Part shown: piece by piece, positions 1 to 52,615 of the stretch
How positions within the stretch are numbered: position 1 is the stretch's first letter
Layout of the letters: each line of letters starts with the position of its first letter
DNA from: Escherichia phage vB_EcoP_Bp7
Sequence record: NC_079181.1
DNA length: 52,615 nucleotides
Reading direction: 5' to 3' (one strand)
Translations under genes and position numbers: made by a program
Notes under the pieces: generated by a model
Databases searched by the model: none
Told to the model about the DNA's origin: nothing
What the model saw: the letters and a program-made list of their open reading frames with translations, nothing else

Positions 1-1941
1 ATGACTACTATCACCACTCAAACTATCAAATCCGTTGTTCCTGCTATCACTGCTCTGGTATATCGTGCCAAAGAGAAACAGAACTATATGCAGCCTCAGA
101 CTTGTGCTATTGCTGCCTTAGCCATCTTCAAGATGATGACGTCTTTCACTCGTGATGACGTTGTTCCTGCCATCGCGATGGTTGAGCTGGCTTCTGCTTC
201 TATTGCTGATGCCAACCGTTATAACAACGATTTGAAAGCAATGCACTATGTTGACCCAGCTATCAACCTGATTGGTTTGGCTAAGCACTTTGGCTTCATC
301 ACCATGAACGAAGACAAGTCATTCCAACAAACTGATACATGGGTTGAACTGGTTACAACCAAAGACACAGCAGTGCCATTCACTGAGCGTGTTACATCTG
401 AATCTCGTCGCAAGCCTTTCGTTAAAGGTGGCAAAGTTAAGCCATCCAAAACTCTGAAAGCTGCAATCGAATTCCTGCAAGATACTGAGTACCATGTGGA
501 GACTGAGATGGTTCGCATCATCCAGTCCATGCTTGAACAACGTACCTACGGTGGTTTGCAGATGCCAGAAGCAATCCAGACTGAACTCCATGTTTGGAAC
601 AATGCTGTAGCAATGATGAATCAGGACACACTGTATTCTGATTACTTTGCTGATAACCGTGGTCGTCTGTATCACGTAGCATGTGCTGGTCCTAACCCAC
701 AATCATCTGACTTTGCTCGTTGCTTGTATTCTCACAATGTTGAGAACATCGTTAAGAAGTTTAACGAAGATGGTTCTACTACCATTGCATACAACATGTT
801 CATGGCAGAGCTGGAAGATATTTCTGGTGGTGAATGGTGCAGTGCTAAGCGTTTAACTTATGTTGCTCAGAATCCAGCTGGTTCACTTGCTCGCATGATG
901 AACATGCCTAAAGCTGAACGTCCTTCTAAGCCATTCACTTATGTTCGTCTGGCTCTGGATTGGTTCAAGTTTGAGACTACAGGTGAGTGCGATTCTCGTG
1001 TAGGCTTTGGCTTAGATGCTAAATGTTCTGGTACTCAATATCTGGCATTCATTGCTGGTAACATGGAAATGGCTCGTGCAACAGGTCTGGTTGATTCTGA
1101 GACTAAAGCATCTGACCCATACCAGTTGAGTCTTCGTGAACTGTTGAAGCTGCTGGACAAGTCTTCAATGAAGCCATCTCCTGAAATCATGGATGAATTC
1201 TTGAATCCGAAAGCTGGTCGTAAGTTTATCAAAACTCCGTACATGGCTATCCAATACGGTGGTGGTAAAGCTGCACTAACTGGTTCATCTGACTTCATCA
1301 GCTACATGACAGAAGCACTCCAGATTCCTATGGAGAAAGCAGAAGCATTTGCTGAACTGTGTGTGGAAGCAATCCATAACGCATTGGGTGCTAAGATTAA
1401 CATGTTCATTGAGAAAGCTGCTGAAGCTGCATACAACCGTTGTGTTGAACTTGGTAAAGAGTACATCACATATCGTCACACTGATGGTCAGGTTGTAATG
1501 AAGCCTTGCTTCCCATCTCGTGAAATCTGTGAGGCATTCAGCATTCGTGTTGATAGTCAAACTCGTGTTATCTTTGGTCAGATTCAGGAGAATAAGCCTT
1601 GGACCATTCGTGAATCCAATCCAACTAAAGAAGAATTCAAGCGTACTTTCGTTGTTAACTACATTCAGGGCATTGATGCACTTGTTGCTCGTACTGTTGC
1701 AGTTAAAGCTAAAGAAGCTGGTCTTCGTGGCTTCACTTCAATCCATGATTGTTTCCGTTGCTGTTTGGCAGACGCTCCACGTATGATGGAAGTTATTCGT
1801 GCAGCATATGTTGAAATCTTCGTAACCAACAATCAGTTCGAGAATCTGTCTAAGCAACTCGGTGGCATTCAGATGTATCATGAGAACATCGTAACTGAAG
1901 AGCTTCTGATGAGCGAACACGCTTACTACTTCTGTCAATAA
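1..1941 (+). CDS. T7-like single-subunit DNA-dependent RNA polymerase, compact (646 aa)
   Basis: Palm motifs in translation: motif A GFGLDAKCSGTQYLAF, motif B RKFIKTPYMAIQYGGGK, motif C SIHDCF. ATG at base 1; a GGAG lies 8 nt upstream across the window junction (52604-52607) if the sequence is circularly contiguous. Confidence 0.9.
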   Translation: MTTITTQTIKSVVPAITALVYRAKEKQNYMQPQTCAIAALAIFKMMTSFTRDDVVPAIAMVELASASIADANRYNNDLKAMHYVDPAINLIGLAKHFGFITMNEDKSFQQTDTWVELVTTKDTAVPFTERVTSESRRKPFVKGGKVKPSKTLKAAIEFLQDTEYHVETEMVRIIQSMLEQRTYGGLQMPEAIQTELHVWNNAVAMMNQDTLYSDYFADNRGRLYHVACAGPNPQSSDFARCLYSHNVENIVKKFNEDGSTTIAYNMFMAELEDISGGEWCSAKRLTYVAQNPAGSLARMMNMPKAERPSKPFTYVRLALDWFKFETTGECDSRVGFGLDAKCSGTQYLAFIAGNMEMARATGLVDSETKASDPYQLSLRELLKLLDKSSMKPSPEIMDEFLNPKAGRKFIKTPYMAIQYGGGKAALTGSSDFISYMTEALQIPMEKAEAFAELCVEAIHNALGAKINMFIEKAAEAAYNRCVELGKEYITYRHTDGQVVMKPCFPSREICEAFSIRVDSQTRVIFGQIQENKPWTIRESNPTKEEFKRTFVVNYIQGIDALVARTVAVKAKEAGLRGFTSIHDCFRCCLADAPRMMEVIRAAYVEIFVTNNQFENLSKQLGGIQMYHENIVTEELLMSEHAYYFCQ

Positions 1942-1990
1942 TCAGTAACACTAATTGGGTCAAGGATGACCACAAACTTGGAGACTTATA

Positions 1991-2191
1991 ATGAATACCA
2001 TGCAAATCAATCAAATCGAAAACTGTTTCAATCCTCATCACACCTGTGACATGAGCAACTTATCTCGTCCTACAGTGGAGGAGACTAAAGACTTCTTAGA
2101 ATTGTTAGCAGAATATAAGCAAGAATCGCATGTATTATTGCACGCATATTTGCACAATTCTGGATACTTTGATACAGAGATACCGTTCTGA
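1991..2191 (+). CDS. hypothetical protein (66 aa)
   Basis: ORF with GGAG 7 nt upstream; its initiation region cttggagacttataATG nearly repeats the one at the RNAP junction. Confidence 0.5.
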   Translation: MNTMQINQIENCFNPHHTCDMSNLSRPTVEETKDFLELLAEYKQESHVLLHAYLHNSGYFDTEIPF

Positions 2192-2196
2192 TACTT

Positions 2197-2222
2197 GGGA
2201 GCTTCGGCTCCCTTTTCTTATT
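2197..2222 (+). terminator. intrinsic terminator after the RNAP operon
   Basis: GGGAGC-TTCG-GCTCCC hairpin followed by TTTTCTTATTT. Confidence 0.8.
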
Positions 2223-2266
2223 TCAATTAATTTAAGAGCTGTCTTCAATATCGTCACACAACTCTT

Positions 2267-2285
2267 ACATTAGTTGGATGTGAAG
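2267..2285 (+). promoter_or_regulatory. phage promoter-like motif P1 (acattagttggatgtgaag)
   Basis: Member of a conserved motif family seen at 10 sites; no sigma70 -10/-35 pattern. Confidence 0.55.
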
Positions 2286-2299
2286 TAAAAGAATACGGA

Positions 2300-3135
2300 G
2301 AAATATTCCGCATGTCATGTTGAATCATTCTAGAAACATTCAGCATGTCAGCTTTGAGTTACAGTGTTGTAATGATGTGGCAATCATTGAACTCCCTAGG
2401 TAGGCCACCTACAGTTCCAGCAACCATGACTTAGAGTAGGAATATCTATCCGAAACTTGTACTTCACCTATAGCATGTTCAATTGCGACAATATTGCTCC
2501 ATCTCCTATTATAAAGGCCCACCCACAAGCCGGGAGATAACTTTGGTAATATTGGAACTTTTGGACATGCTTCTTTCTTTCTACAAGAATTCGAAAGAAG
2601 AGAAGAAGTCGGACAAAGCATCTCGTTTGCACGCAGAAGCCGCCCCGATTTTGAGCAACAAATATTGTGACAATTGCGTCGCAGTATGGCATGTAAATAT
2701 TGCTACAAATTGGCATGTTGGAATGTGGCAGAATTGTTAGAGGACTAATCACCTCGAAGATACAATCGTCTACCAATCTGGCATGTTAATTTTGTAACAG
2801 TATTTGTGCCAATTTCGCATGTAGTATTTAACCCAATATTCTTGCAACCCGCATGAATACTGGCTTCCAGCCAAGCGAAGGCTTTATCATCGCATGTAAT
2901 ATTGTGACAATATTGGGATAAAACCCTTTATTTAAATCATTTAGTTTATTAATTAAATGGTCGGTTTTCTGTACATAGGTATTCAGCTGTTTGTGCCAAA
3001 TACAAACAAGTTGGCTGCTTCTACAGAACTCCAGTGCTATAAATGTTCGTGCCAATCTGCTGCAATTTATCTCATTTGGCGGGGTAATATTGTATTAGAT
3101 TGGCATGTCATTCTTTCGATTAGTTGCATGTGAAT
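2300..3135. repeat. non-coding array of degenerate repeats (core GCATGT about 12 times, palindrome CAATATTG about 5 times) with an AT-rich stretch
   Basis: Read directly, e.g. tggcatgtaaat, tggcatgttgg, tggcatgttaat, tcgcatgtagta, tcgcatgtaat, tggcatgtcatt, ttgcatgtgaat; AT-rich 2925-2990; no credible ORF. Confidence 0.6.
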
Positions 3136-3316
3136 AAGACCAAATCTCTGTAAATTCTGTGACAGATTTTAGAGAGATTATGTCTCCAAGCTAATCATTG
3201 CAGTTCTTCGGCACTTGCTGTGTCACATACTCCCTACAACTTTAAGGTGGATTGAGGTAAGACAAGACCTCCACAATCGTTCTGTAGGGAGTTTTCTTTT
3301 AACTTAGGAGAATAAA

Positions 3317-3535
3317 ATGACTCGTTTTAAAGATTTGGAAGATGGTGCAATCTTCTTTACGCGTGGTGGAGAACATCTGCAAAAAGTTCTGGAAGATGAC
3401 GTTAATGTAAATGCCGTATTCGTTGGTGATTCTAACATTGGTGTTTTATTAAATGACAATGAGAGAACTTTTACCGAGGAGGAGTTTAAAGAAATCTCAG
3501 CCTCTGATTTAGTTCAAGAGCCAATTGAAGTTTAA
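3317..3535 (+). CDS. hypothetical protein (72 aa)
   Basis: ORF with AGGAG 6 nt upstream. Confidence 0.55.
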   Translation: MTRFKDLEDGAIFFTRGGEHLQKVLEDDVNVNAVFVGDSNIGVLLNDNERTFTEEEFKEISASDLVQEPIEV

Positions 3536-3550
3536 TACATAGGAGTAAAC

Positions 3551-3739
3551 ATGGACTTCATCGTCTACTTTAAGTTAAATGGTGTGGAGCAAAGATTGTA
3601 TTTCAATTCTTTACTTCGTTTGCAACAGTGGGCGGAGAAGTTTATTGGTTACGACTTTGAATACATCAACGCATGTACACCTGACGAACATGAGGAAATC
3701 GTGTTCAGTGGATTAAATCAGATTCTGGAGGCTAAGTGA
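3551..3739 (+). CDS. hypothetical protein (62 aa)
   Basis: ORF with AGGAG 5 nt upstream. Confidence 0.55.
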   Translation: MDFIVYFKLNGVEQRLYFNSLLRLQQWAEKFIGYDFEYINACTPDEHEEIVFSGLNQILEAK

Positions 3740-3930
3740 AGAGCAAATATGAAAATATATTGCTAAAGTCTTCAGTGGGAGTGTTGTATGTGTGCACTCC
3801 CGAATACAAATTTGCAGCAATGTACCTCACAAAGTTGAGAGGTTGGATTCCAGTAAATGTGAAAGTGAGTGTGCTGAAAGAATGTGCACTCATTGGTCGA
3901 AATCTGCAATCAAAGGTGGGTTGGGTATGA
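3736..3930 (+). CDS. hypothetical protein (64 aa, GTG start)
   Basis: GTG overlapping the upstream stop (GTGA), GGAGG 5 nt upstream. Confidence 0.4.
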   Translation: MKSKYENILLKSSVGVLYVCTPEYKFAAMYLTKLRGWIPVNVKVSVLKECALIGRNLQSKVGWV

Positions 3931-4193
3931 GTCAGTTTAAGTTAAAAGCAGATTTAATCGAATTGGCCTCTTATGAAGAAAAGATTGAATTCATCCAAGA
4001 GCGTTTGGTTGTCAACTACGGTGGTTGGATTGATGTTTCAACAAATGAGTTAGTGGTTCGTATCAAGGAGGAGTTTGGTATTGAAATCACTAACAAACAG
4101 TTTTATGAAGATGTTCTCACAGATAAAGTAATCCGAGGCATCACAAACAATTTCATGTCCAGCTTTATGGAAGGTGGGCCACACTTAAAATGA
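3927..4193 (+). CDS. hypothetical protein (88 aa)
   Basis: Internal ATG of the 3792..4193 ORF with AGGTGG upstream; ATGA overlap with the preceding gene. Confidence 0.5.
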   Translation: MSQFKLKADLIELASYEEKIEFIQERLVVNYGGWIDVSTNELVVRIKEEFGIEITNKQFYEDVLTDKVIRGITNNFMSSFMEGGPHLK

Positions 4194-4354
4194 AGAAATT
4201 AAAATATATGACCAAAACGGTCACGTATATGGCTATGTATGGTGCTTCAAAGCGTAAGGCTAAGAAATTGGCAAGAGCTGCAAATCCTCGTATGCCAGCA
4301 CGTAAGGTGGCCAAAATCGTTAATCTGGTATTTGGCAATTGGAGTGTTAAATGA
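4190..4354 (+). CDS. small basic protein (54 aa)
   Basis: Hand-translated; ATGA overlap with the upstream gene; K/R-rich. Below the ORF track cutoff. Confidence 0.4.
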   Translation: MKKLKYMTKTVTYMAMYGASKRKAKKLARAANPRMPARKVAKIVNLVFGNWSVK

Positions 4355-4518
4355 GCAAGATTCTAGAGTCAGCAATGTACAGCCTACATTTCGGATTTAG
4401 CTACGCTACAGTAAAGCGTCAGGAGAAACGATTTTCCCGACTACCTGCGCGAACTGTTGCCAAAGAAGTTAAGAAAGCGGGCGAAATCCTAAAGTTCTGT
4501 AGAAACGTGTTGTATTAA
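4351..4518 (+). CDS. hypothetical protein (55 aa)
   Basis: Hand-translated; GGAG 6 nt upstream; ATGA overlap. Confidence 0.4.
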   Translation: MSKILESAMYSLHFGFSYATVKRQEKRFSRLPARTVAKEVKKAGEILKFCRNVLY

Positions 4519-4531
4519 TTCCGGAGGCAAA

Positions 4532-4705
4532 ATGAACGACCAGCAATTCAACACATTCATGCAGCAGATTAATCATCAAGAACTGATGGATGCCATCAAA
4601 GGCAAGAAGCCTGTAGAACGTCGATATCGCAAAATTGATAATTATATGCCAACAATCATTGCATGTGTTGGATTCCTGATTGCTCTCTACTTCCTGGTGA
4701 AATAA
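4532..4705 (+). CDS. small tail-anchored membrane protein (57 aa)
   Basis: Hand-translated; GGAGG upstream; C-terminal hydrophobic segment TIIACVGFLIALYFLVK. Confidence 0.45.
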   Translation: MNDQQFNTFMQQINHQELMDAIKGKKPVERRYRKIDNYMPTIIACVGFLIALYFLVK

Positions 4706-4785
4706 TGTCTATTATCAAGAAATTAGTATTCTGTGCTTTAATGTTCCCTTTGGTGCTGCTCGTTGTGGGCAGCTTCATAATCTAA
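4705..4785 (+). CDS. 26-aa hydrophobic peptide (speculative)
   Basis: Hand-translated MSIIKKLVFCALMFPLVLLVVGSFII; TAATG overlap with the upstream gene. Confidence 0.25.
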   Translation: MSIIKKLVFCALMFPLVLLVVGSFII

Positions 4786-4799
4786 ACTAAGGTAATTAA

Positions 4800-5108
4800 A
4801 TGGCTTCTTTACTCGAATTCTCAAATATTGCAAATGTTGCTAAGAATTCAATTCCTGCAAATACTGATGTAATTGCATATATGCGTGTTGATGTGAGTCT
4901 GTTGGCTTTTGTAATGGACCACATCAATCTTGTTGAAGAGCAGTTGTCTCAGGCTAATGAAACAATTGACACTCTTCGTAAACTTCGTGAGGCAGAACAA
5001 AACGCCTACGATGAATTGATGGAGCAGAAGAACAAGCTCCAAGAACAACTGGCAGACGCACTTCAACAAATTGAAGACATGAAGCCACCAGCAGAATCAA
5101 CCAAATAA
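4800..5108 (+). CDS. hypothetical coiled-coil protein (102 aa)
   Basis: ORF with AAGG-type SD; heptad-like C-terminal half. Confidence 0.55.
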   Translation: MASLLEFSNIANVAKNSIPANTDVIAYMRVDVSLLAFVMDHINLVEEQLSQANETIDTLRKLREAEQNAYDELMEQKNKLQEQLADALQQIEDMKPPAESTK

Positions 5109-5126
5109 TCAAACTTAGGAGTTATT

Positions 5127-5387
5127 ATGGCTACTAGAACAGGCATGATGATTGTCCCAAGCCGTAATAACTCTTTAAGCGGCTTTACACCATATAAAAT
5201 CTACGAAGTGATTTCTGGCACTGGTGAAGCAAACCTGTCAGAAGTTGCTTTGAAGTTGGGCCGTATGGTCCACTCCGAAATCTCCTGTAACGTAGTTGAT
5301 GATGAAGGTAAAATCCGTTTTGTAACAATGGATTTCTTTCGTGAATTTAACCTCAAATCTGAATTAGGAGTTCTGTACCATGAATGA
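5127..5387 (+). CDS. hypothetical protein (86 aa)
   Basis: ORF with AGGAG upstream. Confidence 0.55.
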   Translation: MATRTGMMIVPSRNNSLSGFTPYKIYEVISGTGEANLSEVALKLGRMVHSEISCNVVDDEGKIRFVTMDFFREFNLKSELGVLYHE

Positions 5388-5562
5388 GGATGATGTTGTC
5401 TGCCCAAAGTGTGGCAGCAATAACATAGACCATGTAGCATACGAAGCAGTGGGAATGTACGGTCCCGTAGTTCTGGACAGCGCATTCTGTGTAGACTGTG
5501 GTTTAAACATTTATCGTGGAAAACTTATAGACAATAGTGGGAATATCCCGCCAAAAGGATAA
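5380..5562 (+). CDS. zinc-ribbon protein (60 aa)
   Basis: CPKCGS...CVDCG pair of CxxC motifs. Confidence 0.5.
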   Translation: MNEDDVVCPKCGSNNIDHVAYEAVGMYGPVVLDSAFCVDCGLNIYRGKLIDNSGNIPPKG

Positions 5563-5564
5563 TC

Positions 5565-5792
5565 ATGAAATTTAAATGTGTTGCTTCAACCAAAGATTAT
5601 GTTCCAGTTGGCTTCATCGTTGAGGGTGAAGCTATCTCACCTTTGGAATTTAAAGTGACTAAATCTGCTGAGAATGTTTCTCCAGCATTTCGTAAAGGTG
5701 CTGTAGTTCCTATGAATGGTGCATTCTGGACATGGCAGCGTGACCATGAAGCAGAATTTGCAGATATTTGTGAACAAGGTTTATTGCAATGA
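5565..5792 (+). CDS. hypothetical protein, paralog A (75 aa)
   Basis: Starts MKFKCVASTKDY; shares N-terminal KFKCV.ST and a W.W motif with the next gene. Confidence 0.5.
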   Translation: MKFKCVASTKDYVPVGFIVEGEAISPLEFKVTKSAENVSPAFRKGAVVPMNGAFWTWQRDHEAEFADICEQGLLQ

Positions 5793-5995
5793 CAAAGTTT
5801 AAATGTGTGAAATCAACCTCTTCTTCCAAACATTCTCCGAAAGTTGGAGATGTGATTGAAGGAGAACTTGTCGGCAATTTAATAGTTATTTCGGGCATTG
5901 GCGACCGAACGTACGCAAACGGAAGGCCATACTGGAGAATTGGTGAAAAAGTTCCGTTAAAAGGCAGTATCTGGTCCTGGGAAGAAGTTAAATAA
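5789..5995 (+). CDS. hypothetical protein, paralog B (68 aa)
   Basis: Starts MTKFKCVKSTSS; tandem paralog of 5565..5792. Confidence 0.5.
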   Translation: MTKFKCVKSTSSSKHSPKVGDVIEGELVGNLIVISGIGDRTYANGRPYWRIGEKVPLKGSIWSWEEVK

Positions 5996-6058
5996 TTTCC
6001 TCAACCACTTTTGTAATGAGAGTGGTTGCTGAATATTATTAATTAACTTGGAGCATTT

Positions 6059-6349
6059 ATGAAACAACGTACTCGTTTACAACGTGACCCAGCCACAGGT
6101 CGCTTGTTGCCAGCATACTTAAAAGTTGGTGACTTAGTTTACACTCGTGACTTTGCTTTTGACATTTGCCCAAGCAAAGCATATGAAGTTCTTGCCACCA
6201 GCTTGTCTGGTCCTAAAGTGATATTCGGTGCACTTGAGCCAATTCAATTAACCGGAACTCAGTTTGTCATTAAAGACGAATCTGGTTGCAATCGTATCTT
6301 CAATCTCGAAGGTGGATTATCCAAATGGGAGAAGGTGAAGCGTGGGTAA
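6059..6349 (+). CDS. hypothetical protein (96 aa)
   Basis: ORF with GGAG upstream; preceded by an 8-bp stem hairpin at 6002-6028. Confidence 0.5.
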   Translation: MKQRTRLQRDPATGRLLPAYLKVGDLVYTRDFAFDICPSKAYEVLATSLSGPKVIFGALEPIQLTGTQFVIKDESGCNRIFNLEGGLSKWEKVKRG

Positions 6350-6575
6350 GAATTATATCGAAATGTTTAAGCAACTGTCCATCAATGGGCAGGAGTTCTT
6401 GCTAAACGATGCAAGGCAAGATATTGAGCTGTCTGATAAATACAGCTCATCATATCAGAGAACTATTGTAAAATGGACGTTCTCTTACATATCTTACAAT
6501 CTTCCAGGAGAAACGCTTGTAATTAGTGGTTCTGGCGACTCCGTATTATCCGCTTTGGAGAAACTAAAGCAATGA
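6342..6575 (+). CDS. hypothetical protein (77 aa)
   Basis: ORF overlapping the upstream gene end. Confidence 0.45.
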   Translation: MGKNYIEMFKQLSINGQEFLLNDARQDIELSDKYSSSYQRTIVKWTFSYISYNLPGETLVISGSGDSVLSALEKLKQ

Positions 6576-6859
6576 ACAAGAATTCAATCTTACGTTATGT
6601 TGGTAAAACAAATTACAGCTTTACCTACGGTAAGAAGTACAAAATCGTCGCAGGTCGTGGTGACGGGGTTCCTCGCAACAACGGTACACTCGGTGCGTAT
6701 ATTCAATCTCCTTTGGGTTTTGTCGTTAATGATGATAACCGCAATTTATGTTATCGTACATTCTCCGATAATTGGGAACTTGTAAAAGATTCTGGTGAAG
6801 TTAGTTGGTATAAACCTGAATCAAACATGGACCCAATTCCAATTTCAAAGGTGATGTAA
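6572..6859 (+). CDS. hypothetical protein (95 aa)
   Basis: ORF with ATGA overlap to the previous gene. Confidence 0.5.
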   Translation: MNKNSILRYVGKTNYSFTYGKKYKIVAGRGDGVPRNNGTLGAYIQSPLGFVVNDDNRNLCYRTFSDNWELVKDSGEVSWYKPESNMDPIPISKVM

Positions 6860-7059
6860 TGCTTGTAAATACACACCTATTCAGTCACAACAGTTTTGCA
6901 ACAGAGAACATTGATGCAGGTTGGACACTTTGGTTTGTGGAAGCTCGTGGTAATCCGTATTGGGATAATGTTCAATCTATGCGCTTTCCAGTGAAGCCAA
7001 CCAAAAAGCAAATACGCAAATTGCGTAGAAAGTTCATAAACGATTGCAAGTCCTGTTAA
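6859..7059 (+). CDS. hypothetical protein (66 aa)
   Basis: ORF overlapping the stop of the previous gene. Confidence 0.45.
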   Translation: MLVNTHLFSHNSFATENIDAGWTLWFVEARGNPYWDNVQSMRFPVKPTKKQIRKLRRKFINDCKSC

Positions 7060-7101
7060 ATTAACAATGGGCATCTCTTGCAGGTGTCCATGATTAATCT
7101 A

Positions 7102-7120
7102 ACATTAGTTGATTGTGAAT
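7102..7120 (+). promoter_or_regulatory. phage promoter-like motif P2 (acattagttgattgtgaat)
   Basis: Part of a ~65-bp intergenic module (7055-7120) duplicated at 7446-7509. Confidence 0.55.
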
Positions 7121-7138
7121 AATAATTGGAGAATAAAG

Positions 7139-7450
7139 ATGGCAAAAGTTCTGAACTATTCGAAAGTTAAAGGTGTTCACAACAACGCAGTGTATATCGG
7201 TCGAGATATGAAGGGAATTGCTGGAAACAAGAAATTCCACAATCCTTTTAAAATGTTTAAAGAAAGCCAGAGAGACTACGTGTGCGAAGAGTATCGCAAA
7301 TATTTGTGGAAACAAATTAAATCTGGTGAAGTAACAATAGATGATTTGCTGGCATTAGATGGCAAAGATTTAGTTTGTTGGTGTGCCCCAGCACGCTGTC
7401 ATGGCGATACAATAATGGCCGCAATAGAGTGGGCGAAGAAGCAACGTTAA
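7139..7450 (+). CDS. conserved phage protein, possibly DUF4326-like (103 aa)
   Basis: ATG at 7139 with GGAG 7 nt upstream; C-terminal LVCWCAPARCHGD motif. Family assignment is from memory, not a search. Confidence 0.5.
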   Translation: MAKVLNYSKVKGVHNNAVYIGRDMKGIAGNKKFHNPFKMFKESQRDYVCEEYRKYLWKQIKSGEVTIDDLLALDGKDLVCWCAPARCHGDTIMAAIEWAKKQR

Positions 7451-7490
7451 ATTAACAAGGAGCATTCATTGAGTGTTCCTGATTAATCTA

Positions 7491-7509
7491 ACATTAGTTG
7501 GATTTGAAG
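7491..7509 (+). promoter_or_regulatory. phage promoter-like motif P3 (acattagttggatttgaag)
   Basis: Conserved motif about 75 bp upstream of the 7583 gene. Confidence 0.55.
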
Positions 7510-7582
7510 AGGGACAAAGCTATTCCGTGGTTAGCAATGTCACTGAAACTTAAACTGTAATTAACTTAAGAGAATCTTAATC

Positions 7583-7960
7583 ATGGCACAATATTCAGAT
7601 GTAAACACTGGCATCATCGGTCCTAACGGCTTCAAGAAAGACCCAAAACATCCCGACATTCGTGGGCGTATTAACGTTGACGGAATCTGGTATTGGGTAT
7701 CTGGTTGGAACAAGCAAGCAAATGGTAATGAGTTTACCTCACTTGCATTAACCATCATGACTCAGGAACAGGTTGATGAAATGATGCGTAAGCGTGAGGA
7801 GAAAGCTAAAGCCAAAGCTCAACCTCAAGCTGCCGCTCAACAGCAACAGCAACGTCAACAGCCGACTCAGCAGCAACAAACTCAGGCACAACAGCCTCAG
7901 GGAAATTCTGCATACAACCCAAATGAGCCGAAAGACTTCGACGACGACATTCCGTTCTAA
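7583..7960 (+). CDS. small protein with Q-rich linker and SSB-type acidic C-terminal tail (125 aa)
   Basis: C-terminus ...DFDDDIPF matches the E. coli SSB tail; ~70-aa N-terminal domain then a QQQQ-rich linker. Confidence 0.6.
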   Translation: MAQYSDVNTGIIGPNGFKKDPKHPDIRGRINVDGIWYWVSGWNKQANGNEFTSLALTIMTQEQVDEMMRKREEKAKAKAQPQAAAQQQQQRQQPTQQQQTQAQQPQGNSAYNPNEPKDFDDDIPF

Positions 7961-8057
7961 TGGAGATGCCCTATGAAAATTTTATGTTTTATAGGGCTAC
8001 ATAATTGGGAAATTTCACACGAAAACGATTATGTAACCATTTGGGTGTGCAAACACT

Positions 8058-8987
8058 GTGCAGCAATGCGTGAGGAATATCATGGACAATAAGGTTATCG
8101 AAATACCTGCCAACTTGGTTAAAACTGGCGACATTGTATTTCATGATGGTAGAGGGTATCCGATTGTACACATCAACAGACTTAGTGGTGTAGTTCAGCT
8201 ACAATACTCTGGCGGATTCTTTAACTTTGAGTTGGGCCGTATAGTCAGAGTATTGGAAAAACGTCCCACTACAGAATCTTTTACAAAGCCTACCACAACC
8301 CGTGCAGTATTGGCGCATGAAGTACGACCTGGAAACATTTTATCTTACGGAATCAGATTCTTTGAGATAAAGGAAGTTAAAGACCTTGGAGAAATACCTG
8401 AAAATGTGGTTCGATTAACCCATGTAACAGGATACTTTGACTTTTCACCCAACCGCATAGTCCACATTGTTAATACGCCACCAGCACAGGAAACTCCTAC
8501 GGTGAAGTTCGATACTCAAATAAAGCCAGTGTTCCTTCCATATGAGGAAGCGGTGAAACCATTCTCAGATGAAGAGGATGTTCTTGGAAAAGATTTGGAA
8601 GTTGGTGATATTATTTGGGTCAATAATACTTGGGCCACTATAACAAATATGTATAAACATCCAAATTCACCATTTAATAAAGTGAATGTGGACTATGATG
8701 GCGTTAAAGGTTTACAAGTGCGCCTCACATTAACTGGAACATTTTCAAGAAAGGTAAGGGCAGTTATGGAAACATTATATATTCAAAATGCAATCGAAGC
8801 ACAACGTATTCTTCTGCAAAAGCTCGAGCAAATGCTGGAATTAGCGCAGCTCCTACCAACAAAAGATGGCAAGATTGCAATCAGCAACTGCAACATTCGC
8901 GTGGACAAGGCATCAATCACTAAAGCCGCACGCGATGAAATGAAAGTTGCTGCAAGCAAATCCGCAGAACTTATCAAGAAGCTGTAA
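8058..8987 (+). CDS. hypothetical protein with three internal repeats and a C-terminal coiled coil (309 aa)
   Basis: Repeated modules around TGDIVFHDGRGYPIV / PGNILSYGIRFF / VGDIIWVNNTW; alternative ATG at 8082. Confidence 0.55.
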   Translation: MQQCVRNIMDNKVIEIPANLVKTGDIVFHDGRGYPIVHINRLSGVVQLQYSGGFFNFELGRIVRVLEKRPTTESFTKPTTTRAVLAHEVRPGNILSYGIRFFEIKEVKDLGEIPENVVRLTHVTGYFDFSPNRIVHIVNTPPAQETPTVKFDTQIKPVFLPYEEAVKPFSDEEDVLGKDLEVGDIIWVNNTWATITNMYKHPNSPFNKVNVDYDGVKGLQVRLTLTGTFSRKVRAVMETLYIQNAIEAQRILLQKLEQMLELAQLLPTKDGKIAISNCNIRVDKASITKAARDEMKVAASKSAELIKKL

Positions 8988-9042
8988 TTAACAGAGGTCA
9001 TTCCACTTCGAGTGGCCTCGATTAATTATTACTGGAGTATTT

Positions 9043-9393
9043 ATGAAAACTTTATATATTGCACTGACAATACTGTTCGGAGTATTCGCATTTAAATCGG
9101 AAGCGTCTGTTCGCAACTTCCAGTGTGGCGGATACAAAATGTCCGTTGAAACAATTACAATGAGCCAGCCACTCATTGCAACAATTTCCTTGCACGAAGG
9201 TACTTGGATTGAGATTCCAGACAATGGGAATCCTAACCCAATGTCCACAGTGTTCTATAACACACAGAGCAGTAAGCTGGCTTTAGTTGGTGTTGACGCT
9301 GAGGAACGTTTAGTGCTACAGATTTATCGTGACATTGACTTCTTTCATGCCAAATTTCCACTTTTATCAACATATTGTAAGGAAGTTAAATGA
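9043..9393 (+). CDS. secreted protein (116 aa)
   Basis: N-terminal signal peptide MKTLYIALTILFGVFAFKSEA. Confidence 0.55.
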   Translation: MKTLYIALTILFGVFAFKSEASVRNFQCGGYKMSVETITMSQPLIATISLHEGTWIEIPDNGNPNPMSTVFYNTQSSKLALVGVDAEERLVLQIYRDIDFFHAKFPLLSTYCKEVK

Positions 9394-9623
9394 CGTCATC
9401 CGAATTTACCATTGATGGAGTACCGTACTTACTTGAATCCAGTTGCGAATATCGTCACTGGTCAGTAATTCGCGACCGAGTAGTCAAATTCTTGGAGCGA
9501 GTAGGGAAAGATGCGGCTATTCTGACTACAGCCACAGTAGAAGGAACAACCGAAATCAATCGGGAGCTTGTATCTTTTAAATTAACCATCAACCCAACAG
9601 GAAATCCATTCCGTGAAAGTTGA
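9390..9623 (+). CDS. hypothetical protein (77 aa)
   Basis: ORF with ATGA overlap. Confidence 0.45.
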   Translation: MTSSEFTIDGVPYLLESSCEYRHWSVIRDRVVKFLERVGKDAAILTTATVEGTTEINRELVSFKLTINPTGNPFRES

Positions 9624-9882
9624 AGAACTGGCTGACCATCTTGAGGCAGCAAAACGAGAGTCTGCAATTCAGTCAGGACGTATTGCAAAACTGAAAGGGC
9701 AAGACTCAACGTCCGAAGAAATCCAGCTGTTCACAGACAATATCTGGTTTTCAATGAATCGTGCACAGTTTATCGAGATTCAGGAAGAACGCCTTACTGA
9801 ACTGGAAAAGCGTGTAGAAACACTTGAGAGCTTGCTTGTAACACTGCAAGAAACTCTGGACCAGGAACTGAAAAATGTCTAA
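9613..9882 (+). CDS. hypothetical coiled-coil protein (89 aa, non-ATG start)
   Basis: ORF from the track; helical heptad-like sequence. Confidence 0.4.
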   Translation: MKVEELADHLEAAKRESAIQSGRIAKLKGQDSTSEEIQLFTDNIWFSMNRAQFIEIQEERLTELEKRVETLESLLVTLQETLDQELKNV

Positions 9883-10273
9883 CGTTAAGCTGGGCCAACG
9901 CTCCCTTGACCGACTCAAAGGTGTAAATCCTTCATTGGTGGCAGTTTTCAAGCGTGCATGTGAAACAATGCCGTTTGATGTAACTGTTCTTGAAGGTTTG
10001 CGTACTTATGAGCGTCAACAAGAGCTTTTAAAGCAAGGTGCAACCAAAGTTTCAGTTAGCCGACACATGTCAGGCAATGCTTTAGACATTGCACCATATC
10101 CGATTGACTGGAATGACCTTGAACGATTCCAAATTGTAGCTGAACACATGTTCAAAGCTGCAAAAGAGCTTGGAATTACCATTCGTTGGGGTGGAACATG
10201 GGAACGAACCTTCACTAAGCCAGTGAAATGGGCTAAGTTCCTGGATGCACCACACTTCGAACTTCCAGCATAA
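9875..10273 (+). CDS. peptidase M15-type peptidoglycan hydrolase (132 aa)
   Basis: Zinc-binding motifs SRHMSGNALD (H-x6-D) and DAPHFE, as in M15_3 / T5-type L-Ala-D-Glu endopeptidases. Confidence 0.75.
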   Translation: MSNVKLGQRSLDRLKGVNPSLVAVFKRACETMPFDVTVLEGLRTYERQQELLKQGATKVSVSRHMSGNALDIAPYPIDWNDLERFQIVAEHMFKAAKELGITIRWGGTWERTFTKPVKWAKFLDAPHFELPA

Positions 10274-10281
10274 CTTCATCA

Positions 10282-10572
10282 ATGGAGCATCCGATGAATT
10301 ACGAAGATATTCCAAGAGAGTTGAATGCACTAGAGTCAAGAACCATCCGTGCAGAGAATATTCTCCACCAGCACCTATCAATTAACGTGGGTGATGAAAA
10401 GAAGATGCAGTACACTATGGAACTTGACGATGTAGTCTACACTGTCAGTTACAACGAGAAGGCTGCTATCCTCAGTGCACTTATCAAAGGTGGGAATGAG
10501 CGAATCAATCAACTTAAGATTCTGGACAAAGAATTGAGAGGTACTTGGGAGAAACTAAATGCAAAACGATAA
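10282..10572 (+). CDS. hypothetical protein (96 aa)
   Basis: ORF from the track. Confidence 0.5.
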   Translation: MEHPMNYEDIPRELNALESRTIRAENILHQHLSINVGDEKKMQYTMELDDVVYTVSYNEKAAILSALIKGGNERINQLKILDKELRGTWEKLNAKR

Positions 10573-11107
10573 CATTACTCAAGCAGTAGAACAACTTAAG
10601 TCCTGGCGTAGAGATGAAACCTTATTGGTTCGTTTCTACACAGGCGAAACTAATTCTGAATTTGTAGATGCGTGGATTGATGGCCTGTCTTGGCGTCACT
10701 ATGATTTCGACATGCGGGAGTATTTGCATGAAGAATATGGCATTGAATATCCAGAAACCGGTACATACGACGTAATTGAATCAAATGAAGAGGATGTTAC
10801 CGAAGTTTGCTTTGCCAATGGCCTATTCAGTATTCGTAAATATGATAAGTTCAATGAGCTGCTTGTTGACACCGATTTGGATGTAATTCTTGCAGCATTC
10901 CGCAGCGGTGAGATTGATATTTTCACTGTGGATGATTTGAACGATATGTTCATCACACGTTGCGACTCAATTACAGAGTATTTGAAGCAAAGTGAGGCAC
11001 TGGATATTCCAGACCGCCTTGCACCATATATTGATTGGGATGCAATCACCAGAGATTATGGAAGTGACTACATTTTCTCTGAGGGAATACTGTTCTTAAA
11101 TGCGTGA
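10559..11107 (+). CDS. highly acidic protein (182 aa)
   Basis: Very D/E-rich throughout (e.g. EEDVTEV, DTDLDV, DIFTVDDLNDMF). Confidence 0.55.
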   Translation: MQNDNITQAVEQLKSWRRDETLLVRFYTGETNSEFVDAWIDGLSWRHYDFDMREYLHEEYGIEYPETGTYDVIESNEEDVTEVCFANGLFSIRKYDKFNELLVDTDLDVILAAFRSGEIDIFTVDDLNDMFITRCDSITEYLKQSEALDIPDRLAPYIDWDAITRDYGSDYIFSEGILFLNA

Positions 11108-11342
11108 TTTAAATATTGCTGAACTTGAGGCTGGATTGATTGTTCACCACCAGCCTCGAAACACTTTCTATCGTATTCTTGGGCCTACAAAGATTAAAAC
11201 TCACTGCGGAAGTTGGGTGGATGGGTTTGCTTACCAAGAAGTGAAGAAGTACGGGGACCATACTTTCTTGAGTATTGATTCTTCTACTATCTACACACGA
11301 CCGAAAGAGCTGTTTGATTCAGACTGGAAGGTTCTGGGATAG
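11100..11342 (+). CDS. hypothetical protein (80 aa)
   Basis: ORF from the track. Confidence 0.45.
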   Translation: MRDLNIAELEAGLIVHHQPRNTFYRILGPTKIKTHCGSWVDGFAYQEVKKYGDHTFLSIDSSTIYTRPKELFDSDWKVLG

Positions 11343-11410
11343 TTCCAAGCTGTTCCGTCGAAGTGCCAAGCGGGTTTTGTGCTCGCATTGGCCTTCGGCT
11401 TTAGTCTGAA

Positions 11411-11429
11411 ACATTAGTGGGATTTGATT
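11411..11429 (+). promoter_or_regulatory. phage promoter-like motif P4 (acattagtgggatttgatt)
   Basis: Conserved motif, preceded by tctgaa as in P5 and P6. Confidence 0.5.
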
Positions 11430-11551
11430 CGGACCACTTAGGGAAGAAAGGCATTATACACTTATCGCCAAATGGGTGTCAAGCACTTTCTTCATTTATT
11501 TTAACTTATTCTTATTATTCTTTTTGTTTGGAATATTGGAATAATTCTGAA

Positions 11552-11570
11552 ACATTAGTTGGAATTGAAG
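11552..11570 (+). promoter_or_regulatory. phage promoter-like motif P5 (acattagttggaattgaag)
   Basis: Conserved motif; followed at 11590-11660 by a structured element. Confidence 0.55.
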
Positions 11571-11589
11571 AGACAACATCAGATAAGAG

Positions 11590-11660
11590 CTTTGTAACTA
11601 GGTAGTCCGTCTGGTACCAGGGCGTGTGAGAACGTTCGATTCGTTCTACAAAGTTCTTTT
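11590..11660 (+). ncRNA. promoter-proximal structured RNA candidate with a tRNA T-arm-like hairpin
   Basis: CTTTGTA (11590-11596) pairs with TACAAAG (11647-11653); inner GAACG-TTCGATT-CGTTC hairpin and palindrome CTGGTACCAG; followed by TTCTTTTCG. Confidence 0.35.
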
Positions 11661-12204
11661 CGATGGAATGTTTCCATCAAATACATTTATCTTTTAACAT
11701 AGGCCAAAGGGCCGGAATACTTCTTCGCAGAAAGCTGTTCACTTGTTATAGCGATGTATTGGGATGAATTGGTACTAAATAAGCAAGCTGTTAGGGCTGA
11801 ATAATTAGAGGGTTATGCCTCATGCTTATGTTAGTCATTCGAAAATAGGTTTGTGCCACAAGCTGCTGGTGCTCTGAGGAAGTCGGACAAACAGGGCTTA
11901 GAGTGGCATAATCCGCACAAAACCGCGCCACCAGCTATGCCAAAGCGGGTGGATTGGGTGAATGTATTGGGAAGGGTTGCAAAGCCTCTGTGACACGCCT
12001 GAGCCGCAAGGCGACGACACTCATGTGATTAGCGTATCGCACCCTAACGGGAGTAACCCTTCGCCAATGCAGTTATCCAGAATTGACACAAACGGTAGGC
12101 AGTGGCCCGATTTTCGGCCTTCCTGCGCTACCCTGTGGCCTGTTCCTGGGCCAAAAGATGAGAAGAGAAGTCACAAACACTGAATCGAAAATTGGAGAGT
12201 TCCT

Positions 12205-12525
12205 ATGATTCGCAAGCATTCTGCTAAAGTTTTGACGTTAAGAAACGTACTAATGTTTCCGTCGAGTGGGGAAGGAGAGGAAGAAACAATCCACTTCGTT
12301 CTCGTTGGCGGGCGTTGGTACTATAACGGCACCAATTCTTTCCACGTAAGTTTGTCGGAGAAAGATGGATTCTGGAAGCACACCTTTAAGGAGTTGCTTG
12401 AAAGCAGTGCCAACTACACCCCTGCCGAAGTTAAGAAATATTTCTACTGCGGCCCAAACAAGTCCATGCAAATCGCAACTCGCAATTGGACAACAAACCA
12501 ACCGATTTACGGAGTTCCATTTTGA
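12205..12525 (+). CDS. hypothetical protein (106 aa)
   Basis: ORF with GGAGAG 6 nt upstream. Confidence 0.5.
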   Translation: MIRKHSAKVLTLRNVLMFPSSGEGEEETIHFVLVGGRWYYNGTNSFHVSLSEKDGFWKHTFKELLESSANYTPAEVKKYFYCGPNKSMQIATRNWTTNQPIYGVPF

Positions 12526-12812
12526 ACTTACAGGACAAATCTAAAGAAGAGTTGATTGAGATTATCCAGAAAGAGCACGAACTCGCTGGCATCACAATTA
12601 ACTTTGAACTCCAGGCAATGCAAGCTGTTGCTTTGGGGCACGGTCTGATGGCTACACTCATTCATGCCAAGAATGTGTTAGGCGTTGACAACGAAAAATA
12701 CCAAATTCTGGAGAAAGCTGCGCAAGAGCGGATTTCGCAGTGCTTGGTGACATTAGTTGATTTGGGAATCGACGCAGAAACTGCGAACAAACGTATCCTA
12801 CAAGGCCACTAA
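12486..12812 (+). CDS. hypothetical protein (start uncertain)
   Basis: ORF from the track; overlaps the upstream gene, so the true start may be internal. Confidence 0.4.
   Translation: MDNKPTDLRSSILNLQDKSKEELIEIIQKEHELAGITINFELQAMQAVALGHGLMATLIHAKNVLGVDNEKYQILEKAAQERISQCLVTLVDLGIDAETANKRILQGH
12750..12768 (+). promoter_or_regulatory. phage promoter-like motif P9 (acattagttgatttgggaa)
   Basis: Conserved motif inside the 3' end of the preceding ORF, upstream of the 12814 gene. Confidence 0.45.
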
Positions 12813-12813
12813 A

Positions 12814-13488
12814 ATGTCTTATCATGATGATGACAAAGAGATTGCACTATCAACGTGTAAGCAATGGCTCAATGATAATGATGCCGTCTATCTTGCCAAG
12901 GAAGATGTTATCATTATGTGGGTCCATTTTAATCCAGAATCGAAGCGCGGTGAGTGGCAACGCTACAAGATGAAAGAGGCTTGTCGCATAATTAAAGCCA
13001 CACGCGCTGGCTTCTCTGCTATGAAGTATATTAAGCCAGAGATGCTTATGCTTGCTGCACAGGAAGAAGAACGTGCGTATAAGCAAGCTGTTAAATCTCG
13101 TTCAACTGTTCCTCCAGAGTTCTTTAATTTGGAGCGCGCTGGACACTTCAACAATTTAGAAATGTTGACACTGTGCCTGTTGCAAGAATTAGTTGGAAGA
13201 GGACAAAACATTGAAGCTGTTTGTCTTGGAGAACTCATGAAAGAGTTGTTCTCGGCAAAGGGCTTTGCTGTGCCAAACCGAACTTTACGCTGGAAATTGT
13301 TGCGAGCAGTCGCGCAAGAAGCTGGTGTAGTTGTTCGTGACAGAACAAACCGACTCACTGTAACTGGAGTTGGGCGTTTTGTAGCAATCCAGATTGAGGG
13401 TTATGACGAATCAATCATCACTGAACTCACTGTCGCTGAGACAAAGGATTTAGTAAATAAAACACTAGAACGATTCAATAGATATTGA
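12814..13488 (+). CDS. hypothetical protein (224 aa)
   Basis: ATG at 12814 in frame with the 12757 track ORF, directly after the upstream stop. Confidence 0.55.
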   Translation: MSYHDDDKEIALSTCKQWLNDNDAVYLAKEDVIIMWVHFNPESKRGEWQRYKMKEACRIIKATRAGFSAMKYIKPEMLMLAAQEEERAYKQAVKSRSTVPPEFFNLERAGHFNNLEMLTLCLLQELVGRGQNIEAVCLGELMKELFSAKGFAVPNRTLRWKLLRAVAQEAGVVVRDRTNRLTVTGVGRFVAIQIEGYDESIITELTVAETKDLVNKTLERFNRY

Positions 13489-13517
13489 GTCGTTTGACGA
13501 ATCAGAGCAGTTCTGAA

Positions 13518-13536
13518 ACATTAGTTGGATGTGGAA
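13518..13536 (+). promoter_or_regulatory. phage promoter-like motif P6 (acattagttggatgtggaa)
   Basis: Conserved motif about 75 bp upstream of the 13612 gene. Confidence 0.55.
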
Positions 13537-13611
13537 AGAGAAAGGCTCTTTAATTTTATCTAAGTCACGTCACCGTGGCGTGCAAAACTATTCAATATAA
13601 GGTATATACAA

Positions 13612-13950
13612 ATGGCTAAGATTGTAACCGTAACTCAGTACGAAGCTAACGATGGTTCCCTGTTCCTGACCGAAGCAGAGTGTAATGCACATGACTTCAA
13701 ACTGGAAAACGGTGCTAAAATTGAGAAAGCTGCCGAAGCGTACCTGAACACCGTTGGCGCTATCGACCGTTCTCGCTCCATGCAGAAGAACACCATCGAG
13801 CAGTTCCTGGCATTCTACCTGCCGTGGGTTGAAGCTGGTGAGCCGGAAGTTGAGCGTACTAAGTTCGATACTCCGAAAGAAGCTAAAGTTGCTGACGCAA
13901 GTGTTGCCGAAGCTGCCGAAGCTGCTGTTGAAGAAGCTCCGGTATTCTAA
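13612..13950 (+). CDS. hypothetical protein with acidic C-terminal tail ending in Phe (112 aa)
   Basis: Strong SD (TAAGGT); E. coli-like high-expression codons; C-terminus AEAAEAAVEEAPVF. Confidence 0.65.
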   Translation: MAKIVTVTQYEANDGSLFLTEAECNAHDFKLENGAKIEKAAEAYLNTVGAIDRSRSMQKNTIEQFLAFYLPWVEAGEPEVERTKFDTPKEAKVADASVAEAAEAAVEEAPVF

Positions 13951-14319
13951 GTTGCCGATGGCAGACTTGAGAGACTAAGCTAAATCGATCTGGCATGCAC
14001 TGGAAGTTTTCCGGTGCTGCCTTGAACCCATTCCAGAGTGAGTGGGCTTCAATTTGTACATAATCCAAACACCATTGCATGAGCCTTCGACGGGAGGCAA
14101 TGTTGGGAAATTTGTTGTGTACAAATTGAAGTAGTTTTCTGAGTCTTACGACGGGCCTAAACTGCCTGAAGTTATTGCGACTGTTTTATTCATTTAAAAT
14201 AAATGCAAATGATTCTGAAATGCGAGTTGCGGCTTAATTAAATTTAAGTCTTCTCCGTGGTCTTCCAATCCCACGTAACCAAATTTGGCGCATTGTGGCT
14301 CCGAGATGTGATTAATAAA

Positions 14320-14527
14320 TCGGAGCAATAATTAATTTGTATTCTGCGATGCAATGCAGGCTTAAGTCCCTCAGTGCGCGTGGGGATGTGACAGAGTACA
14401 AACTTAATTATTAATTTGTATTCTGGTGTTGTTCGCCAAGATTGGTGCACTCATGATTGGTAGTGTTGGAGAGCGCGGAGCCTAAAATATTATCTGGCAT
14501 CTCCTACCAGAGTACAAACTTAATTAT
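14320..14527. repeat. cluster of direct and inverted repeats in a non-coding island
   Basis: cagagtacaaacttaatta occurs twice (around 14390 and 14505); aattaatttgtattctg occurs twice; together they form an imperfect palindrome at 14393-14426. Confidence 0.55.
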
Positions 14528-14968
14528 GCAGTTGGATATTTCTAGAGGACGGACGAGCACACTGGAATGTCTTCAATTGGTTTAGTGTGAGAAGCTATGC
14601 CAATATGAAACGTAACTCCTTGGGGAAGTGCTCCTCTGGATTTCCCTCCACACAGGAATCTCAAGCCTGTGGCAGCGACTTCGAAGCTGCACTGCGTAAC
14701 CTAAATTCACCCTAAAGTGAGTTGCCCTGAGTATGGAAATAAACTGCTCATAACCGATGGTATCTACAAAGGTAGATTAAATCAGGTTGCCTGTTGGTAC
14801 TTGGGTTCAACACCTGCTTGCACTCGCAAAGTAGTGCCTCGTACCTGAGATGAAGTGAGTCGGGACCATCAATCCCACGTTATGTCAAAACGCAGTAGGC
14901 GGCTCACAGATTCTACAAGCCTCGCAGTTCGGGAAAACCTGCGTTATCAAAACCCCCTCTTATTCTTT

Positions 14969-15061
14969 GGACGAGTAGCTCAGAAGGTCTGCTCCAGAGC
15001 TTAGTCAGGTAGAGCAATCTGTTAGGCAGATGTGTCGTTGGTTCGAATCCAACCTCGTCCA
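14969..15061 (+). tRNA. atypical 93-nt tRNA-like gene (isotype unresolved, possibly Leu)
   Basis: Perfect 7-bp acceptor stem (GGACGAG / CTCGTCC) and canonical T-arm (GTTGG-TTCGAAT-CCAAC), but about 20 extra nt in the D-arm region; candidate anticodons UAG or CAG depending on the fold. Confidence 0.45.
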
Positions 15062-15093
15062 CCCACTTTAATAACCGCAATACTGGAGTCCTT

Positions 15094-15234
15094 ATGGATT
15101 TTGATGCACTTGATAATTTAGACTTCGGTGCTGCCGAAGAAGCAATTGAAGAACTTAAGAAGAAGCAGGACGAAGAAGCAATCGTTCCTGGTGAGGGCGA
15201 TAACGACTGCTCAAGTGGTGCGTGCGCCATCTAA
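15094..15234 (+). CDS. small acidic protein (46 aa)
   Basis: Hand-translated MDFDALDNLDFGAAEEAIEEL...; GGAG 6 nt upstream. Below the ORF track cutoff. Confidence 0.35.
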   Translation: MDFDALDNLDFGAAEEAIEELKKKQDEEAIVPGEGDNDCSSGACAI

Positions 15235-15242
15235 GGTGATTT

Positions 15243-15479
15243 ATGCAACAGCTTAAATCAATAGTTCTTGGCGTCCTGACTGCATTTGGTATTCTTATTG
15301 CAGTGTTCCTCAAAGGCAAAAGCTCAGGCAAAGCCGAGGAGCGTCAGGAAGCCACAGAGAAGCAACTAGATTCATTAAAAGAATCTATCGAGATTAAATC
15401 GCATGTTCAGAAAGAAGTGTCTAGCAGTTCTGATAGCAATGTCGATAGTGAGTTGCTCTCAAAGTGGGTTCGTAAGTGA
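15243..15479 (+). CDS. i-spanin-like membrane protein (78 aa)
   Basis: N-terminal TM segment IVLGVLTAFGILIAVFL followed by a charged helical region; AGGTGA SD. Confidence 0.45.
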   Translation: MQQLKSIVLGVLTAFGILIAVFLKGKSSGKAEERQEATEKQLDSLKESIEIKSHVQKEVSSSSDSNVDSELLSKWVRK

Positions 15480-15612
15480 TTATTGCTTAATTGCACAACC
15501 AATCTATTTGGATGTTGCAGAAGTGAAAATACTATCACGCGAAACCAAAACACAGATTTTAGTCCACAATGAAACGTGGGCACAAAAGTGTTCGAAACTT
15601 ACCCGACAGTGA
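15403..15612 (+). CDS. o-spanin-like lipoprotein (69 aa), overlapping the previous gene in another frame
   Basis: Lipoprotein signal MFRKKCLAVLIAMSIVSC with lipobox IVSC; overlapped two-frame layout as in Rz/Rz1 pairs. Confidence 0.45.
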   Translation: MFRKKCLAVLIAMSIVSCSQSGFVSDYCLIAQPIYLDVAEVKILSRETKTQILVHNETWAQKCSKLTRQ

Positions 15613-16555
15613 GTGAACAAGACGGACGTCTATAACTTCCCACATGGCCTAGCTAGTTGGTGGTGTAAAAGACTGACCAAGGTGACGACAGCCAAAGTCG
15701 AGGGAGTGCGCGACTTTAAATAACGAGACTCTAGCAACTTGTTGCGATGATGGTGTAAGCCCATGCGTTTGGAAGCAGGACTCCAACTCAAACAAACCTG
15801 CAAGTTGCTCTGGGCATAACAATTAAAATTGCTGCCTCGCATTGAACGCGAGAAAGTTCAGGTAGTCACTTCCTAGAACAGTGGCCGGGAACACACCTAG
15901 ACAAAAGTGCTTGAGAACGTTAGCTCTGTCTTGCCAGCATTAATGGCACGTTGGCCGCGTAAAGGCCACAGCGTCTGACCAACGTATCGGTCGCCAAATT
16001 CAATGGATTCGTAGAGTTAATTAAACCTGCACGATGGGATGGGGATGTAGCATCCGAGGCCGACTGTGTAATTGTGAACTTCGCGTTCACCGAATCCGCC
16101 AAATCCATGGGCTAGTGCAAATGTCAGTCACTAGAAGATGTGTTGCAAAACGTCTTCCATGATGTGCAAAGTGTCAGTCACGTGCCCGCCACTTTACCTC
16201 CAACAGTTATGCCTCTGTTCAAAAGGCTCAAGAGAGCGTCTGGCATACCGTAGCGATACGGCTTAGTTGCGCTGATTGTGTTGTGCAGAAAGAAAGTTCA
16301 GGCTTTCGTTTGGGTTACTCCTCATCCCGAAGTTAGCTGGATTCAAAATCCAGACTATGTTCCTATACACATGAAATATGCAAGTCGAGGGTTCTTAATG
16401 TTCAAACATGATGCGAGCATTAAGCGGGTTTATACTTTTCCCCGATGGTCCCCATAAACAAGGCTGATTCACTTGGGCGGTTCGAATCAAATTTAATAAG
16501 TGTTTTGTAACAGTTCACGTCAGGACACTTACTTAAATTTTAACTGGAGAGAAAC

Positions 16556-16786
16556 ATGAAAACTGCTGAAATTGCCGAAGAGATTTATAAGGCCGTAATA
16601 GCCAACCAAATTACCAGTGAAGTCCTGCACATGGATATTGAAGAAGTTCGCAATGCCTTTGGTGGTTTTGCAATCTTGTCAATTGAAGCTGCGGAAGCAC
16701 TAACAAGCACGTACAATCAACGCGAATATGAAAAGCGTTCTGTACTAAATGCGTCGATGAAAGAAATTCAGGCGTCATTAAAATAA
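16556..16786 (+). CDS. hypothetical protein (76 aa)
   Basis: ORF with GGAGAG upstream. Confidence 0.5.
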   Translation: MKTAEIAEEIYKAVIANQITSEVLHMDIEEVRNAFGGFAILSIEAAEALTSTYNQREYEKRSVLNASMKEIQASLK

Positions 16787-16842
16787 TACCATTATCATGG
16801 TGCGGAGCTAATTAATCTCCCACCATATGAACCGGAGAGCAA

Positions 16843-17493
16843 ATGATTACTGCAACACTCGTTGACCACATGGGCAGCGACCTTACAACTGTTAATGCTG
16901 CACGAGTTTCCTATGGTGCAGAGTCGCATGAAATGTCCTTACGTGACGAGAAGCTGATTGAGTTTCTTGCAAAGCATAAGCACATTACGCCGTTTCGCCA
17001 CGCACAGGTAACATTGCGTTGTAAAGCTCCAATCTTCATTGCACGTCAGCTTGGCAAACATCAAACTGGCTTTAGTTGGAATGAAGTTAGCCGTCGTTAC
17101 AAAGATGGTGAAGCAATCTCGATTGAATGTTTTGTACCAGGTGTAGTATTCGGTCGTCCTGAAAAGTTGATGACTCAGACTGCACAACCGTTGCCACAAG
17201 ATTTTGCTGACGATATTCATTATCGCATGGAAAGCCATAACAAGGCTTGCATCGCAGAGTATGAAACGTTAATTGGTTTGGGGATTGCCCCAGAGCAAGC
17301 TCGCATGGTTCTTCCACAATCCATGATGACTGAATGGATTTGGACTGGCTCACTTTATGGCTGGGCATCTATGTATAATCAACGTTCCTCCGAACATGCG
17401 CAATATGAAGTTCGCTTGTTTGCGGAAGAAGTGAATAAAATCATGTCAGAACTGTTCCCAATTTGTTGGAAGGCTCTGACCAACCAGGAATAA
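16843..17493 (+). CDS. thyX: ThyX-like (flavin-dependent thymidylate synthase family) protein, divergent
   Basis: Matches remembered ThyX sequence (VNAARVSYG, KAPIFIARQ, SRRY), but the canonical RHR motif reads KHQ here. Confidence 0.7.
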   Translation: MITATLVDHMGSDLTTVNAARVSYGAESHEMSLRDEKLIEFLAKHKHITPFRHAQVTLRCKAPIFIARQLGKHQTGFSWNEVSRRYKDGEAISIECFVPGVVFGRPEKLMTQTAQPLPQDFADDIHYRMESHNKACIAEYETLIGLGIAPEQARMVLPQSMMTEWIWTGSLYGWASMYNQRSSEHAQYEVRLFAEEVNKIMSELFPICWKALTNQE

Positions 17494-17497
17494 ATAA

Positions 17498-19261
17498 ATG
17501 AACGTCAAGCAATGTGTGGCTAAGATTAAGCACGATGTACCAGACTGTAAATCCACATCTGGCAAGTCTTTACAGGTTTGGTTGAATGTCGATGAAGCTG
17601 GTAATAAGAACTTCTCTGGTTACTGCTTTGCGTGTGGCGTTCTAGTACCAAATCCTTATGGCAATAATCCAGAGAACATTCCAGAGATTAAAGTCAAAAC
17701 TCCAGAAGAAATTCAGGAAGAAGTTGATGAAATCACTGCTTGTCCTCCGTTTGATTTAACCCATCGCAGCATTGAGCCGGAGTTCTGGAAAGCTGCTGGT
17801 GTCCGACTTCTGTATTCAGAGTATGATGGGAAGACTCCAAATGCTCTGGCGCATGGCTACACCAAAAATGGTAAACTTGTTCGTTGGAAGATTAAACTTC
17901 TGAACAAGAAAGTCATGTGGTCAGTTGGCGACACCCAGGGTAACGACCCTTACAACTGGATGGCTGCAAAAGCAATTGGCGGTAAGACACTGTTCATCAC
18001 AGAAGGTGAAGAAGACTGTATCGCATTGCGTCAAATCCTCAAAACTATGAACCGTGGTGGTGCATACGAAGATTTGGATTTTGCTGTAATTAGTTTGAGT
18101 GACGGGAGTGATTCCGTACACAAATGTTTGTCACCAGTTGCAGAAGAAATTAAGCAACGTTGGGAGCAGGTTGTTATCGTATTTGATGATGATGAACCTG
18201 GACGTAAAGCTGCAAAAGAAGCGTGTCGATTGTTGCCTGGTGCAATGATTGCAACACTTCCAGCTAACGATGCCAACGACTGTTTGAAGCGTGGCTTGCT
18301 CAAAGCTACTCAATCTGCTGTTGTATTCCGTGCTGCTCGTCCTCTACCTACAGCACTTGTCAACAAAGAACTTCTTATGGAAGAACTTGATGATGAGGTT
18401 GAACAGGGTGTGGATTATCCTTGGCCCAAGTTAACCGACTTAATGTTTGGTCAACGTCGAGCCGAAGTTATCACAATCGGTGGTGCAGAAGGTGGTGGTA
18501 AAACTACGCTGTCCCGTCAGATTGTGCATCACAACATTACCAAGCATGATTGGGGAGTGTTTACTGCATACATGGAGGAAACTCCTACAGAAACATTGCG
18601 CCGAATGGCTGGCCTCAATGACAACTTGCCATATTGGGAACCTGCGTTTACTCGTGAAGACCCTCGATATGATGAAGCTAAGTTCCGTCAAACTGCTGCG
18701 AAGATGCTTCGTAACATGGAGATTTGGGACCGCAAGCAAGCTGGAGAAGACCCTTATGAAACTTGGGATGGGTTAAAGACGATTCTTCGTCAGATTGGTC
18801 CAGACATTGATATGTTTGTTCTCGATAACTTAACCTACTTATCGGAAGGGATTTCTGCGTCAGAGAAGAACGACTTTCTGGGCAAGCTGTATGCAGACAT
18901 TACAAAGTTAGCAGACCAGTACCAGTTCCACGTTAATATCCTGTCGCACCTTAACCCTGTTGCAAAAGGTCAGCGACCTCATGAAGATGGTGGACGTATT
19001 AAGAAGTCAGACTTTACTGGCTCCCGTGCTGCTGCCAAATATTCTCATGGTATGTTTGGCTTTGAGCGTAATAGCCAGGCAGTTGACCCAAACTGTTCTA
19101 TCATTCGTTCCATTAAGGCTCGTAAGAGTGGTAAAACAGAAGGCTTCAAGACATATTACGACACCGAATCTGGTCGAATCATTCAACGTTCTTGGGATGA
19201 CTCGCTGTTCGAAACCAAAGAGATTGTTCAACTCACCAGGAAGAACGGTCCACACCAATAA
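17498..19261 (+). CDS. T7 gp4-like primase-helicase
   Basis: N-terminal zinc motif (CKS...CFACG), TOPRIM-like FITEGEEDCIALRQ, Walker A GGAEGGGKTT. Confidence 0.85.
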   Translation: MNVKQCVAKIKHDVPDCKSTSGKSLQVWLNVDEAGNKNFSGYCFACGVLVPNPYGNNPENIPEIKVKTPEEIQEEVDEITACPPFDLTHRSIEPEFWKAAGVRLLYSEYDGKTPNALAHGYTKNGKLVRWKIKLLNKKVMWSVGDTQGNDPYNWMAAKAIGGKTLFITEGEEDCIALRQILKTMNRGGAYEDLDFAVISLSDGSDSVHKCLSPVAEEIKQRWEQVVIVFDDDEPGRKAAKEACRLLPGAMIATLPANDANDCLKRGLLKATQSAVVFRAARPLPTALVNKELLMEELDDEVEQGVDYPWPKLTDLMFGQRRAEVITIGGAEGGGKTTLSRQIVHHNITKHDWGVFTAYMEETPTETLRRMAGLNDNLPYWEPAFTREDPRYDEAKFRQTAAKMLRNMEIWDRKQAGEDPYETWDGLKTILRQIGPDIDMFVLDNLTYLSEGISASEKNDFLGKLYADITKLADQYQFHVNILSHLNPVAKGQRPHEDGGRIKKSDFTGSRAAAKYSHGMFGFERNSQAVDPNCSIIRSIKARKSGKTEGFKTYYDTESGRIIQRSWDDSLFETKEIVQLTRKNGPHQ

Positions 19262-19268
19262 CAGAGCT

Positions 19269-19300
19269 GCTACGCTGCATGGTTCGCCCACCAGCGTAGC
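19269..19300 (+). promoter_or_regulatory. stable hairpin between helicase and polymerase genes
   Basis: GCTACGCTG ... CAGCGTAGC 9-bp stem with a 14-nt loop; no U-tract. Confidence 0.4.
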
Positions 19301-19326
19301 CCTCACCAATCCATTGGAGCCATACT

Positions 19327-21261
19327 GTGTTGTATCCTTGGGAAAATATGTATGCCAGTGACATTGAAACAACTGGCCTGTTGGAGCAAATGCGCAAGCA
19401 AGCTGCACCACGTCTTCACAACATTGGATATATTGATGTTCTGACTCGTGAAGAAACTGTAATAGAATGGACCGACAGAAAGTCTATCCAGGCATTTCTG
19501 GATACAGGCCCGACACTAATCATGCACAACGGCGCAACCTTTGACTTTGAAGCACTGAGGTTCCTTGGTTACGACGTTTCAAAGTGTACACTGATTGATA
19601 CTTTGTTTATCAGTTGGTATCTGCAACCTCGTCGTGTTAAGCACGGCTTAGAAGGTTACGGTGAAGAGTTTGGTGTGCCAAAACCAGTCATTGAAGATTG
19701 GGAAAATCAAACTCAAGAAGAATACAACCATCGTGTGATGGAAGACTGCAAGATTCAGTTGAAGCTGTGGGAACAGCAATACATTCAACTCTTGAAGATT
19801 TATAAATCTCCTAGCGAAGTTAAGCGCTTCGTTGAATACCTGATGACAAAAGCTCGTCAGCAAGTTATTCAGCAACGCACTCGCTGGAAGCTGAACATTG
19901 AGAAGGCATTGGCATTTAAGGCCAAGCTGGAGCCAATGATTAAAGAGAAGACGGACGCATTGGAAGCATCAATGCCTCGTGTTCCAGAATATGTTATCAA
20001 AACCCGTCCAGCTAAATGCCACAAGATGAACGGGCAACTGTCTGCCACTGGAATTAAGTGGAAGGCTATTTGTGATGCGAACGGTTTGGACTGGAAAGAC
20101 CCAGACCTGGCTATCAAAGTTCTTAAAGGCTATAAGAAGCCTAATGCTGGTTCACATGTTCAAATCAAAGACTGGTTATTCAGTCTTGGTTGGGAGCCAG
20201 AAACTTTTAAATTTGACCGCAACAAGGAAACAGGTGAAACTCGCCAGATTCCACAAATCACTGTGAAGGATGAAGATGGCAATCCTGAAATATGTCCGAG
20301 CTTGCATAAGTTGGCGGAAAGAAACCCCGACTCTGGTATTCAACATCTTATTGGGATGGGCGTGTATAAACACCGTCTGTCTGTTGTTAATGGCTTCCTT
20401 CGCGACGTCGATGAGGATGGGTTCCTTACTGCACGATGTGGTGGCCTTACCAATACTTTACGCCTTAAACATCGCGAACTTGTTAACCTCCCTTCTATTC
20501 GTGTATTTGGCGGTGAAGAACTGCGTTCAATGCTGGAAGCGTGGCGTGAAGACTACGAACAGTTAGGCTCTGACTTGTGCTCTCTGGAAGACCGTTGTAA
20601 ACACCACTTCCAGTGGATGTATGACCCTGAGTACGTTAAGAAGCAGTTGGCACCAGACTATGATGCTCACCTTGCAATCGGCGTAATTGGCGGATTTATT
20701 ACAGAACAAGAATCTCAGGACCACAAGGACGGAATTAAGAAGTGTAAACAACGTCCAATGTTTAAGACCACGAACTATGCTTGTCAGTATGGTGCTGGTG
20801 TACCGACTGTAGCTCGTTCTGCTGGCTGTGACCAGACTACTGCTGCACGACTGCATAAAGCATATTGGGACTTGAACTGGTCTATTAAAGAGATTGCTGC
20901 AAACACTAAAGTTATCACAGTTGATGGTCAGATGTGGCAACAGAATCCAGTAAACAAATTCTGGTATTCGCTGCGTACAGAGAAAGACCGATTCTCCACA
21001 TTGTGTCAGGGTACTGGTGCATATGTGTTTGATGTATGGTGTAACAACATTATTGCAATTTGCAACGAACGTTGGGGCTGTGACCCGCTTCTGTCTGGAC
21101 AATTCCACGATGAATTGATTCTCCAGGTTAAGAAAGGCTTCCGTGATTTGTGGACGGACTTGCTTAATGAGGCAATGGACCGAACCAACAAAGAACTTAA
21201 ACTTAACCGTGATTGTGCATGTGATGTACAATTTGGCGATAACTACGCAGAGATTCACTAA
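19327..21261 (+). CDS. family A DNA polymerase with 3'-5' exonuclease domain
   Basis: Exo I DIETTGL; motif B RPMFKTTNYACQYGAG; motif C FHDELIL. GTG at 19327 with GGAG 7 nt upstream; alternative ATG at 19348. Confidence 0.9.
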   Translation: MLYPWENMYASDIETTGLLEQMRKQAAPRLHNIGYIDVLTREETVIEWTDRKSIQAFLDTGPTLIMHNGATFDFEALRFLGYDVSKCTLIDTLFISWYLQPRRVKHGLEGYGEEFGVPKPVIEDWENQTQEEYNHRVMEDCKIQLKLWEQQYIQLLKIYKSPSEVKRFVEYLMTKARQQVIQQRTRWKLNIEKALAFKAKLEPMIKEKTDALEASMPRVPEYVIKTRPAKCHKMNGQLSATGIKWKAICDANGLDWKDPDLAIKVLKGYKKPNAGSHVQIKDWLFSLGWEPETFKFDRNKETGETRQIPQITVKDEDGNPEICPSLHKLAERNPDSGIQHLIGMGVYKHRLSVVNGFLRDVDEDGFLTARCGGLTNTLRLKHRELVNLPSIRVFGGEELRSMLEAWREDYEQLGSDLCSLEDRCKHHFQWMYDPEYVKKQLAPDYDAHLAIGVIGGFITEQESQDHKDGIKKCKQRPMFKTTNYACQYGAGVPTVARSAGCDQTTAARLHKAYWDLNWSIKEIAANTKVITVDGQMWQQNPVNKFWYSLRTEKDRFSTLCQGTGAYVFDVWCNNIIAICNERWGCDPLLSGQFHDELILQVKKGFRDLWTDLLNEAMDRTNKELKLNRDCACDVQFGDNYAEIH

Positions 21262-21533
21262 TGAAAACTGTATATTCTATTTTCGATATGCAGGAATTAG
21301 AGCACCATATGTTTGCTACTGATTCCGAAGTTCCGGCAAAGGACGCTGTAATGGCGTTCCTTGAAAAGATTAAGGACGAAGTGTTCGCTTCTTCTGACCC
21401 ACAGTCTCAAGCATTCAACGATGAGACATTCAAAAACATCCAAACTTTAATCTCGGCAACTACTTCAATTGAAGAGCTGTCCGAAGCATTAGTTGGATAT
21501 GACTTCCGACTTGCTGTGTTGCAGGTCGACTAA
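21261..21533 (+). CDS. hypothetical protein (90 aa)
   Basis: ORF with ATGA overlap to the polymerase stop. Confidence 0.5.
   Translation: MKTVYSIFDMQELEHHMFATDSEVPAKDAVMAFLEKIKDEVFASSDPQSQAFNDETFKNIQTLISATTSIEELSEALVGYDFRLAVLQVD
21486..21504 (+). promoter_or_regulatory. phage promoter-like motif P10 (gcattagttggatatgact)
   Basis: Conserved motif inside the 3' end of the upstream ORF, 60 bp before the 21564 gene. Confidence 0.45.
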
Positions 21534-21563
21534 CTCCTAAACTGAAATTTAAAGGTACTCAAA

Positions 21564-22430
21564 ATGGCATTTGCTGCTCCTACACTGGCCTCGAACAAGA
21601 CTCCTTCTGCTGCACCATTACTGGAAGCGGGTGGTTATCCTGCTCGTGTTTGCCGTATTATCGACCTGGGCTTACAGCCTGGTTCTGCTAAATATCCTAC
21701 TCCGTCCCTGAAACTTCTGGTGACTTTCGAACTGCTCGACGAGTACATGAAAGAAGTTGACAGCGAAGGTAAAATGGTCATGGTCCAAGACCCAGACGAA
21801 GATGACGGCATCATGATGGCGAAGAATCTTGAAGACAAGCCGCGTTGGTTTGACTTTGAGTTTACCTATAATGCTGACGGCTTCATGGGTGAGAACTCCC
21901 ACATCTACAAATTCGCTAAAGCGATTGATGCACTGGAAGTTAAACCTAATCTGGAACAAGGCATTCAGGGCCATCCTGCCAAGAACCTGCCGGATTGGTT
22001 GGGCGAACCTCTGATTGTTGGCATTGTTCAGTATACCAAGCAGTCAGGTAAGAATGCTGGCCAGGTTGCAAACAAAGTTGCTACCTTCTCTCCGATGAAA
22101 TCTAAGGAGAAGAAAGAAGCTAAAGCTCTGGTTAACCCGACTGTCTTCTTTGACATGTCCGAGCCGGACTTAGAAGTATTCAACAAACTGCCAGGTGGCG
22201 AATCTCCGTATGCAATCAAGAACCGTATTACTTCCGGTGTTGATTTCTACAAGACTAAGCTGTCTGCAATGTTAGGCGGTAAACCTGCCGATGAAGGCGC
22301 TGTACCGAATCAGGCTTCTGATGAAGAAGTTGATGCAGCTATGAAAGCTGAACTGGAAGCACAGGCTGCTGCAAAAGCACAGCGTGAAGCGGAAGGTGGT
22401 GCTGCTGGCGGTACGGGTATGCCGTTCTAA
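21564..22430 (+). CDS. abundant hypothetical protein in the replication module (288 aa); ssDNA-binding role speculative
   Basis: E. coli-like high-expression codons; acidic and Ala-rich C-terminal region ending GMPF; followed by a strong terminator. Confidence 0.55.
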   Translation: MAFAAPTLASNKTPSAAPLLEAGGYPARVCRIIDLGLQPGSAKYPTPSLKLLVTFELLDEYMKEVDSEGKMVMVQDPDEDDGIMMAKNLEDKPRWFDFEFTYNADGFMGENSHIYKFAKAIDALEVKPNLEQGIQGHPAKNLPDWLGEPLIVGIVQYTKQSGKNAGQVANKVATFSPMKSKEKKEAKALVNPTVFFDMSEPDLEVFNKLPGGESPYAIKNRITSGVDFYKTKLSAMLGGKPADEGAVPNQASDEEVDAAMKAELEAQAAAKAQREAEGGAAGGTGMPF

Positions 22431-22440
22431 CTATAAATAT

Positions 22441-22465
22441 GGCTCCTTCGGGAGCCTTTAATTTT
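22441..22465 (+). terminator. intrinsic terminator
   Basis: GGCTCC-TTCG-GGAGCC hairpin followed by TTTAATTTT. Confidence 0.8.
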
Positions 22466-23501
22466 GGAGCTTACCAAAGTGAGTAAGAAACGGGTTTTGT
22501 TGCTGGTTGACGGCGACATGGTTGCATTCAGTCACTGTGCTGCTGAGGAATACGGCAAAGATTCAGAAGATATTAACTTTGCTAAGATTCAAATGTCAAT
22601 GGATTCCAAGATGGAATTCCTTGCGAAACGTGTAGGCGCTACAGAAGTAGTTACCTGCATTTCACCATCCAAAACATTCCGTAACGTCCTTGCCGAGAAT
22701 TACAAAGGCAATCGTGATGATGTTTGGCGACCAGAAAACTTGAAGAATGCGAAAGCACACCTTATGGTTGCCTGGAACGGTGTGTGGATGAAGGGTCTGG
22801 AAGCAGATGACCTCCTTGCTGTATTCGCACGTCATGAATACGAAATGACAATGGGCAAACGTAATGAGATTAAGAGCCTCAAGCGCATTGGTCCTTGCAC
22901 ATATGATGAAGTCTGGATTGCGTCGTTGGACAAAGACTTGCGACAAATCGGGCAGAATGGTGGTGCTGGTCCAGTAATTAAACATTACCAATGGGAACGA
23001 GAAACCCAGGGTATTGGTGAGAAGGTTGTAACTCCGAAGGATTACGGCGAACTCAAACTAATCATCAAGGACAATGGCAAGTCGAAGAAGAAAGAAGTTA
23101 AAGGCAATGGCCCTAAATTCTTCTTGCATCAATTGCTTATCGGCGACTCAACGGATAATGTTATGGGTTGCGGAGTTCTTGAAGAAAGAATCTACAAAAC
23201 TGGTGCCAAAGCTGGTGAAACTTATTTCCGTCGTGATGGCATTGGTGCAGTTGCTTCATTCGAAATGCTGGATGGTACAACCTCCTATGCAGAAGGTTTG
23301 AAGAAAGTTATTGGTGCATATATTATGCGCTTCGGGGATGGTTGGGAACAAGAGCTGCTCAAAGTGGGCCGTCTTGTTTACATGCACCATCAAATTGAAA
23401 AGGGTAATTGTGTTCGCTTGTGGCATTACAAAAACATTAACGAATACTTTGACCTTAAAGAGAATCGTATCCTTACTCAAGAAGAGTACCTCCAGAAATA
23501 A
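22464..23501 (+). CDS. 5'-3' exonuclease / flap endonuclease (T7 gp6-like)
   Basis: N-terminal KRVLLLVDGDMVAF resembles the PIN-like metal site of 5'-3' exonucleases; likely true start GTG 22479 (GGAG 9 nt upstream). Confidence 0.65.
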   Translation: MELTKVSKKRVLLLVDGDMVAFSHCAAEEYGKDSEDINFAKIQMSMDSKMEFLAKRVGATEVVTCISPSKTFRNVLAENYKGNRDDVWRPENLKNAKAHLMVAWNGVWMKGLEADDLLAVFARHEYEMTMGKRNEIKSLKRIGPCTYDEVWIASLDKDLRQIGQNGGAGPVIKHYQWERETQGIGEKVVTPKDYGELKLIIKDNGKSKKKEVKGNGPKFFLHQLLIGDSTDNVMGCGVLEERIYKTGAKAGETYFRRDGIGAVASFEMLDGTTSYAEGLKKVIGAYIMRFGDGWEQELLKVGRLVYMHHQIEKGNCVRLWHYKNINEYFDLKENRILTQEEYLQK

Positions 23502-23512
23502 TTGGAGTTGGA

Positions 23513-24037
23513 ATGGCTTACGGTTATTGTGGAACGGAAGCCAAGTTCGTGTCTTGGCTCCAATCTGCTATTCGAAGTGTTTGGTCTAAACACCCAAGCA
23601 AACTCGCGCTAATACAATCTCGACGCATTGCATTGAAGGTTGGTGACTCAAAGAAACCAATCTTCCACATTCAATGCTACCACTGCAAGAAGTTGTATAA
23701 GCTCAAAGAGATTGAAGTAAACCACAAAGTTCAGGTTGGTGGCCTCCTTAAATTGGAAGACCTGCACCGCTTTGTGGACAACCTTCTACTGGTTCAGCCA
23801 GAAGATTTGGAATTGCTGTGTAAAGATTGTCACGGCATTATTACATACATGGAGCGATATGGTGTATCACGTCGTGATGCAGTCATTGAGAAGAAGTGTA
23901 TTGCATTTTCCAAATTAACTGACGAAGAGCAAATTGCCAAGTGCAATCTTGCCAAAATAGAGCCAGTTCCTAAAACCAAAATCGGACGCAAGAATGCTGT
24001 TCGAGAATACCTGAGAAAGAATCTTAATGTCTATTAA
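23513..24037 (+). CDS. HNH endonuclease
   Basis: CYHCKK ... EVNHK ... N ... CKDCHG (CxxC, NH, CxxCH) pattern. Confidence 0.65.
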   Translation: MAYGYCGTEAKFVSWLQSAIRSVWSKHPSKLALIQSRRIALKVGDSKKPIFHIQCYHCKKLYKLKEIEVNHKVQVGGLLKLEDLHRFVDNLLLVQPEDLELLCKDCHGIITYMERYGVSRRDAVIEKKCIAFSKLTDEEQIAKCNLAKIEPVPKTKIGRKNAVREYLRKNLNVY

Positions 24038-24782
24038 GCTCCTCGCTGATGGTACAAGATATACAAAGGCTCACGCACATGACTGGGAAGACCCAAACTG
24101 TCTTATTCGTGGTCGATGCGAATTGTACATCAAAATTGACGGCATACGAGCGATTCGTAATGCTTCTGGTGAGGTATGGAGCCGCAACTCTAAACCTCTC
24201 CCTCACTGCGACCATCTCAAATTTAAAGATGCAGAAATCTTTCGCGGTTCCTGGAACGAGACTTCATCTATCCTTGGGCGTATCGACCCTCCGACCATAC
24301 CGTTATCGCAAGAAAACGTTTATGAGTTGAGTGATGGTGCTGTTGACCCACGCCTGTACATCGGCTGGTGCAAGGACCCAAGCAATGAAAACCTTAAGGC
24401 ATTGATGGATAAATATCTGGCGCTTGGTCATGAAGGTATCATTGTCCGCGATGCAAAAGGTAAATGGTGGAAGATTGTACCATATAAATATGCCGATGTG
24501 AAGATTACTGGTATGAAAGAAGGTACTGGTGCTCTTAAAGGTATGTGCGGTTCTATCTCCTCGAACTACGGCAGTGCCGGTTCAATGGTGAAAGATTGTC
24601 TGGCAGACCACGGTGTTCCAGAATCTAACACATTGATTCGTAAGTGGTTGTGGGAACATCGCCACGAGCTAGTTGGTTCGATTATGCAAGTTCGGTATCG
24701 TGAGAAGACAGAAGCTGGTAAGTTCCGGTTCCCGTCACTCGTTCGTTTACGTGCAGACAAAAGTGAGGAAAGTTTTGATTAA
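24027..24782 (+). CDS. ATP-dependent ligase-like nucleotidyltransferase (251 aa)
   Basis: Motif I KIDGIR, motif IV-like EGIIVRD, motif V-like KWWKIV; overlaps the HNH gene end by 11 nt. Confidence 0.65.
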   Translation: MSIKLLADGTRYTKAHAHDWEDPNCLIRGRCELYIKIDGIRAIRNASGEVWSRNSKPLPHCDHLKFKDAEIFRGSWNETSSILGRIDPPTIPLSQENVYELSDGAVDPRLYIGWCKDPSNENLKALMDKYLALGHEGIIVRDAKGKWWKIVPYKYADVKITGMKEGTGALKGMCGSISSNYGSAGSMVKDCLADHGVPESNTLIRKWLWEHRHELVGSIMQVRYREKTEAGKFRFPSLVRLRADKSEESFD

Positions 24783-25401
24783 GCGATTAGCTGTTATTCT
24801 CAATGGACCTCCTGGCTGCGGCAAAGACACCATTGCAAATAAGATTGTTGCTGCTGAGGAACCTTACTTCCTCGGCAGACGCAAATTCATTAAACACCAG
24901 TTTAAGGATGCACTGTATGAGCATACTGCCAAACACTTTCAAGTTGATGTGGACAAGTTTATTCACTACGCTTCGGACCGTGACCTCAAAGACTCTATCT
25001 CCCTTGCAGGTCTTGGTGGCAGAACACCTCGTCAGGCTCTTATTCACGTTAGCGAAGATGTGTATAAGCCTCGCCACGGACAAGACTACTTCGGTAAGGT
25101 TGAAGCTGCTCGTGTTAAAGAACTCGCGGGGCGTATGGGTGGCATTATTAATGTCATTTATCCCGATGGCGGTTTTGGTGATGAAGTCGTTGCCATTGAG
25201 TCTGCTTATGATTTTGTCCTCGTTGTGCGTTTGCATCGTGATGGTTTTGATTTCACGGGCGATTCTCGCAGATACATCAACCTCCCAGACACACCTACCC
25301 GCGTAACAGTGGACGAACATTTAGTTGATGGTAAAGTGGGTGATTCTGTATTCAAAGTGTTCAACTGGATTGAACGCGTAACCTATAAAGTAGAGAAATA
25401 A
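24775..25401 (+). CDS. P-loop nucleotide/polynucleotide kinase-like protein
   Basis: Walker A ILNGPPGCGKDT; probable TTG start at 24775 (GAGG 6 nt upstream) or GTG at 24763. Confidence 0.6.
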   Translation: MIKRLAVILNGPPGCGKDTIANKIVAAEEPYFLGRRKFIKHQFKDALYEHTAKHFQVDVDKFIHYASDRDLKDSISLAGLGGRTPRQALIHVSEDVYKPRHGQDYFGKVEAARVKELAGRMGGIINVIYPDGGFGDEVVAIESAYDFVLVVRLHRDGFDFTGDSRRYINLPDTPTRVTVDEHLVDGKVGDSVFKVFNWIERVTYKVEK

Positions 25402-25403
25402 TC

Positions 25404-25925
25404 ATGTCTTGTATGACTCAAGTTGTTGCTGTAAAGCGAGTGCATCCTAATGCGAAATTACCTGTGTACGCTACTGCTGGCGCTGCTGCTGCTGACGTTT
25501 GCACTATCTCCGATAGCACTGTTGTTATCAATCCCGGCTGCTCTGCTGTTTTCGATACTGGCCTCCAATTCGAGATTCCAGTTGGATACGAACTCAAAGT
25601 ACATAGCCGTTCTGGTCACGGCTTTAAGTCTGGTATTCGCCTGGCAAACTGTACAGGAATTCTGGACTCCGATTATCGTGGTAATCTTATGGTTAAGTTG
25701 CACAACGACTCGGACACAGCCTTTGTGGTTCAACCAGGTGAACGTATTTGTCAGGTGCAAGTTAGTAAAGCTACTCAACACCATTTCGTTGAAGTTGACC
25801 GCTTGAATGCAACTGGTCGTGGTGAAGGTGGCTTTGGCTCAACTGGTCGTGTGGAACTTGGTCAGCATGAAAGACCACATATTCCAGAAGGCTTGACAGT
25901 CCACAATCACAGCATTGCCAAGTAA
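25404..25925 (+). CDS. dut: dUTP diphosphatase (dUTPase)
   Basis: All five trimeric dUTPase motifs: ATAGAAAADV, SRSGHG, GILDSDYRGN, GERICQ, RGEGGFGSTGR. Confidence 0.85.
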   Translation: MSCMTQVVAVKRVHPNAKLPVYATAGAAAADVCTISDSTVVINPGCSAVFDTGLQFEIPVGYELKVHSRSGHGFKSGIRLANCTGILDSDYRGNLMVKLHNDSDTAFVVQPGERICQVQVSKATQHHFVEVDRLNATGRGEGGFGSTGRVELGQHERPHIPEGLTVHNHSIAK

Positions 25926-25964
25926 TATTCGACATTCTCAGTAACCAATTGGAACCTATCTGAA

Positions 25965-26294
25965 ATGAAACTGTCCTCACCTGTCGTAGTAAATAACCGC
26001 AAAGTTAAATTTGCATACCTCAAGTCTAATGTCACCTCCACTGGTGGCGGGACTTATCTCACCCGTGCACTTGCAGTTCGCAACGAAACAGGTGCGGATG
26101 TTATCGTTTTCATGCTTCCTCATGGTGAAAACACAATCAAGAACGTCGAACGTATCAAGCGTGGGCGCGAAGATTTAATGTCGGCTGTTAAGCCGCTGAT
26201 ACTGCCATTCAAGATTGTGGTGGTTGTTGGTTCTACCCAAGCATATCTGGAAGATTTCTATAAAGATATGGCCTGGAGCGATATTAAATATTAA
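25965..26294 (+). CDS. hypothetical protein (109 aa)
   Basis: ORF from the track; followed by a hairpin. Confidence 0.5.
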   Translation: MKLSSPVVVNNRKVKFAYLKSNVTSTGGGTYLTRALAVRNETGADVIVFMLPHGENTIKNVERIKRGREDLMSAVKPLILPFKIVVVVGSTQAYLEDFYKDMAWSDIKY

Positions 26295-26312
26295 GCGACA
26301 CGCGTAATTAGG

Positions 26313-26340
26313 GAGGCTATCTGGCCTCCTATCTTATTCG
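26313..26340 (+). terminator. terminator-like hairpin
   Basis: GGAGGC-TATCTG-GCCTCC followed by a T-rich stretch. Confidence 0.5.
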
Positions 26341-26349
26341 GAGTCGCTT

Positions 26350-26535
26350 ATGCGCACAATACAATGTCCTAACTGCCACTATGAAATTGCAGAAGATGAT
26401 TTCATAACGCAGCAATGTCCTATCTGTGATTCATATATGCCACTAAACCGCCTGTATTTAAAGGCCGATTCTGGTTTAGGCAGCATCATTCGCATCAATC
26501 CCGTGCAAACTCAGCCATTAGTGGATTGTGATTAA
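26350..26535 (+). CDS. zinc-ribbon protein (61 aa)
   Basis: CPNCHY ... CPICD pair of CxxC motifs. Confidence 0.45.
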   Translation: MRTIQCPNCHYEIAEDDFITQQCPICDSYMPLNRLYLKADSGLGSIIRINPVQTQPLVDCD

Positions 26536-28573
26536 AAACAAAGAGAACGAATCAATGTCAAAGACTGATGACCTCGGACCGGAGTTTAATGATACAGTAG
26601 CCTCGTATCTTGCCAAGCACTACGGTGACGTATTAAAAGTCTCAAGAGAAAGATTCTGTATTCTATCTTTGCCATTGCTCCGTCGATATATTTCAGAAAA
26701 TACTGCAATAGTTGACAGCTATGAAGAACAAATTCAAGCAGAGTTAGAAGGCCAGGGTCTTGAAAACGATGCTGTACTGCGTTCCGTTTTCAGAGCACAA
26801 CTTGAGCGTCTTCGCTCTGGCGACAAGAAAGACTCAACTGCCTATGCAGATGAGTTGAAGAAAGGTATTCAAGCAGGTGTTACTGACCGTGTTGCAGGTT
26901 CCACTTTGGAGGAACCAAACTCGGAACATGATAACACCGATGAACTTGTAGACAAGATTCTGCATGACCCACATAACGTGGACCCAACTGTAATCCCTGC
27001 CAAGGTTGCAGAACGTGTTCGCAAAATCTTGATGAAAAGTTTCGAAGCCTTTGGTAAATGGCAGTTCCATATCCAGATGGGATTTCCATTTCAAGCACAA
27101 GACTTTCACGATGTAATATTCAGTGTTGGTCAGAAGGTTGTTGATGGCGAGATTGACCGCTTAATAGTGACCATTCCTCCACGACACTCTAAGACACAGC
27201 TTATGAGTATTGCATTACCCTTGTATTCATTTTGCCACAATGAATCGAGCCATAACATTATCACCTCGTATGCAGAAGACGTTGTTCTTGAATCGAGTGG
27301 TTACATTCGTGCTGTAATGATGGACCCACTGTTCCAACGCATATTTCCGAAGGTGAGAATCGACCCCAACAAACGTTCACTTGAGCGCTGGGGTACAACC
27401 AAAGCTGGAGTTATGCACGCAGTACCTACTGGTGGTAAGCTAACTGGTAAAGGTGCTGGTCTTCTTGTTGCAAAATACTCCGGCTGTTTCGTGGTGGATG
27501 ACGTTATCAAACCGAAAGATGCCTACTCTGACACAGTTCGAGCAGAAATCAACGACCGATTTGATAACACCTTTATGTCCCGTCTTGCCAACGATGGTTG
27601 CATAACTGATTCGTACGGAAACCAAATTAAGTGCGCCCGTACACCAATGGTTATCATCATGCAGCGAGTTCATGACCAGGATTTAGTTGGTTACATACTC
27701 CGTGGTGGCTCTTCTGACAAATACCATTATCTCAATATCCCAGCGATTATTGAGAAAGGCGTTGGAAGTGCCGAATGGTATGATAAGTTAATCAAGAAGC
27801 AGAACTACACTCATGCCATTCCCATTCTGTACAATTTGAACAGGAAGGAAGAGAAGTCTGCATTATGGCCTTCACGTAAGAGCTTAGAATCTCTGGAGGC
27901 AATGAAAGAGTCTAACCCATACACATACAATTCACAGTATGCTGGCGACCCATCTGCACAAGGCCACGGCCTTATCAAAGAAGATTGGTGGCAAGAGTAT
28001 GAGCCAGACGTTTTCGACAGAAGTCGCATAGTCAGAAGTTTTATCACAGCGGATACGGCATCAACTGCCAAATCCTATTCTGATTATTCGGTCCTTAAGC
28101 ATTGGGGCGTGACTAAAGAGCGTGATGTTTATTGTTTAGATATTATGCTCGGTAAGTTTGAAACTCCAGAACTCAAGACTGCTATCATCGACTTCTGGAA
28201 CAAATGCAACAAGTTGGACTTGAAGTGTGTGGGTTGTATTCCTCGTGCATTGTACATGGAAGACAAGTCTGCCGGACAATTCTTGAACCAACAATTTATT
28301 AGAGATGGGAGTGTCCGAGTTTTACCGCTGCCTCGTGATGGCATCAATGGTAATGACAAGGTAACTCGATTCCTTAACGCAATCCCATATTTCTCGCAAA
28401 AGAGAATATTCTTCCCTGCTGGTCATGAACACATTGACCACGTTAGACGTGAAATACTTGGATTCACTTCTTTGGGTAGTGGTACTGGACACGACGATTG
28501 TGTCGATAACGTTTCAGATATGGTTGCAATCGAATTCTCAGGCCCAAGTGCCAACTACTCCGCATGGATGTAA
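26528..28573 (+). CDS. terL: terminase large subunit with ~190-aa N-terminal extension
   Basis: Walker A-like IPPRHSKT, Walker B-like CFVVDD, nuclease-domain motifs FITADTAS and GHDDCVDN; alternative ATG at 26555. Confidence 0.75.
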   Translation: MIKNKENESMSKTDDLGPEFNDTVASYLAKHYGDVLKVSRERFCILSLPLLRRYISENTAIVDSYEEQIQAELEGQGLENDAVLRSVFRAQLERLRSGDKKDSTAYADELKKGIQAGVTDRVAGSTLEEPNSEHDNTDELVDKILHDPHNVDPTVIPAKVAERVRKILMKSFEAFGKWQFHIQMGFPFQAQDFHDVIFSVGQKVVDGEIDRLIVTIPPRHSKTQLMSIALPLYSFCHNESSHNIITSYAEDVVLESSGYIRAVMMDPLFQRIFPKVRIDPNKRSLERWGTTKAGVMHAVPTGGKLTGKGAGLLVAKYSGCFVVDDVIKPKDAYSDTVRAEINDRFDNTFMSRLANDGCITDSYGNQIKCARTPMVIIMQRVHDQDLVGYILRGGSSDKYHYLNIPAIIEKGVGSAEWYDKLIKKQNYTHAIPILYNLNRKEEKSALWPSRKSLESLEAMKESNPYTYNSQYAGDPSAQGHGLIKEDWWQEYEPDVFDRSRIVRSFITADTASTAKSYSDYSVLKHWGVTKERDVYCLDIMLGKFETPELKTAIIDFWNKCNKLDLKCVGCIPRALYMEDKSAGQFLNQQFIRDGSVRVLPLPRDGINGNDKVTRFLNAIPYFSQKRIFFPAGHEHIDHVRREILGFTSLGSGTGHDDCVDNVSDMVAIEFSGPSANYSAWM

Positions 28574-28788
28574 ATATGGCGGTTATCACTCGTTTAGATG
28601 CCCGCTCACGCAAGAACAACTCCTTCCAGATTCAAGATTTGGAAGGAAACATTTTATGTGTGATTGAGGCAGTTTCTACCACAGAGAGCGACTGTGTTAA
28701 GTTAAAGCACGAGTCAAATCTGCGACTCCACACCTCCGACAACATTCAAATTGTTAAGGGTAATGGAACTATTCTAAGGAAGAAATAA
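28564..28788 (+). CDS. hypothetical protein (74 aa)
   Basis: ORF from the track, overlapping the terminase end. Confidence 0.35.
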   Translation: MDVNMAVITRLDARSRKNNSFQIQDLEGNILCVIEAVSTTESDCVKLKHESNLRLHTSDNIQIVKGNGTILRKK

Positions 28789-30104
28789 TGACTTCCAAGA
28801 AGAAAAATAATCTCTCTGTTAAAGTTGCAGATGGGTTAGAAAACCTTGTAACGGGGTTGGGCGGTCAGGCAGATAAGTCCACTTTTAACCAGTGGACTTT
28901 CTCAAACAAGAACGCGAACTATCGCGAACTTATGAACCGCTTCCGTGAGGATTGGGTGGCACAGAAAGTGTGTACCGTTATTCCTCAAGATATGACGCGT
29001 AAGTGGCGGCATATTGATACCGAAGAGGGACGCAAAGCGGATAAGAAACTTCGTATTCGTAAGCTGTTCCGTGAGGCGTATCAATGGGCCAGATTGTATG
29101 GGACTTCATTTGTTCTGCTCGACCTAAAAGGTACGGGCAAACTTGATACACCATTGCGACTGGATAACTTGAAGACTGGGTGTATTAAATCCATGAGAGT
29201 TATTGACCGCTCACGCTTATTCGCCGCAGGGACTATGGTTCTGGACCCTTTGAGTCCTCACTATGGTTTGCCAGAGTACTACACTTTGGCTGGGTATCCC
29301 GGCTATATCCATTACACTCGTTTCCTTCGGTTCGAGGGTACTGAACTGCCACTGTTCGAATTCCAACGTAACATGTGGTATTCCGATTCGGTACTTATTC
29401 CGCTGTTGAAAACGATTGACCAATTCTACACAACTGCCGCTGCTGCTGCCAGCCTTGCTCAAGAAGCCACAATTGATGTGGTAACTGTCGAAGGCTTACA
29501 ATCTTTGCTCACATCACCGGAAGGTGAGGCTGCTGTGATGAAGCGCTTCAAACTCATGAAGCTGGCAAAGAGTATTTATAACGTCTTAATTCTCGACAAT
29601 ACTGAGAAGTATGACACCAAGTCAATTGCACTGTCTGGTGTGAAAGATTTGATTTGGGAATACTTGAAGATAGTTGCTGCCGCAGTTGGTATTCCGGCTA
29701 CACGTTTCCTTTCTGCATCTCCAGACGGTATGAATGCTACGGGCGAATCTGACCTCGTAAACTATATCGACTTGTTGACTGGCTTGCAGACTTCTGTGTT
29801 TGACCCTCGTTTAGATGTGGTAGACAAGATTGTCCAGGCGCACTTTGGCATTGAAGAATATAACTACGAATGGTTAGACATCTTCCCTGAATCCAATGTT
29901 GAGAAAGCGAAGCGAGCTAAAGATTTGGCATTTGCTGTTGACCTGCTGGTTAACAACGGCACCATTACCACGGAAGTTGCAAACGAAGTCATGTTCCATT
30001 CGGGCGTGTTCGGAACTTGTGACCTTGGTAAGCCAAATCCTAATCCTCCTAACATCCAAAAGGGTAACGCAAGTGAAGCAAAACCAAAACCTGGTTCAGC
30101 TTAA
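28788..30104 (+). CDS. putative portal protein (438 aa)
   Basis: Position between terminase and head genes; AAGGA SD. No motif verified. Confidence 0.5.
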   Translation: MTSKKKNNLSVKVADGLENLVTGLGGQADKSTFNQWTFSNKNANYRELMNRFREDWVAQKVCTVIPQDMTRKWRHIDTEEGRKADKKLRIRKLFREAYQWARLYGTSFVLLDLKGTGKLDTPLRLDNLKTGCIKSMRVIDRSRLFAAGTMVLDPLSPHYGLPEYYTLAGYPGYIHYTRFLRFEGTELPLFEFQRNMWYSDSVLIPLLKTIDQFYTTAAAAASLAQEATIDVVTVEGLQSLLTSPEGEAAVMKRFKLMKLAKSIYNVLILDNTEKYDTKSIALSGVKDLIWEYLKIVAAAVGIPATRFLSASPDGMNATGESDLVNYIDLLTGLQTSVFDPRLDVVDKIVQAHFGIEEYNYEWLDIFPESNVEKAKRAKDLAFAVDLLVNNGTITTEVANEVMFHSGVFGTCDLGKPNPNPPNIQKGNASEAKPKPGSA

Positions 30105-31137
30105 CGACGAAGATACCGTGAATGAAGTAGTTTTGTTGAACGACAAGGCTACTTTGACGACCCGTCGTTTACGTGACTCTGGCGAAATGATTGCAGAATG
30201 CACCATCGCCCGTACTGGCATCATGCTGTACAAGGCGAAAGAACTTGGTGAAATTGCAAAACATCTGGACCCAGAATCTATTTGCCGTGTTCGTACCAAG
30301 CCGGAAGTATTATTTGACGAAGCAACCATCGAAGGCTGTCGTTCAATCCCGGTTACTATCGGCCATCCGAAAAATGATGTTAACATCAAGAACAACAAAG
30401 AACTCCAGAAAGGGTTCATCGAAGGGCGTCCAGTTGCAGACGGTTCTTTCTTAGCTGCATCAATCGTTTTGAATGACGAGCAAGCTATTCGATTAGTTGA
30501 TTCTGGTGTTGACCAAATCTCCTTGGGCCATAGTGCTGAACTGGCTGTATCAGAAGATGATGAAGCCGACTTCGATAAAGTTCGCATTATCCCTAACCAT
30601 GCTGCAATTGTTGTTCGTGGTCGTGCTCAGACTACTCGCATTGGTGACTCTGGTGAAGAGATTGCCATTGTTGATAAGGCAACCTTTGACGTTGTTGAAG
30701 CAGAGCGTGATGCAGCGCTTGACAAGATTAGTGTCCTTGAACAGAAACTTGCTGATGCAGAAACTGCACGACTATCCGATGAAGCTATTCAGGCTGAGGT
30801 AGACAAACGTGTAGTTGCTCGTACGGCATTGCTTGTTGATGTGGCCCGTCTTGGCGACGAGTTCTCCAACCTAGATTTCTCCGGCAAGACCGATGCAGAA
30901 ATTAAGTTGGCTGTAGTTAATAAATTGCATGACAAGGATTTCAGCGATAAGAGCGAAGACTATATCTCCGCCCGTTTCGATGCAGCTCTTGAAGATTGCG
31001 ATTCCATTACTTTGGGAGATGCCCTGAATCAGTCTATGCAATTCTCTGCTAAGAAAGATTCAGAAGCTCGTAAACCTAAAGTTTCTATTTCCGAAGAAGC
31101 TAACAAACGTCGTTTAGAACGCTTCAACTCTTTATAA
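30073..31137 (+). CDS. head morphogenesis protein (putative prohead protease/scaffold)
   Basis: Position upstream of capsid genes; acidic coiled-coil C-terminal half; probable GTG start at 30073 in frame with the 29896 track ORF. Confidence 0.45.
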   Translation: MKQNQNLVQLNDEDTVNEVVLLNDKATLTTRRLRDSGEMIAECTIARTGIMLYKAKELGEIAKHLDPESICRVRTKPEVLFDEATIEGCRSIPVTIGHPKNDVNIKNNKELQKGFIEGRPVADGSFLAASIVLNDEQAIRLVDSGVDQISLGHSAELAVSEDDEADFDKVRIIPNHAAIVVRGRAQTTRIGDSGEEIAIVDKATFDVVEAERDAALDKISVLEQKLADAETARLSDEAIQAEVDKRVVARTALLVDVARLGDEFSNLDFSGKTDAEIKLAVVNKLHDKDFSDKSEDYISARFDAALEDCDSITLGDALNQSMQFSAKKDSEARKPKVSISEEANKRRLERFNSL

Positions 31138-31146
31138 GGTAAGACA

Positions 31147-31620
31147 ATGCCAAAGCAAGATTGGTCTATTAATACTGGTGAAGCATATGCAGGTGAACAA
31201 TACGGCCTGGCTACCACCAACTCCCAGCGCCTGACTTACGTTGCCGAAGAAGAAATGGCAAACTTTGGTCTGGCTGTTGTTCAAGGCACGGCCTCTAATC
31301 AGGTTAAACCTGGTATTGAATCTGATGGCACTGTTCTGGGCATTACCATGCGCCAGATTAACATCGAATCTGCTACTCGTCCTGGTGACGGTACTGTTGC
31401 TATTAAAGTTGGCTGGCCTCTGGGCGTTATGCTGTCTGGCCCAATCATGGTCAAACTGAAAACCGCAATCACCGACAAGAACATCGGCGTATCCACTAAA
31501 GGTGAATTTGGTGGCGTTGGTGCTGGCTATACTAAGGCAACCAACCTGACTGCCCTGCGTTATCCGGCTTCCGCTGGTGATGTTGTCCCGGTCATGATTA
31601 ACGTAGTCCCAAAGCCGTAA
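31147..31620 (+). CDS. capsid-associated protein (decoration/cement-like), short form
   Basis: E. coli-like high-expression codons; lies just before the major capsid gene; ends 6 nt after the slippery heptamer. Confidence 0.6.
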   Translation: MPKQDWSINTGEAYAGEQYGLATTNSQRLTYVAEEEMANFGLAVVQGTASNQVKPGIESDGTVLGITMRQINIESATRPGDGTVAIKVGWPLGVMLSGPIMVKLKTAITDKNIGVSTKGEFGGVGAGYTKATNLTALRYPASAGDVVPVMINVVPKP

Positions 31621-31913
31621 CGCCACCTCCAGCTCCTACAGTATCTGCTGTAGCAGGAGTTGTAACTGCTGACGCATCTGTATCTGATGCCACTGTGACT
31701 GTGGACAAACTGTTTAAGTTTGAGAACTCCACAGCAACAGACTATCACTTCGCTGTTACACCTCCGGTGACTGGTGTTTCCGTGGCGGCAAACGGCACTG
31801 TGACTGTCCTGAATGAGACAACCACAGGTACTTCTGCGACAATCAAGGCAACAAATAAAACAGCATCTGGCGTAACTGCAACCAAAGAAATTACCATTAC
31901 GCCGAAGGCTTAA
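31602..31913 (+). CDS. -1 frame extension carrying a Pro-rich linker and Ig-like domain (frameshift product)
   Basis: Open -1 frame from 31602; slippery X_XXY_YYZ heptamer C_CCA_AAG at 31608-31614; extension encodes TPPPAPT linker plus a beta-rich Thr/Val domain; hairpin 31922-31942 follows its stop. Confidence 0.55.
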   Translation, partial: RSPKAVTPPPAPTVSAVAGVVTADASVSDATVTVDKLFKFENSTATDYHFAVTPPVTGVSVAANGTVTVLNETTTGTSATIKATNKTASGVTATKEITITPKA

Positions 31914-31935
31914 GTTGCACTGGCGCAATTAATAG

Positions 31936-32976
31936 TTGCGCCTAACCAAACAATATGGATTAAATTACATGCCTAAGATGATTAAACTGGCGGACGGTTC
32001 TGAATTCGAACTGAACGACGCTATCACCCGTATTCAGGATTCTGGCACTGTTGTCCTGAATGACGACGATGCAGTATTCTTTCAACGCCAGCTTGAGTAC
32101 ATTGAAGCTCAAACTTACGACACTCTGTATCCAGAACTGGAAGCTCGTGCTGCTTTCGGTGTGGACACTACTGGTGGTGCTGGCGTAAACACTCTGACCT
32201 ACCGTTCTTACAACCATGTTGGTAAAGCTCAGGTAATTAATGCCCGCGCAACCGACCTGCCGAAGTCCAGCATTTCTGGCAAAGAATACAGTATCCCTGT
32301 TAAATCTGTTGGTACTGCATTCGACTACGATATTGATGAAGTGGCATCCGCTGCTGTTACTGGCCTCCCGCTGGAAACTCGTAAAGCAAATGCTGCTATT
32401 CGTGGTTACGAACAGTATGTTAACTCTGCTGCATGGTACGGCGATAAAGCTAACGGCTTTGTTGGCTTCTTCGAAAACCCAGACATTACCAAAGCAACTG
32501 TTGCTGCTGGTGCTGGTGGTTCTACCAAGTGGGCTGAGAAGACCCCGACCGAAGTTATTGCTGACCTGACCACTGCTGTGTCTGCAATGTATGCTTCTAC
32601 TCTGAAAATCATGCGCCCAGACGAAATCTGGATGCCTGTTGAGCATGAGCAGTACATCTTCAACACTGCACGTTCTGAACAGTCTGACAAGACGATTGGT
32701 CAGTTCTTCATTGACAACAACCAGTTCATCAACTCCCGCGATAAAATCAAGGGTCTGAACGCAATCAAAGGTCACGGCGACGCTGGTTCTGATTGCTTCG
32801 TTGTTGTTTGCCGCAATGCAATGGGCAACCGTACTTTCCGTCTGCGTGAACCTCTGCCGCTGACCTGGCAACCGGTACAGCTTCATGGCCTGGTTTATGA
32901 AGTTCCTGGTCGTGGTCGTTTCGCTGGCTTCCAAGCGATGTATCCGGCAGCAATCTCCATCAACTCCGGCATCTGA
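31936..32976 (+). CDS. putative major capsid protein
   Basis: ~340 aa, E. coli-like high-expression codons, followed by a strong hairpin; start uncertain (31936 lies inside a hairpin; ATG 31969 or 31978 more likely). Confidence 0.6.
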   Translation: MRLTKQYGLNYMPKMIKLADGSEFELNDAITRIQDSGTVVLNDDDAVFFQRQLEYIEAQTYDTLYPELEARAAFGVDTTGGAGVNTLTYRSYNHVGKAQVINARATDLPKSSISGKEYSIPVKSVGTAFDYDIDEVASAAVTGLPLETRKANAAIRGYEQYVNSAAWYGDKANGFVGFFENPDITKATVAAGAGGSTKWAEKTPTEVIADLTTAVSAMYASTLKIMRPDEIWMPVEHEQYIFNTARSEQSDKTIGQFFIDNNQFINSRDKIKGLNAIKGHGDAGSDCFVVVCRNAMGNRTFRLREPLPLTWQPVQLHGLVYEVPGRGRFAGFQAMYPAAISINSGI

Positions 32977-32982
32977 TAAATA

Positions 32983-33002
32983 GGGCGGGACTGTTCTCGC
33001 CC
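32983..33002 (+). terminator. hairpin after the capsid gene
   Basis: GGGCGGGA-CTGT-TCTCGCCC 8-bp stem; no clear U-tract. Confidence 0.45.
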
Positions 33003-33022
33003 ATAACTTAAGAGAAATAGTA

Positions 33023-33463
33023 ATGCAGATTAAGAACAACGAATCACGCAACCTTCAATTCTTCTTCTACAAGAAGGGAAAGTCTGGCAAAGCTGAGCTG
33101 GACTTTGTTCACATTCCTGGTGGCGCAACTGTAGAAATCGACGATGAAATCTACAAATCTCTTACGGCATCTCTAACGGAAGTTGAAGAACTGCGCGAAG
33201 AAGTGGTTCCGCTTGATGACGAGAATATCGGTGCTTCTGTTAAGACCGGTAAAGAAGCTCTTGTCATTAAAGAGTATTACAGCACCGGCAAAACTCGCAA
33301 AGTCAACCTGGTTAAAGAGGCAATCAAAGCTGGCTCCCTTACCATTGTTGAACGTGTGAAAGTTGGTATGCCTGACATTGATGCCATCCTGACTAAGAAT
33401 GGTATTGATATTAAGGGCATGCCGGAAGACGTTAAACTGGCACTCTACGATAAGTTGGCGTAA
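33023..33463 (+). CDS. head/neck structural protein (146 aa)
   Basis: ORF with AGAG SD in the head-tail joining block. Confidence 0.5.
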   Translation: MQIKNNESRNLQFFFYKKGKSGKAELDFVHIPGGATVEIDDEIYKSLTASLTEVEELREEVVPLDDENIGASVKTGKEALVIKEYYSTGKTRKVNLVKEAIKAGSLTIVERVKVGMPDIDAILTKNGIDIKGMPEDVKLALYDKLA

Positions 33464-33853
33464 ATGATAACACTGACCGATTTGGTTAAACGTTATCCGG
33501 CAATGGCTGACATGACCCCAGAGCGTTTTGATATTTTAGTTGAAGATGCAAAACTTATCATGGGGACAATCGAATCGCGTTGGTGTGGGTTTTATGACCC
33601 AGCTATGGCATCACTCGTAGCGCATTGGTCTGCAACAATTGATGACTTAATGCCTGGTGATGCCGCAATGCCAGCTATGCCTGTTAGTCGTACCGATGTG
33701 GACGATGTTCAGGTAGAGTTCAGCGACCGAATCATCTCAACAATTCCTTATGTTGAGGCTGATTTCATGTCTACTGTGTACGGTCAACGTTACTTGCAAT
33801 GGCGGCGAATGGCATTTGCTGGGCCGAGGGTTAGCCCTGGGTCGCAGTTTTGA
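33464..33853 (+). CDS. head-tail connector/adaptor candidate (129 aa)
   Basis: Position; tightly packed with neighbours. Confidence 0.45.
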   Translation: MITLTDLVKRYPAMADMTPERFDILVEDAKLIMGTIESRWCGFYDPAMASLVAHWSATIDDLMPGDAAMPAMPVSRTDVDDVQVEFSDRIISTIPYVEADFMSTVYGQRYLQWRRMAFAGPRVSPGSQF

Positions 33854-34212
33854 TTAACCAGCGTCGAGCATTTAACCGCTACACAACCACTCGTATGTAT
33901 CTTGAGGTATATCAAGAAGGTTACTACGATGACAAAAATAATTGGGTTGGTGATTCATATGCTCCAAAGAAACCCATCCGATGTACTCCCATACCTTATG
34001 GTGACAGGGATTCTGGCGTAAGCGGCCAATCGCTTAAAGCCACAGAAGTCGGAGAGCGCCAACCTGCATTCATGCAAGTACATTCCCGAACTGAAATGCC
34101 GATGAAGTCTATCCTAACTATCTACGGCCTTCGTTATAAAGTCATTTCTGTTTCTGACTACAAGGCAGCTGGATTTTTCGAAGTCATTGCTGCTAAGGAG
34201 CTAGAGAAATGA
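33850..34212 (+). CDS. head closure / tail completion candidate (120 aa)
   Basis: Position; ATGA overlap. Confidence 0.45.
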   Translation: MINQRRAFNRYTTTRMYLEVYQEGYYDDKNNWVGDSYAPKKPIRCTPIPYGDRDSGVSGQSLKATEVGERQPAFMQVHSRTEMPMKSILTIYGLRYKVISVSDYKAAGFFEVIAAKELEK

Positions 34213-34721
34213 TTTACGATGAAGATATTCAGGCAATGAAGGATATTGTGGACGTCTGTGTTGGCGTCCCACGCTTCTCTTATGAGATGCAGATGAACGC
34301 ACCTCGACCATCTGATAACTATGCCGCAATAAAATGCGTGTCGTCAGTTAATCCAGGCTTTGATGAAACTCGAATCGAAGTACGCAATGGTGAGGAGGTA
34401 TTTGTTACGAGAGGGGTTCGAATCTTAACCTTCTATATTCTTTTCTCACGTCGTGGGAGTGAATATGTTAAGTTTGACAATTCCTTCTTCCGTCCAGATG
34501 TTCAGGCCATGCTCAAGAGTAAAGGCTTTGCAACACTTGACAAAAATCCACTGAATCTTGCCTCGTTAACTCTTGAGACTAATTGGGAATTCCGAGAAGG
34601 AATCCAAATCAAATTCAATGTTCTGCGTGAAGACGTAATGAGCATTGGAACAATGTCTGACGCCAGTGTTGGCGGCAAATTCTACGACGGTGGTGAACCC
34701 ATCCTAATTAAGGGAATCTAA
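34209..34721 (+). CDS. tail completion / neck candidate (170 aa)
   Basis: Position; ATGA overlap. Confidence 0.45.
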   Translation: MIYDEDIQAMKDIVDVCVGVPRFSYEMQMNAPRPSDNYAAIKCVSSVNPGFDETRIEVRNGEEVFVTRGVRILTFYILFSRRGSEYVKFDNSFFRPDVQAMLKSKGFATLDKNPLNLASLTLETNWEFREGIQIKFNVLREDVMSIGTMSDASVGGKFYDGGEPILIKGI

Positions 34722-36170
34722 ATGGCAATTCCAATTTCCGACATCATCCAGGTCAACATCGCGGTAAGTCCTAACGCTGTTGCCGTGGAAGGTTTTGGTC
34801 CTCTTCTGTTTCTGAGTAAAGAGTTTACTCCAACTCCGGGCGAAGCTGTTCCTGTTCGCCAGTATACTAGCATGGCTGCTGTATCTGCTGATTTCCCATC
34901 TGGTGAAATCTATCAAGCTGCATTAGCATGGTTCTCTCAGAAGCCAACTCCAAAGTATTTCCTCGTGGGTGCTATTACTCATGAAGATGTTACTCTGGCA
35001 ACTCCTGGTACTGTAACCGCATCTTCTGCTGCGACCCTGGAAACCATTAATGCAGTAACTAATGGTGTTCTGTCCATCAATATTAATGGCGTTGATAAGT
35101 CCACTGCACCTATCAACTTCTCGTCTGCAAAAGACTTTGCTGCTGCTGCATCAATGATTAATGCCGCATTTGTTGCTGCTGACATTCCTGCAACTGCTTC
35201 GCAGACCACAGGCACTTTCAAAATCACTACTAACGACACTGGTTCCACTGCTATCATTGGTAACGTGTATGGTTCTGCTGCTGAGGCATTTGAGTTAGAT
35301 TCTGCTTCAAGCCCTGTACATGTTCAAGGTACTGATGAAGTGTCTATCGGCACCGACCTGAATGCAATCTTGAACTCTGCGTTCGACTTCTTCTTTGTTG
35401 CTATTGACCGCAAATATCGTGGCAGTGCTGAGGGTAATAACCAGATGACTGTTGCTAAGTGGGCAGAAGCAAACGGCAAAGTGTTTGGTTGGGCCGATAG
35501 CGACCCGCAGATTCTGGTTCCTGGTGCTGAGTCTAGCTTTAAGCGTGCCAAAGAGCAGAACCTCCAACGTACTTTGTTGGTGTATGATGCGTCTGATAAT
35601 GGCGACGAATATCCAGAAGTTTCTATCCTGGGTCGTGCATCTACTGTTAACTTCAACGTTGCAAACTCCTCGCTCGTTCTGGCGTTTAAGCAAGGTCCAG
35701 CTATTAAGACTGCTGACTTGTCCCCGAACCAGCTTGCTGCACTTGAGCGTGTGAATGGTAACGCATTCATCAACGTTGGTGGGAACACCATGTTCTACAA
35801 CGGCAAGATGGCTGACGGTACTTGGTTCGATACCGTGCAGGGTGTTTCTTGGTTAACCTCCAAGATTCGTGCTAACGTGTTCAACCTGTTCTACACTTCC
35901 ACTACCAAGATTCCTTGGACAGACACTGGTGTTGCACTGGTGAACCAGCAAGTAACCCTGGCTCTGGAACTGGCAGTGACCAATGGTCTGATTGCCCCAG
36001 GTTACGACAATGAAGGCAACTTCTACCCTGATGGTTACAAAGTCTTGTCTACTGACTTGGCTCTTATGCAATCTCAGAAAGGTGCTCGTATCTGGGAAGG
36101 CACTTCCTTCATTGCAATTGGCTCTGGCGCATTGCAGGGTGCAGTTATCTCCGGCAACTTCGTTCAGTAA
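34722..36170 (+). CDS. putative tail sheath protein (482 aa)
   Basis: Size and position before a ~150-aa tube-like gene, chaperone-like gene and tape measure; high-expression codons. Confidence 0.5.
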   Translation: MAIPISDIIQVNIAVSPNAVAVEGFGPLLFLSKEFTPTPGEAVPVRQYTSMAAVSADFPSGEIYQAALAWFSQKPTPKYFLVGAITHEDVTLATPGTVTASSAATLETINAVTNGVLSININGVDKSTAPINFSSAKDFAAAASMINAAFVAADIPATASQTTGTFKITTNDTGSTAIIGNVYGSAAEAFELDSASSPVHVQGTDEVSIGTDLNAILNSAFDFFFVAIDRKYRGSAEGNNQMTVAKWAEANGKVFGWADSDPQILVPGAESSFKRAKEQNLQRTLLVYDASDNGDEYPEVSILGRASTVNFNVANSSLVLAFKQGPAIKTADLSPNQLAALERVNGNAFINVGGNTMFYNGKMADGTWFDTVQGVSWLTSKIRANVFNLFYTSTTKIPWTDTGVALVNQQVTLALELAVTNGLIAPGYDNEGNFYPDGYKVLSTDLALMQSQKGARIWEGTSFIAIGSGALQGAVISGNFVQ

Positions 36171-36180
36171 GGTGCGATAA

Positions 36181-36636
36181 GTGAAACAATATTCTTTCTA
36201 TAATACCGACCTCATTATCGACGGTGCTCGTGTAGATGGTTTTACTTCTGGTAACTCTATCATCACTGCTCGTCGTAACGCACCTCAACACCTGCCTGTT
36301 ATTGACGCGTATGGTAAGTTGGCTGTAGCTACTACGGCTGACTTGTCTGGTACTATTACTTTCCCGCTTCTGCAAACCGCAGACTGGAACGAAATCCTGT
36401 ACAGCCGTGCTCAGTTAACTCAGGCAACTGGTCTATCTGGCAACAAATCTCTGTGGCAACCGCTCCAGATTCAGATTGTTGACAAGATGGGTGATGTGCT
36501 GGTCAACGGTGTAAACGGCGCTATCTTGCAGCAACCTGCAATTCAGCGTGGTGTGTCCTTCACGTCTAACGTGTGGTCTATCTTTGTAGAACGCCTCCAG
36601 ATTAAGACTGGCTCTTATCCGGAGATTGGCGTTTAA
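36181..36636 (+). CDS. putative tail tube protein (151 aa)
   Basis: Size and position after the sheath-like gene. Confidence 0.5.
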   Translation: MKQYSFYNTDLIIDGARVDGFTSGNSIITARRNAPQHLPVIDAYGKLAVATTADLSGTITFPLLQTADWNEILYSRAQLTQATGLSGNKSLWQPLQIQIVDKMGDVLVNGVNGAILQQPAIQRGVSFTSNVWSIFVERLQIKTGSYPEIGV

Positions 36637-36647
36637 TTGGAGTAAGT

Positions 36648-37106
36648 ATGGCTTGTGAATTGCTTCAACGTGAATTCACAAACTCCAAAGGTGAAACAGT
36701 GTTAGTCGTTGTTCGACAATTGTCGGCTTCGGCTGCACTGTCTCTTCACGCGGAGTTGGTAAGCAAGCTAGGCTCACGAGTATTCCCATTCATCGAAGGC
36801 AAATATAACTTCGCTGATATTATATACTTGATGCAGCAAGTGGAGCATACCGTATTCACAGAATTGTTTAAGCGTGTTATCAGCATGCACTCGTCCATAG
36901 ATGGACAAGAAATCAAACCTGCATTATATGATATGCAGTTTAATGGCGAATTGATGTTGTCTTGCCATGTCTTTGCTTTCGTGCTCGAAGCAAACTTCCT
37001 TGATTTTTTCAAGCAAGGGCTCGAAATCAACGAACAGAGACGATTGGAGGCGGAGGAAGCATCCAAGCTGGCAGAGCAGAAGAATTCGAGTCCGGAGACA
37101 GTTTAG
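36648..37106 (+). CDS. putative tail assembly chaperone (152 aa)
   Basis: Position between tube and tape measure; acidic C-terminus. Confidence 0.4.
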   Translation: MACELLQREFTNSKGETVLVVVRQLSASAALSLHAELVSKLGSRVFPFIEGKYNFADIIYLMQQVEHTVFTELFKRVISMHSSIDGQEIKPALYDMQFNGELMLSCHVFAFVLEANFLDFFKQGLEINEQRRLEAEEASKLAEQKNSSPETV

Positions 37107-37265
37107 TATCCCTGTTCCCCGACATAAAATATTTTCTGCATCGTCCTATAATCGAAGACAGTTCTCTTTGCAAGTTACATGAATTGCAAGATGGAACCTA
37201 TTCGATTATGGACTTATTGCTATTCCACGACATTCTCGATTTGCGTAAGAAACTCGAACCAGTAG

Positions 37266-40200
37266 ATGAAGACAATGGCTAATCAAAAAGATTTAATGAA
37301 GTTGAGCGTTAATGAGTTAATTGCATTAGGCTCTCAAAGCGGTCTGACTTTCCACGCTGGTATGAAGAAGTCGCACATGGTTCAACAACTTAGTGCGAGC
37401 GCTGCTTCGGGATGGCTGGATACAAATGCAGAATTAATGGGTGGGTCGTTTGAAGACGACAGTTTAATTACTGAATCTCTGGGCGACTCTTCCATGATTT
37501 CAGACGCTGCCCACATTGCACAAGTGCTTTCAAGTGCAGGCTACACAGAAGCATTTCATGCAGCAATGAATGGCCCATCACACCATGTAGAAGCTGTTCA
37601 CGCATACATGGAAAGGCTTGGTGTCAACACAGACGATGTGTGGATGCACATGCCAAAGCCAAATCCGAACTTACCGCAAGGTAGTTTCAATATGCTTAAT
37701 GCCTATATGCGAGATACTTTGCAAGGGCATCAAGACATTATGCCGGAAATCCCAGGCCATTATGCTGGCGATATTATGGCAGAATACTCCACCAACCGTG
37801 GAAACATTGCTGACTCTTATAACTACATGGCCCACATGTATGTTGACCGAGAGCAATACAGCAATCATGAACAATACGCAAGAGACATTAGTCGAGTTGC
37901 CAAACGTCTGGAACGAGAGTTACCCTCAGCCTTTAAGGAAGTTGGGTATACATCTGCATCTAATGTAGGAAATAAATCGGCCCCACATATTTCTTACATG
38001 GACGCACTCCCTCAGATTGGCTCTCCTTCAATTGTTTCTGGCATTGCACATCCTCGTGCGCCCCTTAACGCATCTGGACTTCCTCTCGGTTCTTATGGTT
38101 CTGGCATAAATCCAGAATACTCCCTCACTGCATCACTAACTGGTGGCACAGGTTGGAGCGAACCAAGCAAGGCTTTGTATTCTTCTATTAGTGAAGCTGT
38201 TAAATCTGCTGCCAAAGTTTATTCTGGCTCCAAAGGGATGCTGAATACCCGTCACGAAGTATCTGACCGTGACATGATTATGGATAGTGCAACACGCTAC
38301 ACAGATTTGGAAGAAGCCAGGAGCGGGTACGAAAACCTTCGTTCTGAACTTGCAGATGAGCCAGCTTATTCTGCATCAAGTGTTCGAGCTATTCTCGAAA
38401 ACACTTATGATAAAATGGATGCCGAACCTGTTCGCATTCCAAAGATGAAGGGAGCTTCACAGCGAGTCGATAAAGATTCACTGTCAACATCTACAGATTT
38501 TACAGCACAACTTGGGGAGGCCACCAATTGGAACTCTGCAAGAATGCGTCGTGAGGAACTTGCGATTGCAAATATGGATAGTGCTGGATTCCGTGATGTA
38601 TCAGACTATGGTACAGGACGTTCCGAGTCCCCCGTCCGATTCCATGACTTAGAACAGGGCAGCCAAGAGTGGCTGGACTTCCGTAAAAATTATGACATAA
38701 CTGGTTCAACTGTTGGAACCTTCTTAGGAAACAACCCATATACCCGACCTTGGGCTGGGATGATTGATAAGATTGGCTTATCTCGTAGTAAAGAGCACAG
38801 CGATTTCACCAAGAAGATGTTCGCTGATGGTCACAGGACGGAAGAAGAAGCACGCGCTCGTGTTGGTAAGGAATTTGGATTCGATATCAAACAAACTGGC
38901 GCTATAACAAATGACAACTATCCCGCCTTCATGTATTCTCCTGATGGTCTTATTGGGGATGATGCCATTTGGGAGCACAAGAATCCGCAAAGGGCTGGTA
39001 AGTTTGCTGACCTTCTTAAAGGCGACCATCCAGATTACATGGACCAAATTCAATTTGGCTTGCACGTTTCTGGTCGTTCTCGTGCTCTGTTCTCACAAAC
39101 CATCAACGACGAAACACGTTCACAATGGATTGAGAAGGACGAAGGATGGTACGAAAGAAACCGAAATCGCCTTGATTCTGTGCTTGGCCGTCTTGATGCT
39201 GGGCGAGAGTTTGTTAGAAACAATGCTGGGCTAGGGCGAGAAGAGCTGATTGCTGGTGCAAGAAGTGCAATGACTGGTGATGGAATCTGGAAGGATATTC
39301 GTCAAAAGTCCACTCGTGGCTATTCTGCTGCTGCTGGTACTCCAGAAGACCCGTTTATTGGCTCACGCTCTTCGTACAACCCAGAAGCATCCTACTCTGA
39401 CTACAAGCCAAACTTTGTAATGCACGAGCAAAACTTTCCAGCAACCACAGGAAACGGTGATACTGGAAATGACTCGATGGCATTGTCTGTTAAGAAAGGT
39501 ATTCTTGCTGCCCAGGAAGAAAACAGGCAGAAGGGTATTAGTGCAGATGCAGACTTTGATGGCAAAGCCGACTCAATGGGCTGGAACCGTGAAAGATTTG
39601 ATGCTGCCAATGGCGGTGGATATTCTGGCGGTGGCGGTGGTCGTGGCGGCAACTTCACAAGTGGTGGCAACTACTATGATGACTACGGTCGCATGGGTGG
39701 TTCGTTAGCTGCTGGCATTGCTGGTGGCAGTATTGGTTCAGCAACCAACGGAGTTATGCAAGCATTGATGGCGACTCCTGCTGGGCGTATGGCTGCTGTA
39801 GGCATTGGTGCTATTCAGATTGGCAATGAAGCTGCTGAATACATGAATGACTTTATCGGCAACTCGCTTGATGCTGGTGTGATAAATCCTAATGAATATT
39901 CTTCCATGTCGCAAGGCTTGGAGATGTTAGGACTCAACTCACAACAAGCGGCACGTCTGAATCAAACCACACATAGTGCCTACAACACCATGCTTAACGG
40001 CGACCCCAGCGCCGCTGTGAACATCGTTCGCGGAAGTAGGGGATTGCTCACCATAGGTGATATTCGTGCGACAGGCGGCGACCCTGTGGCCCTAGCTCGC
40101 ATCATGCAGGAAAGGGGCAAGGAGCGTGGCTGGAGTCAGGCCCGTATCGCAGGTGCTGCCGAAATGGCTGGCCTGAATGGGATGGCCCGTGCCTACGACC

Positions 40201-40991
40201 GCACGGAATACAGCCATGAGCAAGCTGGTTCGGTGGTAGAAGCGGGTAGAAACTCTGACTTTGCCGAAGGCATGGCTCAGTCAGAAATGTTGCAGGGAAG
40301 CCGCGTACGGATGCTGCCGAGCTACAACGTGCCACAAAGTGTCTTATCTAACGGTGCTTCTGTATTCGAAGCTGGTAGCGATGCACTTGACGGTGTACGA
40401 ACTGGATTCAACAAAACACGAGAATTTGCTGGAAGTGTTTACGACTTTATCGCTCAAGAAGAATCTGGCGGTAGTGAATATAACAGGGATGGTTCTCGTG
40501 TAACAAGTCGTACTGGTGCTCGTGGAATAATGCAAATTCTTCCTTCAACTGCCCGTGACCCAGGATTTGGAATCAAGCCGTCTGATGGAACTCCAGAAGA
40601 TGATGCACGAGTTGGTCGTGAATACTATGACGCAATGTACAAGCGTTATGGCGACCACGAAAAGGCAATGGCTGCTTACACCGATGGTCCTGGCACTGTT
40701 GACAAAGCTATTGACAAGAATGGGCTGGATTGGCTAACTGCTGTTCCTGCACAAGCACAGAATCGCGTTAAAGCATTCCGTGAATGGTCCAAGTCTTCTC
40801 AGTCTTTGGAAGAAGGTGCTACAGGGTTTACCCGTAATGGAATGTCATACGGACAAACCCAAACTGTTGTTAATGTTAAGATTGATGCTAAGGTCAACAA
40901 CCAGACTGCTTCTGCTACAGTTGCAATTCCTGGTGGCCAGACTGTGACTCAACAAATGAACATGAACAACGGTGCGCAACAAAGAAGGTAA
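37266..40991 (+). CDS. tape-measure-like protein with embedded YqaJ-like PD-(D/E)XK nuclease domain and C-terminal lytic transglycosylase domain (1241 aa)
   Basis: Rho_N/SAP-like N-terminus; YqaJ-like EQGSQEWLDFRKNYDITGS with SPDG...IWEHK (D-x10-ExK) around 38630-39090; Gly-rich hydrophobic segment; SLT-like QEESGG...TGARGIMQILPSTA around 40450-40750. Confidence 0.7.
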   Translation: MKTMANQKDLMKLSVNELIALGSQSGLTFHAGMKKSHMVQQLSASAASGWLDTNAELMGGSFEDDSLITESLGDSSMISDAAHIAQVLSSAGYTEAFHAAMNGPSHHVEAVHAYMERLGVNTDDVWMHMPKPNPNLPQGSFNMLNAYMRDTLQGHQDIMPEIPGHYAGDIMAEYSTNRGNIADSYNYMAHMYVDREQYSNHEQYARDISRVAKRLERELPSAFKEVGYTSASNVGNKSAPHISYMDALPQIGSPSIVSGIAHPRAPLNASGLPLGSYGSGINPEYSLTASLTGGTGWSEPSKALYSSISEAVKSAAKVYSGSKGMLNTRHEVSDRDMIMDSATRYTDLEEARSGYENLRSELADEPAYSASSVRAILENTYDKMDAEPVRIPKMKGASQRVDKDSLSTSTDFTAQLGEATNWNSARMRREELAIANMDSAGFRDVSDYGTGRSESPVRFHDLEQGSQEWLDFRKNYDITGSTVGTFLGNNPYTRPWAGMIDKIGLSRSKEHSDFTKKMFADGHRTEEEARARVGKEFGFDIKQTGAITNDNYPAFMYSPDGLIGDDAIWEHKNPQRAGKFADLLKGDHPDYMDQIQFGLHVSGRSRALFSQTINDETRSQWIEKDEGWYERNRNRLDSVLGRLDAGREFVRNNAGLGREELIAGARSAMTGDGIWKDIRQKSTRGYSAAAGTPEDPFIGSRSSYNPEASYSDYKPNFVMHEQNFPATTGNGDTGNDSMALSVKKGILAAQEENRQKGISADADFDGKADSMGWNRERFDAANGGGYSGGGGGRGGNFTSGGNYYDDYGRMGGSLAAGIAGGSIGSATNGVMQALMATPAGRMAAVGIGAIQIGNEAAEYMNDFIGNSLDAGVINPNEYSSMSQGLEMLGLNSQQAARLNQTTHSAYNTMLNGDPSAAVNIVRGSRGLLTIGDIRATGGDPVALARIMQERGKERGWSQARIAGAAEMAGLNGMARAYDRTEYSHEQAGSVVEAGRNSDFAEGMAQSEMLQGSRVRMLPSYNVPQSVLSNGASVFEAGSDALDGVRTGFNKTREFAGSVYDFIAQEESGGSEYNRDGSRVTSRTGARGIMQILPSTARDPGFGIKPSDGTPEDDARVGREYYDAMYKRYGDHEKAMAAYTDGPGTVDKAIDKNGLDWLTAVPAQAQNRVKAFREWSKSSQSLEEGATGFTRNGMSYGQTQTVVNVKIDAKVNNQTASATVAIPGGQTVTQQMNMNNGAQQRR

Positions 40992-40997
40992 GGAGTT

Positions 40998-41022
40998 GGG
41001 GAGAAATCCCCAGCTTTCCTTT
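40998..41022 (+). terminator. terminator-like hairpin after the tape-measure gene
   Basis: GGGGA-GAAA-TCCCC followed by AGCTTTCCTTTT. Confidence 0.55.
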
Positions 41023-41023
41023 T

Positions 41024-41042
41024 ACATTAGTTGAATATGTAT
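41024..41042 (+). promoter_or_regulatory. phage promoter-like motif P7 (acattagttgaatatgtat)
   Basis: Conserved motif 23 bp upstream of the 41065 gene. Confidence 0.5.
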
Positions 41043-41064
41043 TAATTTCAATAGGTATATCGCA

Positions 41065-42174
41065 ATGCCGTGGCTACGCAGAGTTGAAGTAATAGTTTCA
41101 CGTAAAGAAGACCCAAGCATTCGAACAGTATTTAAATCACATCGTATTGATTTTGAAGTCCGTTCTACTGTTGGGTGGCCCGCCGATACAGCAAACATAA
41201 CTCTGTTTAACTTGTCGTTAGAAGAAGTTAAGTTCCTCCAGGACAAGTCCTACGGAGATATGTATATTGAAATTCGTGCAGGGTATGCAGAAGATGAACG
41301 TTCAGACTCTAGTGGCGGGACTTCTAGTGGCGGTGTTAAGAAGTTTGGCCAGAAGGCTGAACAGAGTGACCGCGTAACAGTGTCTACATCACTACCAACC
41401 ATCTTCTCCGGAATTATTACAAACGCAGTTGGCTATAGAAAGCCTCCTGAACATGTAACACAGTTGTTTTGTATTTCCAAGGCATATGGTGCATCCACTG
41501 ATTTCAAACAGTTGACCGCAATCAAGCCTGGAACCAAACTCATTGATGCAATGCGCTCAATGTGTTCCGACTATGGGTTCAATACCATCTCTACATTTGG
41601 TGTTGAAGATTCGGTCCTTGAAACAGTGATGCCTCGTGGGCGTGTGTTCCATGACACGTTCTTAAACGAATTTCGTAACATGCTTGGCGAATACAATTTG
41701 TTATACACTGTTACAACTGGTGAAGTGCAAATCTTCCCAGATACCTTTGGTGATAAAGATGCTGTAAACAGAATGTCTAAAGACAGAGAGCCAGTCCAGC
41801 TAGATGAAGACTCTGTTATTGGCAACCCTGTTGCTGGAATCTGCACCTACACTTTAAATACATTCCTAAACCCATCTTTCCAACCAGGTATGATTCTTGA
41901 TGTATCTCCTTTGCTCGGTAAGAAGTTGCTTGCTAACGGTGTAACTTCTGTCAATGGTGAAGGTATTGTTCTTAACACTGACCAGTCTGTATTCCGGTGG
42001 GCTGTTGAGGACAAATACTTTATCATGGAAGTTGTGCATAAAGGTTCGACTCACACAACCACTTATCAAACATCAATCACTGCAATCTTGGGTGGTAATA
42101 CGATGATGGGTGGTAAGGAAGCTGCGTGGCAGGAAATGTATGCTAACAGTGGAATGGCAATGGAGTCATTTTAA
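41065..42174 (+). CDS. baseplate hub / tail protein candidate (369 aa)
   Basis: Position directly after the tape measure. Confidence 0.45.
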   Translation: MPWLRRVEVIVSRKEDPSIRTVFKSHRIDFEVRSTVGWPADTANITLFNLSLEEVKFLQDKSYGDMYIEIRAGYAEDERSDSSGGTSSGGVKKFGQKAEQSDRVTVSTSLPTIFSGIITNAVGYRKPPEHVTQLFCISKAYGASTDFKQLTAIKPGTKLIDAMRSMCSDYGFNTISTFGVEDSVLETVMPRGRVFHDTFLNEFRNMLGEYNLLYTVTTGEVQIFPDTFGDKDAVNRMSKDREPVQLDEDSVIGNPVAGICTYTLNTFLNPSFQPGMILDVSPLLGKKLLANGVTSVNGEGIVLNTDQSVFRWAVEDKYFIMEVVHKGSTHTTTYQTSITAILGGNTMMGGKEAAWQEMYANSGMAMESF

Positions 42175-43061
42175 TGTCTATCTTTGATACCGACCTCATT
42201 GGTGGTGTGTCCTCTGGCTTGAAGAATTTCAGTTATGGGCATCATCCATCTATTGTTATGTGGTCCAATGGACCTGCATCTCAGAAGGAAGAAGAGTCAG
42301 GACTGTTTGGTGGGTTTGCGAAATCTCTTGAGAGCTTGCCTATTGTTGGTGAATCTGCCGTAGAAAGTTTTAACTCTTTTAAATTCGATGCTATGGTTAG
42401 TGAAGAGCACGCATCGGAAACAACTGTAACCAAGTTCCCTGTCAGTTCTGGGTTCCTGGTTAGCGACCATGTTATTAATCAGAACAGGGTACTTAAGTTA
42501 ACCGCTGTTGCTGTCAACATGCAGAACTCCTCCATGTGGACTGCATCTGTACAAGGTTTGTCCGTTGCTTCTGGTGCAATCTTCAATAGCCCGATTATCC
42601 CAATTCTTGGTGGCATTGCTGGTGGCGTTGCTTCTGCATTTGAAACAAGCAACCGAATCCAGTCTACCTACGATTTGTTTAACAGCTTCCGTGTTACGGG
42701 GCAGAAGTTATACATCTCCACCATTCTGGGGCCTTATTTGAATTGCGTAGTAACCTCAATCAAAACCAAACATGATAAAATGTCTTCTGCAATGTTGGCA
42801 GTTGAAATTATGTTTGAGGAATTGCAGACAGTTGATGAAGATGCTCTTGCCAGCGAAGCTCGTAAAGCAATGGAATCAATGTCCGACTACTCTGAATTTG
42901 CAAAGGTTGCTCAAAGTTTGGGGATGGGTGTTCTTGGAGGTGTTCCGCTTCCTGGACTTGGTGCTCTTGGCACTCTTCCGACCAAACAGTTATCTAACTT
43001 GAAAGGTAAGTTAAGTAAACTGGCTTCTCCACTTTCTTCCATCAAGGGGCGTATCCTATGA
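42174..43061 (+). CDS. tail/baseplate protein (295 aa)
   Basis: Position; ATGA overlap. Confidence 0.45.
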   Translation: MSIFDTDLIGGVSSGLKNFSYGHHPSIVMWSNGPASQKEEESGLFGGFAKSLESLPIVGESAVESFNSFKFDAMVSEEHASETTVTKFPVSSGFLVSDHVINQNRVLKLTAVAVNMQNSSMWTASVQGLSVASGAIFNSPIIPILGGIAGGVASAFETSNRIQSTYDLFNSFRVTGQKLYISTILGPYLNCVVTSIKTKHDKMSSAMLAVEIMFEELQTVDEDALASEARKAMESMSDYSEFAKVAQSLGMGVLGGVPLPGLGALGTLPTKQLSNLKGKLSKLASPLSSIKGRIL

Positions 43062-43420
43062 TTGAGCAGGAACATCAAGCTCTAAAGCAAATTGCCGAAC
43101 TTCTGCCAACCGGATATGTGAAGAGTGTGCCTTACAGCATAAGGAAGGATGTATCGTTTGAGTTTAATGGTGTGACGGTTAAAATGTCCGCACTGTACTT
43201 AAACGAACCTTTAAACTGTTACATGTTTGACTTGGCGTGGGGAGCTACGAATAAAATATTCGGAATCCCTATTCGATGCGGTATTGATATTCTTAAGCAA
43301 TACAAGACTCCGCTCCCAAACATGTATGCAGCTAACACAGTATTCCCTGGTGAAGAAATAACAAGCTACCGACAACTCTACCTGTTCATTATTGACGAGA
43401 GTGTACTCGAACGTGGCTAG
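43058..43420 (+). CDS. baseplate protein (120 aa)
   Basis: Position; overlap with neighbours. Confidence 0.4.
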   Translation: MIEQEHQALKQIAELLPTGYVKSVPYSIRKDVSFEFNGVTVKMSALYLNEPLNCYMFDLAWGATNKIFGIPIRCGIDILKQYKTPLPNMYAANTVFPGEEITSYRQLYLFIIDESVLERG

Positions 43421-44207
43421 TCATAACAATAACCAAAATGCCCCTGACATTAACACAAGTTATCCAGGGCATATTTACAACTTCGATGCAGCAACCCAAA
43501 CTTGTGAGGTCCAGCTTGCAATCGAAAACCTGTTTGTGGGTTATGCCGAAGCCTACACCTTGCAGCCAAAACAAAGGTTGCAGGGTGTCCCTGTTCAGTT
43601 TATTCAGGGAGGCGGTTGGAGTTTAACTCATCCGGTTCCAGACGGAACTCCATGCTACGTCCATTTCTCCCAGCGAGGAATAGACCATTGGTTGTCGGAG
43701 AACAAGAGTAGTGCTGGCTTAGTAAACGGGCGACCTGCCCCAGAGTTCAGCCAACTGTTCTCCCATAATGCTGCCGTATGTACTATCGGGACTCAACCTT
43801 TGACCAAAGTTATTCCAGGATTTAATGGTGGAGTAACAGAACTGCGCAACGCAGACAGGAGCCAAAGACTAACACTGCATGGTGATGGTTTAATTGAAAT
43901 CATTACTGGTGCTGCGAAGATTCAAATCACAAAAGATTCGGAGATTCTGGTTGAAGTTACGTCGCAAGCTACAGTTAAAGCGCCGCAGATTACATTGGAT
44001 GGCGATACGACCGTTACAAAATCTTTAACAGTGTTAGGTGGCATGGCTGTATCTGGGACCAAAGATGGCTCTACTGCAACGTTCACTGGTGACTTCAAGA
44101 TGGACGGCAACATGGTTCAAACTGGCTCCCTCACTCTTAATGGTATTAAGGTTGATGGTCATACTCACACTAACCCAGAAGGCGGCGATGTTGGGCCGAT
44201 GAAATAA
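43392..44207 (+). CDS. baseplate spike (gpV-like) candidate (271 aa)
   Basis: Position before a gp25/W-like gene; beta-rich C-terminal repeats. Confidence 0.45.
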   Translation: MTRVYSNVASHNNNQNAPDINTSYPGHIYNFDAATQTCEVQLAIENLFVGYAEAYTLQPKQRLQGVPVQFIQGGGWSLTHPVPDGTPCYVHFSQRGIDHWLSENKSSAGLVNGRPAPEFSQLFSHNAAVCTIGTQPLTKVIPGFNGGVTELRNADRSQRLTLHGDGLIEIITGAAKIQITKDSEILVEVTSQATVKAPQITLDGDTTVTKSLTVLGGMAVSGTKDGSTATFTGDFKMDGNMVQTGSLTLNGIKVDGHTHTNPEGGDVGPMK

Positions 44208-44578
44208 TGGCTGGAAATTTAGCTCTTGATTCAAACCACGACATTATTATCGGTCGTGGAACAACTCGTATTTCAGGTGCTGCTCAAGTCGCTCAATTGG
44301 TTAAGTGCAGATTGCTGACAATCTTCGGAGAATGGAAGCTCGACAATTCGTTGGGCTTACCGTGGTTCGAGGCAATCTTCACAAAGCAAGTGCGTCCCTC
44401 GGATATTGAGGCGGCAATAGCCAACATTATTCGTGGAACTGCTGGTGTTCAGCAACTTATATCCATAGATATTGATGCAGACTACCGAGCAAGAAGCCTT
44501 GGAATCTCCTTTACTGCATTGTCTGATTATGGCAACATCACGGAATTCTTAACATGGCAACAATCAAATACGGCGTAA
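44207..44578 (+). CDS. baseplate wedge protein, gpW/gp25-like (123 aa)
   Basis: Size and a ...Q.V...L.TIFGEW...G pattern recalled from gpW/gp25 proteins; precedes a J-like gene. Confidence 0.5.
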   Translation: MAGNLALDSNHDIIIGRGTTRISGAAQVAQLVKCRLLTIFGEWKLDNSLGLPWFEAIFTKQVRPSDIEAAIANIIRGTAGVQQLISIDIDADYRARSLGISFTALSDYGNITEFLTWQQSNTA

Positions 44579-45711
44579 CAGAGAACGGTTTTGTTCGCAA
44601 GCCTGTGGCCGACGTTGTATCAAATCTTAATAACAAATTCATTGCTGCATTTGGTTCCAACTTTGATATAAGTCCGGAATCTCCTGACGGGCAATATATT
44701 GGAATTATGGCCGATGAAATCGCCTCGTGCTGGGAACAGGCTGAACAAGTATTTAACGCATTCCGTCCAGGTGCTGTATCAGGAATTGGACTAGACAACG
44801 TTTGCGAACTAACAAATACTGTTCGATATGTTGACAAGCCTTCTCAAGCAACTGTCTTGTGCGATGGTGATATGGGAACTACTGTTCCTGCTGGTTCTAT
44901 CGTAACGGATGGCACCATGCGCTTTATTCTCGACACAGATGTAACACTTCCAGGTGACGTAACTGTTATTGCAGAAGAGCCTGGTGAGTATTATGTTGCA
45001 CCGAGAACAATCAACCAAATCGTAACTCCTGTTGCCGGATGGAATTCCGTAATTAACGAAACAGTTGGCGAGACTGGCATTAACTATGAATCAGACCCAC
45101 AACTCCGAGCACGTCGAGAAAAGACTACGGCAGTCAGCAGCACAGCCACAGTCGAAGCCATCTATGCTTCACTCGCTGACCTCGATATTGATTACATTCG
45201 TGTTCGTGATAATGATACCGGCTCTCCTATTGGCAATCAGCCTTCGGGCACTATATTTGTTGTAGTTGATGGCGGTACGAGCAATGATATTGCACGTCGA
45301 ATCTACAATGCCAAAACTGGCGGAGTTCCGACATATGGCGATATCACAATTACTGTAGCAGACTCGAAAGGCTACCCACACGATATTCATTTCAGCCGAC
45401 CAACTTACACTGACATTTATGTCAAAGGTACGTTCCGTCGTCGTGCAAATGCCAACATAAGTTCGAACGATGCTATTCGTCAGCTTACAGATGCAACCAT
45501 TGAATATCTCAACTCCCTGCAACCAGGGCAGAGTGTGGTATGGTCCAACATGTTCGCTCCCATTATGGCTGCAACACAGTATCTTGAAATTGATTCGCTG
45601 TTTATTGGTATTGCACCAAACCCAACTGGCATAGCAACGATAGAGTTGGATATCGACAAACGTGCTCGCGGGGTTGCTGCTAACATAACTTACACTGATG
45701 TGACGGTATAA
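44554..45711 (+). CDS. baseplate J-like protein (385 aa)
   Basis: Size and position in a W-J-I type arrangement. Confidence 0.5.
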   Translation: MATIKYGVTENGFVRKPVADVVSNLNNKFIAAFGSNFDISPESPDGQYIGIMADEIASCWEQAEQVFNAFRPGAVSGIGLDNVCELTNTVRYVDKPSQATVLCDGDMGTTVPAGSIVTDGTMRFILDTDVTLPGDVTVIAEEPGEYYVAPRTINQIVTPVAGWNSVINETVGETGINYESDPQLRARREKTTAVSSTATVEAIYASLADLDIDYIRVRDNDTGSPIGNQPSGTIFVVVDGGTSNDIARRIYNAKTGGVPTYGDITITVADSKGYPHDIHFSRPTYTDIYVKGTFRRRANANISSNDAIRQLTDATIEYLNSLQPGQSVVWSNMFAPIMAATQYLEIDSLFIGIAPNPTGIATIELDIDKRARGVAANITYTDVTV

Positions 45712-45712
45712 T

Positions 45713-46354
45713 ATGGCTGGTAAACATGGCTTAGATATGCTGCTTTCACAGTATGCACTATCGCCAAACCTTCGTAAGTATATTTCAATCTTCTTAGAAG
45801 AGTTTGCAGAAGTTAAACAGGCCATGACTGACTCAGTTAAGTACAGATACTTAGCAGATTCGTTCGGAGTCATGGTTGACGACCTTGCGTATATTGTGGG
45901 AGCTTCTCGTGTAATACAAGGTGCTGCGGCACTTGGGTACTTTGGCTTCTACGCCAACCCAGGTGCATTTCCTGCTGGTGATGACAACGACCCAGGTATT
46001 GGTGGTATTCTGAAATCAGATTACGACAAAGACTCTGGGGACTTTGTTCGAACAGACGGGCAGTTAAAGGATGCAATACGTGCCCGAATCACCAAGATAA
46101 CTGGCAACTGCACCATTGAACAGCTTATCATGTATATTGAATTGGTCGTAGGAAGGAAGCTGAAACTCCAAATCGTAGAAGGGTTTCAGACAATGGACTA
46201 CATTATTCATGAGGAGTTGTCTGTGGCCGAGAAAGTTCTCATGGCCTATATGCTCCCGAACTTTAAGCCTGTTGGAGTTAAGATTACCCTAAGAGATGCT
46301 AAAGGTAACATTGCTCTGGTTTATGGTTCCAAAGATTATCCTCCGGAGAAATAA
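45713..46354 (+). CDS. baseplate/tail protein, gpI-like (213 aa)
   Basis: Position after the J-like gene. Confidence 0.45.
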   Translation: MAGKHGLDMLLSQYALSPNLRKYISIFLEEFAEVKQAMTDSVKYRYLADSFGVMVDDLAYIVGASRVIQGAAALGYFGFYANPGAFPAGDDNDPGIGGILKSDYDKDSGDFVRTDGQLKDAIRARITKITGNCTIEQLIMYIELVVGRKLKLQIVEGFQTMDYIIHEELSVAEKVLMAYMLPNFKPVGVKITLRDAKGNIALVYGSKDYPPEK

Positions 46355-47502
46355 TGACTCAACGTCTTAAGTTTAATTTTCCCTGGGCGCAAGATGGTGA
46401 AGTTAAAGACCCGGACTTGGATACCACTGCGCCAAGTTTTATCGAAAACAGGTACGCCAATCTGGGCTGGGAAGCTGAAAAGCCTCCCAATGAGTGGCAG
46501 AACTTCTTATCTCAAATTAGCGATTTGAAGATTATATCCCTGCTGTTCAGTGGCATTGCTGAGTTTGATTCAAGTGTGACTTATCAAGTTGGTGCAGTAT
46601 CTTCCCTCAATGGTGTTGTTCGTGTATATACACCAACAGGTTGGGAAGAGGTGATGGACCTCAAGAGGGTTGACTATCTTAATGACGTCAGTAACTTGAA
46701 GTCCCTCTACGATAGTCACTTGGCTGCAACCAATCCACATAAAGAAACTGTGGACACCATCACAGACAAAACTTATAGCAAAACTGATATAGATGATGCC
46801 TTTGGAAGCGCCACAGACCCAAGGACCATAGTGTATCATAAGCTACAAACTGGCCGTGTACACCAAGAAACTCCACAACAACTTGGAACACTTCCAACAT
46901 CTGGTGGTAAGTTTTCCGGTCCTGTGTCGCTGTTGGCTGGGATGAAGTTTGGGACAAACGTCACAATTCGAATGAACCCCGAAAACGGGAGAATTGAGAT
47001 GCGTGCAGGTAACAGAGTTCTATCCATTGATGCACTTGGCAATGTTCTGTGGAGCATAGTTGGTGGCGAAGAGTATCCAGTTATGACGGAACTGAACTAC
47101 TCAGAGTTTCAGATTCGCTGGGGAAACAGGTTCGCACTTCCTGTGCCATACCTTGACATGAACATCACCAAAACCCTAAACGACGCATCCTCCGTAAATG
47201 GCTGGACTATCACAACATCTGCCCCTCCTGTTTTCCAGGCTGTAGACGGAGGACTCAGGGTAGATAATAACACAGTAACTTTCGAAGGCTTTCAGAACGC
47301 AGCACCAGGAACTTTTGTGGTTTATGCTATGGATGGTACAGGCAAGAAGTTGCGAGCTGTGGTAGACGCTCCTAGTGGAAACTACACATCAATGGGCACA
47401 CTTCTAACAAACCTGGGCTTGACAAATGCAACGTATGTATCAAGGATTACATACTACCCAAGACTGACAGCCTACAATAAATCAATGTTAGCGAGCGTAT
47501 AA
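46354..47502 (+). CDS. tail fibre protein (382 aa)
   Basis: Position after baseplate genes; contains a fibre-type NPHK motif. Confidence 0.5.
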   Translation: MTQRLKFNFPWAQDGEVKDPDLDTTAPSFIENRYANLGWEAEKPPNEWQNFLSQISDLKIISLLFSGIAEFDSSVTYQVGAVSSLNGVVRVYTPTGWEEVMDLKRVDYLNDVSNLKSLYDSHLAATNPHKETVDTITDKTYSKTDIDDAFGSATDPRTIVYHKLQTGRVHQETPQQLGTLPTSGGKFSGPVSLLAGMKFGTNVTIRMNPENGRIEMRAGNRVLSIDALGNVLWSIVGGEEYPVMTELNYSEFQIRWGNRFALPVPYLDMNITKTLNDASSVNGWTITTSAPPVFQAVDGGLRVDNNTVTFEGFQNAAPGTFVVYAMDGTGKKLRAVVDAPSGNYTSMGTLLTNLGLTNATYVSRITYYPRLTAYNKSMLASV

Positions 47503-48876
47503 ATGGCGATTCGTCCTAAACTGAACCGAGTCTGGACCTCAAACAACTCTGTCGCAAGACGTGACCCAGGGGATGAAAAATATCTCAAGGGTTGGGTTGC
47601 GGAGATTCCGACCTATCAGGTTCTTAACTACCTACAATACAAGATTGACACCACAATGCTTGCACAAGCAGAACGTGGAATCTTTGAGTGGGGCAGTGAT
47701 GTAAGTTATGGCGTTGGTAGTTTGGCTTGGGACGAAACAAACAAAACGATTTATGTTTGTACTGTCGCCAACCCCAACAAAACCTTACGCCCAAGTGCAA
47801 ACTCTGCACAGTGGAGTCCAAGCTCCATTCAAGTTTCTCGTGCGAATTACGACTCAATTGTTGCAGCAATCAATGCACACATTGCAGACGTAACCACAAA
47901 CCCGCACAAGGTAACTGCTGCACAAATTGGTGCATACAACAAGTCTGAACTTGATGCGATTGTGGCCAACTATCGTGCAATGGTTCAAGCGCACGTAACG
48001 GATTACAACAATCCACACAAACTTACTGCGGTCCAGGTTGGTGCTGTCCCTGTGGCTGGTGGTGCATACACTGGTGAAGTTACCTTCACAACCGTGTTTC
48101 TGAATGATTCTAAGACTGCCCAGATTGTTAACGACGGTGGATTGTATCTTCGCAATGGAAGCTACTATCTTGGAATCAACGGGGCCACAGGAAATGCAGA
48201 AGTCGGAACAGCTTCAAGCAAGTCCCCTGTCGTAACTGACTTAACATTCCCGACACTCAAAGTTGCAACTGAACCTGAGTATGCAGTGCCGGAACCAATT
48301 GTTAACATGCCCCTTATTGGCAGCATCAACCTGCGAGCCGGGATTGGTAAGGTCAACAGCAGTGCCAACGAGCCAGTATATGCACCGCAGTTTGGTAATG
48401 CACTATTGGTAAGACATGGTGCTGCTTTTGGGATACGCGGCACTGAAGAGGTGCTGGCAGGTGGTAGACAAGCGACACTTGCCATTGACACCATATTCTC
48501 CGGTACTCCGATTGGAGGTAATTGGTTGTGGGACTTTGGTCTTGGTTGGTTTACAATTCTTGTAACACCCAACAGGGATGTCCGGTGTGAGATTAAAGGG
48601 ACAGGAACTGTTGCAGTATCTAATAGTGTAACCTTGCCGATGAACGAGTGGGTTCGCATTGTTGCTACATACAATGCGGCAACAGGGAGGGTTTGTCTGT
48701 ACATCAATGGCGTAAAAGCATTCGACCTTACCCCAAGTAACCTCCCAACAACAGGATTTAGGGAGGGGACTATCTATAATTCGGTATCAGCATCATATCC
48801 TAATATCTCCACATACTTGCGAAACTTCCGAGTATGGTCTGACGAGTTAACAGACAAACAAGTTTCAACCTTATAG
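47503..48876 (+). CDS. tail fibre protein (457 aa)
   Basis: Repeated tail-fibre motifs TTNPHKVTAAQIGA and NNPHKLTAVQVGA. Confidence 0.55.
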   Translation: MAIRPKLNRVWTSNNSVARRDPGDEKYLKGWVAEIPTYQVLNYLQYKIDTTMLAQAERGIFEWGSDVSYGVGSLAWDETNKTIYVCTVANPNKTLRPSANSAQWSPSSIQVSRANYDSIVAAINAHIADVTTNPHKVTAAQIGAYNKSELDAIVANYRAMVQAHVTDYNNPHKLTAVQVGAVPVAGGAYTGEVTFTTVFLNDSKTAQIVNDGGLYLRNGSYYLGINGATGNAEVGTASSKSPVVTDLTFPTLKVATEPEYAVPEPIVNMPLIGSINLRAGIGKVNSSANEPVYAPQFGNALLVRHGAAFGIRGTEEVLAGGRQATLAIDTIFSGTPIGGNWLWDFGLGWFTILVTPNRDVRCEIKGTGTVAVSNSVTLPMNEWVRIVATYNAATGRVCLYINGVKAFDLTPSNLPTTGFREGTIYNSVSASYPNISTYLRNFRVWSDELTDKQVSTL

Positions 48877-48885
48877 GAATTAAAA

Positions 48886-49929
48886 ATGGCTAAAGGTTAT
48901 TCTTTAGATGCGTTGGTTAGTGAGCACTACATGAAGTCTCGAGTTGCACTAGGGACAACAAACTTAGACACATATACCGGTATGGACAATATCGGTGTGT
49001 TCTACCAATACTCAAATGCCAACGCAACAAGTGAAAATGGGTATCCGGCAGGTGCACAAGCAGGTTCCCTAGAAGTTCTTCCCCACAACGCCAACAAAGA
49101 TGGTCATGTGCTGCAAAGGTACACAAACTTTTCAAATAAACGTATGTGGGTAAGAAGCCAGTCTGGTGGCGCAAGTGATGATAACTTCTACGAGTGGACT
49201 GAGTTCGTTAACATGAACAACATCTACAATGCTATCTACCCAATAGGCATTGTGTTGCAGTTTGACAACGCCACCAACCCGAACAATATGTTCACCGGTA
49301 CTGTGTGGGAACAAATCACAGATGGTCGTTCTGCCCGTGCTGCATTCTATGCGACAGCTGGCACTATTGATGGTCAGATTGGTTCTGTGGGTGGCAGCGA
49401 CTCTGTATCTATTGCTGTAGATAACTTGCCGAGCCACACACACAACATGCGAGCGCATACCCACTCCATCGGTGCTCATACCCACACAATGGCCCATACC
49501 CACTCCATAAACCATGACCACGGTGCGGTTAACACAAGCTCCACTGGTGCTCATACTCACAGTGTGAGTGGCTCTGCTGCCTCCAATGGTGCACACACAC
49601 ATGGTGTGGGTGAAAATGTTACAACCAATGCCGGTAGTGGTAGAACCGTAAACATGAGCACTGGTAAAATAAACCTCTATACTGGCTCTTCTGGTGCCCA
49701 CACTCACACAGTAAGCGGAACTGCTGCATCTGCTGGCGCACACTATCACTCCGTGGACTTGCCAAACTTCACTGGTACAAGTGGTGGCTCAAGTGCTGCA
49801 GACACTGGTGGAACGGCCTTGACTACAGGTGGCCCAAGCAACAACACTTCTGATGCTACGGGCGGTGGCAGCAACCTCAATGTGCGTAACTCCTCACACT
49901 ACTATGCCTTCTGGAAACGGACGGCTTAA
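48886..49929 (+). CDS. tail fibre distal/tip protein with His-rich HxH repeats (347 aa)
   Basis: Repeats of GAHTH / HTHS / HYHS around 49430-49760, resembling metal-coordinating HxH motifs of T4 gp37-type fibre tips. Confidence 0.55.
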   Translation: MAKGYSLDALVSEHYMKSRVALGTTNLDTYTGMDNIGVFYQYSNANATSENGYPAGAQAGSLEVLPHNANKDGHVLQRYTNFSNKRMWVRSQSGGASDDNFYEWTEFVNMNNIYNAIYPIGIVLQFDNATNPNNMFTGTVWEQITDGRSARAAFYATAGTIDGQIGSVGGSDSVSIAVDNLPSHTHNMRAHTHSIGAHTHTMAHTHSINHDHGAVNTSSTGAHTHSVSGSAASNGAHTHGVGENVTTNAGSGRTVNMSTGKINLYTGSSGAHTHTVSGTAASAGAHYHSVDLPNFTGTSGGSSAADTGGTALTTGGPSNNTSDATGGGSNLNVRNSSHYYAFWKRTA

Positions 49930-49936
49930 GGAAACA

Positions 49937-50278
49937 ATGGAACGATTATCCATTCAAATGTTTGTGGACCTGATGCACCAATATGGCGTATGGCATGGAT
50001 TATTGGCTGGTCTTACGGCTTTAATTCGTGGGGCATATGAGAGTGAAGGCTTAAGCAAGGCGCTGCTGGATGCGGCGCTGTGCAGCTTAATCGGCCTGTT
50101 TGCCTTTCATGTTGCTGGCACATTTGAGACTTTCACGACTAACGTCACTATGCAGTTAGTATTGGCTATCGTTATTGGTGTCATTGGTGCAAACCTCATT
50201 ATCACAACTGTCAGGGAAAGTTTCTCTGGCGCAATCAAACAACTTAACCCTTTGACGTGGTTCAAGAAGGTACGATGA
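49937..50278 (+). CDS. putative holin (113 aa, three predicted TM segments)
   Basis: ATG at 49937 with AAGGAAA upstream; three hydrophobic stretches; directly upstream of the endolysin. Confidence 0.5.
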   Translation: MERLSIQMFVDLMHQYGVWHGLLAGLTALIRGAYESEGLSKALLDAALCSLIGLFAFHVAGTFETFTTNVTMQLVLAIVIGVIGANLIITTVRESFSGAIKQLNPLTWFKKVR

Positions 50279-50295
50279 AATGATAAGGAACTCGA

Positions 50296-50850
50296 ATGCT
50301 ATCATTCAAAGTCCTTGCAGTTCTGGCAGCTTTAGTTCACATCAACGCCCCAGCTTCGGTTGGGGCAGTGAATTCTGCTATTACAGATTTTGCAAGTCAT
50401 TCCTATTTAAATGGAAGTCTGAAACTATCTTCTTCACAACGCAAAGAGCTAGAATGCTATACTAAAGTTATTTGGTATGAAGCTCGCGGAGAAGACAAAC
50501 ATGGAAAGATTCTGGTAGCTAATGTCGTCCGTAATAGAACCAAGTTCGGGAAGCCATTCGCTAACACCGTTTGTGATGTTGTCTATCAACGCAATCAATT
50601 TGCATGGACACGAGAAGCAAAGAAGAAGAATGCTCAATGGAAGCATGTAGCAAAGATTAATTATGCCACGGAACAACAACAAGTTCTGGACACCATTAAT
50701 GTTGCAATCTCTTTTGTATTATTTAATCAACCCTCTGTCACCAAAGCAACCCACTTTTGTACAGCATCGGAGAAGTGCAACTTCAAGAATGTCAAAGGTT
50801 TGGGACGTTACGGTGGCCACAAATTCTATGAGTATCTAGGAAATCTGTAA
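50296..50850 (+). CDS. endolysin, SleB-like cell wall hydrolase with N-terminal signal/SAR-like segment
   Basis: Hydrolase_2/SleB signature [22 protein letters not shown] ... VVYQRNQF; N-terminal hydrophobic [19 protein letters not shown]. Confidence 0.7.
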
Positions 50851-51950
50851 TGGCTTACACTACCTTTTCACAAACCAAGAATAACCAACTACTAGAGCCA
50901 ATGTTCTTTGGTCAGAACGTTAACGTTGCTCGATATGACCAACAGAAGTATAGCATCTTCGAGAAGTTAATCGAAAAGCAGTTATCTTTCTTTTGGCGAC
51001 CTGAAGAGGTTGATGTTAGTCAAGACCGAATTGACTATGCTGGTCTTCCTGAATGCGAGAAGCACATCTTCACCAGCAATTTACGATACCAAATCCTGCT
51101 TGATTCCATTCAGGGACGTGGACCAACCACAGTTTTGCTACCAATTGTGAGCATTCCTGAGCTGGAAACCTGGATTGAAACTTGGTCATTCTCAGAGACA
51201 ATTCACTCCCGTTCTTACACGCATATTATTCGTAATATTGTCACAGACCCAAGTGTAATTTTCGACGAAATTGTGGAGAATGAGCACATTAAAATGCGTG
51301 CAATTGGCATCTCCCAATATTATGACGAGCTTCAACATCTAACTTCCATGTGGCATCTGCATGAAGATGAAGTAGACCTTCGTGAGCTTAAGAAGAAGCT
51401 GTATTTATGCCTCATGTCCATTAATGCACTAGAAGCAATCCGCTTTTATGTCAGTTTTGCTTGCTCATTTGCCTTCGCTGAACGCAAGTTGATGGAAGGG
51501 AATGCCAAGATTATTCGCTTAATTGCTCGTGATGAAGCACTCCATTTGACCGGAACTCAACACATGCTGAACCTTCTTGCAAGCGGTGTTGATGACCCAG
51601 AAATGGCAGAAATTGCTAAAGAATGCCGTCAAGAATGCCAACTAATGTTCGAAAATGTAGCCCAACAAGAGAAAGATTGGGCTGATTATTTGTTCAAAGA
51701 TGGCTCAATGATTGGCCTAAACAAGCAAATTCTGTGCGGATATGTGGAATATATCACGAATATTCGTATGCAAGCAGTTGGATTAGATGCTCCATTCAAA
51801 GGTGCTACTAACCCGATTCCTTGGATTAACGCATGGCTGAATTCGGATGCTGTACAGGTTGCTCCACAAGAAACGGAAATTAGTTCGTACCTTGTCGGGC
51901 AGATTGATTCCGAAGTGGACACCAATGCTCTGGGCGGATTTGAGCTGTAA
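50850..51950 (+). CDS. nrdB: class Ia ribonucleotide reductase beta subunit, host-like
   Basis: Near-identical over most of its length to remembered E. coli NrdB ([11 protein letters not shown]..., [40 protein letters not shown]-terminal [14 protein letters not shown]). Confidence 0.92.
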
Positions 51951-52092
51951 CGATTATATGTGAGAAGAGATTCGATGCGTTAGCGTCGTTTCTCTTTGAG
52001 CTAGAATAAGACAAGTAAATTAAATATTTATTTATTCCCAATATTGCTACAATATTAAGAGTAGTATTAGGAATGCGTAAAGTTAAATGGTA

Positions 52093-52149
52093 CATGGTCG
52101 GTCAACTGTATCTGGATAGTAATTCGTTCATGGTCGGTCAGCTGTATCT
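52093..52149. repeat. two 21-bp direct repeats (catggtcggtcaRctgtatct)
   Basis: Copies at 52093-52113 and 52129-52149. Confidence 0.7.
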
Positions 52150-52208
52150 CCTTCGGAGAAGTTATCTCGCCGAAATTTGTTCGAATGGAAAACCGACTAT
52201 TAAATAAA

Positions 52209-52233
52209 TTTTTTTTTTTTTTTTTTTTTTTTT
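52209..52233. repeat. 25-nt poly(T) homopolymer
   Basis: Uninterrupted T run preceded by TAAATAAA. Confidence 0.9.
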
Positions 52234-52330
52234 CAATATTGCTACAGAATTAATGAGACTCAAATTGTTTCAATATTATCGAGACTCGAATTGTTACGAT
52301 ATTAATGAGACTAGAATTGTGGCAATTGCT
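52234..52330. repeat. three tandem degenerate ~30-bp repeats (core atattaNNgagactNNaattgt)
   Basis: attaatgagactcaaattgtt / attatcgagactcgaattgtt / attaatgagactagaattgtg. Confidence 0.65.
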
Positions 52331-52531
52331 CACTTCGCTCGCTTTATATTATAATTTTATTTTTGGGCCAGCGGGGAGGGGAAGCCCAACGTCCTATCGG
52401 ACTTAAAATACGGTCCCTACTCCAACTTTTTCCTACAGCCTATCGGCTTTCAAACAACACCAAGTTAGGCGCTTCGCTTATGGGTCAAGGTCAAAGTCTC
52501 CGTGCTGTTGTAACAATGGCACAGGTTTGTG

Positions 52532-52550
52532 ATATTAGTTGGACGTGAAT
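52532..52550 (+). promoter_or_regulatory. phage promoter-like motif P8 (atattagttggacgtgaat), upstream of the RNAP gene if circular
   Basis: Conserved motif about 65 bp before the window end; RNAP ATG is at base 1. Confidence 0.5.
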
Positions 52551-52615
52551 TGTGTAATGGCTACGCTATTATAATCCGTTTCAGTTAAATCATACACAAT
52601 CTTGGAGACTTACAA

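What the first reader, a model, noticed from the sequence alone, without database searches (positions are those of the whole stretch)
14969..15061. Atypical 93-nt tRNA-like gene with an expanded D-arm region
A perfect 7-bp acceptor stem (GGACGAG/CTCGTCC) and canonical T-arm (GTTGG-TTCGAAT-CCAAC) bracket 61 nt where a normal tRNA has about 42. One fold gives anticodon stem ATCT/AGAT with loop GTTAGGC (anticodon UAG) and a ~24-nt insertion in the D-loop; another gives anticodon CAG. Both candidate anticodons would be Leu, but neither fold is canonical. It may be a non-canonical tRNA, a degraded tRNA, or a tRNA-like decoy.
Basis: seen in the sequence. Interest (0 to 1): 0.6.

Follow-up and report, generated by a model that had tools for sequence, protein, structure and literature searches.

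The report
Conserved non-decoding tRNA-shaped phage RNA
This is a real, conserved gene for a tRNA-shaped RNA in a phiEcoM-GJ1-like coliphage. It has an extra 21 bases in its D-loop and an "anticodon" loop that drifts freely, so it is probably a tRNA mimic and not the tRNA-Arg or tRNA-Leu it is annotated as. It also lies just downstream of an apparently undescribed phage tmRNA-like RNA.

Summary
Window 14969-15060 (+ACC) has a perfect 7-bp acceptor stem, a canonical T-arm and 61 nt in between. The window is a Carltongylesvirus (Chaseviridae) genome. ARAGORN and Rfam at default thresholds find no tRNA. Deleting 21 nt from the D-loop in silico restores a detectable class I tRNA.

Thirty-one related phages carry the element in 11 alleles. 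The tRNA body is nearly invariant (pi 0-0.02). The 5-nt "anticodon" loop (UUCGA, UUAGG, UAAGA, UCGAA) and the tip of the insertion vary at the neutral rate (pi about 0.17). The Arg identity base A20 is absent and the discriminator base varies (A or G).

I conclude it is a selected, tRNA-Arg-derived, non-decoding tRNA mimic. It is most likely cut out by host tRNA-processing enzymes. Its role is not established: transcript punctuation, a sponge for a tRNA-binding factor, or a link to trans-translation.

Other Chaseviridae genera carry other non-canonical tRNA-like genes at the same place.

About 760 nt upstream lies a tmRNA-like RNA with tag ANDSEMRVAA. It has no start codon, its tag is conserved at the peptide level, and it carries a pseudoknot. 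It is shared with FelixO1-like and Vi1-like phages.

Published "tRNA-Arg/Leu" annotations are not supported. Interest is moderate. The upstream tmRNA-like RNA is the more surprising item.

The parts
14969..14975 (+). acceptor stem, 5' strand GGACGAG
   Evidence: Pairs 7/7 with 15054-15060 in all 11 alleles. Pair 5:68 is G-C in 9 alleles and G-U in 2.
14976..14981 (+). U8 A9 and D-stem 5' strand GCUC
   Evidence: Invariant in 28 copies (pi 0 for nt 8-19). Pairs with GAGC at 15012-15015.
14982..15011 (+). expanded 30-nt D-loop. It holds A14, G15 and two GG motifs; 21 nt of it (14984-15004, AAGGTCTGCTCCAGAGCTTAG) are the insertion.
   Evidence: Removing these 21 nt in silico makes ARAGORN call a class I tRNA. 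Allele B carries a 20-nt version flanked by a GCTCAG direct repeat. SA91KD lacks 6 nt of the loop.
14991..15000 (+). mini-hairpin inside the insertion: GCU-CCAG-AGC
   Evidence: It contains the only compensatory change within the genus: U25-A30 in allele A against A25-U29 in allele B (GCA-UUG-UGC). This region varies at the neutral rate (nt 20-34, pi 0.169).
15012..15016 (+). D-stem 3' strand GAGC and A26
   Evidence: Invariant.
15017..15031 (+). 'anticodon' arm: 5-bp stem AUCUG/CAGAU with the 5-nt loop UUAGG at 15022-15026
   Evidence: The stem is invariant. The loop has four alleles (UUCGA in most phages; UUAGG in the window and JL1; UAAGA; UCGAA) with pi 0.167, against 0.152 at third codon positions.
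15032..15036 (+). class I variable loop GUGUC (G44, G46, C48)
   Evidence: Invariant. Its 5-nt length and sequence fit a class I tRNA, not a class II tRNA.
15037..15053 (+). T-arm GUUGG UUCGAAU CCAAC
   Evidence: Canonical. Only position 60 varies (U or C). The same 22-mer occurs in many phage tRNA-Arg(UCU), tRNA-Met and tRNA-Asn genes.
15054..15063 (+). acceptor stem 3' strand CUCGUCC, discriminator A73, then CC
   Evidence: CC follows the discriminator in 30 of 31 copies and the full CCA in about half. The discriminator is A or G.
14961..14968 (+). short 5' leader lost together with the element in phages that lack it
   Evidence: PYps3T lacks the leader and the element while its flanks align. 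The deletion was also noted in PMC8762354.

Best explanation
The element is a gene for a tRNA-shaped RNA that no longer decodes. It descends from a class I phage tRNA, most likely tRNA-Arg. It keeps everything needed for the L-shape:
- a 7-bp acceptor stem, the discriminator and CC(A);
- the T-arm;
- the D-stem, U8-A14, G15-C48, G18G19, the C13-G22-G46 triple and A26-G44.

Two changes sit at solvent-exposed places: a 20-21-nt hairpin-containing insertion in the D-loop, and an anticodon loop reduced to 5 nt (or closed by a G32-C38 pair).

Inferred mechanism: the phage T7-like RNA polymerase transcribes it as part of a long transcript. Host RNase P cuts at G1, and host 3' trimming with CCA repair finishes the 3' end. 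This releases a stable RNA of about 95 nt. The same cuts separate the structured upstream RNA region from the downstream spanin/lysis mRNA. Selection acts on the tRNA body, that is, on recognition by enzymes or factors that read the acceptor/T-arm/elbow. It does not act on an anticodon.

Shown here: the structure is compatible with a tRNA fold in every allele, the body is under purifying selection, the loops are not, standard tRNA criteria fail, and the element is dispensable. Inferred, not shown: expression, processing, the absence of aminoacylation, and the beneficiary of the mimicry.
For: Anatomy and predictors:
- The sequence shows the anatomy directly.
- Predictors fail on the native sequence. 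ARAGORN succeeds once 21 nt are removed.

Variation:
- There are 31 copies in 11 alleles, all fully paired in the cloverleaf model.
- pi is 0 for nt 8-19 and 59-68, 0.019 for nt 35-53, and 0.022 for the acceptor and T arm.
- For comparison, pi is 0.167 in the 5-nt loop, 0.169 in nt 20-34, 0.152 at third codon positions and 0.25 in the 20 nt upstream.

Identity and ancestry:
- Position 20 is U and position 35 is A in the window. E. coli ArgRS needs A20 and C35 (established identity rules). The discriminator varies between A and G.
- The nearest canonical relatives are phage tRNA-Arg(UCU) genes. In FelixO1-like phages a tRNA-Arg(UCU) occupies the equivalent slot after the same upstream RNA.

Context:
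- Other Chaseviridae genera carry, at the same place, tRNA-like genes with good acceptor, D and T arms but with long or 11-nt-loop arms instead of an anticodon arm.
- The element is absent from PYps3T-type phages.
- It has no match in 5,426 E. coli genomes.
Against: - No expression, processing or charging data exist for this element.
- Nearest-neighbour energy prefers a non-cloverleaf interior: MFE -30.7 against -24.6 kcal/mol for the cloverleaf. RNAalifold also draws a different interior, and the MFE fold differs between alleles.
- Within-genus covariation amounts to a single compensatory pair.
- In all four loop alleles the first base is U (U33) and the last is a purine (R37). The majority triplet UCG would read CGA, which makes up 15.8% of Arg codons in this phage. 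A residual decoding role in some phages is therefore not excluded.
- RNase P processing alone would not obviously require an invariant anticodon stem and variable loop.
Confidence: 0.55

Rival explanations
1. It is a working class I elongator tRNA whose D-loop tolerates the insertion. It would read Arg(UCG) in most phages and Leu(UAG) in this window, supplying decoders for codons that are rare in the host.
For: - ARAGORN calls a class I tRNA with anticodon UAG once the insertion is removed.
- tRNAscan-based annotations call it tRNA-Arg.
- U33 and R37 are kept in all four loop alleles, and the UAG allele has G37, as CUN-reading Leu tRNAs do.
- CGA is about twice as frequent in the phage (15.8% of Arg codons) as I recall it being in E. 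coli.
Against: - The anticodon would be the least conserved part of the molecule, varying at the neutral rate with four triplets for three amino acids in near-identical bodies.
- The loop is 5 nt, or has a Watson-Crick G32-C38 pair and a 4-bp stem.
- A20 is missing, and C35 is absent in the window and in two other alleles.
- Leu identity needs A73, but a third of the copies have G73.
- The Rfam tRNA model scores only 27 bits for a partial match.
Confidence: 0.12
2. It is a class II (long variable arm) tRNA-Leu(CAG). On this reading GCU(U/C)A-GUCAGGU-AGAGC is the anticodon arm and AUCUG-NNNNN-CAGAU is the variable arm.
For: - ARAGORN at default settings calls exactly this for the phiEcoM-GJ1 allele.
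- The total length of 92-95 nt is typical of class II tRNAs.
- The reading would explain why the 5-nt loop is free to vary and why AGUCAGGUA is conserved.
- UCAGGU equals positions 33-38 of E. coli tRNA-Leu(CAG) (from my own knowledge).
Against: - No D-stem can form: only 2 of 3-4 pairs in both alleles, leaving the invariant canonical GCUC unpaired (drawing; sequence).
- There is an A31-A39 mismatch and a G at position 32.
- Five unpaired nt (GUGUC, a class I variable loop) follow the supposed variable arm.
- ARAGORN does not call it for the window allele.
- The Rfam tRNA model chose the class I register.
- SA91KD has lost the CAG triplet.
- G73 occurs in a third of the copies.
- CUG is already the best-served Leu codon in E. 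coli.
Confidence: 0.07
3. It acts in trans-translation together with the tmRNA-like RNA encoded upstream. It would be either the acceptor (tRNA-like-domain) partner of a split phage tmRNA, or an anticodon-less tRNA mimic that titrates SmpB or another tRNA-binding factor.
For: - A tmRNA-like message with peptide-level conservation lies 760 nt upstream on the same strand.
- No tRNA-like domain was found for that message.
- A tRNA or tRNA-like gene follows this RNA in every one of the three phage families where it was located.
- Mycobacteriophage DS6A encodes a TLD-only molecule, and such molecules inhibit tmRNA, perhaps by titrating SmpB (PMC4131195).
Against: - The pair at 3:70 is A3-U70, not G3-U70, so alanine charging is not expected.
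- A D-stem is present, unlike in a tmRNA tRNA-like domain.
- The acceptor stem is closed within the element itself, so there is no covalent link to the message in tmRNA topology.
- PYps3T keeps the tmRNA-like RNA but lacks the element.
- In FelixO1-like phages the neighbouring slot can hold an ordinary tRNA-Arg(UCU), so the adjacency may only reflect clustering of RNA genes.
- No loop-to-message covariation was seen: Mangalitsa keeps CCUAA although its loop is UUCGA.
Confidence: 0.12
4. It is a decoy or sponge for a host anti-phage enzyme that attacks tRNAs, such as a nuclease, nucleotidyltransferase or pyrophosphokinase acting on the acceptor end or the tRNA body.
For: - It is an accessory gene with presence/absence polymorphism in a plastic region that also holds Imm and HNH insertions.
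- Selection acts on tRNA shape, not on the anticodon.
- Alleles are swapped between otherwise near-identical phages: Bp10 is 98.8% identical upstream but only 90% identical across the 121-nt query spanning the element.
Against: - No defence system or phage partner is implicated by any data here.
- The loop and insertion vary at, not above, the neutral rate, so there is no signature of an arms race.
- A 5-nt loop would be a poor mimic for anticodon nucleases.
Confidence: 0.1
5. It is a decaying tRNA pseudogene with no function.
For: It is not detected by predictors, is dispensable in PYps3T-type phages, and carries a 6-nt deletion in SA91KD.
Against: Seventy-odd of its 92 positions are invariant in 28 copies while the flanks reach pi 0.25-0.29. 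Substitutions are confined to two loops and every stem is intact in all 11 alleles.
Confidence: 0.04

Closest known systems
Canonical class I phage tRNA-Arg, for example the tRNA-Arg(UCU) genes of IMG/VR phages and of FelixO1-like phages
   Same: The acceptor, D-stem, T-arm and variable-loop architecture is the same. The D-stem (GCUC/GAGC), A26 and the T-arm 22-mer are identical. The genomic slot, downstream of the tmRNA-like RNA, is also the same.
   Different: The element has a 21-nt D-loop insertion, lacks A20, has a 5-nt loop in place of the 7-nt anticodon loop, and has an unconstrained 'anticodon'.
Stable tRNA-like RNAs of viruses that are processed like tRNAs but do not decode: phage T4 species 1/2 RNAs, MHV68 vtRNAs, MALAT1 mascRNA (from my own knowledge)
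   Same: All are tRNA-shaped RNAs without a functional anticodon. All are expected to be RNase P substrates and to carry an (N)CCA end.
   Different: There is no sequence relationship. Expression and processing of this element have not been shown. The hairpin inserted in the D-loop is not a feature of those RNAs.
tmRNA tRNA-like domain, and the 'TLD-only' gene of mycobacteriophage DS6A (PMC4131195)
   Same: Each is a phage-encoded tRNA-like RNA without an anticodon, and this one is adjacent to tmRNA-like sequence.
   Different: The element lacks G3-U70, has a full D-stem and an anticodon-stem hairpin, and is not joined to the message domain.
Intron-containing tRNA genes (the GenBank note for phiEcoM-GJ1 reads 'may contain an intron')
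   Same: Extra sequence interrupts an otherwise recognisable tRNA.
   Different: The extra sequence is 20-21 nt and sits in the D-loop. Bacterial and phage tRNA introns are group I introns of hundreds of nt in the anticodon loop (established knowledge). Mangalitsa, a relative, has no annotated RNA ligase or splicing endonuclease; the window's own proteins were not scanned.

Membership tests
Canonical elongator tRNA (Rfam RF00005) | 7-bp acceptor stem, discriminator, CCA end | tested here: met
   GGACGAG/CUCGUCC, A73, then CC. 100% paired in 11 alleles.
Canonical elongator tRNA (Rfam RF00005) | T-arm: 5-bp stem with G53-C61 and a 7-nt UUCRANY loop | tested here: met
   GUUGG UUCGAAU CCAAC.
Canonical elongator tRNA (Rfam RF00005) | D-arm with a loop of about 7-11 nt | tested here: not met
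   The D-loop is 30 nt. Removing 21 nt is needed before ARAGORN detects a tRNA.
Canonical elongator tRNA (Rfam RF00005) | 5-bp anticodon stem with a 7-nt loop and a conserved anticodon | tested here: not met
   The loop is 5 nt on a 5-bp stem (or 7 nt with G32-C38 on 4 bp). It has four alleles and pi 0.167, about the neutral rate.
Canonical elongator tRNA (Rfam RF00005) | Reaches the family score threshold or is found by a tRNA finder | tested here: not met
   27 bits against a cut-off of 29, model positions 9-63 only. Nothing at gathering threshold. ARAGORN finds 0 genes.
Canonical elongator tRNA (Rfam RF00005) | Aminoacylated and used on the ribosome | not testable with these tools
   Needs acid-gel northern blots, tRNA-seq and charging assays.
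tRNA-Arg (E. coli ArgRS identity set: A20, C35, U/G36) | A20 in the D-loop and C35 in the anticodon | tested here: not met
   GGUA gives U20. The window loop UUAGG has A at position 35. C35 is present only in the UUCGA allele. The identity rules come from established knowledge.
Class II tRNA-Leu(CAG) | D-stem, 5-bp anticodon stem, long variable arm directly before the T-arm, A73 | tested here: not met
   The D-stem forms only 2 pairs. There is an A31-A39 mismatch. Five nt separate the supposed variable arm from the T-stem. G73 occurs in about a third of the copies. ARAGORN calls it only for the GJ1 allele, not for the window.
tmRNA tRNA-like domain | G3-U70 alanine identity pair | tested here: not met
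   The pair is A3-U70 in all 11 alleles.
tmRNA tRNA-like domain | Acceptor strands at the two ends of an RNA that carries the tag message | tested here: not met
   Both acceptor strands lie within 92 nt. The tag reading frame lies 760 nt upstream.
Intron-containing tRNA (group I) | Self-splicing intron of about 200 nt or more in the anticodon loop | tested here: not met
   The insertion is 20-21 nt and sits in the D-loop. No intron family was found by Rfam.
Non-decoding viral tRNA-like RNA (tRNA mimic) | tRNA-like fold under selection without a constrained anticodon | tested here: met
   Body pi is 0-0.02 and loop pi is 0.167. All stems are intact in every allele.
Non-decoding viral tRNA-like RNA (tRNA mimic) | Expressed and processed by RNase P and 3' maturation into a stable small RNA | not testable with these tools
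   No transcriptome data were found for this phage group.

The most novel reading that the evidence does not exclude
The element and the tag-encoding RNA about 760 nt upstream (ANDSEMRVAA, window 14205-14237) form a phage-borne trans-translation module of a new architecture. In it, a message-only tmRNA-like RNA is shared by Chaseviridae, FelixO1-like and Vi1-like phages. It would work with, or be matured by, a separately folded anticodon-less tRNA-like RNA. Alternatively, that tRNA-like RNA would block host SmpB-tmRNA.
Probability: 0.12. Interest if true: 0.85.

Novelty: new variant of a known kind. Interest (0 to 1): 0.55.

Why it matters
First, the "tRNA-Arg" (or "Arg or Leu") reported for phiEcoM-GJ1, ST32, Tiny, the PYps phages and others is probably not a decoding tRNA. 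Arguments about codon supply that rest on it are therefore unsafe.

Second, the case shows that phage tRNA genes can be converted into tRNA-shaped RNAs in which only the body stays under selection. Several such non-canonical tRNA-like genes, invisible to standard finders, sit in the long "non-coding" gaps of Chaseviridae genomes.

Third, following this element uncovered a tmRNA-like RNA with a translated-type tag in three families of enterobacterial phages. A 2014 census of tmRNA genes did not report any in such phages. If it is functional, phage control of ribosome rescue becomes directly testable, for example by looking for ANDSEMRVAA-tagged peptides in infected cells.

Tried and rejected
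- **Relaxed ARAGORN settings** (-ps, -i, -mt) on the native sequence gave mutually inconsistent calls: Lys/stop with a 4-base anticodon, or Thr with a 7-nt "intron". I discarded them.
- **Thermodynamic folding.** RNAfold on single alleles and RNAalifold did not converge on one interior fold, so I did not use energy to choose between the D-stem registers.
- **Covariation within the genus** is too sparse to separate the D-loop-insertion model from the 5'-insertion model. Both are 100% paired.
- **More copies.** Pattern scans of IMG/VR and JGI metagenomes added only 7 copies and no new allele.
- **Intron idea.** Rejected on the size and position of the insertion.
- **Base-pairing between the element's loops and the upstream tmRNA-like RNA.** CCUAA in the upstream RNA against the UUAGG loop, and UUAGUCA in the D-loop against UGAUUAA upstream, are complementary in the window. 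Neither covaries in other phages, so I rejected them as chance (sequence inspection).
- **Second GGACGAG at 14551.** It could pair with the 3' acceptor strand, but it is absent from Mangalitsa and Pel53, which have the element, and present in PYps3T, which lacks it. Rejected.
- **G3-U70 acceptor for the tmRNA-like RNA.** The search within the window was too permissive and found nothing convincing.
- **Other dead ends.** A search of E. coli genomes found no match. The phiEcoM-GJ1 genome paper is not held in the library. Two literature searches found nothing on tRNA-like decoys or tmRNA-like RNAs in these phage groups.
Full report
**What the window is.** The 1.4 kb around the finding matches phiEcoM-GJ1-like myophages (Carltongylesvirus, Chaseviridae) at 90-98% identity. 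Phage vB_EcoM_JL1 is 100% identical over the 121-nt query spanning the element. These phages are lytic, about 52 kb long, and encode a T7-like RNA polymerase.

**Checking the observation.** Window 14969-15060 reads GGACGAG-UA-GCUC-(30 nt)-GAGC-A-AUCUG-UUAGG-CAGAU-GUGUC-GUUGG-UUCGAAU-CCAAC-CUCGUCC, followed by ACC.
- Shuffled windows give 0.47 T-arm-like motifs per strand. The + strand has two strong ones, this one and one at 11630.
- A perfect Watson-Crick 7-mer partner within range is a further event of about 0.6% by my estimate.
- The fold z-score is -2.9.
- ARAGORN finds no tRNA or tmRNA in the window and Rfam finds nothing at gathering thresholds.
- With permissive settings the Rfam tRNA model matches only 14998-15053 (model positions 9-63) at 27 bits, below its 29-bit cut-off.

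**How the field annotates it.**
- The phiEcoM-GJ1 RefSeq record calls the homologue a 95-nt "tRNA-Arg, may contain an intron".
- The ST32 paper calls it a 95-bp tRNA-Arg (PMC6266442). The Tiny paper reports a tRNA-Arg (PMC13340011).
- A Yersinia phage paper speaks of "tRNA for arginine or leucine" and notes that PYps3T, 4T and 16T lack exactly this gene (PMC8762354).
- Two records annotate a 71-nt tRNA-Arg. That call starts inside the insertion and relies on a poor acceptor stem in which 4 of 7 positions pair (sequence inspection).
- ARAGORN calls the GJ1 allele a class II tRNA-Leu(CAG).

The disagreement among annotations is itself a sign that the molecule is not canonical.

**Anatomy.** Deleting the 21 nt AAGGTCTGCTCCAGAGCTTAG (14984-15004) in silico turns the sequence into something ARAGORN accepts as a class I tRNA. 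The only obstacle to detection is therefore an insertion in the D-loop. In allele B the insertion is 20 nt and is flanked by a perfect GCTCAG direct repeat.

With the D-stem taken as GCUC 14978-14981 / GAGC 15012-15015, all the usual tertiary partners are present: U8 and A14, G15 and C48, GG, C13-G22 with G46, A26 and G44, U54 and A58. The 5-nt variable loop GUGUC is of class I type. The "anticodon" stem is a perfect 5-bp helix closed by only 5 nt. It can be read as a 7-nt loop only by opening a G-C pair, which leaves G32 opposite C38.

The nearest canonical relatives in IMG/VR are phage tRNA-Arg(UCU) genes, which share the D-stem, A26 and a 22-nt T-arm block. The element has no counterpart in 5,426 complete E. 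coli genomes.

**Variation.** I collected 31 copies from GenBank phages, IMG/VR and metagenomes. They fall into 11 alleles.
- The 5-nt loop is UUCGA in most phages, UUAGG in the window and JL1, UAAGA in TH26, PYps16N and FXie-2024a, and UCGAA in TH29.
- The insertion has two forms, A and B, which differ at 7 of 15 positions. These include one compensatory pair in a GCN-loop-NGC mini-hairpin (U-A in A, A-U in B).
- SA91KD lacks 6 nt of the D-loop.
- Pair 5:68 is G-C or G-U.
- The discriminator is A or G. CC follows it in 30 of 31 copies.

Pairwise diversity among 28 copies:

| Region | pi |
|---|---|
| nt 8-19 | 0 |
| nt 59-68 | 0 |
| nt 35-53 | 0.019 |
| acceptor plus T-arm | 0.022 |
| 5-nt loop | 0.167 |
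| nt 20-34 | 0.169 |
| third codon positions of the downstream gene | 0.152 |
| first / second codon positions | 0.021 / 0.011 |
| 20 nt upstream of the element | 0.25 |

The body is under purifying selection as strong as on protein-coding positions. The two loops evolve at about the neutral rate, no faster. A decoding tRNA should show the opposite pattern at its anticodon.

In addition, U20 replaces the A20 that E. coli ArgRS requires. C35 is absent in three of the four loop alleles, including the window's. A73, needed by LeuRS, is replaced by G in about a third of the copies (identity rules from established knowledge). The phage uses CGA for 15.8% of Arg codons and CUA for 6.2% of Leu codons. 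A UCG decoder would be of some use, but this does not outweigh the lack of constraint on the triplet.

**Which fold?** The cloverleaf with a D-loop insertion, and the alternative with the insertion placed 5' of a second D-stem (GCUU/GAGC), are both 100% paired in all alleles.

Energy-based prediction does not help. MFE structures differ between alleles. RNAalifold draws a non-cloverleaf interior that has no covariation and is broken in two alleles. The cloverleaf lies 6 kcal/mol above the MFE. Part of the insertion (GUCUGC) can pair with the 3' strand of the anticodon stem, which remains unexplained.

The class II Leu(CAG) reading would neatly explain a free "variable-arm" loop, but I rank it low for these reasons:
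- It cannot form a D-stem.
- It leaves the invariant canonical GCUC unpaired.
- It has an A-A mismatch and a G at position 32.
- It leaves a 5-nt class I variable loop after the supposed variable arm.
- The CAG triplet is deleted in SA91KD.

**Relatives in other genera.** Loci were fetched through the upstream gp29-like protein. At the same place, Erwinia phage Y2 (L155 4639-4749), L158 (4611-4716) and L160 (4344-4426) carry tRNA-like genes. Each has a 7-bp acceptor stem: TGGGTAG/CTACCCA in Y2, GCGGGAG/CTCCCGC in the other two. Each also has a normal D-arm (UGAC-UAAUAGGAAA-GUCA) and the same or a similar T-arm. In place of an anticodon arm they have an 11-nt-loop hairpin or a long irregular hairpin.

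Further non-canonical tRNA-like genes of 64-105 nt lie nearby in these genomes, several with an encoded NCCA. ARAGORN called only one tRNA across L154-L158, a tRNA-Cys in L156. I ran no tRNA search on L159 or L160, which hold several of these elements. Anticodon-less tRNA-shaped genes therefore appear to be a recurrent feature of this phage family. That supports reading the window's element as a mimic and not as a broken tRNA.

PYps3T lacks the element together with its 8-nt leader while the flanks align, so the element is accessory.

**The neighbourhood.** The 1 kb upstream (13951-14968) has no convincing ORF but is not featureless. Window 14205-14237 reads GCA AAU GAU UCU GAA AUG CGA GUU GCG GCU UAA, which encodes ANDSEMRVAA. 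It is preceded by AAAAUAAAU, with the same U-5 A-4 as E. coli ssrA before its resume codon. Evidence that this is a tmRNA-like message:
- Rfam gives weak tmRNA hits: tmRNA_permuted 20.8 bits and alpha_tmRNA 14.7 bits.
- ARAGORN reports permuted-tmRNA candidates with this tag only at very relaxed thresholds.
- Phage 4HA13 encodes the identical peptide with four synonymous differences. The Erwinia-type phages encode ANDNEMRAAA, L160 encodes ANDSEMRMVA, Klebsiella phage Magnus (Ackermannviridae) encodes ANDDVVLMAA and Felix O1 encodes ANDNVFLAVA.
- In three of these phages there is no in-frame start codon.
- Downstream structures covary across families: a hairpin holding the stop codons, a hairpin whose loop pairs with a downstream segment (CCAA/UUGG, UCGA/UCGA, CCAG/CUGG, i.e. 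a pseudoknot), and a hairpin with the conserved loop UGUGAUUAAUAA.

This looks like a genuine tmRNA-type message domain. A 2014 census found ssrA only in mycobacteriophages and Bacillus phage G (PMC4131195). I could not find a tRNA-like domain with G3-U70 for this RNA in the window.

In FelixO1-like phages the RNA sits inside the tRNA cluster. The gene immediately after it is either a canonical tRNA-Arg(UCU) or an atypical 78-nt version of it that has G3-U70 and ACCA. This suggests an old [tmRNA-like RNA]-[tRNA-Arg] module, of which the window's element is a remodelled descendant. It also means that adjacency alone does not prove a functional link.

**Conclusion on mechanism.** The best-supported statement is structural and evolutionary: a tRNA-Arg-derived gene has been kept as a tRNA-shaped RNA whose anticodon no longer matters. 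The features that are conserved are those read by RNase P, the 3'-end maturation and CCA enzymes, and other factors that recognise the acceptor/T-arm/elbow.

I therefore propose that the element is excised from the phage transcript like a tRNA. This would give a stable mimic and, at the same time, cut the transcript between the structured upstream RNAs and the spanin genes that start 33 nt downstream (15094).

Whether the released RNA has a further target is open. Candidates are SmpB or trans-translation, a tRNA-directed defence enzyme, or residual decoding in UCG-allele phages. These alternatives are listed with the experiments that would separate them.

**Verdict.** The finding is real and more than an annotation oddity, but the tRNA-like gene by itself is a variation on known themes. 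Interest is 0.55. The tmRNA-like RNA noticed on the way deserves its own follow-up.

Noticed in passing
window 14040-14330 (tag reading frame 14205-14237; stop-codon hairpin 14233-14248; hairpin 14256-14275 whose loop 14265-14268 pairs with 14285-14288; hairpin 14299-14325): A tmRNA-like RNA that ARAGORN and Rfam miss at default thresholds. Its tag is ANDSEMRVAA*, preceded by AAAAUAAAU. 4HA13 encodes the same peptide with 4 synonymous differences. There is no in-frame start codon in 4HA13, Magnus or FelixO1. The stop-codon hairpin and the pseudoknot covary. Homologues with tags ANDNEMRAAA, ANDSEMRMVA, ANDDVVLMAA and ANDNVFLAVA occur in Erwinia-type Chaseviridae, Klebsiella phage Magnus and Felix O1. 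No tRNA-like domain was identified.
   Followed up: partly
window 11590-11653: A 64-nt mini tRNA-like element: acceptor CTTTGTA/TACAAAG and T-arm GAACG-TTCGATT-CGTTC, in an intergenic gap. Phage 4HA13 has TCTTGTA/TACAAGA and GAATG/CATTC, giving three compensatory pairs.
   Followed up: partly
L159 5216-5312; L160 4706-4802, 4809-4911, 4989-5093; L155 6115-6208; L156 4437-4501, 6252-6345, 6357-6430: Other Chaseviridae genera carry several more tRNA-like genes of 65-105 nt with 7-bp acceptor stems and T-arms, several with an encoded NCCA. ARAGORN did not call those in L155 and L156; I ran no tRNA search on L159 or L160. Some have class II-type D-arms resembling tRNA-Leu.
   Followed up: partly
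L165 (Felix O1) 1002-1083; L195; compare L219: Right after its tmRNA-like RNA, Felix O1 has an unannotated 78-nt tRNA-Arg(UCU)-like gene. It has no normal D-arm, a G3-U70 pair, A73 and an encoded CCA, and it overlaps an annotated HNH gene. Sister phages have a canonical tRNA-Arg(UCU) there instead.
   Followed up: partly
window 14047-14133: A long hairpin: CTTCAATTTGTACA ... TGTACAAATTGAAG. It encloses a segment containing UUCGACGGGA, which is identical to E. coli ssrA nt 16-25. About 80% identity to unannotated DNA of about 100 FelixO1-like phages.
   Followed up: partly
window 14329-14414 and 14407-14527: Two long helices built from repeated arms (AATTAATTTGTATTCTG ... CAGAGTACAAACTTAATTA), lying between the tmRNA-like core and the tRNA-like gene.
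   Followed up: no
window 14923-14943 and 14950-14968: A conserved hairpin, CGCAG-TTCGGGAAAAC-CTGCG, lies just upstream of the element. It is followed by a C-rich tract and a leader whose length and sequence vary greatly between phages.
   Followed up: no
window about 15480-16550: A second stretch of roughly 1 kb without convincing ORFs lies downstream of the spanin genes. The corresponding stretch is unannotated in phiEcoM-GJ1, and in Mangalitsa it holds only one small minus-strand hypothetical CDS. In Y2-type phages the corresponding region holds tRNA-like genes. Not examined in the window.
   Followed up: no
window 14986-14992 with 15025-15031: The insertion contains GUCUGC, which can pair with the 3' strand of the 'anticodon' stem. 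The window's loop allele (A58 to G) lengthens this alternative helix to 7 bp. The resulting non-cloverleaf fold is 6 kcal/mol more stable than the cloverleaf in the energy model. Unexplained.
   Followed up: partly
IMG/VR loci L027, L028, L030, L031, L038 and others: Among 120 viral contigs sharing the T-arm 22-mer, 27 had no tRNA that ARAGORN could call around it. Some, such as L030, look like tRNA-like genes lacking an anticodon arm.
   Followed up: no

Follow-up and report, generated by a model that had tools for sequence, protein, structure and literature searches.

A probable two-component spanin encoded by overlapping genes 34 kb from the holin and endolysin genes of a Carltongylesvirus coliphage

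Two overlapping reading frames of Escherichia phage vB_EcoP_Bp7 (sequence record NC_079181.1; the whole stretch of 52,615 nt that was analyzed is called the window here) very probably encode a two-component spanin; in phages that infect Gram-negative hosts, spanins make up the third functional class among the lysis proteins. The first codes for a 78-aa inner-membrane subunit (i-spanin) and the second, shifted by one nucleotide, for a 69-aa lipoprotein precursor of the outer-membrane subunit (o-spanin; Table 1). We favor this reading because of the homology of both products, a published catalogue of spanins, the annotation of relatives, and the gene context of homologues. The assignment of function rests on homology, architecture, and gene context, and it is from these that we infer topology, lipidation, complex formation, disulfides, time of expression, and the role in lysis. 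The initial annotation, made from the letters of the sequence, had recognized a layout like that of Rz/Rz1, in which a 78-aa protein with an N-terminal transmembrane anchor and a charged helix is overlapped in another frame by a 69-aa lipoprotein with the lipobox IVSC. Both descriptions hold, and the spanin-like layout is corroborated by matches to two spanin profiles, an entry in SpaninDB, RefSeq labels, and homologues that lie in lysis cassettes. The pair is already known, being catalogued and annotated in close relatives, and is scientifically nothing new.

Table 1. Positions in the window of the spanin pair, its signals, and the two other lysis genes
Feature	Coordinates	Strand	Basis
Shine-Dalgarno sequence AAGGTG	15233..15238	+	4 nt 5′ of the i-spanin ATG; read from the sequence
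i-spanin gene, 78 aa	15243..15479	+	ATG start, ORF listing; phrog_1026 match; identity to GJ1 gp31
i-spanin transmembrane segment, residues 6-23, SIVLGVLTAFGILIAVFL	15258..15311	+	Uncharged run and hydropathy
o-spanin gene, 69-aa precursor, 52-residue mature lipoprotein (predicted)	15403..15612	+	ATG start, ORF listing; phrog_1275 match
o-spanin signal peptide and lipobox, MFRKKCLAVLIAMSIVSC	15403..15456	+	Pattern search; lipobox Cys invariant in 50 homologues
Dual-coding overlap, 77 nt	15403..15479	+	i-spanin residues 54-78 in frame 0; o-spanin residues 1-26 in frame +1
Holin, 113 aa from ATG 49937	49937..50278	+	phrog_126 holin/anti-holin, E 6.8e-18; Pfam Phage_holin_3_1, 33.3 bits (cut-off 23.8)
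Endolysin, 184 aa, hydrophobic N-terminus	50296..50850	+	phrog_938; Pfam Hydrolase_2, 58.8 bits

The spanin region is 91%-96% identical to that of Escherichia phages vB_EcoM_Bp10, JL1, phiEcoM-GJ1, ST32, flopper, and others, and on sequence identity we assign the window to Carltongylesvirus (Chaseviridae), as a phiEcoM-GJ1-like coliphage. The i-spanin is 100% identical to gp31 of phiEcoM-GJ1 (GJ1 hereafter), and the o-spanin is 98.6% identical to the corresponding GJ1 reading frame. In SpaninDB (Kongari et al. 2018, PMC6139136), the GJ1 pair carries the class "ovl"; its i-spanin has coordinates 14724-14961 and 78 aa, its o-spanin 14884-15094 and 69 aa, and the overlap measures 77 nt. The periplasmic domains have 55 and 52 residues, respectively. 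GJ1 gp31 with its unannotated overlapping o-spanin, and gp37/gp38 of phage Mangalitsa, are orthologues of the pair described here. GJ1 agrees with the window in the sizes of both products (78 and 69 aa), in having the second gene overlap the first by 77 nt in the +1 frame, and in the slot between a tRNA-like element and thyX; the sole difference lies at residue 65 in the tail of the o-spanin, which is K here and Q in GJ1. RefSeq uses the label "Rz-like spanin" for GJ1, for both Mangalitsa genes (NC_048799), and for PM1, 4HA13, and Faunus, and HK639 also carries a spanin label.

More distant homologues of both subunits are found in other Chaseviridae (PM1, 4HA13, and Faunus) and in phage HK639 (gp70/gp71), at 33%-43% identity for the o-spanin and 23%-40% for the i-spanin. 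All of these pairs share with the pair here three cysteines, an o-spanin core of the form PI...HN..W...C, and the C-terminal VDxEL motif of the i-spanin. Kongari et al. (2018) classified the GJ1 i-spanin as an overlapped singleton, grouped the GJ1 o-spanin with that of PM1 alone, and placed the HK639 o-spanin in the BcepNazgul o-spanin family (PMC6139136); the homology to the 4HA13, Faunus, and HK639 pairs widens this grouping of the GJ1 spanins. Scans of both proteins against Pfam returned no spanin or lysis family, even at E-values up to 1, and no NCBIfam model matched either protein. Neither subunit matched a PDB sequence in profile searches, and a Foldseek search with the o-spanin model gave no PDB match.

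A related genome deserves mention for its label. The record PP952070.1 ("Staphylococcus phage Pel53," L015 in our set) is labeled a phage of Staphylococcus hyicus, yet its genome is Carltongylesvirus-like (Chaseviridae) and has the same Gram-negative-type spanin pair, the i-spanin gene carrying a 12-nt in-frame deletion. The Staphylococcus host label looks doubtful.

The i-spanin gene is preceded by a Shine-Dalgarno sequence that overlaps the TAA stop codon of a 46-aa ORF. Its product has a single N-terminal transmembrane domain without a signal-peptidase site, one of the marks by which two-component spanins are recognized (criteria of Summer 2007 and Kongari 2018); the best 19-residue Kyte-Doolittle window covers residues 7-25 (mean, 2.35), and the segment is flanked by one K/R on the N side and four on the C side. 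The tail that follows the helix comprises 53 residues, with 10 K/R, 11 D/E, and no Cys. Helix and coiled-coil content were judged from the published figures for the 100% identical GJ1 protein, in which 35 of the 55 periplasmic residues are helical (64%) and one coiled coil spans residues 26-58 (SpaninDB supplement, PMC6139136). The protein matches the "Rz-like spanin" profile phrog_1026 (E = 3.6e-20) over positions 1-78 of 85. Residues G25, S27, E47, V55, V59, V67, D68, E70, L71, and R77 are invariant in the i-spanins of the Chaseviridae genera and HK639. The conserved C-terminal motif reads SSDSxVDxELxxKWxR; its VDxEL...R part and a juxtamembrane KG+SSGK motif are common to the i-spanins here and in PM1, 4HA13, Faunus, and the lambdoid phage HK639.

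The pair had initially been held to be tentative on account of the short i-spanin. The protein is indeed short, because of a seven-residue deletion relative to the sister genera: Carltongylesvirus i-spanins have no counterpart of one heptad that is present in the middle of the tail in PM1, 4HA13, Faunus, and HK639, whose i-spanins are 6-13 residues longer overall. The doubt drawn from this does not stand, since i-spanins of 69 aa (phiHSIC) and 77 aa (phi1M2-2) are also catalogued, as are periplasmic domains of just 45-48 residues (PMC6139136). At 78 aa, the protein is at the low end of the known size range, yet inside it.

The o-spanin precursor starts with MFRKK, continues with a hydrophobic core, and reaches the lipobox IVSC at Cys18, which is predicted to carry the lipid and to begin the mature protein. 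Ser19 stands at the +2 position, so there is no Asp inner-membrane retention signal. Of the window's 399 ORFs with 40 aa or more, no other matches the lipoprotein-signal pattern. The match to the "Rz-like spanin" profile phrog_1275 (E = 9.8e-18) covers positions 1-67 of 81. When 1.84 billion cluster representatives were scanned exhaustively with HMMER, 70 proved to be relatives of the o-spanin, nearly all 52-118 aa long; a word-indexed protein search had recovered just two near-identical fragments, so that the exhaustive scan was needed to reveal the family. In an alignment of 50 homologues, all 50 of which match phrog_1275, no substitution occurs at C18, C28, or P33, and conservation is 90% or more at I34, N56, and C63; the three cysteines are maintained throughout the homologous clusters (~70 clusters, 50 aligned). 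An AlphaFold2 model built from the 50-sequence alignment has a pLDDT of 87, with helices at residues 26-30, 38-43, and 46-67.

Spanin pairs are expected to have at least one periplasmic cysteine, and here the two that follow the lipobox, C28 and C63, are both in the o-spanin. Having no Cys in the i-spanin and two in the o-spanin, as T4 does, is the most frequent combination in the catalogue of 526 spanins (PMC6139136). In several relatives (L012, MLP1 [L020], TH23/TH28/TH33, and PYps3T), a 1-nt deletion near 15594 ends the o-spanin just past C63, with matches covering residues 1-66; judged from these sequences, the KLTRQ tail therefore appears dispensable.

In the standard model, an inner-membrane subunit binds an outer-membrane lipoprotein by way of the C-terminal regions of both, the peptidoglycan mesh restrains the complex, and the complex fuses the two membranes once holin and endolysin have removed the wall (PMC6139136). 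Applied to the present pair, the N-terminal helix of the 78-aa protein would hold it in the inner membrane, with a short helical tail reaching into the periplasm. After export of the 69-aa precursor, Cys18 would receive its lipid and signal peptidase II would remove the signal peptide; with Ser rather than Asp at +2, the lipoprotein would then be delivered by the Lol system to the outer membrane, on its inner leaflet. The SSDSxVDxELxxKWxR motif of the i-spanin may be what binds the small helical domain of the o-spanin, and C28 and C63, whose placement follows the T4-type pattern, could form the disulfide links that spanins need. The complex would bridge the envelope through the peptidoglycan mesh and stay inert until the lambda-S-type holin and the secreted endolysin destroy the peptidoglycan; the freed spanins would then collapse and fuse the inner and outer membranes, completing lysis.

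The dimensions of the pair bear on this model. Together, the two periplasmic parts total ~105 residues, which would reach at most ~14-15 nm by our own estimate from general helix and extended-chain dimensions. Commonly quoted widths of the E. coli periplasm exceed this span. The pair could thus be a near-minimal spanin (~53 + 51 periplasmic residues, with a folded helical o-spanin and a single short i-spanin helix), maybe too short for the intact periplasm, and might work unlike lambda Rz/Rz1, engaging only after local collapse of the envelope or playing a second, early role there; we regard such a departure from the lambda mode of action as unlikely. The short span also counts against the spanin reading as such, together with the lack of gene-neighborhood support in this genome, the lack of Pfam similarity to lambda Rz/Rz1, and the weak ribosome-binding site of the o-spanin gene.

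The spanin pair lies 34 kb upstream of the holin and endolysin genes. The initial annotation had put these two at 49.9-50.9 kb, far from the pair, and the family matches agree. In the ORF listing, the holin frame opens at GTG 49829, inside the tail-fiber gene, which ends at 49929; the family match begins at residue 36, and ATG 49937 is likely the true start, to which the figure of 49.9 kb corresponds, rather than to the GTG. The endolysin is named "SAR endolysin" in GenBank MN045229, and the ORF that follows it (50850-51950) encodes the beta (small) subunit of ribonucleotide reductase. We found no alternative spanin beside the endolysin and no second ORF with a lipoprotein signal in the window.

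Linkage to the other lysis genes is usual for spanins and is not obligatory. The order of tail fiber, holin, endolysin, and ribonucleotide reductase beta subunit is kept in relatives, and the spanin pair lies upstream of thyX and the primase-helicase gene in four genera (Carltongylesvirus, Suwonvirus, Sabourvirus, and Faunusvirus), so that the separation of the pair from the lysis cassette is a trait of the virus family. In HK639, by contrast, the homologous pair directly follows holin, holin, and endolysin as the last part of a single cassette. Two IMG/VR contigs (L013 and L014) likewise carry a homologous pair, with a +1 overlap, directly after the endolysin. The spanin genes PseT.3/PseT.2 of phage T4 are the accepted precedent for spanins unlinked to holin and endolysin. 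The T4 pair resembles the present one also in having no Cys in the i-spanin and two conserved Cys in an o-spanin that is predicted to be structured; it differs in that its proteins (117 and 83 aa) belong to other sequence families and its genes are classed as "separated."

Within the genome, the pair is part of an early/middle block upstream of the genes for ThyX, primase-helicase, and DNA polymerase. Phage promoter motifs of the GJ1 type (ATTAGTTGGA) occur at 13188 and 13520, and no copy was found between 13531 and the spanin genes, which are therefore probably read through from the upstream early/middle unit. Promoter-like sites of the sigma-70 type were scarcer around the pair than in shuffled sequence, and the scan, which also covered terminators, gave no useful result. 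Early synthesis does not conflict with the spanin model, in which spanins do nothing before the wall has been degraded.

The same position could be read in another way, namely that the pair is an early module that modifies the envelope and blocks secondary infection or DNA entry (compare T4 Imm/Sp and T5 Llp) and has no part in lysis. Its place in the early/middle block, 34 kb from holin and endolysin, fits such superinfection exclusion, and an Imm-like "immunity to superinfection" gene is found ~0.5 kb upstream of the pair in Mangalitsa; a search of the published literature found no wet-lab test of this spanin family. Against this, homologues of both proteins end the holin-endolysin cassettes of HK639, L013, and L014, both proteins match spanin PHROGs and no other family of known function, and the phage would be left with no other spanin. 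The T4 spanins show that linkage to other lysis genes is not required. We consider an exclusion module very improbable beside a spanin.

The lambda Rz/Rz1 pair has the same general design as the spanin described here: a type II inner-membrane protein with a helical or coiled-coil periplasmic domain, an outer-membrane lipoprotein encoded in the +1 frame, and periplasmic cysteines. There is no detectable sequence homology between the two, and they differ in many details. Rz1 is fully embedded in Rz, whereas the genes here overlap partially; Rz is a protein of 153 aa that has two Cys and two coiled coils; the i-spanin here has 78 aa, a single predicted coiled coil, and no Cys. Mature Rz1 is proline-rich and unstructured, whereas the mature o-spanin has a single proline in 52 residues and a confident helical model. 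The lambda genes are also inside the lysis cassette, unlike the pair here. The pair would function like Rz/Rz1, yet it is no sequence relative of it.

The likeness to lambda extends to the charges flanking the transmembrane segment, and these bear on a further question. A naive positive-inside rule applied to the four K/R on the C flank and the one on the N flank would place the tail of the 78-aa protein in the cytoplasm (N-out/C-in), where it could not reach the lipoprotein, and the two genes would then be unrelated neighbors. However, lambda Rz, which is N-in/C-out by experiment (cited in PMC6139136), has identical flank counts of one and four, and the positive-inside argument was dropped for this reason. 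The genes also stay paired in at least five phage lineages and in three gene architectures. An inverted topology is accordingly extremely improbable, and a spanin with a periplasmic tail remains the preferred reading.

We consider both ORFs to be real genes because of the end-to-end profile matches, the conservation in distant relatives, and the pattern of variation within the genus. The 77-nt overlap codes at once for the conserved C-terminal motif of the i-spanin and for the signal, lipobox, and first mature residues of the o-spanin. Across 13 Carltongylesvirus-like genomes, only one of its 77 nt is variable, compared with 47 of 160 nt in the part that codes for the i-spanin only and 28 of 133 nt in the part that codes for the o-spanin only. 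The flanks would predict ~20 variable sites in the overlap (P = 4e-9, binomial); without the two most aberrant genomes there are none, against 11.8 expected (P = 3e-6), both P-values being indicative only since the 13 genomes are related by descent. This depletion of variation is the classical signature of dual coding, and both frames are under constraint. In the o-spanin-only region, the variable sites fall at codon positions 3, 1, and 2 of the o-spanin frame in the numbers 10, 7, and 1.

Many GenBank records treat the locus as if only the 78-aa ORF were a gene and the 69-aa ORF a chance frame. In the primary records of relatives, the i-spanin appears as "endolysin," "L-alanyl-D-glutamate peptidase," or "hypothetical protein," and the o-spanin is absent or truncated; the Mangalitsa genome announcement is silent on lysis genes. 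The annotation of the first ORF alone, or of a truncated second ORF, in several records and the bare GAG that serves the 69-aa ORF as a ribosome-binding site are in favor of a chance frame, a reading that is almost certainly wrong and is effectively refuted by the conservation data: the 69-aa product is better conserved within the genus than the 78-aa product (94%-100% vs. 83%-100% identity), its homologues form 70 clusters with the lipobox Cys, C28, and P33 invariant, its variable sites outside the overlap are mostly at codon positions 3 and 1, it stands alone in Faunus and 4HA13, and it has a confident AlphaFold2 fold.

The two spanin genes are adjacent on the same strand, and this pairing is retained in PM1, HK639, 4HA13, Faunus, L013, and L014. 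The layout within the pair varies. The same +1 overlap is found in HK639, PM1, L013, and L014; its length is 77 nt in L013, as in Carltongylesvirus, and rises to 86 nt in HK639 and to as much as 140 nt in PM1. The i-spanin and o-spanin genes of 4HA13 and Faunus do not overlap in this way and meet at an ATGA junction, the o-spanin being read in the other frame. Families of spanins with mixed architectures have already been described by Kongari et al. (PMC6139136), and the variation seen here agrees with their account. In Faunus, the +1 frame of the 3′ end of the i-spanin gene reads MYRKKLLTVLIQLSI, which resembles the Carltongylesvirus signal peptide MFRKKCLAVLIAMSI and has no lipobox Cys. This reading illustrates how the overlapped signal peptide and the conserved C-terminus of the i-spanin share sequence.

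The surroundings of the pair were described in the initial annotation as a noncoding island with a tRNA-like gene beside the pair, and ORF-poor stretches do lie on both sides. The tRNA-like element (14969-15062, + strand) is followed, after ~30 nt, by the small ORF that stands just before the pair. By eye, its acceptor stem (GGACGAG/CTCGTCC) and T arm are intact, and ~21 extra nt stand before the D arm. The Rfam tRNA model scores 27 bits on it (gathering score, 29) at 14998-15053, with a shortened anticodon loop; ARAGORN found no tRNA in the whole window, and Rfam at gathering thresholds gave no match in the window. At the same spot, GJ1 has a 95-nt "tRNA-Arg, may contain an intron," and Pel53 has a normal 71-nt tRNA-Arg. 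The element may be a decayed or interrupted tRNA.

Between this element and the pair lies the acidic 46-aa ORF (15094-15234, + strand; MDFDALDNLDFGAAEEAIEELKKKQDEEAIVPGEGDNDCSSGACAI) whose stop overlaps the i-spanin Shine-Dalgarno sequence. It has no family match. Many relatives carry an annotated CDS of 141 nt here, and a small gene in Faunus is similarly placed, overlapping the start of the i-spanin gene.

Upstream of the pair, the 1.1-kb stretch 13951-15093 is ORF-poor. It contains direct repeats (CAGAGTACAAACTTAATTAT at 14392 and 14508; AAT(A/T)ATTAATTTGTATTCTG at 14327 and 14406) and a 17-nt inverted repeat at 14047/14115. The equivalent stretch in relatives holds variable small genes (the Imm-like gene in Mangalitsa, gp30 in GJ1), which suggests that this is a variable region. 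Directly downstream of the pair, the 943 nt from 15613 to 16555 have no ORF of 70 aa or more. Conservation of this stretch is 85%-99% across Carltongylesvirus; part of it recurs at ~78% in Faunus and 4HA13, and genome records nearly always leave it without annotation. Its predicted RNA folding is marginally better than that of shuffled sequences on the + strand (z = -1.77), compared with z = -0.02 on the - strand.

The practical value of these results lies in correct annotation, as many deposited genomes omit the o-spanin or misname the i-spanin. A complete set of lysis genes is useful for phages of this group, which are being characterized against pathogenic E. coli. Wider use is limited to a compact, cysteine-simple model spanin or to an example of architectural change within one family. 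In that family, abutting and overlapped layouts occur among homologous pairs, and these may offer a natural series on the gain or loss of overlap between spanin genes.

Follow-up and report, generated by a model that had tools for sequence, protein, structure and literature searches.

What occupies the roughly 0.9 kb without genes at positions 15613-16555 of the genome of Escherichia phage vB_EcoP_Bp7 (NC_079181.1), a stretch of 52,615 nucleotides that was analyzed at its full length and is called the window here? The phage is a phiEcoM-GJ1-like coliphage of the Chaseviridae (Carltongylesvirus), and the gap, hereafter the island, is flanked by spanin genes on one side and by a small-gene/ThyX/primase-helicase/DNA-polymerase block on the other. 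We find that the island is non-coding and conserved, that its + strand specifies structure maintained by compensatory changes, that it is modular and associated with tRNAs in relatives, and that it matches no known RNA family. We propose, with a probability of roughly 0.6, that the island is a locus of structured non-coding RNA with separately folding domains, probably a stable RNA that is cut from a transcript of the phage polymerase. This RNA is apparently so far undescribed; the region goes unmentioned in the searched papers on Chaseviridae, phiEcoM-GJ1, ST32 and 4HA13. Together with a neighbouring island, the 0.9-kb island leaves about 4% of these phage genomes without genes, a fraction that annotation pipelines either leave blank or fill with spurious small ORFs.

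The original prediction, made from the sequence of this one phage, saw no credible ORF in the island, and comparison with relatives bears this out. Some automatic annotations treat the island as several very small protein-coding genes, with 35-70-aa ‘hypothetical proteins’ in Mangalitsa (gp39), PYps3T (ORF038-040) and 2KOFFS (six ORFs). Against these calls, substitutions in the island show no 3-periodicity among 22 close relatives (the values for ThyX are 0.30/0.07/0.05 by codon position), and the three longest ORFs of the island are intact in just 5, 4 and 12 of the 22, while the next real gene is intact in 21. None of the three has a match in PHROGs, indels among relatives have lengths that are not multiples of three, and the curated annotations of SA91KD and GJ1 leave the whole stretch empty. 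We therefore regard a set of tiny genes as extremely improbable.

The island is syntenic, and mostly without annotation, in 64 phage records, 35 of which align over at least 80% of the query, and an equivalent gap of 1.0-1.5 kb, likewise without genes, is present in Faunus and Loessnervirus. Among close relatives, positions 15903-15992 and 16203-16555 are less variable than ThyX; in distant genera the nucleotide identity of the island's 3' domain is 56-73%, compared with 68-73% for ThyX, and is thus not higher. The next gene (16556-16786, + strand) encodes a 76-aa protein of phrog_32967 with no assigned function, and in other genera the 3' domain is followed by a small gene from a related family, recognizable by the motif FADAFMRERYER. 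The expectation that the island would be richer in GC than its surroundings holds only marginally (46.4% against 44.2% for the window, 45.2% and 43.1% for the two flanks, with a local maximum of 49%). A blastn search of E. coli genomes with the island gave no match, which argues against recent capture from the host. With a signature of the 3' domain, a genome collection yielded nothing beyond the bare 22-mer, present in an Ignavibacteria MAG, and 7 of 21 matches in metagenomes were real, all seven of them Chaseviridae-looking. In DE15 and 2KOFFS, the start of the island carries inserted HNH endonuclease genes; in other relatives such genes lie near it.

Evidence for structured RNA comes from the ~300-nt 3' domain (module f, 16202-16501; this and the other modules described below lie on the + strand), which nhmmer detects in 53 loci, 41 of them unique, representing all relatives in which the gene neighbourhood is preserved; among 70 unrelated ThyX phage loci there was no match. 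The domain comprises some ten helices, plus two interactions of pseudoknot type with compensatory changes behind them. At its 5' end, H1 (AACAG/CUGUU, 16202-16219) carries a loop whose GCCU (16211-16214) forms a pseudoknot with AGGC (16224-16227), and a long-range helix joins GCAUA (16243-16247) to UAUGC (16377-16381). Further helices are H3 (CCGUA-GCGA-UACGG, 16248-16261), the variable hairpin H5 (16293-16310), H6 (UUUGGG/CCCGAA with a conserved YUCCUC loop, 16309-16331), the variable hairpin H7 (16337-16353), H8 (16394-16424), H9 (CGGG/CCCG, 16425-16444) and H10 (GAUUC/GAAUC, 16466-16488). In alignment A2 (n=40 sequences), the 46 pairs are 91.7% paired, compared with 26-44% when partners are slid, and compensatory changes affect 27 pairs and 112 cells as against 9-17 pairs and 19-43 cells, a level reached by 0 of 500 shuffles; with some 40 sequences from a single phage family, many of these compensatory cells reflect shared ancestry and not separate events. 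Homologous sites fold as hairpins despite having different stems, and H6 offers an evolutionary series from GGG/CCC through GGG/CUC to GAG/CUC. The boxes UCUGGCAUA, UGAAAUAUGCAAG and GCGGGUU are invariant, and some boxes are so across phages of E. coli, Erwinia, Yersinia and Aeromonas. Beyond the domain, a long hairpin (AUUUAAUAAGUGU.../...ACACUUACUUAAAU, 16489-16545), supported by the minimum-free-energy fold and the alignment, ends directly 5' of the next gene's ribosome-binding site and carries a 44-nt loop insertion in GJ1-type relatives; the predicted fold makes it a candidate site of processing.

Ahead of the 3' domain lies a series of cassettes that have been acquired, dropped and rearranged among genera, several of them H-type pseudoknots. 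Module a (15694-15745, alignment A3) consists of such a pseudoknot and a hairpin: P1 pairs AAAGUCG with CGACUUU (15694-15700/15711-15717), the loop sequence GGAGU pairs with ACUCU past the invariant linker UUAAAUAACGAG (15703-15707/15728-15732), and the hairpin GCAA-CUUG-UUGC follows at 15734-15745. Across the 27 sequences of A3, 88.8% of cells are paired (31-46% when slid) and 29 are compensatory (1-6 when slid); the pseudoknot helix has changed on both sides in 3 of its 5 pairs, for example to UGAAU/AUUCA, and the module is 95-97% identical in Erwinia phages. A variable spacer (15746-15800), part of which is an indel in relatives, holds the hairpins AUGG...CCAU and UUGGA-AGCAGGAC-UCCAA and leads to module b (15801-15852, alignment A4), in which a hairpin AGUUG/CAAUU (15803-15807/15820-15824) presents an invariant 12-nt loop, CUCUGGGCAUAA. 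The stem covaries among the 20 sequences of A4 (GGUG/CACC, AGUG/CACU), and GGGCA in the loop region (15812-15816) could pair with UGCCU (15833-15837) in a putative pseudoknot whose partners are both invariant and hence without covariation; the hairpin CUCGC-AUUGAA-GCGAG lies 3' of it. Module c (15853-15965), defined by cross-genus alignment and matched by nhmmer in 22 distinct relatives, contains several hairpins: GUCAC-UUCCUAGAACA-GUGGC with a conserved 11-nt loop, UGAG/CUCU, UGCCA-GCAUUAA-UGGCA and GGCC-GCGUAAA-GGCC, with compensatory variants across genera such as GACUUC/GAACGUC, GGG/CCC and UGUCA/UGACA. According to repeat and nhmmer searches, parts of module d (15966-16094) have paralogues in modules a and b (15975-16007 and 15673-15705 are 73% alike, 16023-16046 and 15794-15817 75%), and the predicted structure of module d includes the hairpin GUGAAC-UUCGC-GUUCAC. 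Module e (16095-16200, from alignment and nhmmer), whose 3' end reads GCCCGCCA, has an internal direct repeat GUGCAAA(G)UGUCAGUCAC around a hairpin GAAGA.../...UCUUC; this optional cassette is missing in about half of the close relatives and is found elsewhere within the Berlingot and L110 islands. Module b precedes module a in 4HA13, IMGVR8, IMGVR10 and Faunus, and the relative L144 has modules a, b and c but lacks module f and has different downstream genes.

Comparison with relatives thus finds the island conserved and hairpin-rich, and neither coding nor absent or unstructured elsewhere, outcomes that would have spoken against the original prediction. The boxes and hairpins named there are real, with true coordinates within a few bases of those given, and the repeats exceed chance: relative to 300 dinucleotide-preserving shuffles, the island holds 5 exact repeated 10-mers where 0.53 are expected (p about 0.007), stemming from three independent words, and 49 inverted repeats of 5 nt within 30 nt where 25 are expected. 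The repeat gaaagttcagg occurs at 15852-15862 and 16292-16302 and extends to the 12-mer AGAAAGTTCAGG at 15851 and 16291; agtcgaggg lies at 15696-15704 and 16383-16391, where the original prediction gave 15704 and 16385; and tgtcagtcac (16122-16131 and 16172-16181) stands on either side of the GAAGA...TCTTC hairpin. As an organizing feature, however, such short repeated boxes proved mostly incidental, and GAAAGTTCAGG in the 3' domain lies within a hairpin that has a different sequence in other genera. The proposed long-range inverted repeat is present, at 9 bp (AGCAACTTG/CAAGTTGCT, 15733-15741/15801-15809) and with its first arm displaced by 2 from the predicted position, but does not represent real pairing: its arms sit in separate local hairpins (15734-15745 and 15803-15824), each with compensatory changes of its own, and the DNA between them is an indel in relatives. 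The TTGGA...TCCAA hairpin between these arms exists. The CTGGA-TTCAAAA-TCCAG hairpin at 16337-16353 is likewise present, but its reading as T-arm-like fails, as it belongs to the 3' domain as a variable stem-loop, with another sequence in other genera, and is absent from L008. We also set aside the long-range inverted repeats I1 (15758-15772/16099-16113), I4 and I5, the arms of which belong to local hairpins or to independently lost cassettes, and a possible type I-E CRISPR repeat (UUCCCCG...AUAAAC), which has the wrong helix polarity and would lie on the other strand.

Several observations assign the RNA structure of the island to the + strand. In the alignments, G.U cells outnumber A.C cells by 78 to 18, and one U.G pair is conserved in 31 sequences; the fold z-score, modest for the whole region and based on 20 shuffles, is -1.77 for the + strand and -0.02 for the - strand. 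This tolerance of G.U and not of A.C points to RNA derived from a single strand, and weighs against a DNA-level element such as a replication origin or a packaging or recombination site, an idea that the many inverted repeats and the position directly upstream of the primase-helicase/polymerase block might otherwise recommend. The island lacks both the AT-richness and the phage promoter (none at 13536-21483) that a T7-type origin would require; a better candidate for such an origin is the AT-rich, gene-free gap at 11342-11962 with tandem phage promoters at 11409 and 11550, and records of GJ1-type phages place the genome ends elsewhere. A role at the DNA level thus appears very improbable. A scan with four GJ1 promoter sequences places GJ1-type phage promoters at 13516 and 21484 with none between, the 13400-17000 interval contains a single sigma-70-like site (16757-16784, outside the island) where 5.5 are expected, and a terminator scan of the region returned nothing notable. 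The island thus seems to lack a promoter of its own and to belong to the transcription unit of the phage-RNA-polymerase promoter at 13516.

Is this RNA a remnant of tRNA genes? The hunch that the island might derive from a tRNA cluster was partly right, in that relatives carry such elements in the homologous island: tRNA-Cys(GCA) in L008 and L110, and, in L009, L102, L103 and L107, a tRNA-like element 11-15 nt 5' of the 3' domain, with poor scores of 30-38 bits in some relatives. In the Bp7 island, by contrast, there is neither a tRNA nor a detectable remnant of one; ARAGORN reports 0 tRNA or tmRNA genes in the window, and the tRNA model has no match in 15600-16560 even at E<=10. The neighbouring island has a tRNA in GJ1, ST32 and Pel53, and in the present phage it contains the sole weak tRNA match (a pseudo-tRNA at 14998-15053, 27 bits) as well as weak tmRNA-model matches (14044-14292, E 0.24-0.35, 15-21 bits, where the gathering score is 47-50). 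Mosaic cassettes, HNH genes at or near the island, the low-scoring tRNA-like elements and the nearby pseudo-tRNA could all be read as a decaying graveyard in which relics of an earlier tRNA cluster and of small genes have been shuffled by homing-endonuclease recombination and are now functionless. We consider this improbable, given that helices are maintained across genera by compensatory changes, that some boxes are invariant, that diversity among close relatives is lower than in ThyX, and that the tRNA model is silent here.

A more serious alternative is that the island acts in cis, as a leader of the mRNA for the downstream small gene, ThyX, primase-helicase and DNA polymerase that controls translation, processing or decay, possibly by means of an anti-Shine-Dalgarno-like CUCCUC loop, pseudoknots that sense a ligand or protein, or folds that stop exonucleases. 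In every case the 3' domain comes last among the modules, 55-130 nt ahead of the next gene, a constancy compatible with a cis role; in all genera it is followed by a small gene from one family; the conserved YUCCUC loop of H6 is complementary to ribosome-binding sites of the GGAG type; and the long terminal hairpin adjoins such a site in an island without its own promoter. Yet known bacterial leaders are far smaller than 0.9 kb, and the 5' cassettes differ in presence and order while the downstream genes stay unchanged. In Berlingot the 3' domain is separated from the small gene by a further gene of 196 aa, in L144 modules a-c persist ahead of other genes although the 3' domain is missing, relatives embed tRNA genes in the island, and no riboswitch or leader family matches it. 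On balance, we judge control in cis to be possible though rather unlikely.

One optional cassette bears a likeness to ribosomal RNA. At 15639-15692, blastn and profile searches identify a variable element that, up to position 15688, resembles helix 11 of 16S rRNA (E. coli nt 233-282) and reads AGCUAG-UUGGUGGUGUAAAAGACUGACCAA-GGUGACGA, with a closing helix UGGC/GCCA. Against 7.3 Gb of plasmids its best blastn matches have E=6e-3 and every match falls inside a 16S gene; it is identical to Cupriavidus and Allocoleopsis 16S at 35 of 39 positions and to that of E. coli at 76% over 51 nt, and a profile of 8 phage copies finds rRNA at E=4e-10 in a small (6 kb) database. The cassette shares with helix 11 the succession AGCUAG ... 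GGUGGNGUAA ... ACC ... GGYGACGA, and its inner stem covaries as that of helix 11 does (UUGGU/ACCAA, ACGGU/ACCGU, AUGGU/ACCAU). The likeness spans only about 50 nt, however: in place of the basal AGCUAG/CUAGCU helix, whose CUAGCU partner is missing, there is the UGGC/GCCA-type closure, one stem pair is mismatched (CUGACC for CUCACC), and the cassette is restricted to some relatives. At the level of sequence, the cassette nonetheless appears to resemble helix 11 beyond chance. Modules a, b, c and f showed nothing significant against E. coli 16S, 23S and 5S rRNA, and a similarity of ACACAUG..GCAAGUCGAGGG to 16S nt 46-66, which needs a 7-nt gap and is missed by the profile search, is attributed to chance.

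Taken together, we favor a model in which the island yields structured non-coding RNA, each step of which we infer from the layout of the locus. A transcript from the 13516 promoter would run through the island, and RNA would be excised from it by tRNA-processing enzymes, at the terminal hairpin, or both; it is the tRNA-Cys or tRNA-like element directly 5' of the 3' domain in related genera that suggests such cutting. One or more stable RNAs would then persist and may act in trans on proteins or on the translation apparatus, by analogy with the behavior envisaged for GOLLD, ROOL and the T4 stable RNAs C and D. More speculatively, the island may encode phage RNA of a new class, large and modular, that resembles GOLLD and ROOL in function while being unrelated in sequence, and that acts on the host translation apparatus; we hold this to be doubtful. 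If it were true, the helix 11-like cassette might serve as a decoy or docking site for uS17, the ribosomal protein that helix 11 contacts (PMC4604426), or for 30S assembly intermediates, and the conserved CUCCUC loop might mimic the anti-Shine-Dalgarno end of 16S rRNA. A functional cassette of this kind would be a phage RNA that mimics the binding site of a ribosomal protein.

The island can be compared with several known RNAs. H-type pseudoknots with A-rich linkers are found in preQ1-I riboswitch aptamers and the T4 gene 32 operator, and modules a, b and the 5' end of f have a like topology: a short stem, an 8-12-nt loop, an A-rich linker and a 3' stretch base-paired to the loop. Unlike those elements, the island pseudoknots have no Rfam match and possess invariant loops and linkers of their own (UUAAAUAACGAG, CUCUGGGCAUAA). 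The whole of Rfam 15, including riboswitches, ribozymes, leaders, sRNAs, tmRNA, RNase P and group I/II introns, gives 0 matches to the island at gathering score and three at chance level (E 1.4-3.8) at E<=10, and across the loci of 16 relatives the only island matches are tRNAs. The T4 stable RNAs C and D are encoded with the T4 tRNA gene cluster and are co-transcribed and co-processed with the tRNAs. The island resembles them as a putative stable RNA of a virulent coliphage with tRNA genes alongside in relatives; compared by description only, they differ in being single units of ~120-140 nt, and the island of the present phage itself lacks a tRNA.

The closest parallel is with GOLLD and ROOL, which are encoded by phages and prophages, frequently near tRNA islands; in GOLLD the 3' region is universally kept and the 5' region variable, sometimes with a tRNA between them (PMC12286853). 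Like both, the island is phage-encoded, several hundred nucleotides long, rich in helices and pseudoknots and associated with tRNAs, and, as in GOLLD, a 3' module present in all 53 loci of this neighbourhood follows variable 5' cassettes with a tRNA at times between, a likeness of layout only. The GOLLD (RF01998) and ROOL (RF03087) models, however, have no gathering-score match in the window or in the loci of 16 relatives, and none at E<=10 in the island; the 5' part consists of shuffled cassettes; the carriers are virulent Chaseviridae of Enterobacteria and Aeromonas; and the locus may produce several RNAs, not one. Homo-oligomeric RNA-only cages are a further mark of GOLLD and ROOL. To judge from its sequence, the island parallels GOLLD and ROOL in layout and is a member of neither. 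These two RNAs are long-standing puzzles, with structures solved but functions not, and their natural hosts are hard to handle. The island presents a similar layout in virulent phages of E. coli, Yersinia and Erwinia with small genomes (52 kb), in which deletion, swap and pull-down experiments are straightforward, and because its carriers include culturable coliphages (phiEcoM-GJ1, ST32, Mangalitsa), it could open the function of such RNAs to E. coli genetics.

The gene-free island at 15613-16555 lies among genes that annotated relatives identify: i-spanin (15243-15479) and o-spanin (15403-15612) before it, a 76-aa gene (16556-16786) directly after it, and then ThyX (16843-17493), a T7-like primase-helicase (17498-19261) and DNA polymerase (19327-21261). 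By blastn, 15480-16555 matches 64 GenBank phage records, from the Chaseviridae, subfamily Cleopatravirinae, led by Escherichia phage vB_EcoM_SA91KD (98.8%), with phiEcoM-GJ1 at 90%. Most relatives' records have no annotated features in the island, which is blank in the carefully curated SA91KD and GJ1, and 1.0-1.5 kb is likewise devoid of genes at this point in Faunus and in the Loessnervirus phages Aioli, Fifi44 and Berlingot. The original prediction that the island holds no credible ORF is borne out when 22 close relatives are aligned: ThyX has a nucleotide diversity of 0.30/0.07/0.05 by codon position, and the spanins and 76-aa gene are also clearly periodic, whereas no comparable pattern appears anywhere in 15613-16555. 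Of the 22 relatives, 5, 4 and 12 respectively preserve the island's three longest ORFs intact, and 21 preserve the 76-aa gene; none of the three ORFs matches a PHROG family. Small ORFs, lacking periodicity and PHROG matches and disrupted in many relatives, are thus an unlikely account of the island; that it is the product of gene decay is likewise unlikely.

Two features of the borders deserve mention. A family of small acidic helical proteins is invariably encoded between the RNA island and ThyX; it carries the motif FADAFMRERYER in other genera, with homologues at L099 4566-4904, L101 4718-4963 and L012 4720-4989 (locus positions). The window's 76-aa member (phrog_32967, no Pfam match) is too diverged from these for BLAST, yet has REYEKRSV in common with them. 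Free-standing HNH homing-endonuclease genes occur in DE15 (3121-3567 of its locus), 2KOFFS (787-1233), SA91KD (4401-4853) and Pel53 (4389-4841); those of DE15 and 2KOFFS, inserted at the island start, clip the end of the o-spanin gene, while other relatives have them between the 76-aa gene and ThyX, and the island borders appear to be insertion hot spots.

The island very likely contains selected plus-strand RNA structure, as in its 3' domain (module f, 16202-16501). A profile of this domain detects it at all loci that share this gene neighbourhood (53 instances, 41 unique), including metagenomic contigs and Aeromonas phage phiA050, and at none of 70 phage loci that encode ThyX but are unrelated. 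We wrote down nine helices from a plain MAFFT alignment of 40 sequences; one of them is long-range, and another is a pseudoknot between a loop and downstream sequence. Standard pairs fill 91.7% of cells (one pair in one aligned sequence), against 26-44% with the 3' partners slid by 1-3 columns. Both-side changes affect 27 of 46 pairs in 112 cells, against 9-17 pairs and 19-43 cells in the slid controls; because the sequences are related, cell counts overstate independent events, and the slid controls, which preserve relatedness, are the fairer comparison. None of 500 shuffles reaches the domain's pairing and compensation values. Helix H1 occurs as AACAG/CUGUU, GUGG/CCAC, CUGG/CCAG, AUAG/CUAU and AGAG/CUCU, and the pairing of its loop with downstream sequence as GCCU/AGGC, UGCGU/ACGCA, UUCUU/AAGAA, UGCAU/AUGCA and UACGU/ACGUA; H6 runs through GGG/CCC, GGG/CUC and GAG/CUC, and the long-range helix changes from GCAUA/UAUGC to GUAUA/UAUAC in four sequences. 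When the homologous segments are folded one sequence at a time, hairpins with unrelated stems recur at matching positions.

Since G.U cells outnumber A.C cells in these helices (78 vs 18) and one U.G pair is retained in 31 sequences, the selected structure is that of plus-strand RNA; the fold of the whole region slightly exceeds shuffles in stability on the plus strand (z = -1.77) and does not on the minus strand (z = -0.02). This strand-specific G.U tolerance speaks against a replication origin at the island, which is unlikely also because the island is not AT-rich, has no promoter, and faces a T7-like candidate origin at 11.4-11.9 kb. The gap at 11342-11962 contains no genes; two phage-polymerase promoters stand in tandem there (11409 and 11550), GC is the lowest of the neighbourhood (0.37), and the layout resembles that of the T7 primary origin. 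Separately, a 22-mer of the domain, TGAAATATRCAAGNC(N)AGGGTT, occurs, with the rest of the domain absent, in one Ignavibacteria MAG (PMJR01; three contigs) and on several metagenome contigs from fen/peat (nine loci between L122 and L140); there it is probably an unrelated repeat.

The island is a mosaic of modules. In a presence/absence map of the alignment, close relatives differ in which cassettes (~50-225 nt) they carry, and in more distant genera just patches align, in differing order: 15805-15838 precedes 15651-15737 in 4HA13, Faunus, IMGVR8 and IMGVR10, and Berlingot has 16095-16191 ahead of 15989-16032 and 15692-15728. A repeat search also reveals internal paralogy (15673-15705 with 15975-16007; 15794-15817 with 16023-16046). 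Module a (15694-15745) is an H-type pseudoknot in which stem AAAGUCG/CGACUUU is followed by the invariant linker UUAAAUAACGAG and by ACUCU, which pairs with loop GGAGU; compensatory variants of the pseudoknot helix include UGAAU/AUUCA, and there is strong covariation in the hairpin that follows, GCAA-CUUG-UUGC. In Erwinia phages module a is 95-97% identical and the ThyX protein only ~70%. In module b (15801-15852) the stem covaries, and the 12-nt loop, which is invariant, may pair with a downstream UGCC, neither partner ever varying; module c (15853-15965) has several hairpins with compensatory variants judged by eye. A 51.8-kb viral contig (IMGVR_UViG_2816332609_000005; locus L144, 7670-8100) has these modules in the order b, a, c, and beyond them ~0.9 kb of AT-rich non-coding sequence and different genes; it lacks the 3' domain, so the 5' cassettes can exist in its absence.

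Every box and hairpin listed in the original prediction exists, within a few bases of where it was placed. Against 300 dinucleotide-preserving shuffles, hairpin richness holds at about twofold (49 short local inverted repeats vs 25 expected), and exact repeated 10-mers show a modest excess (5 vs 0.53). The GC enrichment that the prediction suggested is weak (46.4% vs 44.2% for the window); its long-range inverted repeat (9 bp as located here) is coincidental, since the arms belong to two different hairpins, in modules a and b; and its 'T-arm-like' hairpin is H7, a variable stem-loop of the 3' domain.

One cassette resembles ribosomal RNA. Against 7.3 Gb of plasmid records the island gave only three hits (E = 6e-3), all to one 39-nt stretch (15650-15688) and all within 16S rRNA genes, as Rfam confirms. 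It aligns to E. coli 16S positions 233-282, helix 11, which interacts with ribosomal protein S17 (PMC4604426). Identity to Cupriavidus and Allocoleopsis 16S is 35/39, and a profile of eight phage copies against 16S gives E = 4e-10 in a small database; we regard the similarity as real. Phage copies and bacterial helix 11 covary in the same inner stem, but the phage cassette has another basal helix; it is optional among relatives, and comparison and profile search found no rRNA resemblance in other modules.

A link to tRNAs holds in relatives, although ARAGORN and Rfam find no tRNA signal in the window's own island. Both programs place a tRNA-Cys(GCA) between module c and the 3' domain in locus L008 and 90 nt before the 3' domain in L110. 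In Loessnervirus-type phages a tRNA-like element (30-38 bits, full acceptor stem, perfect T arm, shortened anticodon arm) precedes the domain by 11-15 nt (L009 4176-4251, Fifi44 4170-4236, Berlingot 4626-4700, L107 1284-1359); it aligns with these true tRNAs and might be either a tRNA in decay or a handle for processing. The neighbouring island (13950-15243) is the site of the family's other tRNA, annotated as tRNA-Arg in GJ1 and Pel53, likewise reported in the ST32 paper, and called tRNA-Leu(CAG) by ARAGORN in the 95-nt GJ1/ST32 copy. The window's copy (14998-15063) is degenerate, scoring 27 bits against an Rfam gathering score of 29, with no ARAGORN call. That island also has weak tmRNA-model hits (14044-14292, E 0.24-0.35), and ~130 nt of it (14196-14324) matches, at 74.6% identity and E=5e-12, unannotated DNA of ~112-kb Klebsiella plasmids (CP037443.1, NZ_CP103584.1, CP056499.1), which are possibly phage-plasmids; the match may mark a further shared non-coding element.

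Scanning with the promoters annotated in GJ1, we find phage-polymerase promoters at 2265, 7100, 7489, 11409, 11550, 13184, 13516, 21484, 41022 and 52530, all on the plus strand, and none between 13536 and 21483; since sigma-70-like sites are also depleted around the island, it is probably read within a transcript starting at 13516. We propose, with a probability of roughly 0.6, that the island is a structured plus-strand RNA locus giving stable non-coding RNA cut from the phage-polymerase transcript. The main rival, a cis-acting leader for the replication genes, would suit the 3' domain's fixed place shortly before the conserved small gene and the domain's CUCCUC loop, but seems unlikely given the island's size, its modularity, the tRNAs embedded in relatives' islands, the extra gene between 3' domain and small gene in Berlingot, and the L144 cassettes that lack the domain.

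No Rfam family matches the island, and we found no mention of it in the papers examined on Chaseviridae, phiEcoM-GJ1, ST32 and 4HA13. Because its carriers are easily grown coliphages, the RNA deserves experimental follow-up. In organisation, its nearest known counterparts are GOLLD and ROOL, phage- or prophage-encoded RNAs often found near tRNA islands; in GOLLD the 3' region is universally conserved, the 5' region less so, and tRNAs sometimes lie in the linker (PMC12286853). The island RNA matches neither family model, however, and is therefore not a member. The stable RNAs C and D of phage T4, which are processed with T4 tRNAs, are a second precedent. From these two parallels we tentatively favour, at somewhat less than even odds, one or more stable non-coding RNAs that would be freed from the long transcript and act in trans, and we rate the island RNA as belonging with the large structured, tRNA-gene-associated phage RNAs.

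Follow-up and report, generated by a model that had tools for sequence, protein, structure and literature searches.

What becomes of a ThyX enzyme when the tripeptide by which its family is recognized has been replaced? ThyX is a homotetramer in which each flavin-containing active site is formed by three subunits, and the RHRX7S signature of the family was reportedly set out by Myllykallio in 2002, with an extended motif from Ulmer in 2008. The question is raised by a gene of Escherichia phage vB_EcoP_Bp7 (NC_079181.1), whose 52,615 nucleotides, the whole stretch of DNA analyzed here, are called the window below. The original prediction described the gene product as a ThyX-like protein with the catalytic RHR motif replaced by KHQ and took this to suggest altered substrate recognition, possibly a different nucleotide substrate or modification chemistry. 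RHR, known as the "ThyX motif," is said to be strictly conserved, and a survey of the whole family once used it to decide which proteins to include. Does its replacement mark a new activity, a dying gene, or another way of building the same enzyme?

A full-length ThyX in a phage replication module

The thyX gene lies at 16843..17493 on the + strand, an open reading frame that runs from ATG to TAA and encodes 216 amino acids plus the stop. Its location and the segments VNAARVSYG and KAPIFIARQ are exactly as first noted, and the translation also includes LGKHQTGFSWNEVSRRY. A Shine-Dalgarno-like GGAGAG (16834..16839, +), read from the sequence, ends 3 nt ahead of the ATG, and its GGAG core (16834-16837) ends 5 nt before it; the ST32 paper gives the same CGGAGAGcaaATG for the thyX ortholog. 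Downstream, the primase/helicase starts 4 nt after the thyX stop.

That the protein is a ThyX homolog is borne out by profiles, PDB matches, and fold. Pfam Thy1 (PF02511) matches it end to end (E 5.4e-43; 147.4 bits against a cut-off of 24.8), with residues 5-206 of the query on positions 1-190 of the 191 in the profile, and is the only Pfam match of the protein. The NCBIfam thyX equivalog TIGR02170 scores 132.5 bits, above its cutoff of 87.9, and the phrog_85 thymidylate synthase profile matches at E 5.6e-72. The PDB sequences of Thermotoga maritima and Thermus thermophilus ThyX match the query at E ~1e-28 with HMMER. An AF2 monomer model (mean pLDDT, 92.5; pTM, 0.87) retrieves only T. maritima ThyX among its top 50 PDB matches in Foldseek, at a TM score of ~0.8 (0.81). 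By profile, fold, and catalytic residues, the query is a full-length member of the ThyX homologous family. A ThyA-type phage pyrimidine hydroxymethylase or methylase was considered and rejected, Thy1 being the sole Pfam match and the fold search giving ThyX alone.

The window belongs to a phiEcoM-GJ1/ST32/flopper-like coliphage (Chaseviridae, Carltongylesvirus) and is 93-97% identical to many isolates over the replication module. All of these related isolates annotate the gene as a thymidylate synthase, without experimental basis, and GenBank already has the gene, correctly named. The descriptions of ST32 and flopper merely list thyX among the replication genes and contain nothing on DNA modification. 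Other genes of nucleotide metabolism are encoded at a distance. A dUTPase gene (minimum open reading frame 25404..25925, +; Pfam dUTPase E 1.2e-22), whose ST32 ortholog is annotated as dUTPase, is functionally linked to thyX via the supply of dUMP, though not adjacent to it. At the genome end, a gene for an RNR small subunit (50850-51950, +; Pfam Ribonuc_red_sm E 2.3e-48) looks like an orphan NrdB-like gene, with no partner of large-subunit size evident in the open reading frame list of the window or in the ST32 annotation.

Does the phage carry anything that might modify its bases? No recognizable base-modification gene was found among the open reading frames of the window that were tested against Pfam. 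Five early or replication-module frames of 182-309 amino acids, all on the + strand (21564-22430, 24673-25401, 8058-8987, 12757-13488, and 10559-11107), went unmatched in Pfam at E<=0.001. The ST32 ortholog of the last of these is annotated "anti-restriction protein."

A few further features of the genome deserve mention. About 0.9 kb upstream of thyX (~15612-16556) is without a long open reading frame on either strand, and the equivalent ST32 stretch (16414-17404) is also unannotated; searches of it for Rfam families (E<=0.1) and tRNAs came back empty, and promoter- or terminator-like sites are no commoner in it than in shuffled sequences. Positions 1-1941 (+) hold a T7-like single-subunit RNA polymerase gene, going by the ST32 annotation, in a genome of myovirus type. 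ARAGORN found no tRNA over the whole window; flopper, a relative, was reported with one. HNH endonuclease genes are inserted in the thyX-primase-polymerase region of some close relatives (phiEcoM-GJ1, SA91KD, and DE15) and are absent from the window, and the module is therefore read as a hotspot of homing-endonuclease gain and loss.

The KHQ motif and the branch of ThyX that carries it

Where exactly does KHQ fall? In the HMMER pairwise comparison with T. maritima and T. thermophilus ThyX, the query reads 'ARQLGKHQTGFSWNEVSRRY' opposite 'ARQWFRHRIA-SYNELSGRY'. Two independent MAFFT alignments concur, placing K72, H73, and Q74 (codons AAA CAT CAA, 17056..17064, +) on R78, H79, and R80 of the T. 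maritima enzyme (Tm), whose numbering is used below for positions in the family. A search through the whole query protein found no RHR tripeptide at any position. The replacement of RHR by KHQ, first noted by eye, therefore holds in proper alignments and does not reflect a conserved RHR at a shifted position. The spacer from the motif to the serine is one residue longer in the query, KHQ-X8-S (KHQTGFSWNEVS) as against RHR-X7-S. With two substitutions, one of them conservative, and this longer spacer, the query departs from the RHRX7S signature, and it is filed in the ThyX homologous family rather than as a canonical RHR-type ThyX.

Elsewhere, Tm H53, Q75, E86, S88, R90, Y91, R147, R174, and H178 are all kept, as query H47, Q69, E81, S83, R85, Y86, R154, R181, and H185, and the flavin-lining H53, H79, R174, and T55 equivalent are conserved. 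The single further change in the loop is from Tm G89 to R84, which turns SGRY into SRRY (S83-R84-R85-Y86, codons 17089..17100, +, opposite Tm S88-G89-R90-Y91); R84 is the arginine gained by the subclass described below. The query is also changed at Tm E58 (to R) and R165 (to Y). Because loss of the third arginine co-occurs with gain of an arginine at position 89, the count of positive charges in the loop is preserved, with R, R, and G in the canonical enzyme and K, Q, and R in the query.

Is KHQ, then, a local oddity? Judged from sequence comparisons, it is the prevailing state in a large ThyX clade borne mostly by phages. No named family corresponds to this subclass, which is defined here by a residue other than Arg at Tm 80 together with Arg at Tm 89, within a phage-dominated clade. 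The query, with Q74 and R84, belongs to it and groups with phiEco32 and ~135 representatives in an NJ tree. Among the 121 sequences formed by the query and its 120 nearest database proteins (66-98% identity), K72, H73, R84, and R85 never vary and 119 sequences have Q74, with a mean per-site identity of only 77%; H47, Q69, E81, S83, Y86, R154, and R181 of the query are likewise invariant.

Farther out, the 150 best-matching representatives of clusters at 50% identity (drawn from 1.8 billion proteins), which are 40-60% identical to the query and as a set skewed toward its relatives, carry KHQ in 74 cases, KHK in 21, KHT in 11, and RHR in only 3, as read from MAFFT columns; position 89 is R in 137 of them. 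A minority of class members have M, L, F, or G there, e.g., Aeromonas PhAER-4 (SMRY), and their existence indicates that R89 is not strictly required in the class. When 185,579 species genomes were searched by pattern, 57 loci of the subclass type came up; 56 of them are readable, all with SRRY and none with Arg at position 80. As for named sequences, the nine canonical ones, a small set (T. maritima, T. thermophilus, Thermus G20c, Rhodobacter RcMaeve, Gordonia Hydrus, Mycobacterium CharlieB, Sulfitobacter CB2047-B, Synechococcus S-B68, and Salmonella S5), combine RHR with G, A, or Q at position 89, while the ten class members lack R80 and nine of the ten have R89. Members of the R89 clade include phiEco32 (KHQ); roseophage SIO1, N4-like Vibrio and Acinetobacter phages, and Rheinheimera Barba phages (all KHK); and Bacillus Taylor and Streptomyces Jollison (KYV/KYA).

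In the NJ tree, built after removal of the four motif columns, every non-RHR sequence falls in one group, with the lone sequence combining RHR and R89 (P0190) at its edge. This suggests that R89 may have been gained first and R80 may then have become dispensable, an order that is tentative, given a tree without support values in which just nine sequences are canonical. When the nine canonical sequences are compared with 136 clade members, the positions that discriminate between the classes are Tm E58, R78, R80, R143, and R165, along with a small number of hydrophobic sites, and position 89 also separates the classes in direct comparisons. From these positions, the remodeling appears to be concentrated in the phosphate/FAD-pyrophosphate shell, with the residues of base recognition and catalysis untouched.

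Several metagenomic ThyX proteins of the subclass contain an intein-like insertion (C...HNH-type endonuclease...HN|S) right after KHQxGF. The carriers are P0121 (480 amino acids), P0251 (581 amino acids), and probably P0195, P0200, and P0201 (526-601 amino acids); the ten representatives that were looked up, intein-bearing ones included, are metagenomic proteins. Inteins are usually located in functionally critical sites. Under the heading of "distinctive ThyX motifs," Liu and Yang reportedly described a Trichodesmium thyX intein in 2004, which may be related to the insertions in this subclass.

Could the gene be a decayed or nonenzymatic relic, kept as a pseudo-enzyme or for a structural or regulatory role? 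The suspicion is natural for a protein that departs from the signature motif used as an inclusion filter in earlier surveys, and whose host, E. coli, already has its own ThyA. Yet the reading frame is intact and has a good ribosome-binding site, all catalytic residues are kept, and the motif residues K72 and H73 do not vary among the 121 relatives. The same states recur across the clade down to ~40% identity, and in some homologs the inteins sit exactly in the motif loop, as is typical of functionally critical sites. We find a relic barely credible, and decay into a pseudogene was rejected on the conservation seen across the 121 relatives.

Roles of the changed residues

What do the altered positions do in ThyX enzymes of known structure? 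According to a review of the Mycobacterium tuberculosis and Helicobacter pylori structures, RHR forms hydrogen bonds with FAD at its AMP phosphate, FMN phosphate, and ribityl and, through the first Arg, also touches the isoalloxazine and dUMP, and Arg165 of H. pylori (Hp; Arg190 of M. tuberculosis, Mtb) is another FAD-phosphate ligand. Basta et al. report that Tm R78, R80, S88, and R90 form hydrogen bonds with dUMP, R78 and R80 being conserved dUMP ligands, and that in PBCV-1 ThyX the pocket for the dUMP phosphate can be filled by the side chain of Gln-89. In the published ThyX mechanism, S88, R90, Y91, and R174 are tied to dUMP activation and methylene transfer. Strictly, then, RHR is not the "catalytic" motif that the original prediction called it; the literature makes it a motif that binds dUMP and the phosphates and ribityl of FAD. 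No published assay of any member of the K-H-x/SRRY subclass was found in the searchable literature, nor was anything relevant found on phage ThyX biochemistry, Chaseviridae DNA modification, or RHR variants.

The explanation that we favor, and consider likely, is that the gene encodes a functional flavin-dependent synthase that converts dUMP to dTMP with a rebuilt phosphate/FAD-pyrophosphate shell. Every residue needed by the published ThyX mechanism is present in the query. Under this scheme, dUMP would be supplied by the phage dUTPase plus host pathways, and the flavin of the tetrameric enzyme would be reduced by NAD(P)H. The methylene of CH2-H4folate would be taken onto flavin N5 and then passed to C5 of dUMP, which R85 and R181 (Tm R90 and R174) would activate with the assistance of S83 and Y86. 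K72, a conservative replacement of the first Arg, would keep its contact, next to the retained H73. In the clade, the third Arg is lost and its position free to vary (Q, K, T, or V), and further canonical residues of the FAD shell, Tm R165 and E58, are lost as well; R84 of the catalytic loop would fill the role of the third Arg at least partly. The enzyme would act in infection, co-expressed with the replication module, whose primase/helicase gene follows so closely. Two parts of this proposal carry different weight. We infer the identity of the reaction, dTMP synthesis, with good confidence. That R84 takes over, at least in part, the phosphate-binding role of the lost arginine is an evenly poised proposition, suggested by the co-variation and by the entry of PBCV-1 Gln-89 into the dUMP phosphate pocket.

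Might the KHQ variant instead handle another nucleotide (dCMP, UMP, or a di- or triphosphate) or perform another chemistry (e.g., hydroxymethylation), and so put a modified base into the phage DNA? R80, a reported dUMP ligand, is gone, and since R78 and R80 are textbook ligands of dUMP, its loss could in principle alter nucleotide handling. ThyX homologs with another substrate exist, an example being PDB 4p5a, which we take to be the UMP methylase PolB, and accessory modification enzymes are possible among the several replication-module frames that lack Pfam annotation. Yet the changed residues bind phosphates and not the base or the 2' position; R90, R174, S88, Y91, Q75, and E86, which contact or activate uracil, are all unchanged; and R84 keeps the positive charge count of the loop. 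The query is also nearer to bona fide ThyX (~103 bits) than to 4p5a (70 bits), scores on which membership among the PolB-type UMP C5-methylases (4P5A) was rejected. The phage has a dUTPase, a maker of dUMP, and the class serves in a chromosomal thyX-dcd operon of Babeliales/TM6 (described below). It also spans many routinely sequenced phages (phiEco32, SIO1, and N4-like vibriophages), in which, to our knowledge, thymine replacement has never been reported.

With the changes falling on phosphate and FAD-pyrophosphate ligands and the uracil-activating residues kept, the different nucleotide substrate or modification chemistry originally proposed finds no support, and we regard it as improbable. 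The broader phrase "altered substrate recognition" survives narrowly, in that the phosphate/FAD-phosphate pocket appears to be built differently, and fails in the sense of a changed substrate or chemistry. Likewise improbable is that the whole clade has shifted in function toward another nucleotide or C5 product, providing a ThyX-based route to noncanonical pyrimidines in Chaseviridae, Kuravirus, and other phages; we know of no ThyX-derived DNA modification pathway. New chemistry is unlikely because KHQ marks a large ThyX subfamily with an arginine gained elsewhere in the active-site loop.

A subtler alternative keeps the reaction and alters the handling of the cofactor, e.g., with FAD bound more weakly or exchangeably, a cofactor of FMN type, or another preferred reductant. 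R84 would then serve the flavin phosphate and not the dUMP phosphate, which refines the favored explanation rather than replacing it. In its favor, R80, R165, and E58, canonical ligands of the FAD-ADP/pyrophosphate, are lost, the discriminating positions are E58, R78, R80, R143, R165, and 89, and the review mentioned above puts RHR together with Hp Arg165/Mtb Arg190 on FAD, at the AMP phosphate, the FMN phosphate, and the ribityl. Against it, the flavin-lining H53, H79, R174, and T55 equivalent are retained. Moreover, Tm R165 is only presumably the counterpart of Hp R165, an equivalence taken from the numbering, and Tm E58 is a presumed FAD ligand. We consider altered cofactor handling possible but rather doubtful; a change that mainly affects how FAD is held is nonetheless as compatible with the data as compensation by R84.

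What would a dTMP synthase with a rebuilt shell mean more broadly? To phage biologists the gene would be an unremarkable part of a replication module that supplies dTMP; its use is for ThyX enzymology and motif-based annotation. The searchable literature seems to have no account of a whole, large, mostly viral ThyX branch with a relocated arginine, the third arginine of RHR being absent and a new one fixed beside the catalytic serine. Liu and Yang, writing on "distinctive ThyX motifs" in 2004, may have touched on this relocation. If relocation is confirmed, the minimal ThyX signature would become H...S-x-R-Y plus R147 and R174, motif-based surveys would be seen to under-count viral ThyX, and the branch would serve as a natural experiment in holding the phosphate of dUMP and the pyrophosphate of FAD.

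Comparison with known ThyX enzymes

How does the query compare with the ThyX proteins already known? Canonical ThyX (T. maritima TM0449, PDB 1O26/1KQ4; T. thermophilus, 6J61) is ~35% identical to it (E 1e-28; TM score, 0.81) and shares H53, Q75, H79, E86, S88, R90, Y91, R147, and R174. The query differs in R78 to K, R80 to Q, G89 to R, E58 to R, and R165 to Y and in a loop that is longer by one residue on the way to S88. PBCV-1 A674R (PDB 2CFA/4FZB) is viral like the query, and the side chain of its residue 89 (Gln-89) enters the dUMP phosphate pocket, but it has the canonical RHR and is far more distant in sequence (E 9e-9).

Closer at hand are two phage enzymes of the same subclass. The ThyX of phiEco32 (Kuravirus) reads ARQLGKHQVGFSWNEMSRRY and is 54% identical to the query, and that of roseophage SIO1, with KHK...SRRY, is 48% identical and has K at position 80, where the query has Q. 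We know of no biochemical characterization of either. Because phiEco32, SIO1, and the query phage belong to different phage families, their shared subclass points to horizontal spread of thyX among phages.

The same signature extends to a cellular lineage. Chromosomal thyX genes of Babeliales/TM6 (Dependentiae) read R/K-H-T/V/S...SRRY and are ~39-43% identical to the query; unlike the query, they are cellular, lie in a thyX-dcd operon beside housekeeping genes, and encode a longer N terminus and mostly R at position 78. In TM6 bacterium L033 (124-kb contig), an RHT...SRRY thyX has rplS (L19) and a class II aaRS on one side and, overlapping it, a dCTP deaminase gene on the other. Four divergent loci of Babeliales/TM6 type share the thyX-dcd pair, with Dcd proteins 71-78% identical and KHV as the motif in one of the four, and another Babeliales thyX locus has cellular envelope genes on its flanks. 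The stop and start codons of the pair overlap in L033 (2890-4265) and also in L028, L032, and L036. A conserved operon with a dUMP-feeding enzyme in a cellular lineage is what one would expect of a housekeeping dTMP synthase. Apart from the Babeliales/TM6 thyX, the K/R-H-x + SRRY class is dominated by phages, a hint that thyX has been exchanged between viruses and cells in this intracellular lineage.

Follow-up and report, generated by a model that had tools for sequence, protein, structure and literature searches.

The 251-residue protein encoded by the ligase gene of this phage is an ATP-dependent DNA ligase with valine (Val151) in place of the second lysine of motif V, and a basic residue of its OB domain, Arg225, co-varies with loss of this lysine. 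We propose, as a possibility that we rate somewhat below even, that the enzyme represents an unstudied phage family of the smallest known DNA ligases (205–260 aa), and that Arg225 has, in a sub-lineage that recurs, taken over from the second motif V lysine, the active site being completed across the domain hinge. The broader reading, a two-domain DNA ligase predicted to be functional and, next to it, an HNH gene that is a conserved core gene, we hold to be highly probable. The gene is otherwise ordinary: it is already annotated as a DNA ligase, the finding as first stated in an earlier, sequence-only reading is unexceptional, and the variant motif V is its one interesting feature.

The window (the whole stretch of DNA analysed, 52,615 bp) comes from a phiEcoM-GJ1-like coliphage of the family Chaseviridae. 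All long credible ORFs lie on the + strand, and a tRNA scan found no tRNA genes in the window. A 2.9-kb block around the ligase gene is 94–98% identical to phages TH53, EcoM1, SA91KD, flopper, ST32, Bp10, and phiEcoM-GJ1. The gene order of the cluster is DNA polymerase, SSB-like protein, 5'-3' exonuclease, HNH nuclease, ligase, dNMP kinase, and dUTPase (see Table 1 for the central genes). As the sequence-only reading had pointed out, the HNH and ligase genes overlap by 11 nt (24027–24037, ATGTCTATTAA), with the ligase ATG located within the last HNH codons. At the other end, the ligase ORF overlaps the start of the dNMP kinase ORF by 8 nt, and the kinase start agrees with the table entry for ORF46 of ST32 (PMC6266442). 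This tightly packed cluster is probably translationally coupled.

Table 1. Positions in the window of the ligase, its domains and motifs, and the neighboring genes.
Feature	Position	Strand	Details
5'-3' (FEN-type) exonuclease, conserved partner upstream of HNH	22464..23501	+	PF02739 E = 1e-8; PHROG 107 E = 3e-62
HNH (beta-beta-alpha-metal) nuclease gene, conserved	23513..24037	+	174 aa
ATP-dependent DNA ligase CDS	24027..24782	+	251 aa + stop; ATG start
Trimmed nucleotidyltransferase (adenylation) domain	24027..24482	+	residues 1–152; motifs I–V mapped; fold matches ligase NTase domains
Motif I, KIDGIR	24132..24149	+	residues 36–41; K36 = predicted AMP-attachment lysine, aligns with T7 K34 and ChV K27
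Motif III, FKDAEIF	24222..24242	+	E70 145/146
Motif IIIa, VYEL	24318..24329	+	Y99 predicted adenine stacking; Y/F 143/146
Motif IV, EGIIVR	24432..24449	+	residues 136–141; E136 144/146; G137 146/146
Variant motif V, WWKIV	24465..24479	+	residues 147–151; K149 kept; second lysine = Val151
Complete OB-fold domain without latch	24483..24779	+	residues 153–251
Arg225, directly after OB strand beta4 (VRY-R225-EKT)	24699..24701	+	co-varies with motif V lysine loss
Motif VI, RFPSLVRLRADK	24726..24761	+	R242 143/146; D244 145/146; K245 140/146
dNMP kinase	24775..25401	+	TTG start after GAGGA; PHROG 139 E = 9e-38

The assignment of the ORF to ligase-type nucleotidyltransferases, made in the sequence-only reading from motifs I, IV, and V, is borne out. 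The protein matches PHROG 114 (ATP-dependent DNA ligase) over residues 16–248 with E = 9e-38, shares 100% identity with the proteins annotated as DNA ligase in phages flopper and Bp10 (93% with phiEcoM-GJ1 gp42), and shows a dN/dS of 0.07–0.08 against its Yersinia and Erwinia phage orthologues; together these place the ORF far beyond chance. A profile built from 25 homologues matched solved ligases, with E-values of 3e-15 for Pmar-Lig, 8e-12 for the Rhizobium phage ligase, 4e-9 for T7, and 2e-7 for ChVLig. Curated models fared less well: PF01068, the NTase model, scored 16.3 bits against a cut-off of 26.2, and no NCBIfam ligase model came near its cut-off, the best being the Lig E equivalog NF006592 (26.5 versus 200 bits). 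Membership in Lig E was rejected on that score and on the N-terminus, MSIKLLADGTRYTKAHAHDWEDP, which has no hydrophobic leader.

The small size of the protein is a trait of its family, a large and uncharacterised group of phage ligases, most of them 205–260 aa long. Sixty-three homologues share 45–92% identity with the ligase; 59 are full length, all of 240–255 aa, and the other four are shorter fragments. Given these full-length homologues and a dN/dS of about 0.07, a truncated gene or pseudogene was ruled out, and where the sequence-only reading saw an unusually short protein, we find full-length alignment to a family of small ligases. An exhaustive profile search returned 5249 cluster representatives at E < 1e-3 (1037 at E < 1e-10), and among the best 150 of the 5249 the median length is 224 aa and the minimum 205 aa; members of 205–215 aa include P0214 and P0207, the latter ending at motif VI. 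Named members include Vibrio phage ICP2 (Zobellviridae; 229 aa), the K437-type vibriophages (248 aa), Tawavirus JSF7 (256 aa), and Vibrio phage 1.021.A, whose 255-aa protein is annotated merely as an "OB-fold protein". A survey of minimal ligases took in only proteins of 250–370 aa and classed them by Pfam domains (PMC8455567), and most of the family falls below that range.

The sequence-only reading supposed that an OB domain might be reduced or missing, but this domain is intact. PF14743, the DNA-ligase OB domain, is found at residues 166–242 with 29.3 bits, above its gathering score of 28. A confident AlphaFold2 model was built on the 25-homologue alignment (pLDDT 93.5, pTM 0.81), and its strands and helix come in the order that an NTase domain with an OB barrel after it should show. 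Shortening was located by comparing motif spacing with ChVLig, using a sequence identical to PDB 1p8l/2q2t, and with T7 ligase as given in GenBank. Motifs I, III, IIIa, IV, V, and VI start at residues 36, 68, 98, 136, 147, and 240 in the window ligase, at 27, 65, 96, 161, 184, and 291 in ChVLig, and at 34, 91, 147, 217, 236, and 347 in T7 ligase. Relative to ChVLig, the window ligase has lost 6 aa between motifs I and III, 27 between IIIa and IV, 12 between IV and V, and a net 14 between V and VI (93 versus 107 aa), and the family profile alignment holds no counterpart of ChV residues of about 202–231, the latch. The small size is thus due to deletions of NTase surface elements together with the lack of an OB latch, not to loss of the OB domain. 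The NTase domain, at about 152 aa, compares with 176 in Psy-Lig (PMC4220977).

By function, the protein is to be counted among the minimal ATP-dependent DNA ligases, as are the ChV, T7, and Lig E enzymes, and it differs from each of these. It is 47 aa shorter than ChVLig (PBCV-1, 298 aa; PDB 2q2t/1fvi), lacks the OB latch of about 29 aa (a type feature of 27–30 aa that encircles DNA) and is therefore not ChV-type, and has Val at the equivalent of ChV K188. Lig E enzymes (Psy-Lig, 257 aa, PDB 4d05; Ame-Lig, 6gdr) resemble it in size, in OB type (PF14743), and in having neither a latch nor an extra DNA-binding domain, but the signal peptide that marks Lig E is absent from the window ligase and its Lig E model score is far below the cut-off; Psy-Lig was described in 2014 as the smallest structurally studied ligase (PMC4220977). 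T7 ligase (gp1.3, 359 aa; PDB 1a0i) is likewise a replication-associated minimal phage ligase; its WWKMK aligns with WWKIV, and it has Met at the equivalent of position 225, as in the family consensus. It keeps both K238 and K240, however, and has large NTase loops, with a motif I-to-V span of 202 aa versus 111 in the window ligase. Pmar-Lig (PDB 6rau/6rce) and the Rhizobium phage ligase (9fzx) are larger, at 420–440 aa, with an N-terminal DNA-binding domain and canonical motif V sequences (WLKAK / WMKVK).

Conservation of the catalytic residues was counted over 146 full-length family representatives. In motif I, K36 is present in 143, D38 in 142, G39 in 144, and R41 in 100; K149 of motif V is retained in 130, with Arg in 15 more. 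Counts for the remaining motifs, also near-invariant, are given in Table 1. The window ligase thus carries motifs I, III, IIIa, IV, and VI and the OB domain of an ATP-dependent DNA ligase, and departs from that class in the two-lysine motif V and in its scores against the curated NTase models (PF01068, NCBIfam). The near-invariant motifs and purifying selection support an active ligase, for which homology would predict the standard three-step mechanism. In the proposed pathway, K36 would attack the alpha-phosphate of ATP to form ligase-AMP, with motif VI (R242/D244/K245) on the rotated OB domain orienting the pyrophosphate; the AMP would then be passed to the nick's 5'-phosphate, and the nick sealed by attack of the 3'-OH. 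Close to the AMP and the nick phosphate, Arg225 may make up for the positive charge that Val151 lacks. In this way a compact two-domain enzyme would seal nicks during phage DNA replication and recombination.

The departure in motif V is precise. By hmmsearch, the family consensus wlKvKp lines up position by position with WWK238-M-K240-P of T7 and LLK186-M-K188 of ChV, and the window ligase reads WWK149-I-V151-P in the same register; the raw sequence segments make this alignment unambiguous, and Val151 therefore stands where T7 has K240 and ChV has K188. According to a review, neither adenylylation nor nick sealing can do without either of the two motif V lysines, and T7 K240 forms a cross-link with the nick's 5' nucleotide (PMC4609770). 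Structures of Pmar-Lig show K340 touching the AMP alpha-phosphate before step 3 (PMC6698739); by residue count, K340 would correspond to the first motif V lysine, equivalent to K149. Of the 146 representatives, 119 have Lys at position 151, 25 have Val, one has Ile, and one has Ser, and the Val151 state is spread over Chaseviridae, Tawavirus JSF7, and the K437-type vibriophages.

Apart from position 151 itself, position 225 alone tells the Val151 set from the Lys151 set, with Arg in 84% of the former and Met in 90 of the 119 sequences of the latter. In an enlarged set (n = 164), Arg or Lys occupies position 225 in 35/35 sequences without Lys151 versus 6/129 with it, and five of those six have Arg in place of Lys149. 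Counting any alteration of motif V, a basic residue is found at 225 in 40 of 50 altered sequences versus 1 of 114 unaltered ones. Enlargement came from a word-indexed search with a 141-sequence profile that added just 15 or so members, and the covariation derives mainly from the 150 representatives. Fisher's exact test for the 151/225 association gives 7e-30 with phylogeny ignored, and the number of independent origins is the more honest measure. On a neighbor-joining tree made without the three columns concerned, Lys151 loss takes about six parsimony changes, and P0096 and P0108 (KV/K) and P0145 (KI/K) are nested among canonical KK/M neighbors; loss of Lys151 arose at least four times independently.

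In an OB fold, strands beta1 and beta4 pair in antiparallel fashion. Residue 225 should therefore adjoin the start of beta1 (residue 154), three residues past Val151, at the hinge between the domains. OB-fold topology and covariation together suggest that Arg225 should lie near the active site, and we put the chance that it functionally replaces the motif V lysine at close to even, if slightly under.

Several other readings of the variant ligase have to be weighed against this one. An identity other than DNA ligase (RNA ligase, capping enzyme, or another kind of nucleotidyltransferase) is barely credible, although the NTase fold and motifs I–V are common to the whole superfamily and the Pfam NTase model is under threshold. 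A crippled, partner-dependent ligase or pseudo-enzyme, which in losing the second motif V lysine came to need another factor or drifted to non-catalytic DNA binding, is improbable. A lysine reported as essential is replaced by Val151 (PMC4609770), such that activity could be reduced or altered, and the NTase domain is heavily trimmed and scores under the Pfam and NCBIfam thresholds; yet the remaining catalytic residues are near-invariant, dN/dS is about 0.07, the Val state is old and occurs in several phage groups, and a basic residue at 225 in every sequence without Lys151 is a pattern of compensation rather than of decay. The serious rival is a purely structural or phylogenetic origin of the covariation, in which Lys plus Met gave way to Val plus Arg as a packing or charge swap at the hinge, Arg225 is non-catalytic, and K149 alone suffices. 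Both positions lie near the interdomain linker by topology, the equivalent of K149 in Pmar-Lig (K340) is itself the AMP alpha-phosphate contact before step 3 (PMC6698739), and the Val sequences fall mostly in a few related clades. We nevertheless consider this swap unlikely, although clearly less so than the readings above: the independent origins, at least four, all have Arg or Lys at 225, and basic residues at 225 are also enriched when the first lysine has become Arg, which ties the position to motif V charge more than to side-chain volume.

The sequence-only reading also took the HNH gene to be an insertion between the exonuclease and ligase genes, and the comparison of genomes it called for contradicts this. 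A mobile homing endonuclease at this site, which we judge very improbable, would suit the many GenBank records that call family members homing endonucleases, the polymorphism of other HNH genes (three HNH ORFs of phiEcoM-GJ1 are not in ST32; PMC6266442), an extra ORF in PYps3T that the window lacks, and the different upstream genes found in relatives outside Chaseviridae that have the same ligase family. Against it, the HNH gene lies between exonuclease and ligase in Yersinia PYps3T, Erwinia Y2, and Proteus Myduc as well, and its overlap with the ligase gene, of 11 or 4 nt, is conserved in Escherichia, Yersinia, Erwinia, and Proteus phages. Forty-four records align across the whole exonuclease-HNH-ligase-kinase block, each listed match in one piece, and at ≥60% identity the ligase and the HNH protein are each found in 79 phage records. 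A homologue of the HNH protein is present in 590 phage records. HNH identities of 91%, 72%, and 67% track those of the ligase (91%, 76%, and 73%), and an HNH dN/dS of 0.07–0.13 indicates purifying selection. The sporadic presence and variable sites typical of homing were not seen; in all Chaseviridae genomes examined, from both subfamilies, the HNH gene follows the exonuclease at a constant site. It is a core gene, inherited vertically and forming a pair with the exonuclease gene, and not a recent insertion. In the PYps3T record, the HNH gene is mislabelled "dNMP kinase".

In the other Chaseviridae subfamily, Nefertitivirinae, the HNH gene again adjoins the exonuclease, and the ligase is a different one. 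In Aeromonas phage PVN03, an HNH homologue of 43% identity directly follows the exonuclease, while the ligase gene comes two ORFs later and encodes another protein, 301 aa long, in which motif V is canonical; this protein was rejected as an orthologue of the window ligase for want of significant BLASTP similarity, and its OB domain alone matches the phage ligase family profile. Because the HNH gene stays with the exonuclease while the ligase differs, the conserved unit is exonuclease plus HNH, and the ligase is a variable neighbor. The pairing extends beyond the family: an exonuclease gene precedes the HNH homologue in 9 of the 11 phage lineages sampled. Exonuclease and then HNH, on the same strand with 0–2 small ORFs between, are found in PaP1 (Pakpunavirus), psageK4e (Otagovirus), G1 (Nankokuvirus), ICP1, Vibrio qdvp001, Acinetobacter BS46, and the phi92-like W22. 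The paired exonucleases are mostly PHROG 107, with exceptions in Shewanella phage 1/40 and, as a partial match, Xanthomonas DES1.

The HNH product matches PHROG 1985 (HNH endonuclease) with E = 2e-59 and carries an invariant CxxC...H71...D98...CxxCH107 signature, that of a beta-beta-alpha-metal core. Its nearest known counterparts are T4 endonuclease VII and the phage HNH nucleases GVE2 and Gme, but it has no Pfam Endonuclease_7 match and a sub-threshold HNH profile score. Two regions also set it apart from these proteins: additional helices at the N-terminus, and a C-terminal part to which SAP/LEM-type helical domains match. That it is an endonuclease VII-like structure-specific nuclease is plausible, though we rate this as less likely than not. 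The gene upstream of the ICP2 ligase was considered as an HNH homologue and rejected; it shows no BLASTP similarity and encodes instead a T7-type endonuclease I (PF05367), and the presence of this resolvase there hints, by analogy, at a structure-specific role for the HNH protein. A literature search found nothing on the exonuclease-HNH pairing, whose recurrence in unrelated phage groups suggests a functional nuclease module mislabelled as homing endonucleases.

Our literature searches found no biochemical study of any member of the 205–260 aa phage ligase family. Nor did they turn up a DNA ligase reported to lack the second motif V lysine or, for any polynucleotide ligase, a description of an active site completed across the hinge by an OB residue. 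To our knowledge, neither the variant motif V with its co-varying basic OB residue nor a large family of ligases shorter than 250 aa has been described. The shortest members of the family are smaller than any characterised ligase that we found (Psy-Lig, 257 aa; ChVLig, 298 aa). Missed by curated NTase models, the family shows how far the catalytic core of a ligase can be pared, which matters for enzyme engineering. Within it, the recurrent change of Lys151 to Val together with Met225 to Arg or Lys offers a clean experiment of nature, one that bears on what the second motif V lysine does and on how plastic the active site is.

A third state of motif V is present in the family of the window's ligase, reading W-Y-R-V-K-P, in which the first lysine is replaced by arginine, the second is kept, and position 225, the OB-domain site that co-varies with the motif V lysines, is occupied by lysine. 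This combination is carried by the cluster representatives P0120, P0158, P0163, and P0188 and by the ligase of Vibrio phage 1.021.A. A basic residue stands at position 225 in 40 of the 50 sequences with any motif V change, compared to 1 of the 114 with the canonical K-x-K, and the R-V-K motif paired with Lys225 may represent an evolutionary intermediate. Aeromonas phage PVN03, from the other Chaseviridae subfamily, encodes a different ligase of 301 aa, whose motif V is canonical (MKIK) and whose counterpart of position 225 is Met. BLASTP detected no significant similarity between this protein and the window's ligase, and the profile of the latter's family matches it in the OB domain only. Within Chaseviridae, the ligase appears either to have been replaced or to have undergone extreme divergence.

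Packing is tight from the exonuclease gene through the HNH, ligase, and kinase genes to the dUTPase gene, with gaps or overlaps of at most 11 nt. For the dNMP kinase, the most likely start is a TTG codon preceded by a GAGGA Shine-Dalgarno sequence, which places an 8-nt overlap at the ligase stop; an alternative, more upstream start is given in the mechanical ORF list, and a longer form of the kinase is annotated in Yersinia phage PYps3T. Several public records of these genes carry incorrect or incomplete annotation (see table). In the E. coli phage PJNS034 record, the exonuclease CDS as annotated overlaps the N-terminal part of the ligase ORF.

Coordinates and record labels of the features discussed
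Feature	Source	Position	Record label or remark
Spacer before exonuclease	window	22431-22463	33 nt
Exonuclease-HNH pair	window	22464-24037	
HNH gene	window	23513-24037	
dNMP kinase, most likely start	window	24775	TTG
dNMP kinase, alternative start	window	24673	
Ligase-kinase overlap	window	24775-24782	8 nt
142-aa ORF	PYps3T (L001)	532-960	'endonuclease VII'
HNH gene	PYps3T (L001)	1987-2511	misnamed 'deoxynucleoside monophosphate kinase'
Ligase	PVN03 (L007)	4745-5650	
Ligase	1.021.A (L018)	1950-2717	misnamed 'nucleic acid-binding, OB-fold protein'
Ligase	K437b (L005)	2486-3232	'hypothetical'
Ligase ORF	PJNS034 (L017)	about 2000-2669	C-terminal 158 aa only called

The sequence-only reading had suggested that the HNH gene was an insertion between the exonuclease and ligase genes, which was not borne out. 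The true presence/absence polymorphism close to this locus is instead an extra ORF in PYps3T, situated between an SSB-like gene and the exonuclease, where the window has only a short spacer; neither Pfam nor NCBIfam returned a match for its product. The HNH gene (PHROG 1985) follows the 5'-3' exonuclease (PHROG 107) on the same strand as a conserved pair, in the window and in loci L007-L014 of the compared phages, and the stop codon of the first gene frequently overlaps the start codon of the second. The pair was found in 9 of the 11 lineages sampled, its carriers comprising both Chaseviridae subfamilies, Pakpunavirus PaP1, Otagovirus, Nankokuvirus, ICP1, Vibrio qdvp001, Acinetobacter BS46, and phi92-like W22. 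This recurrence across phage lineages suggests that the paired HNH genes are part of a functional nuclease module rather than homing endonucleases.
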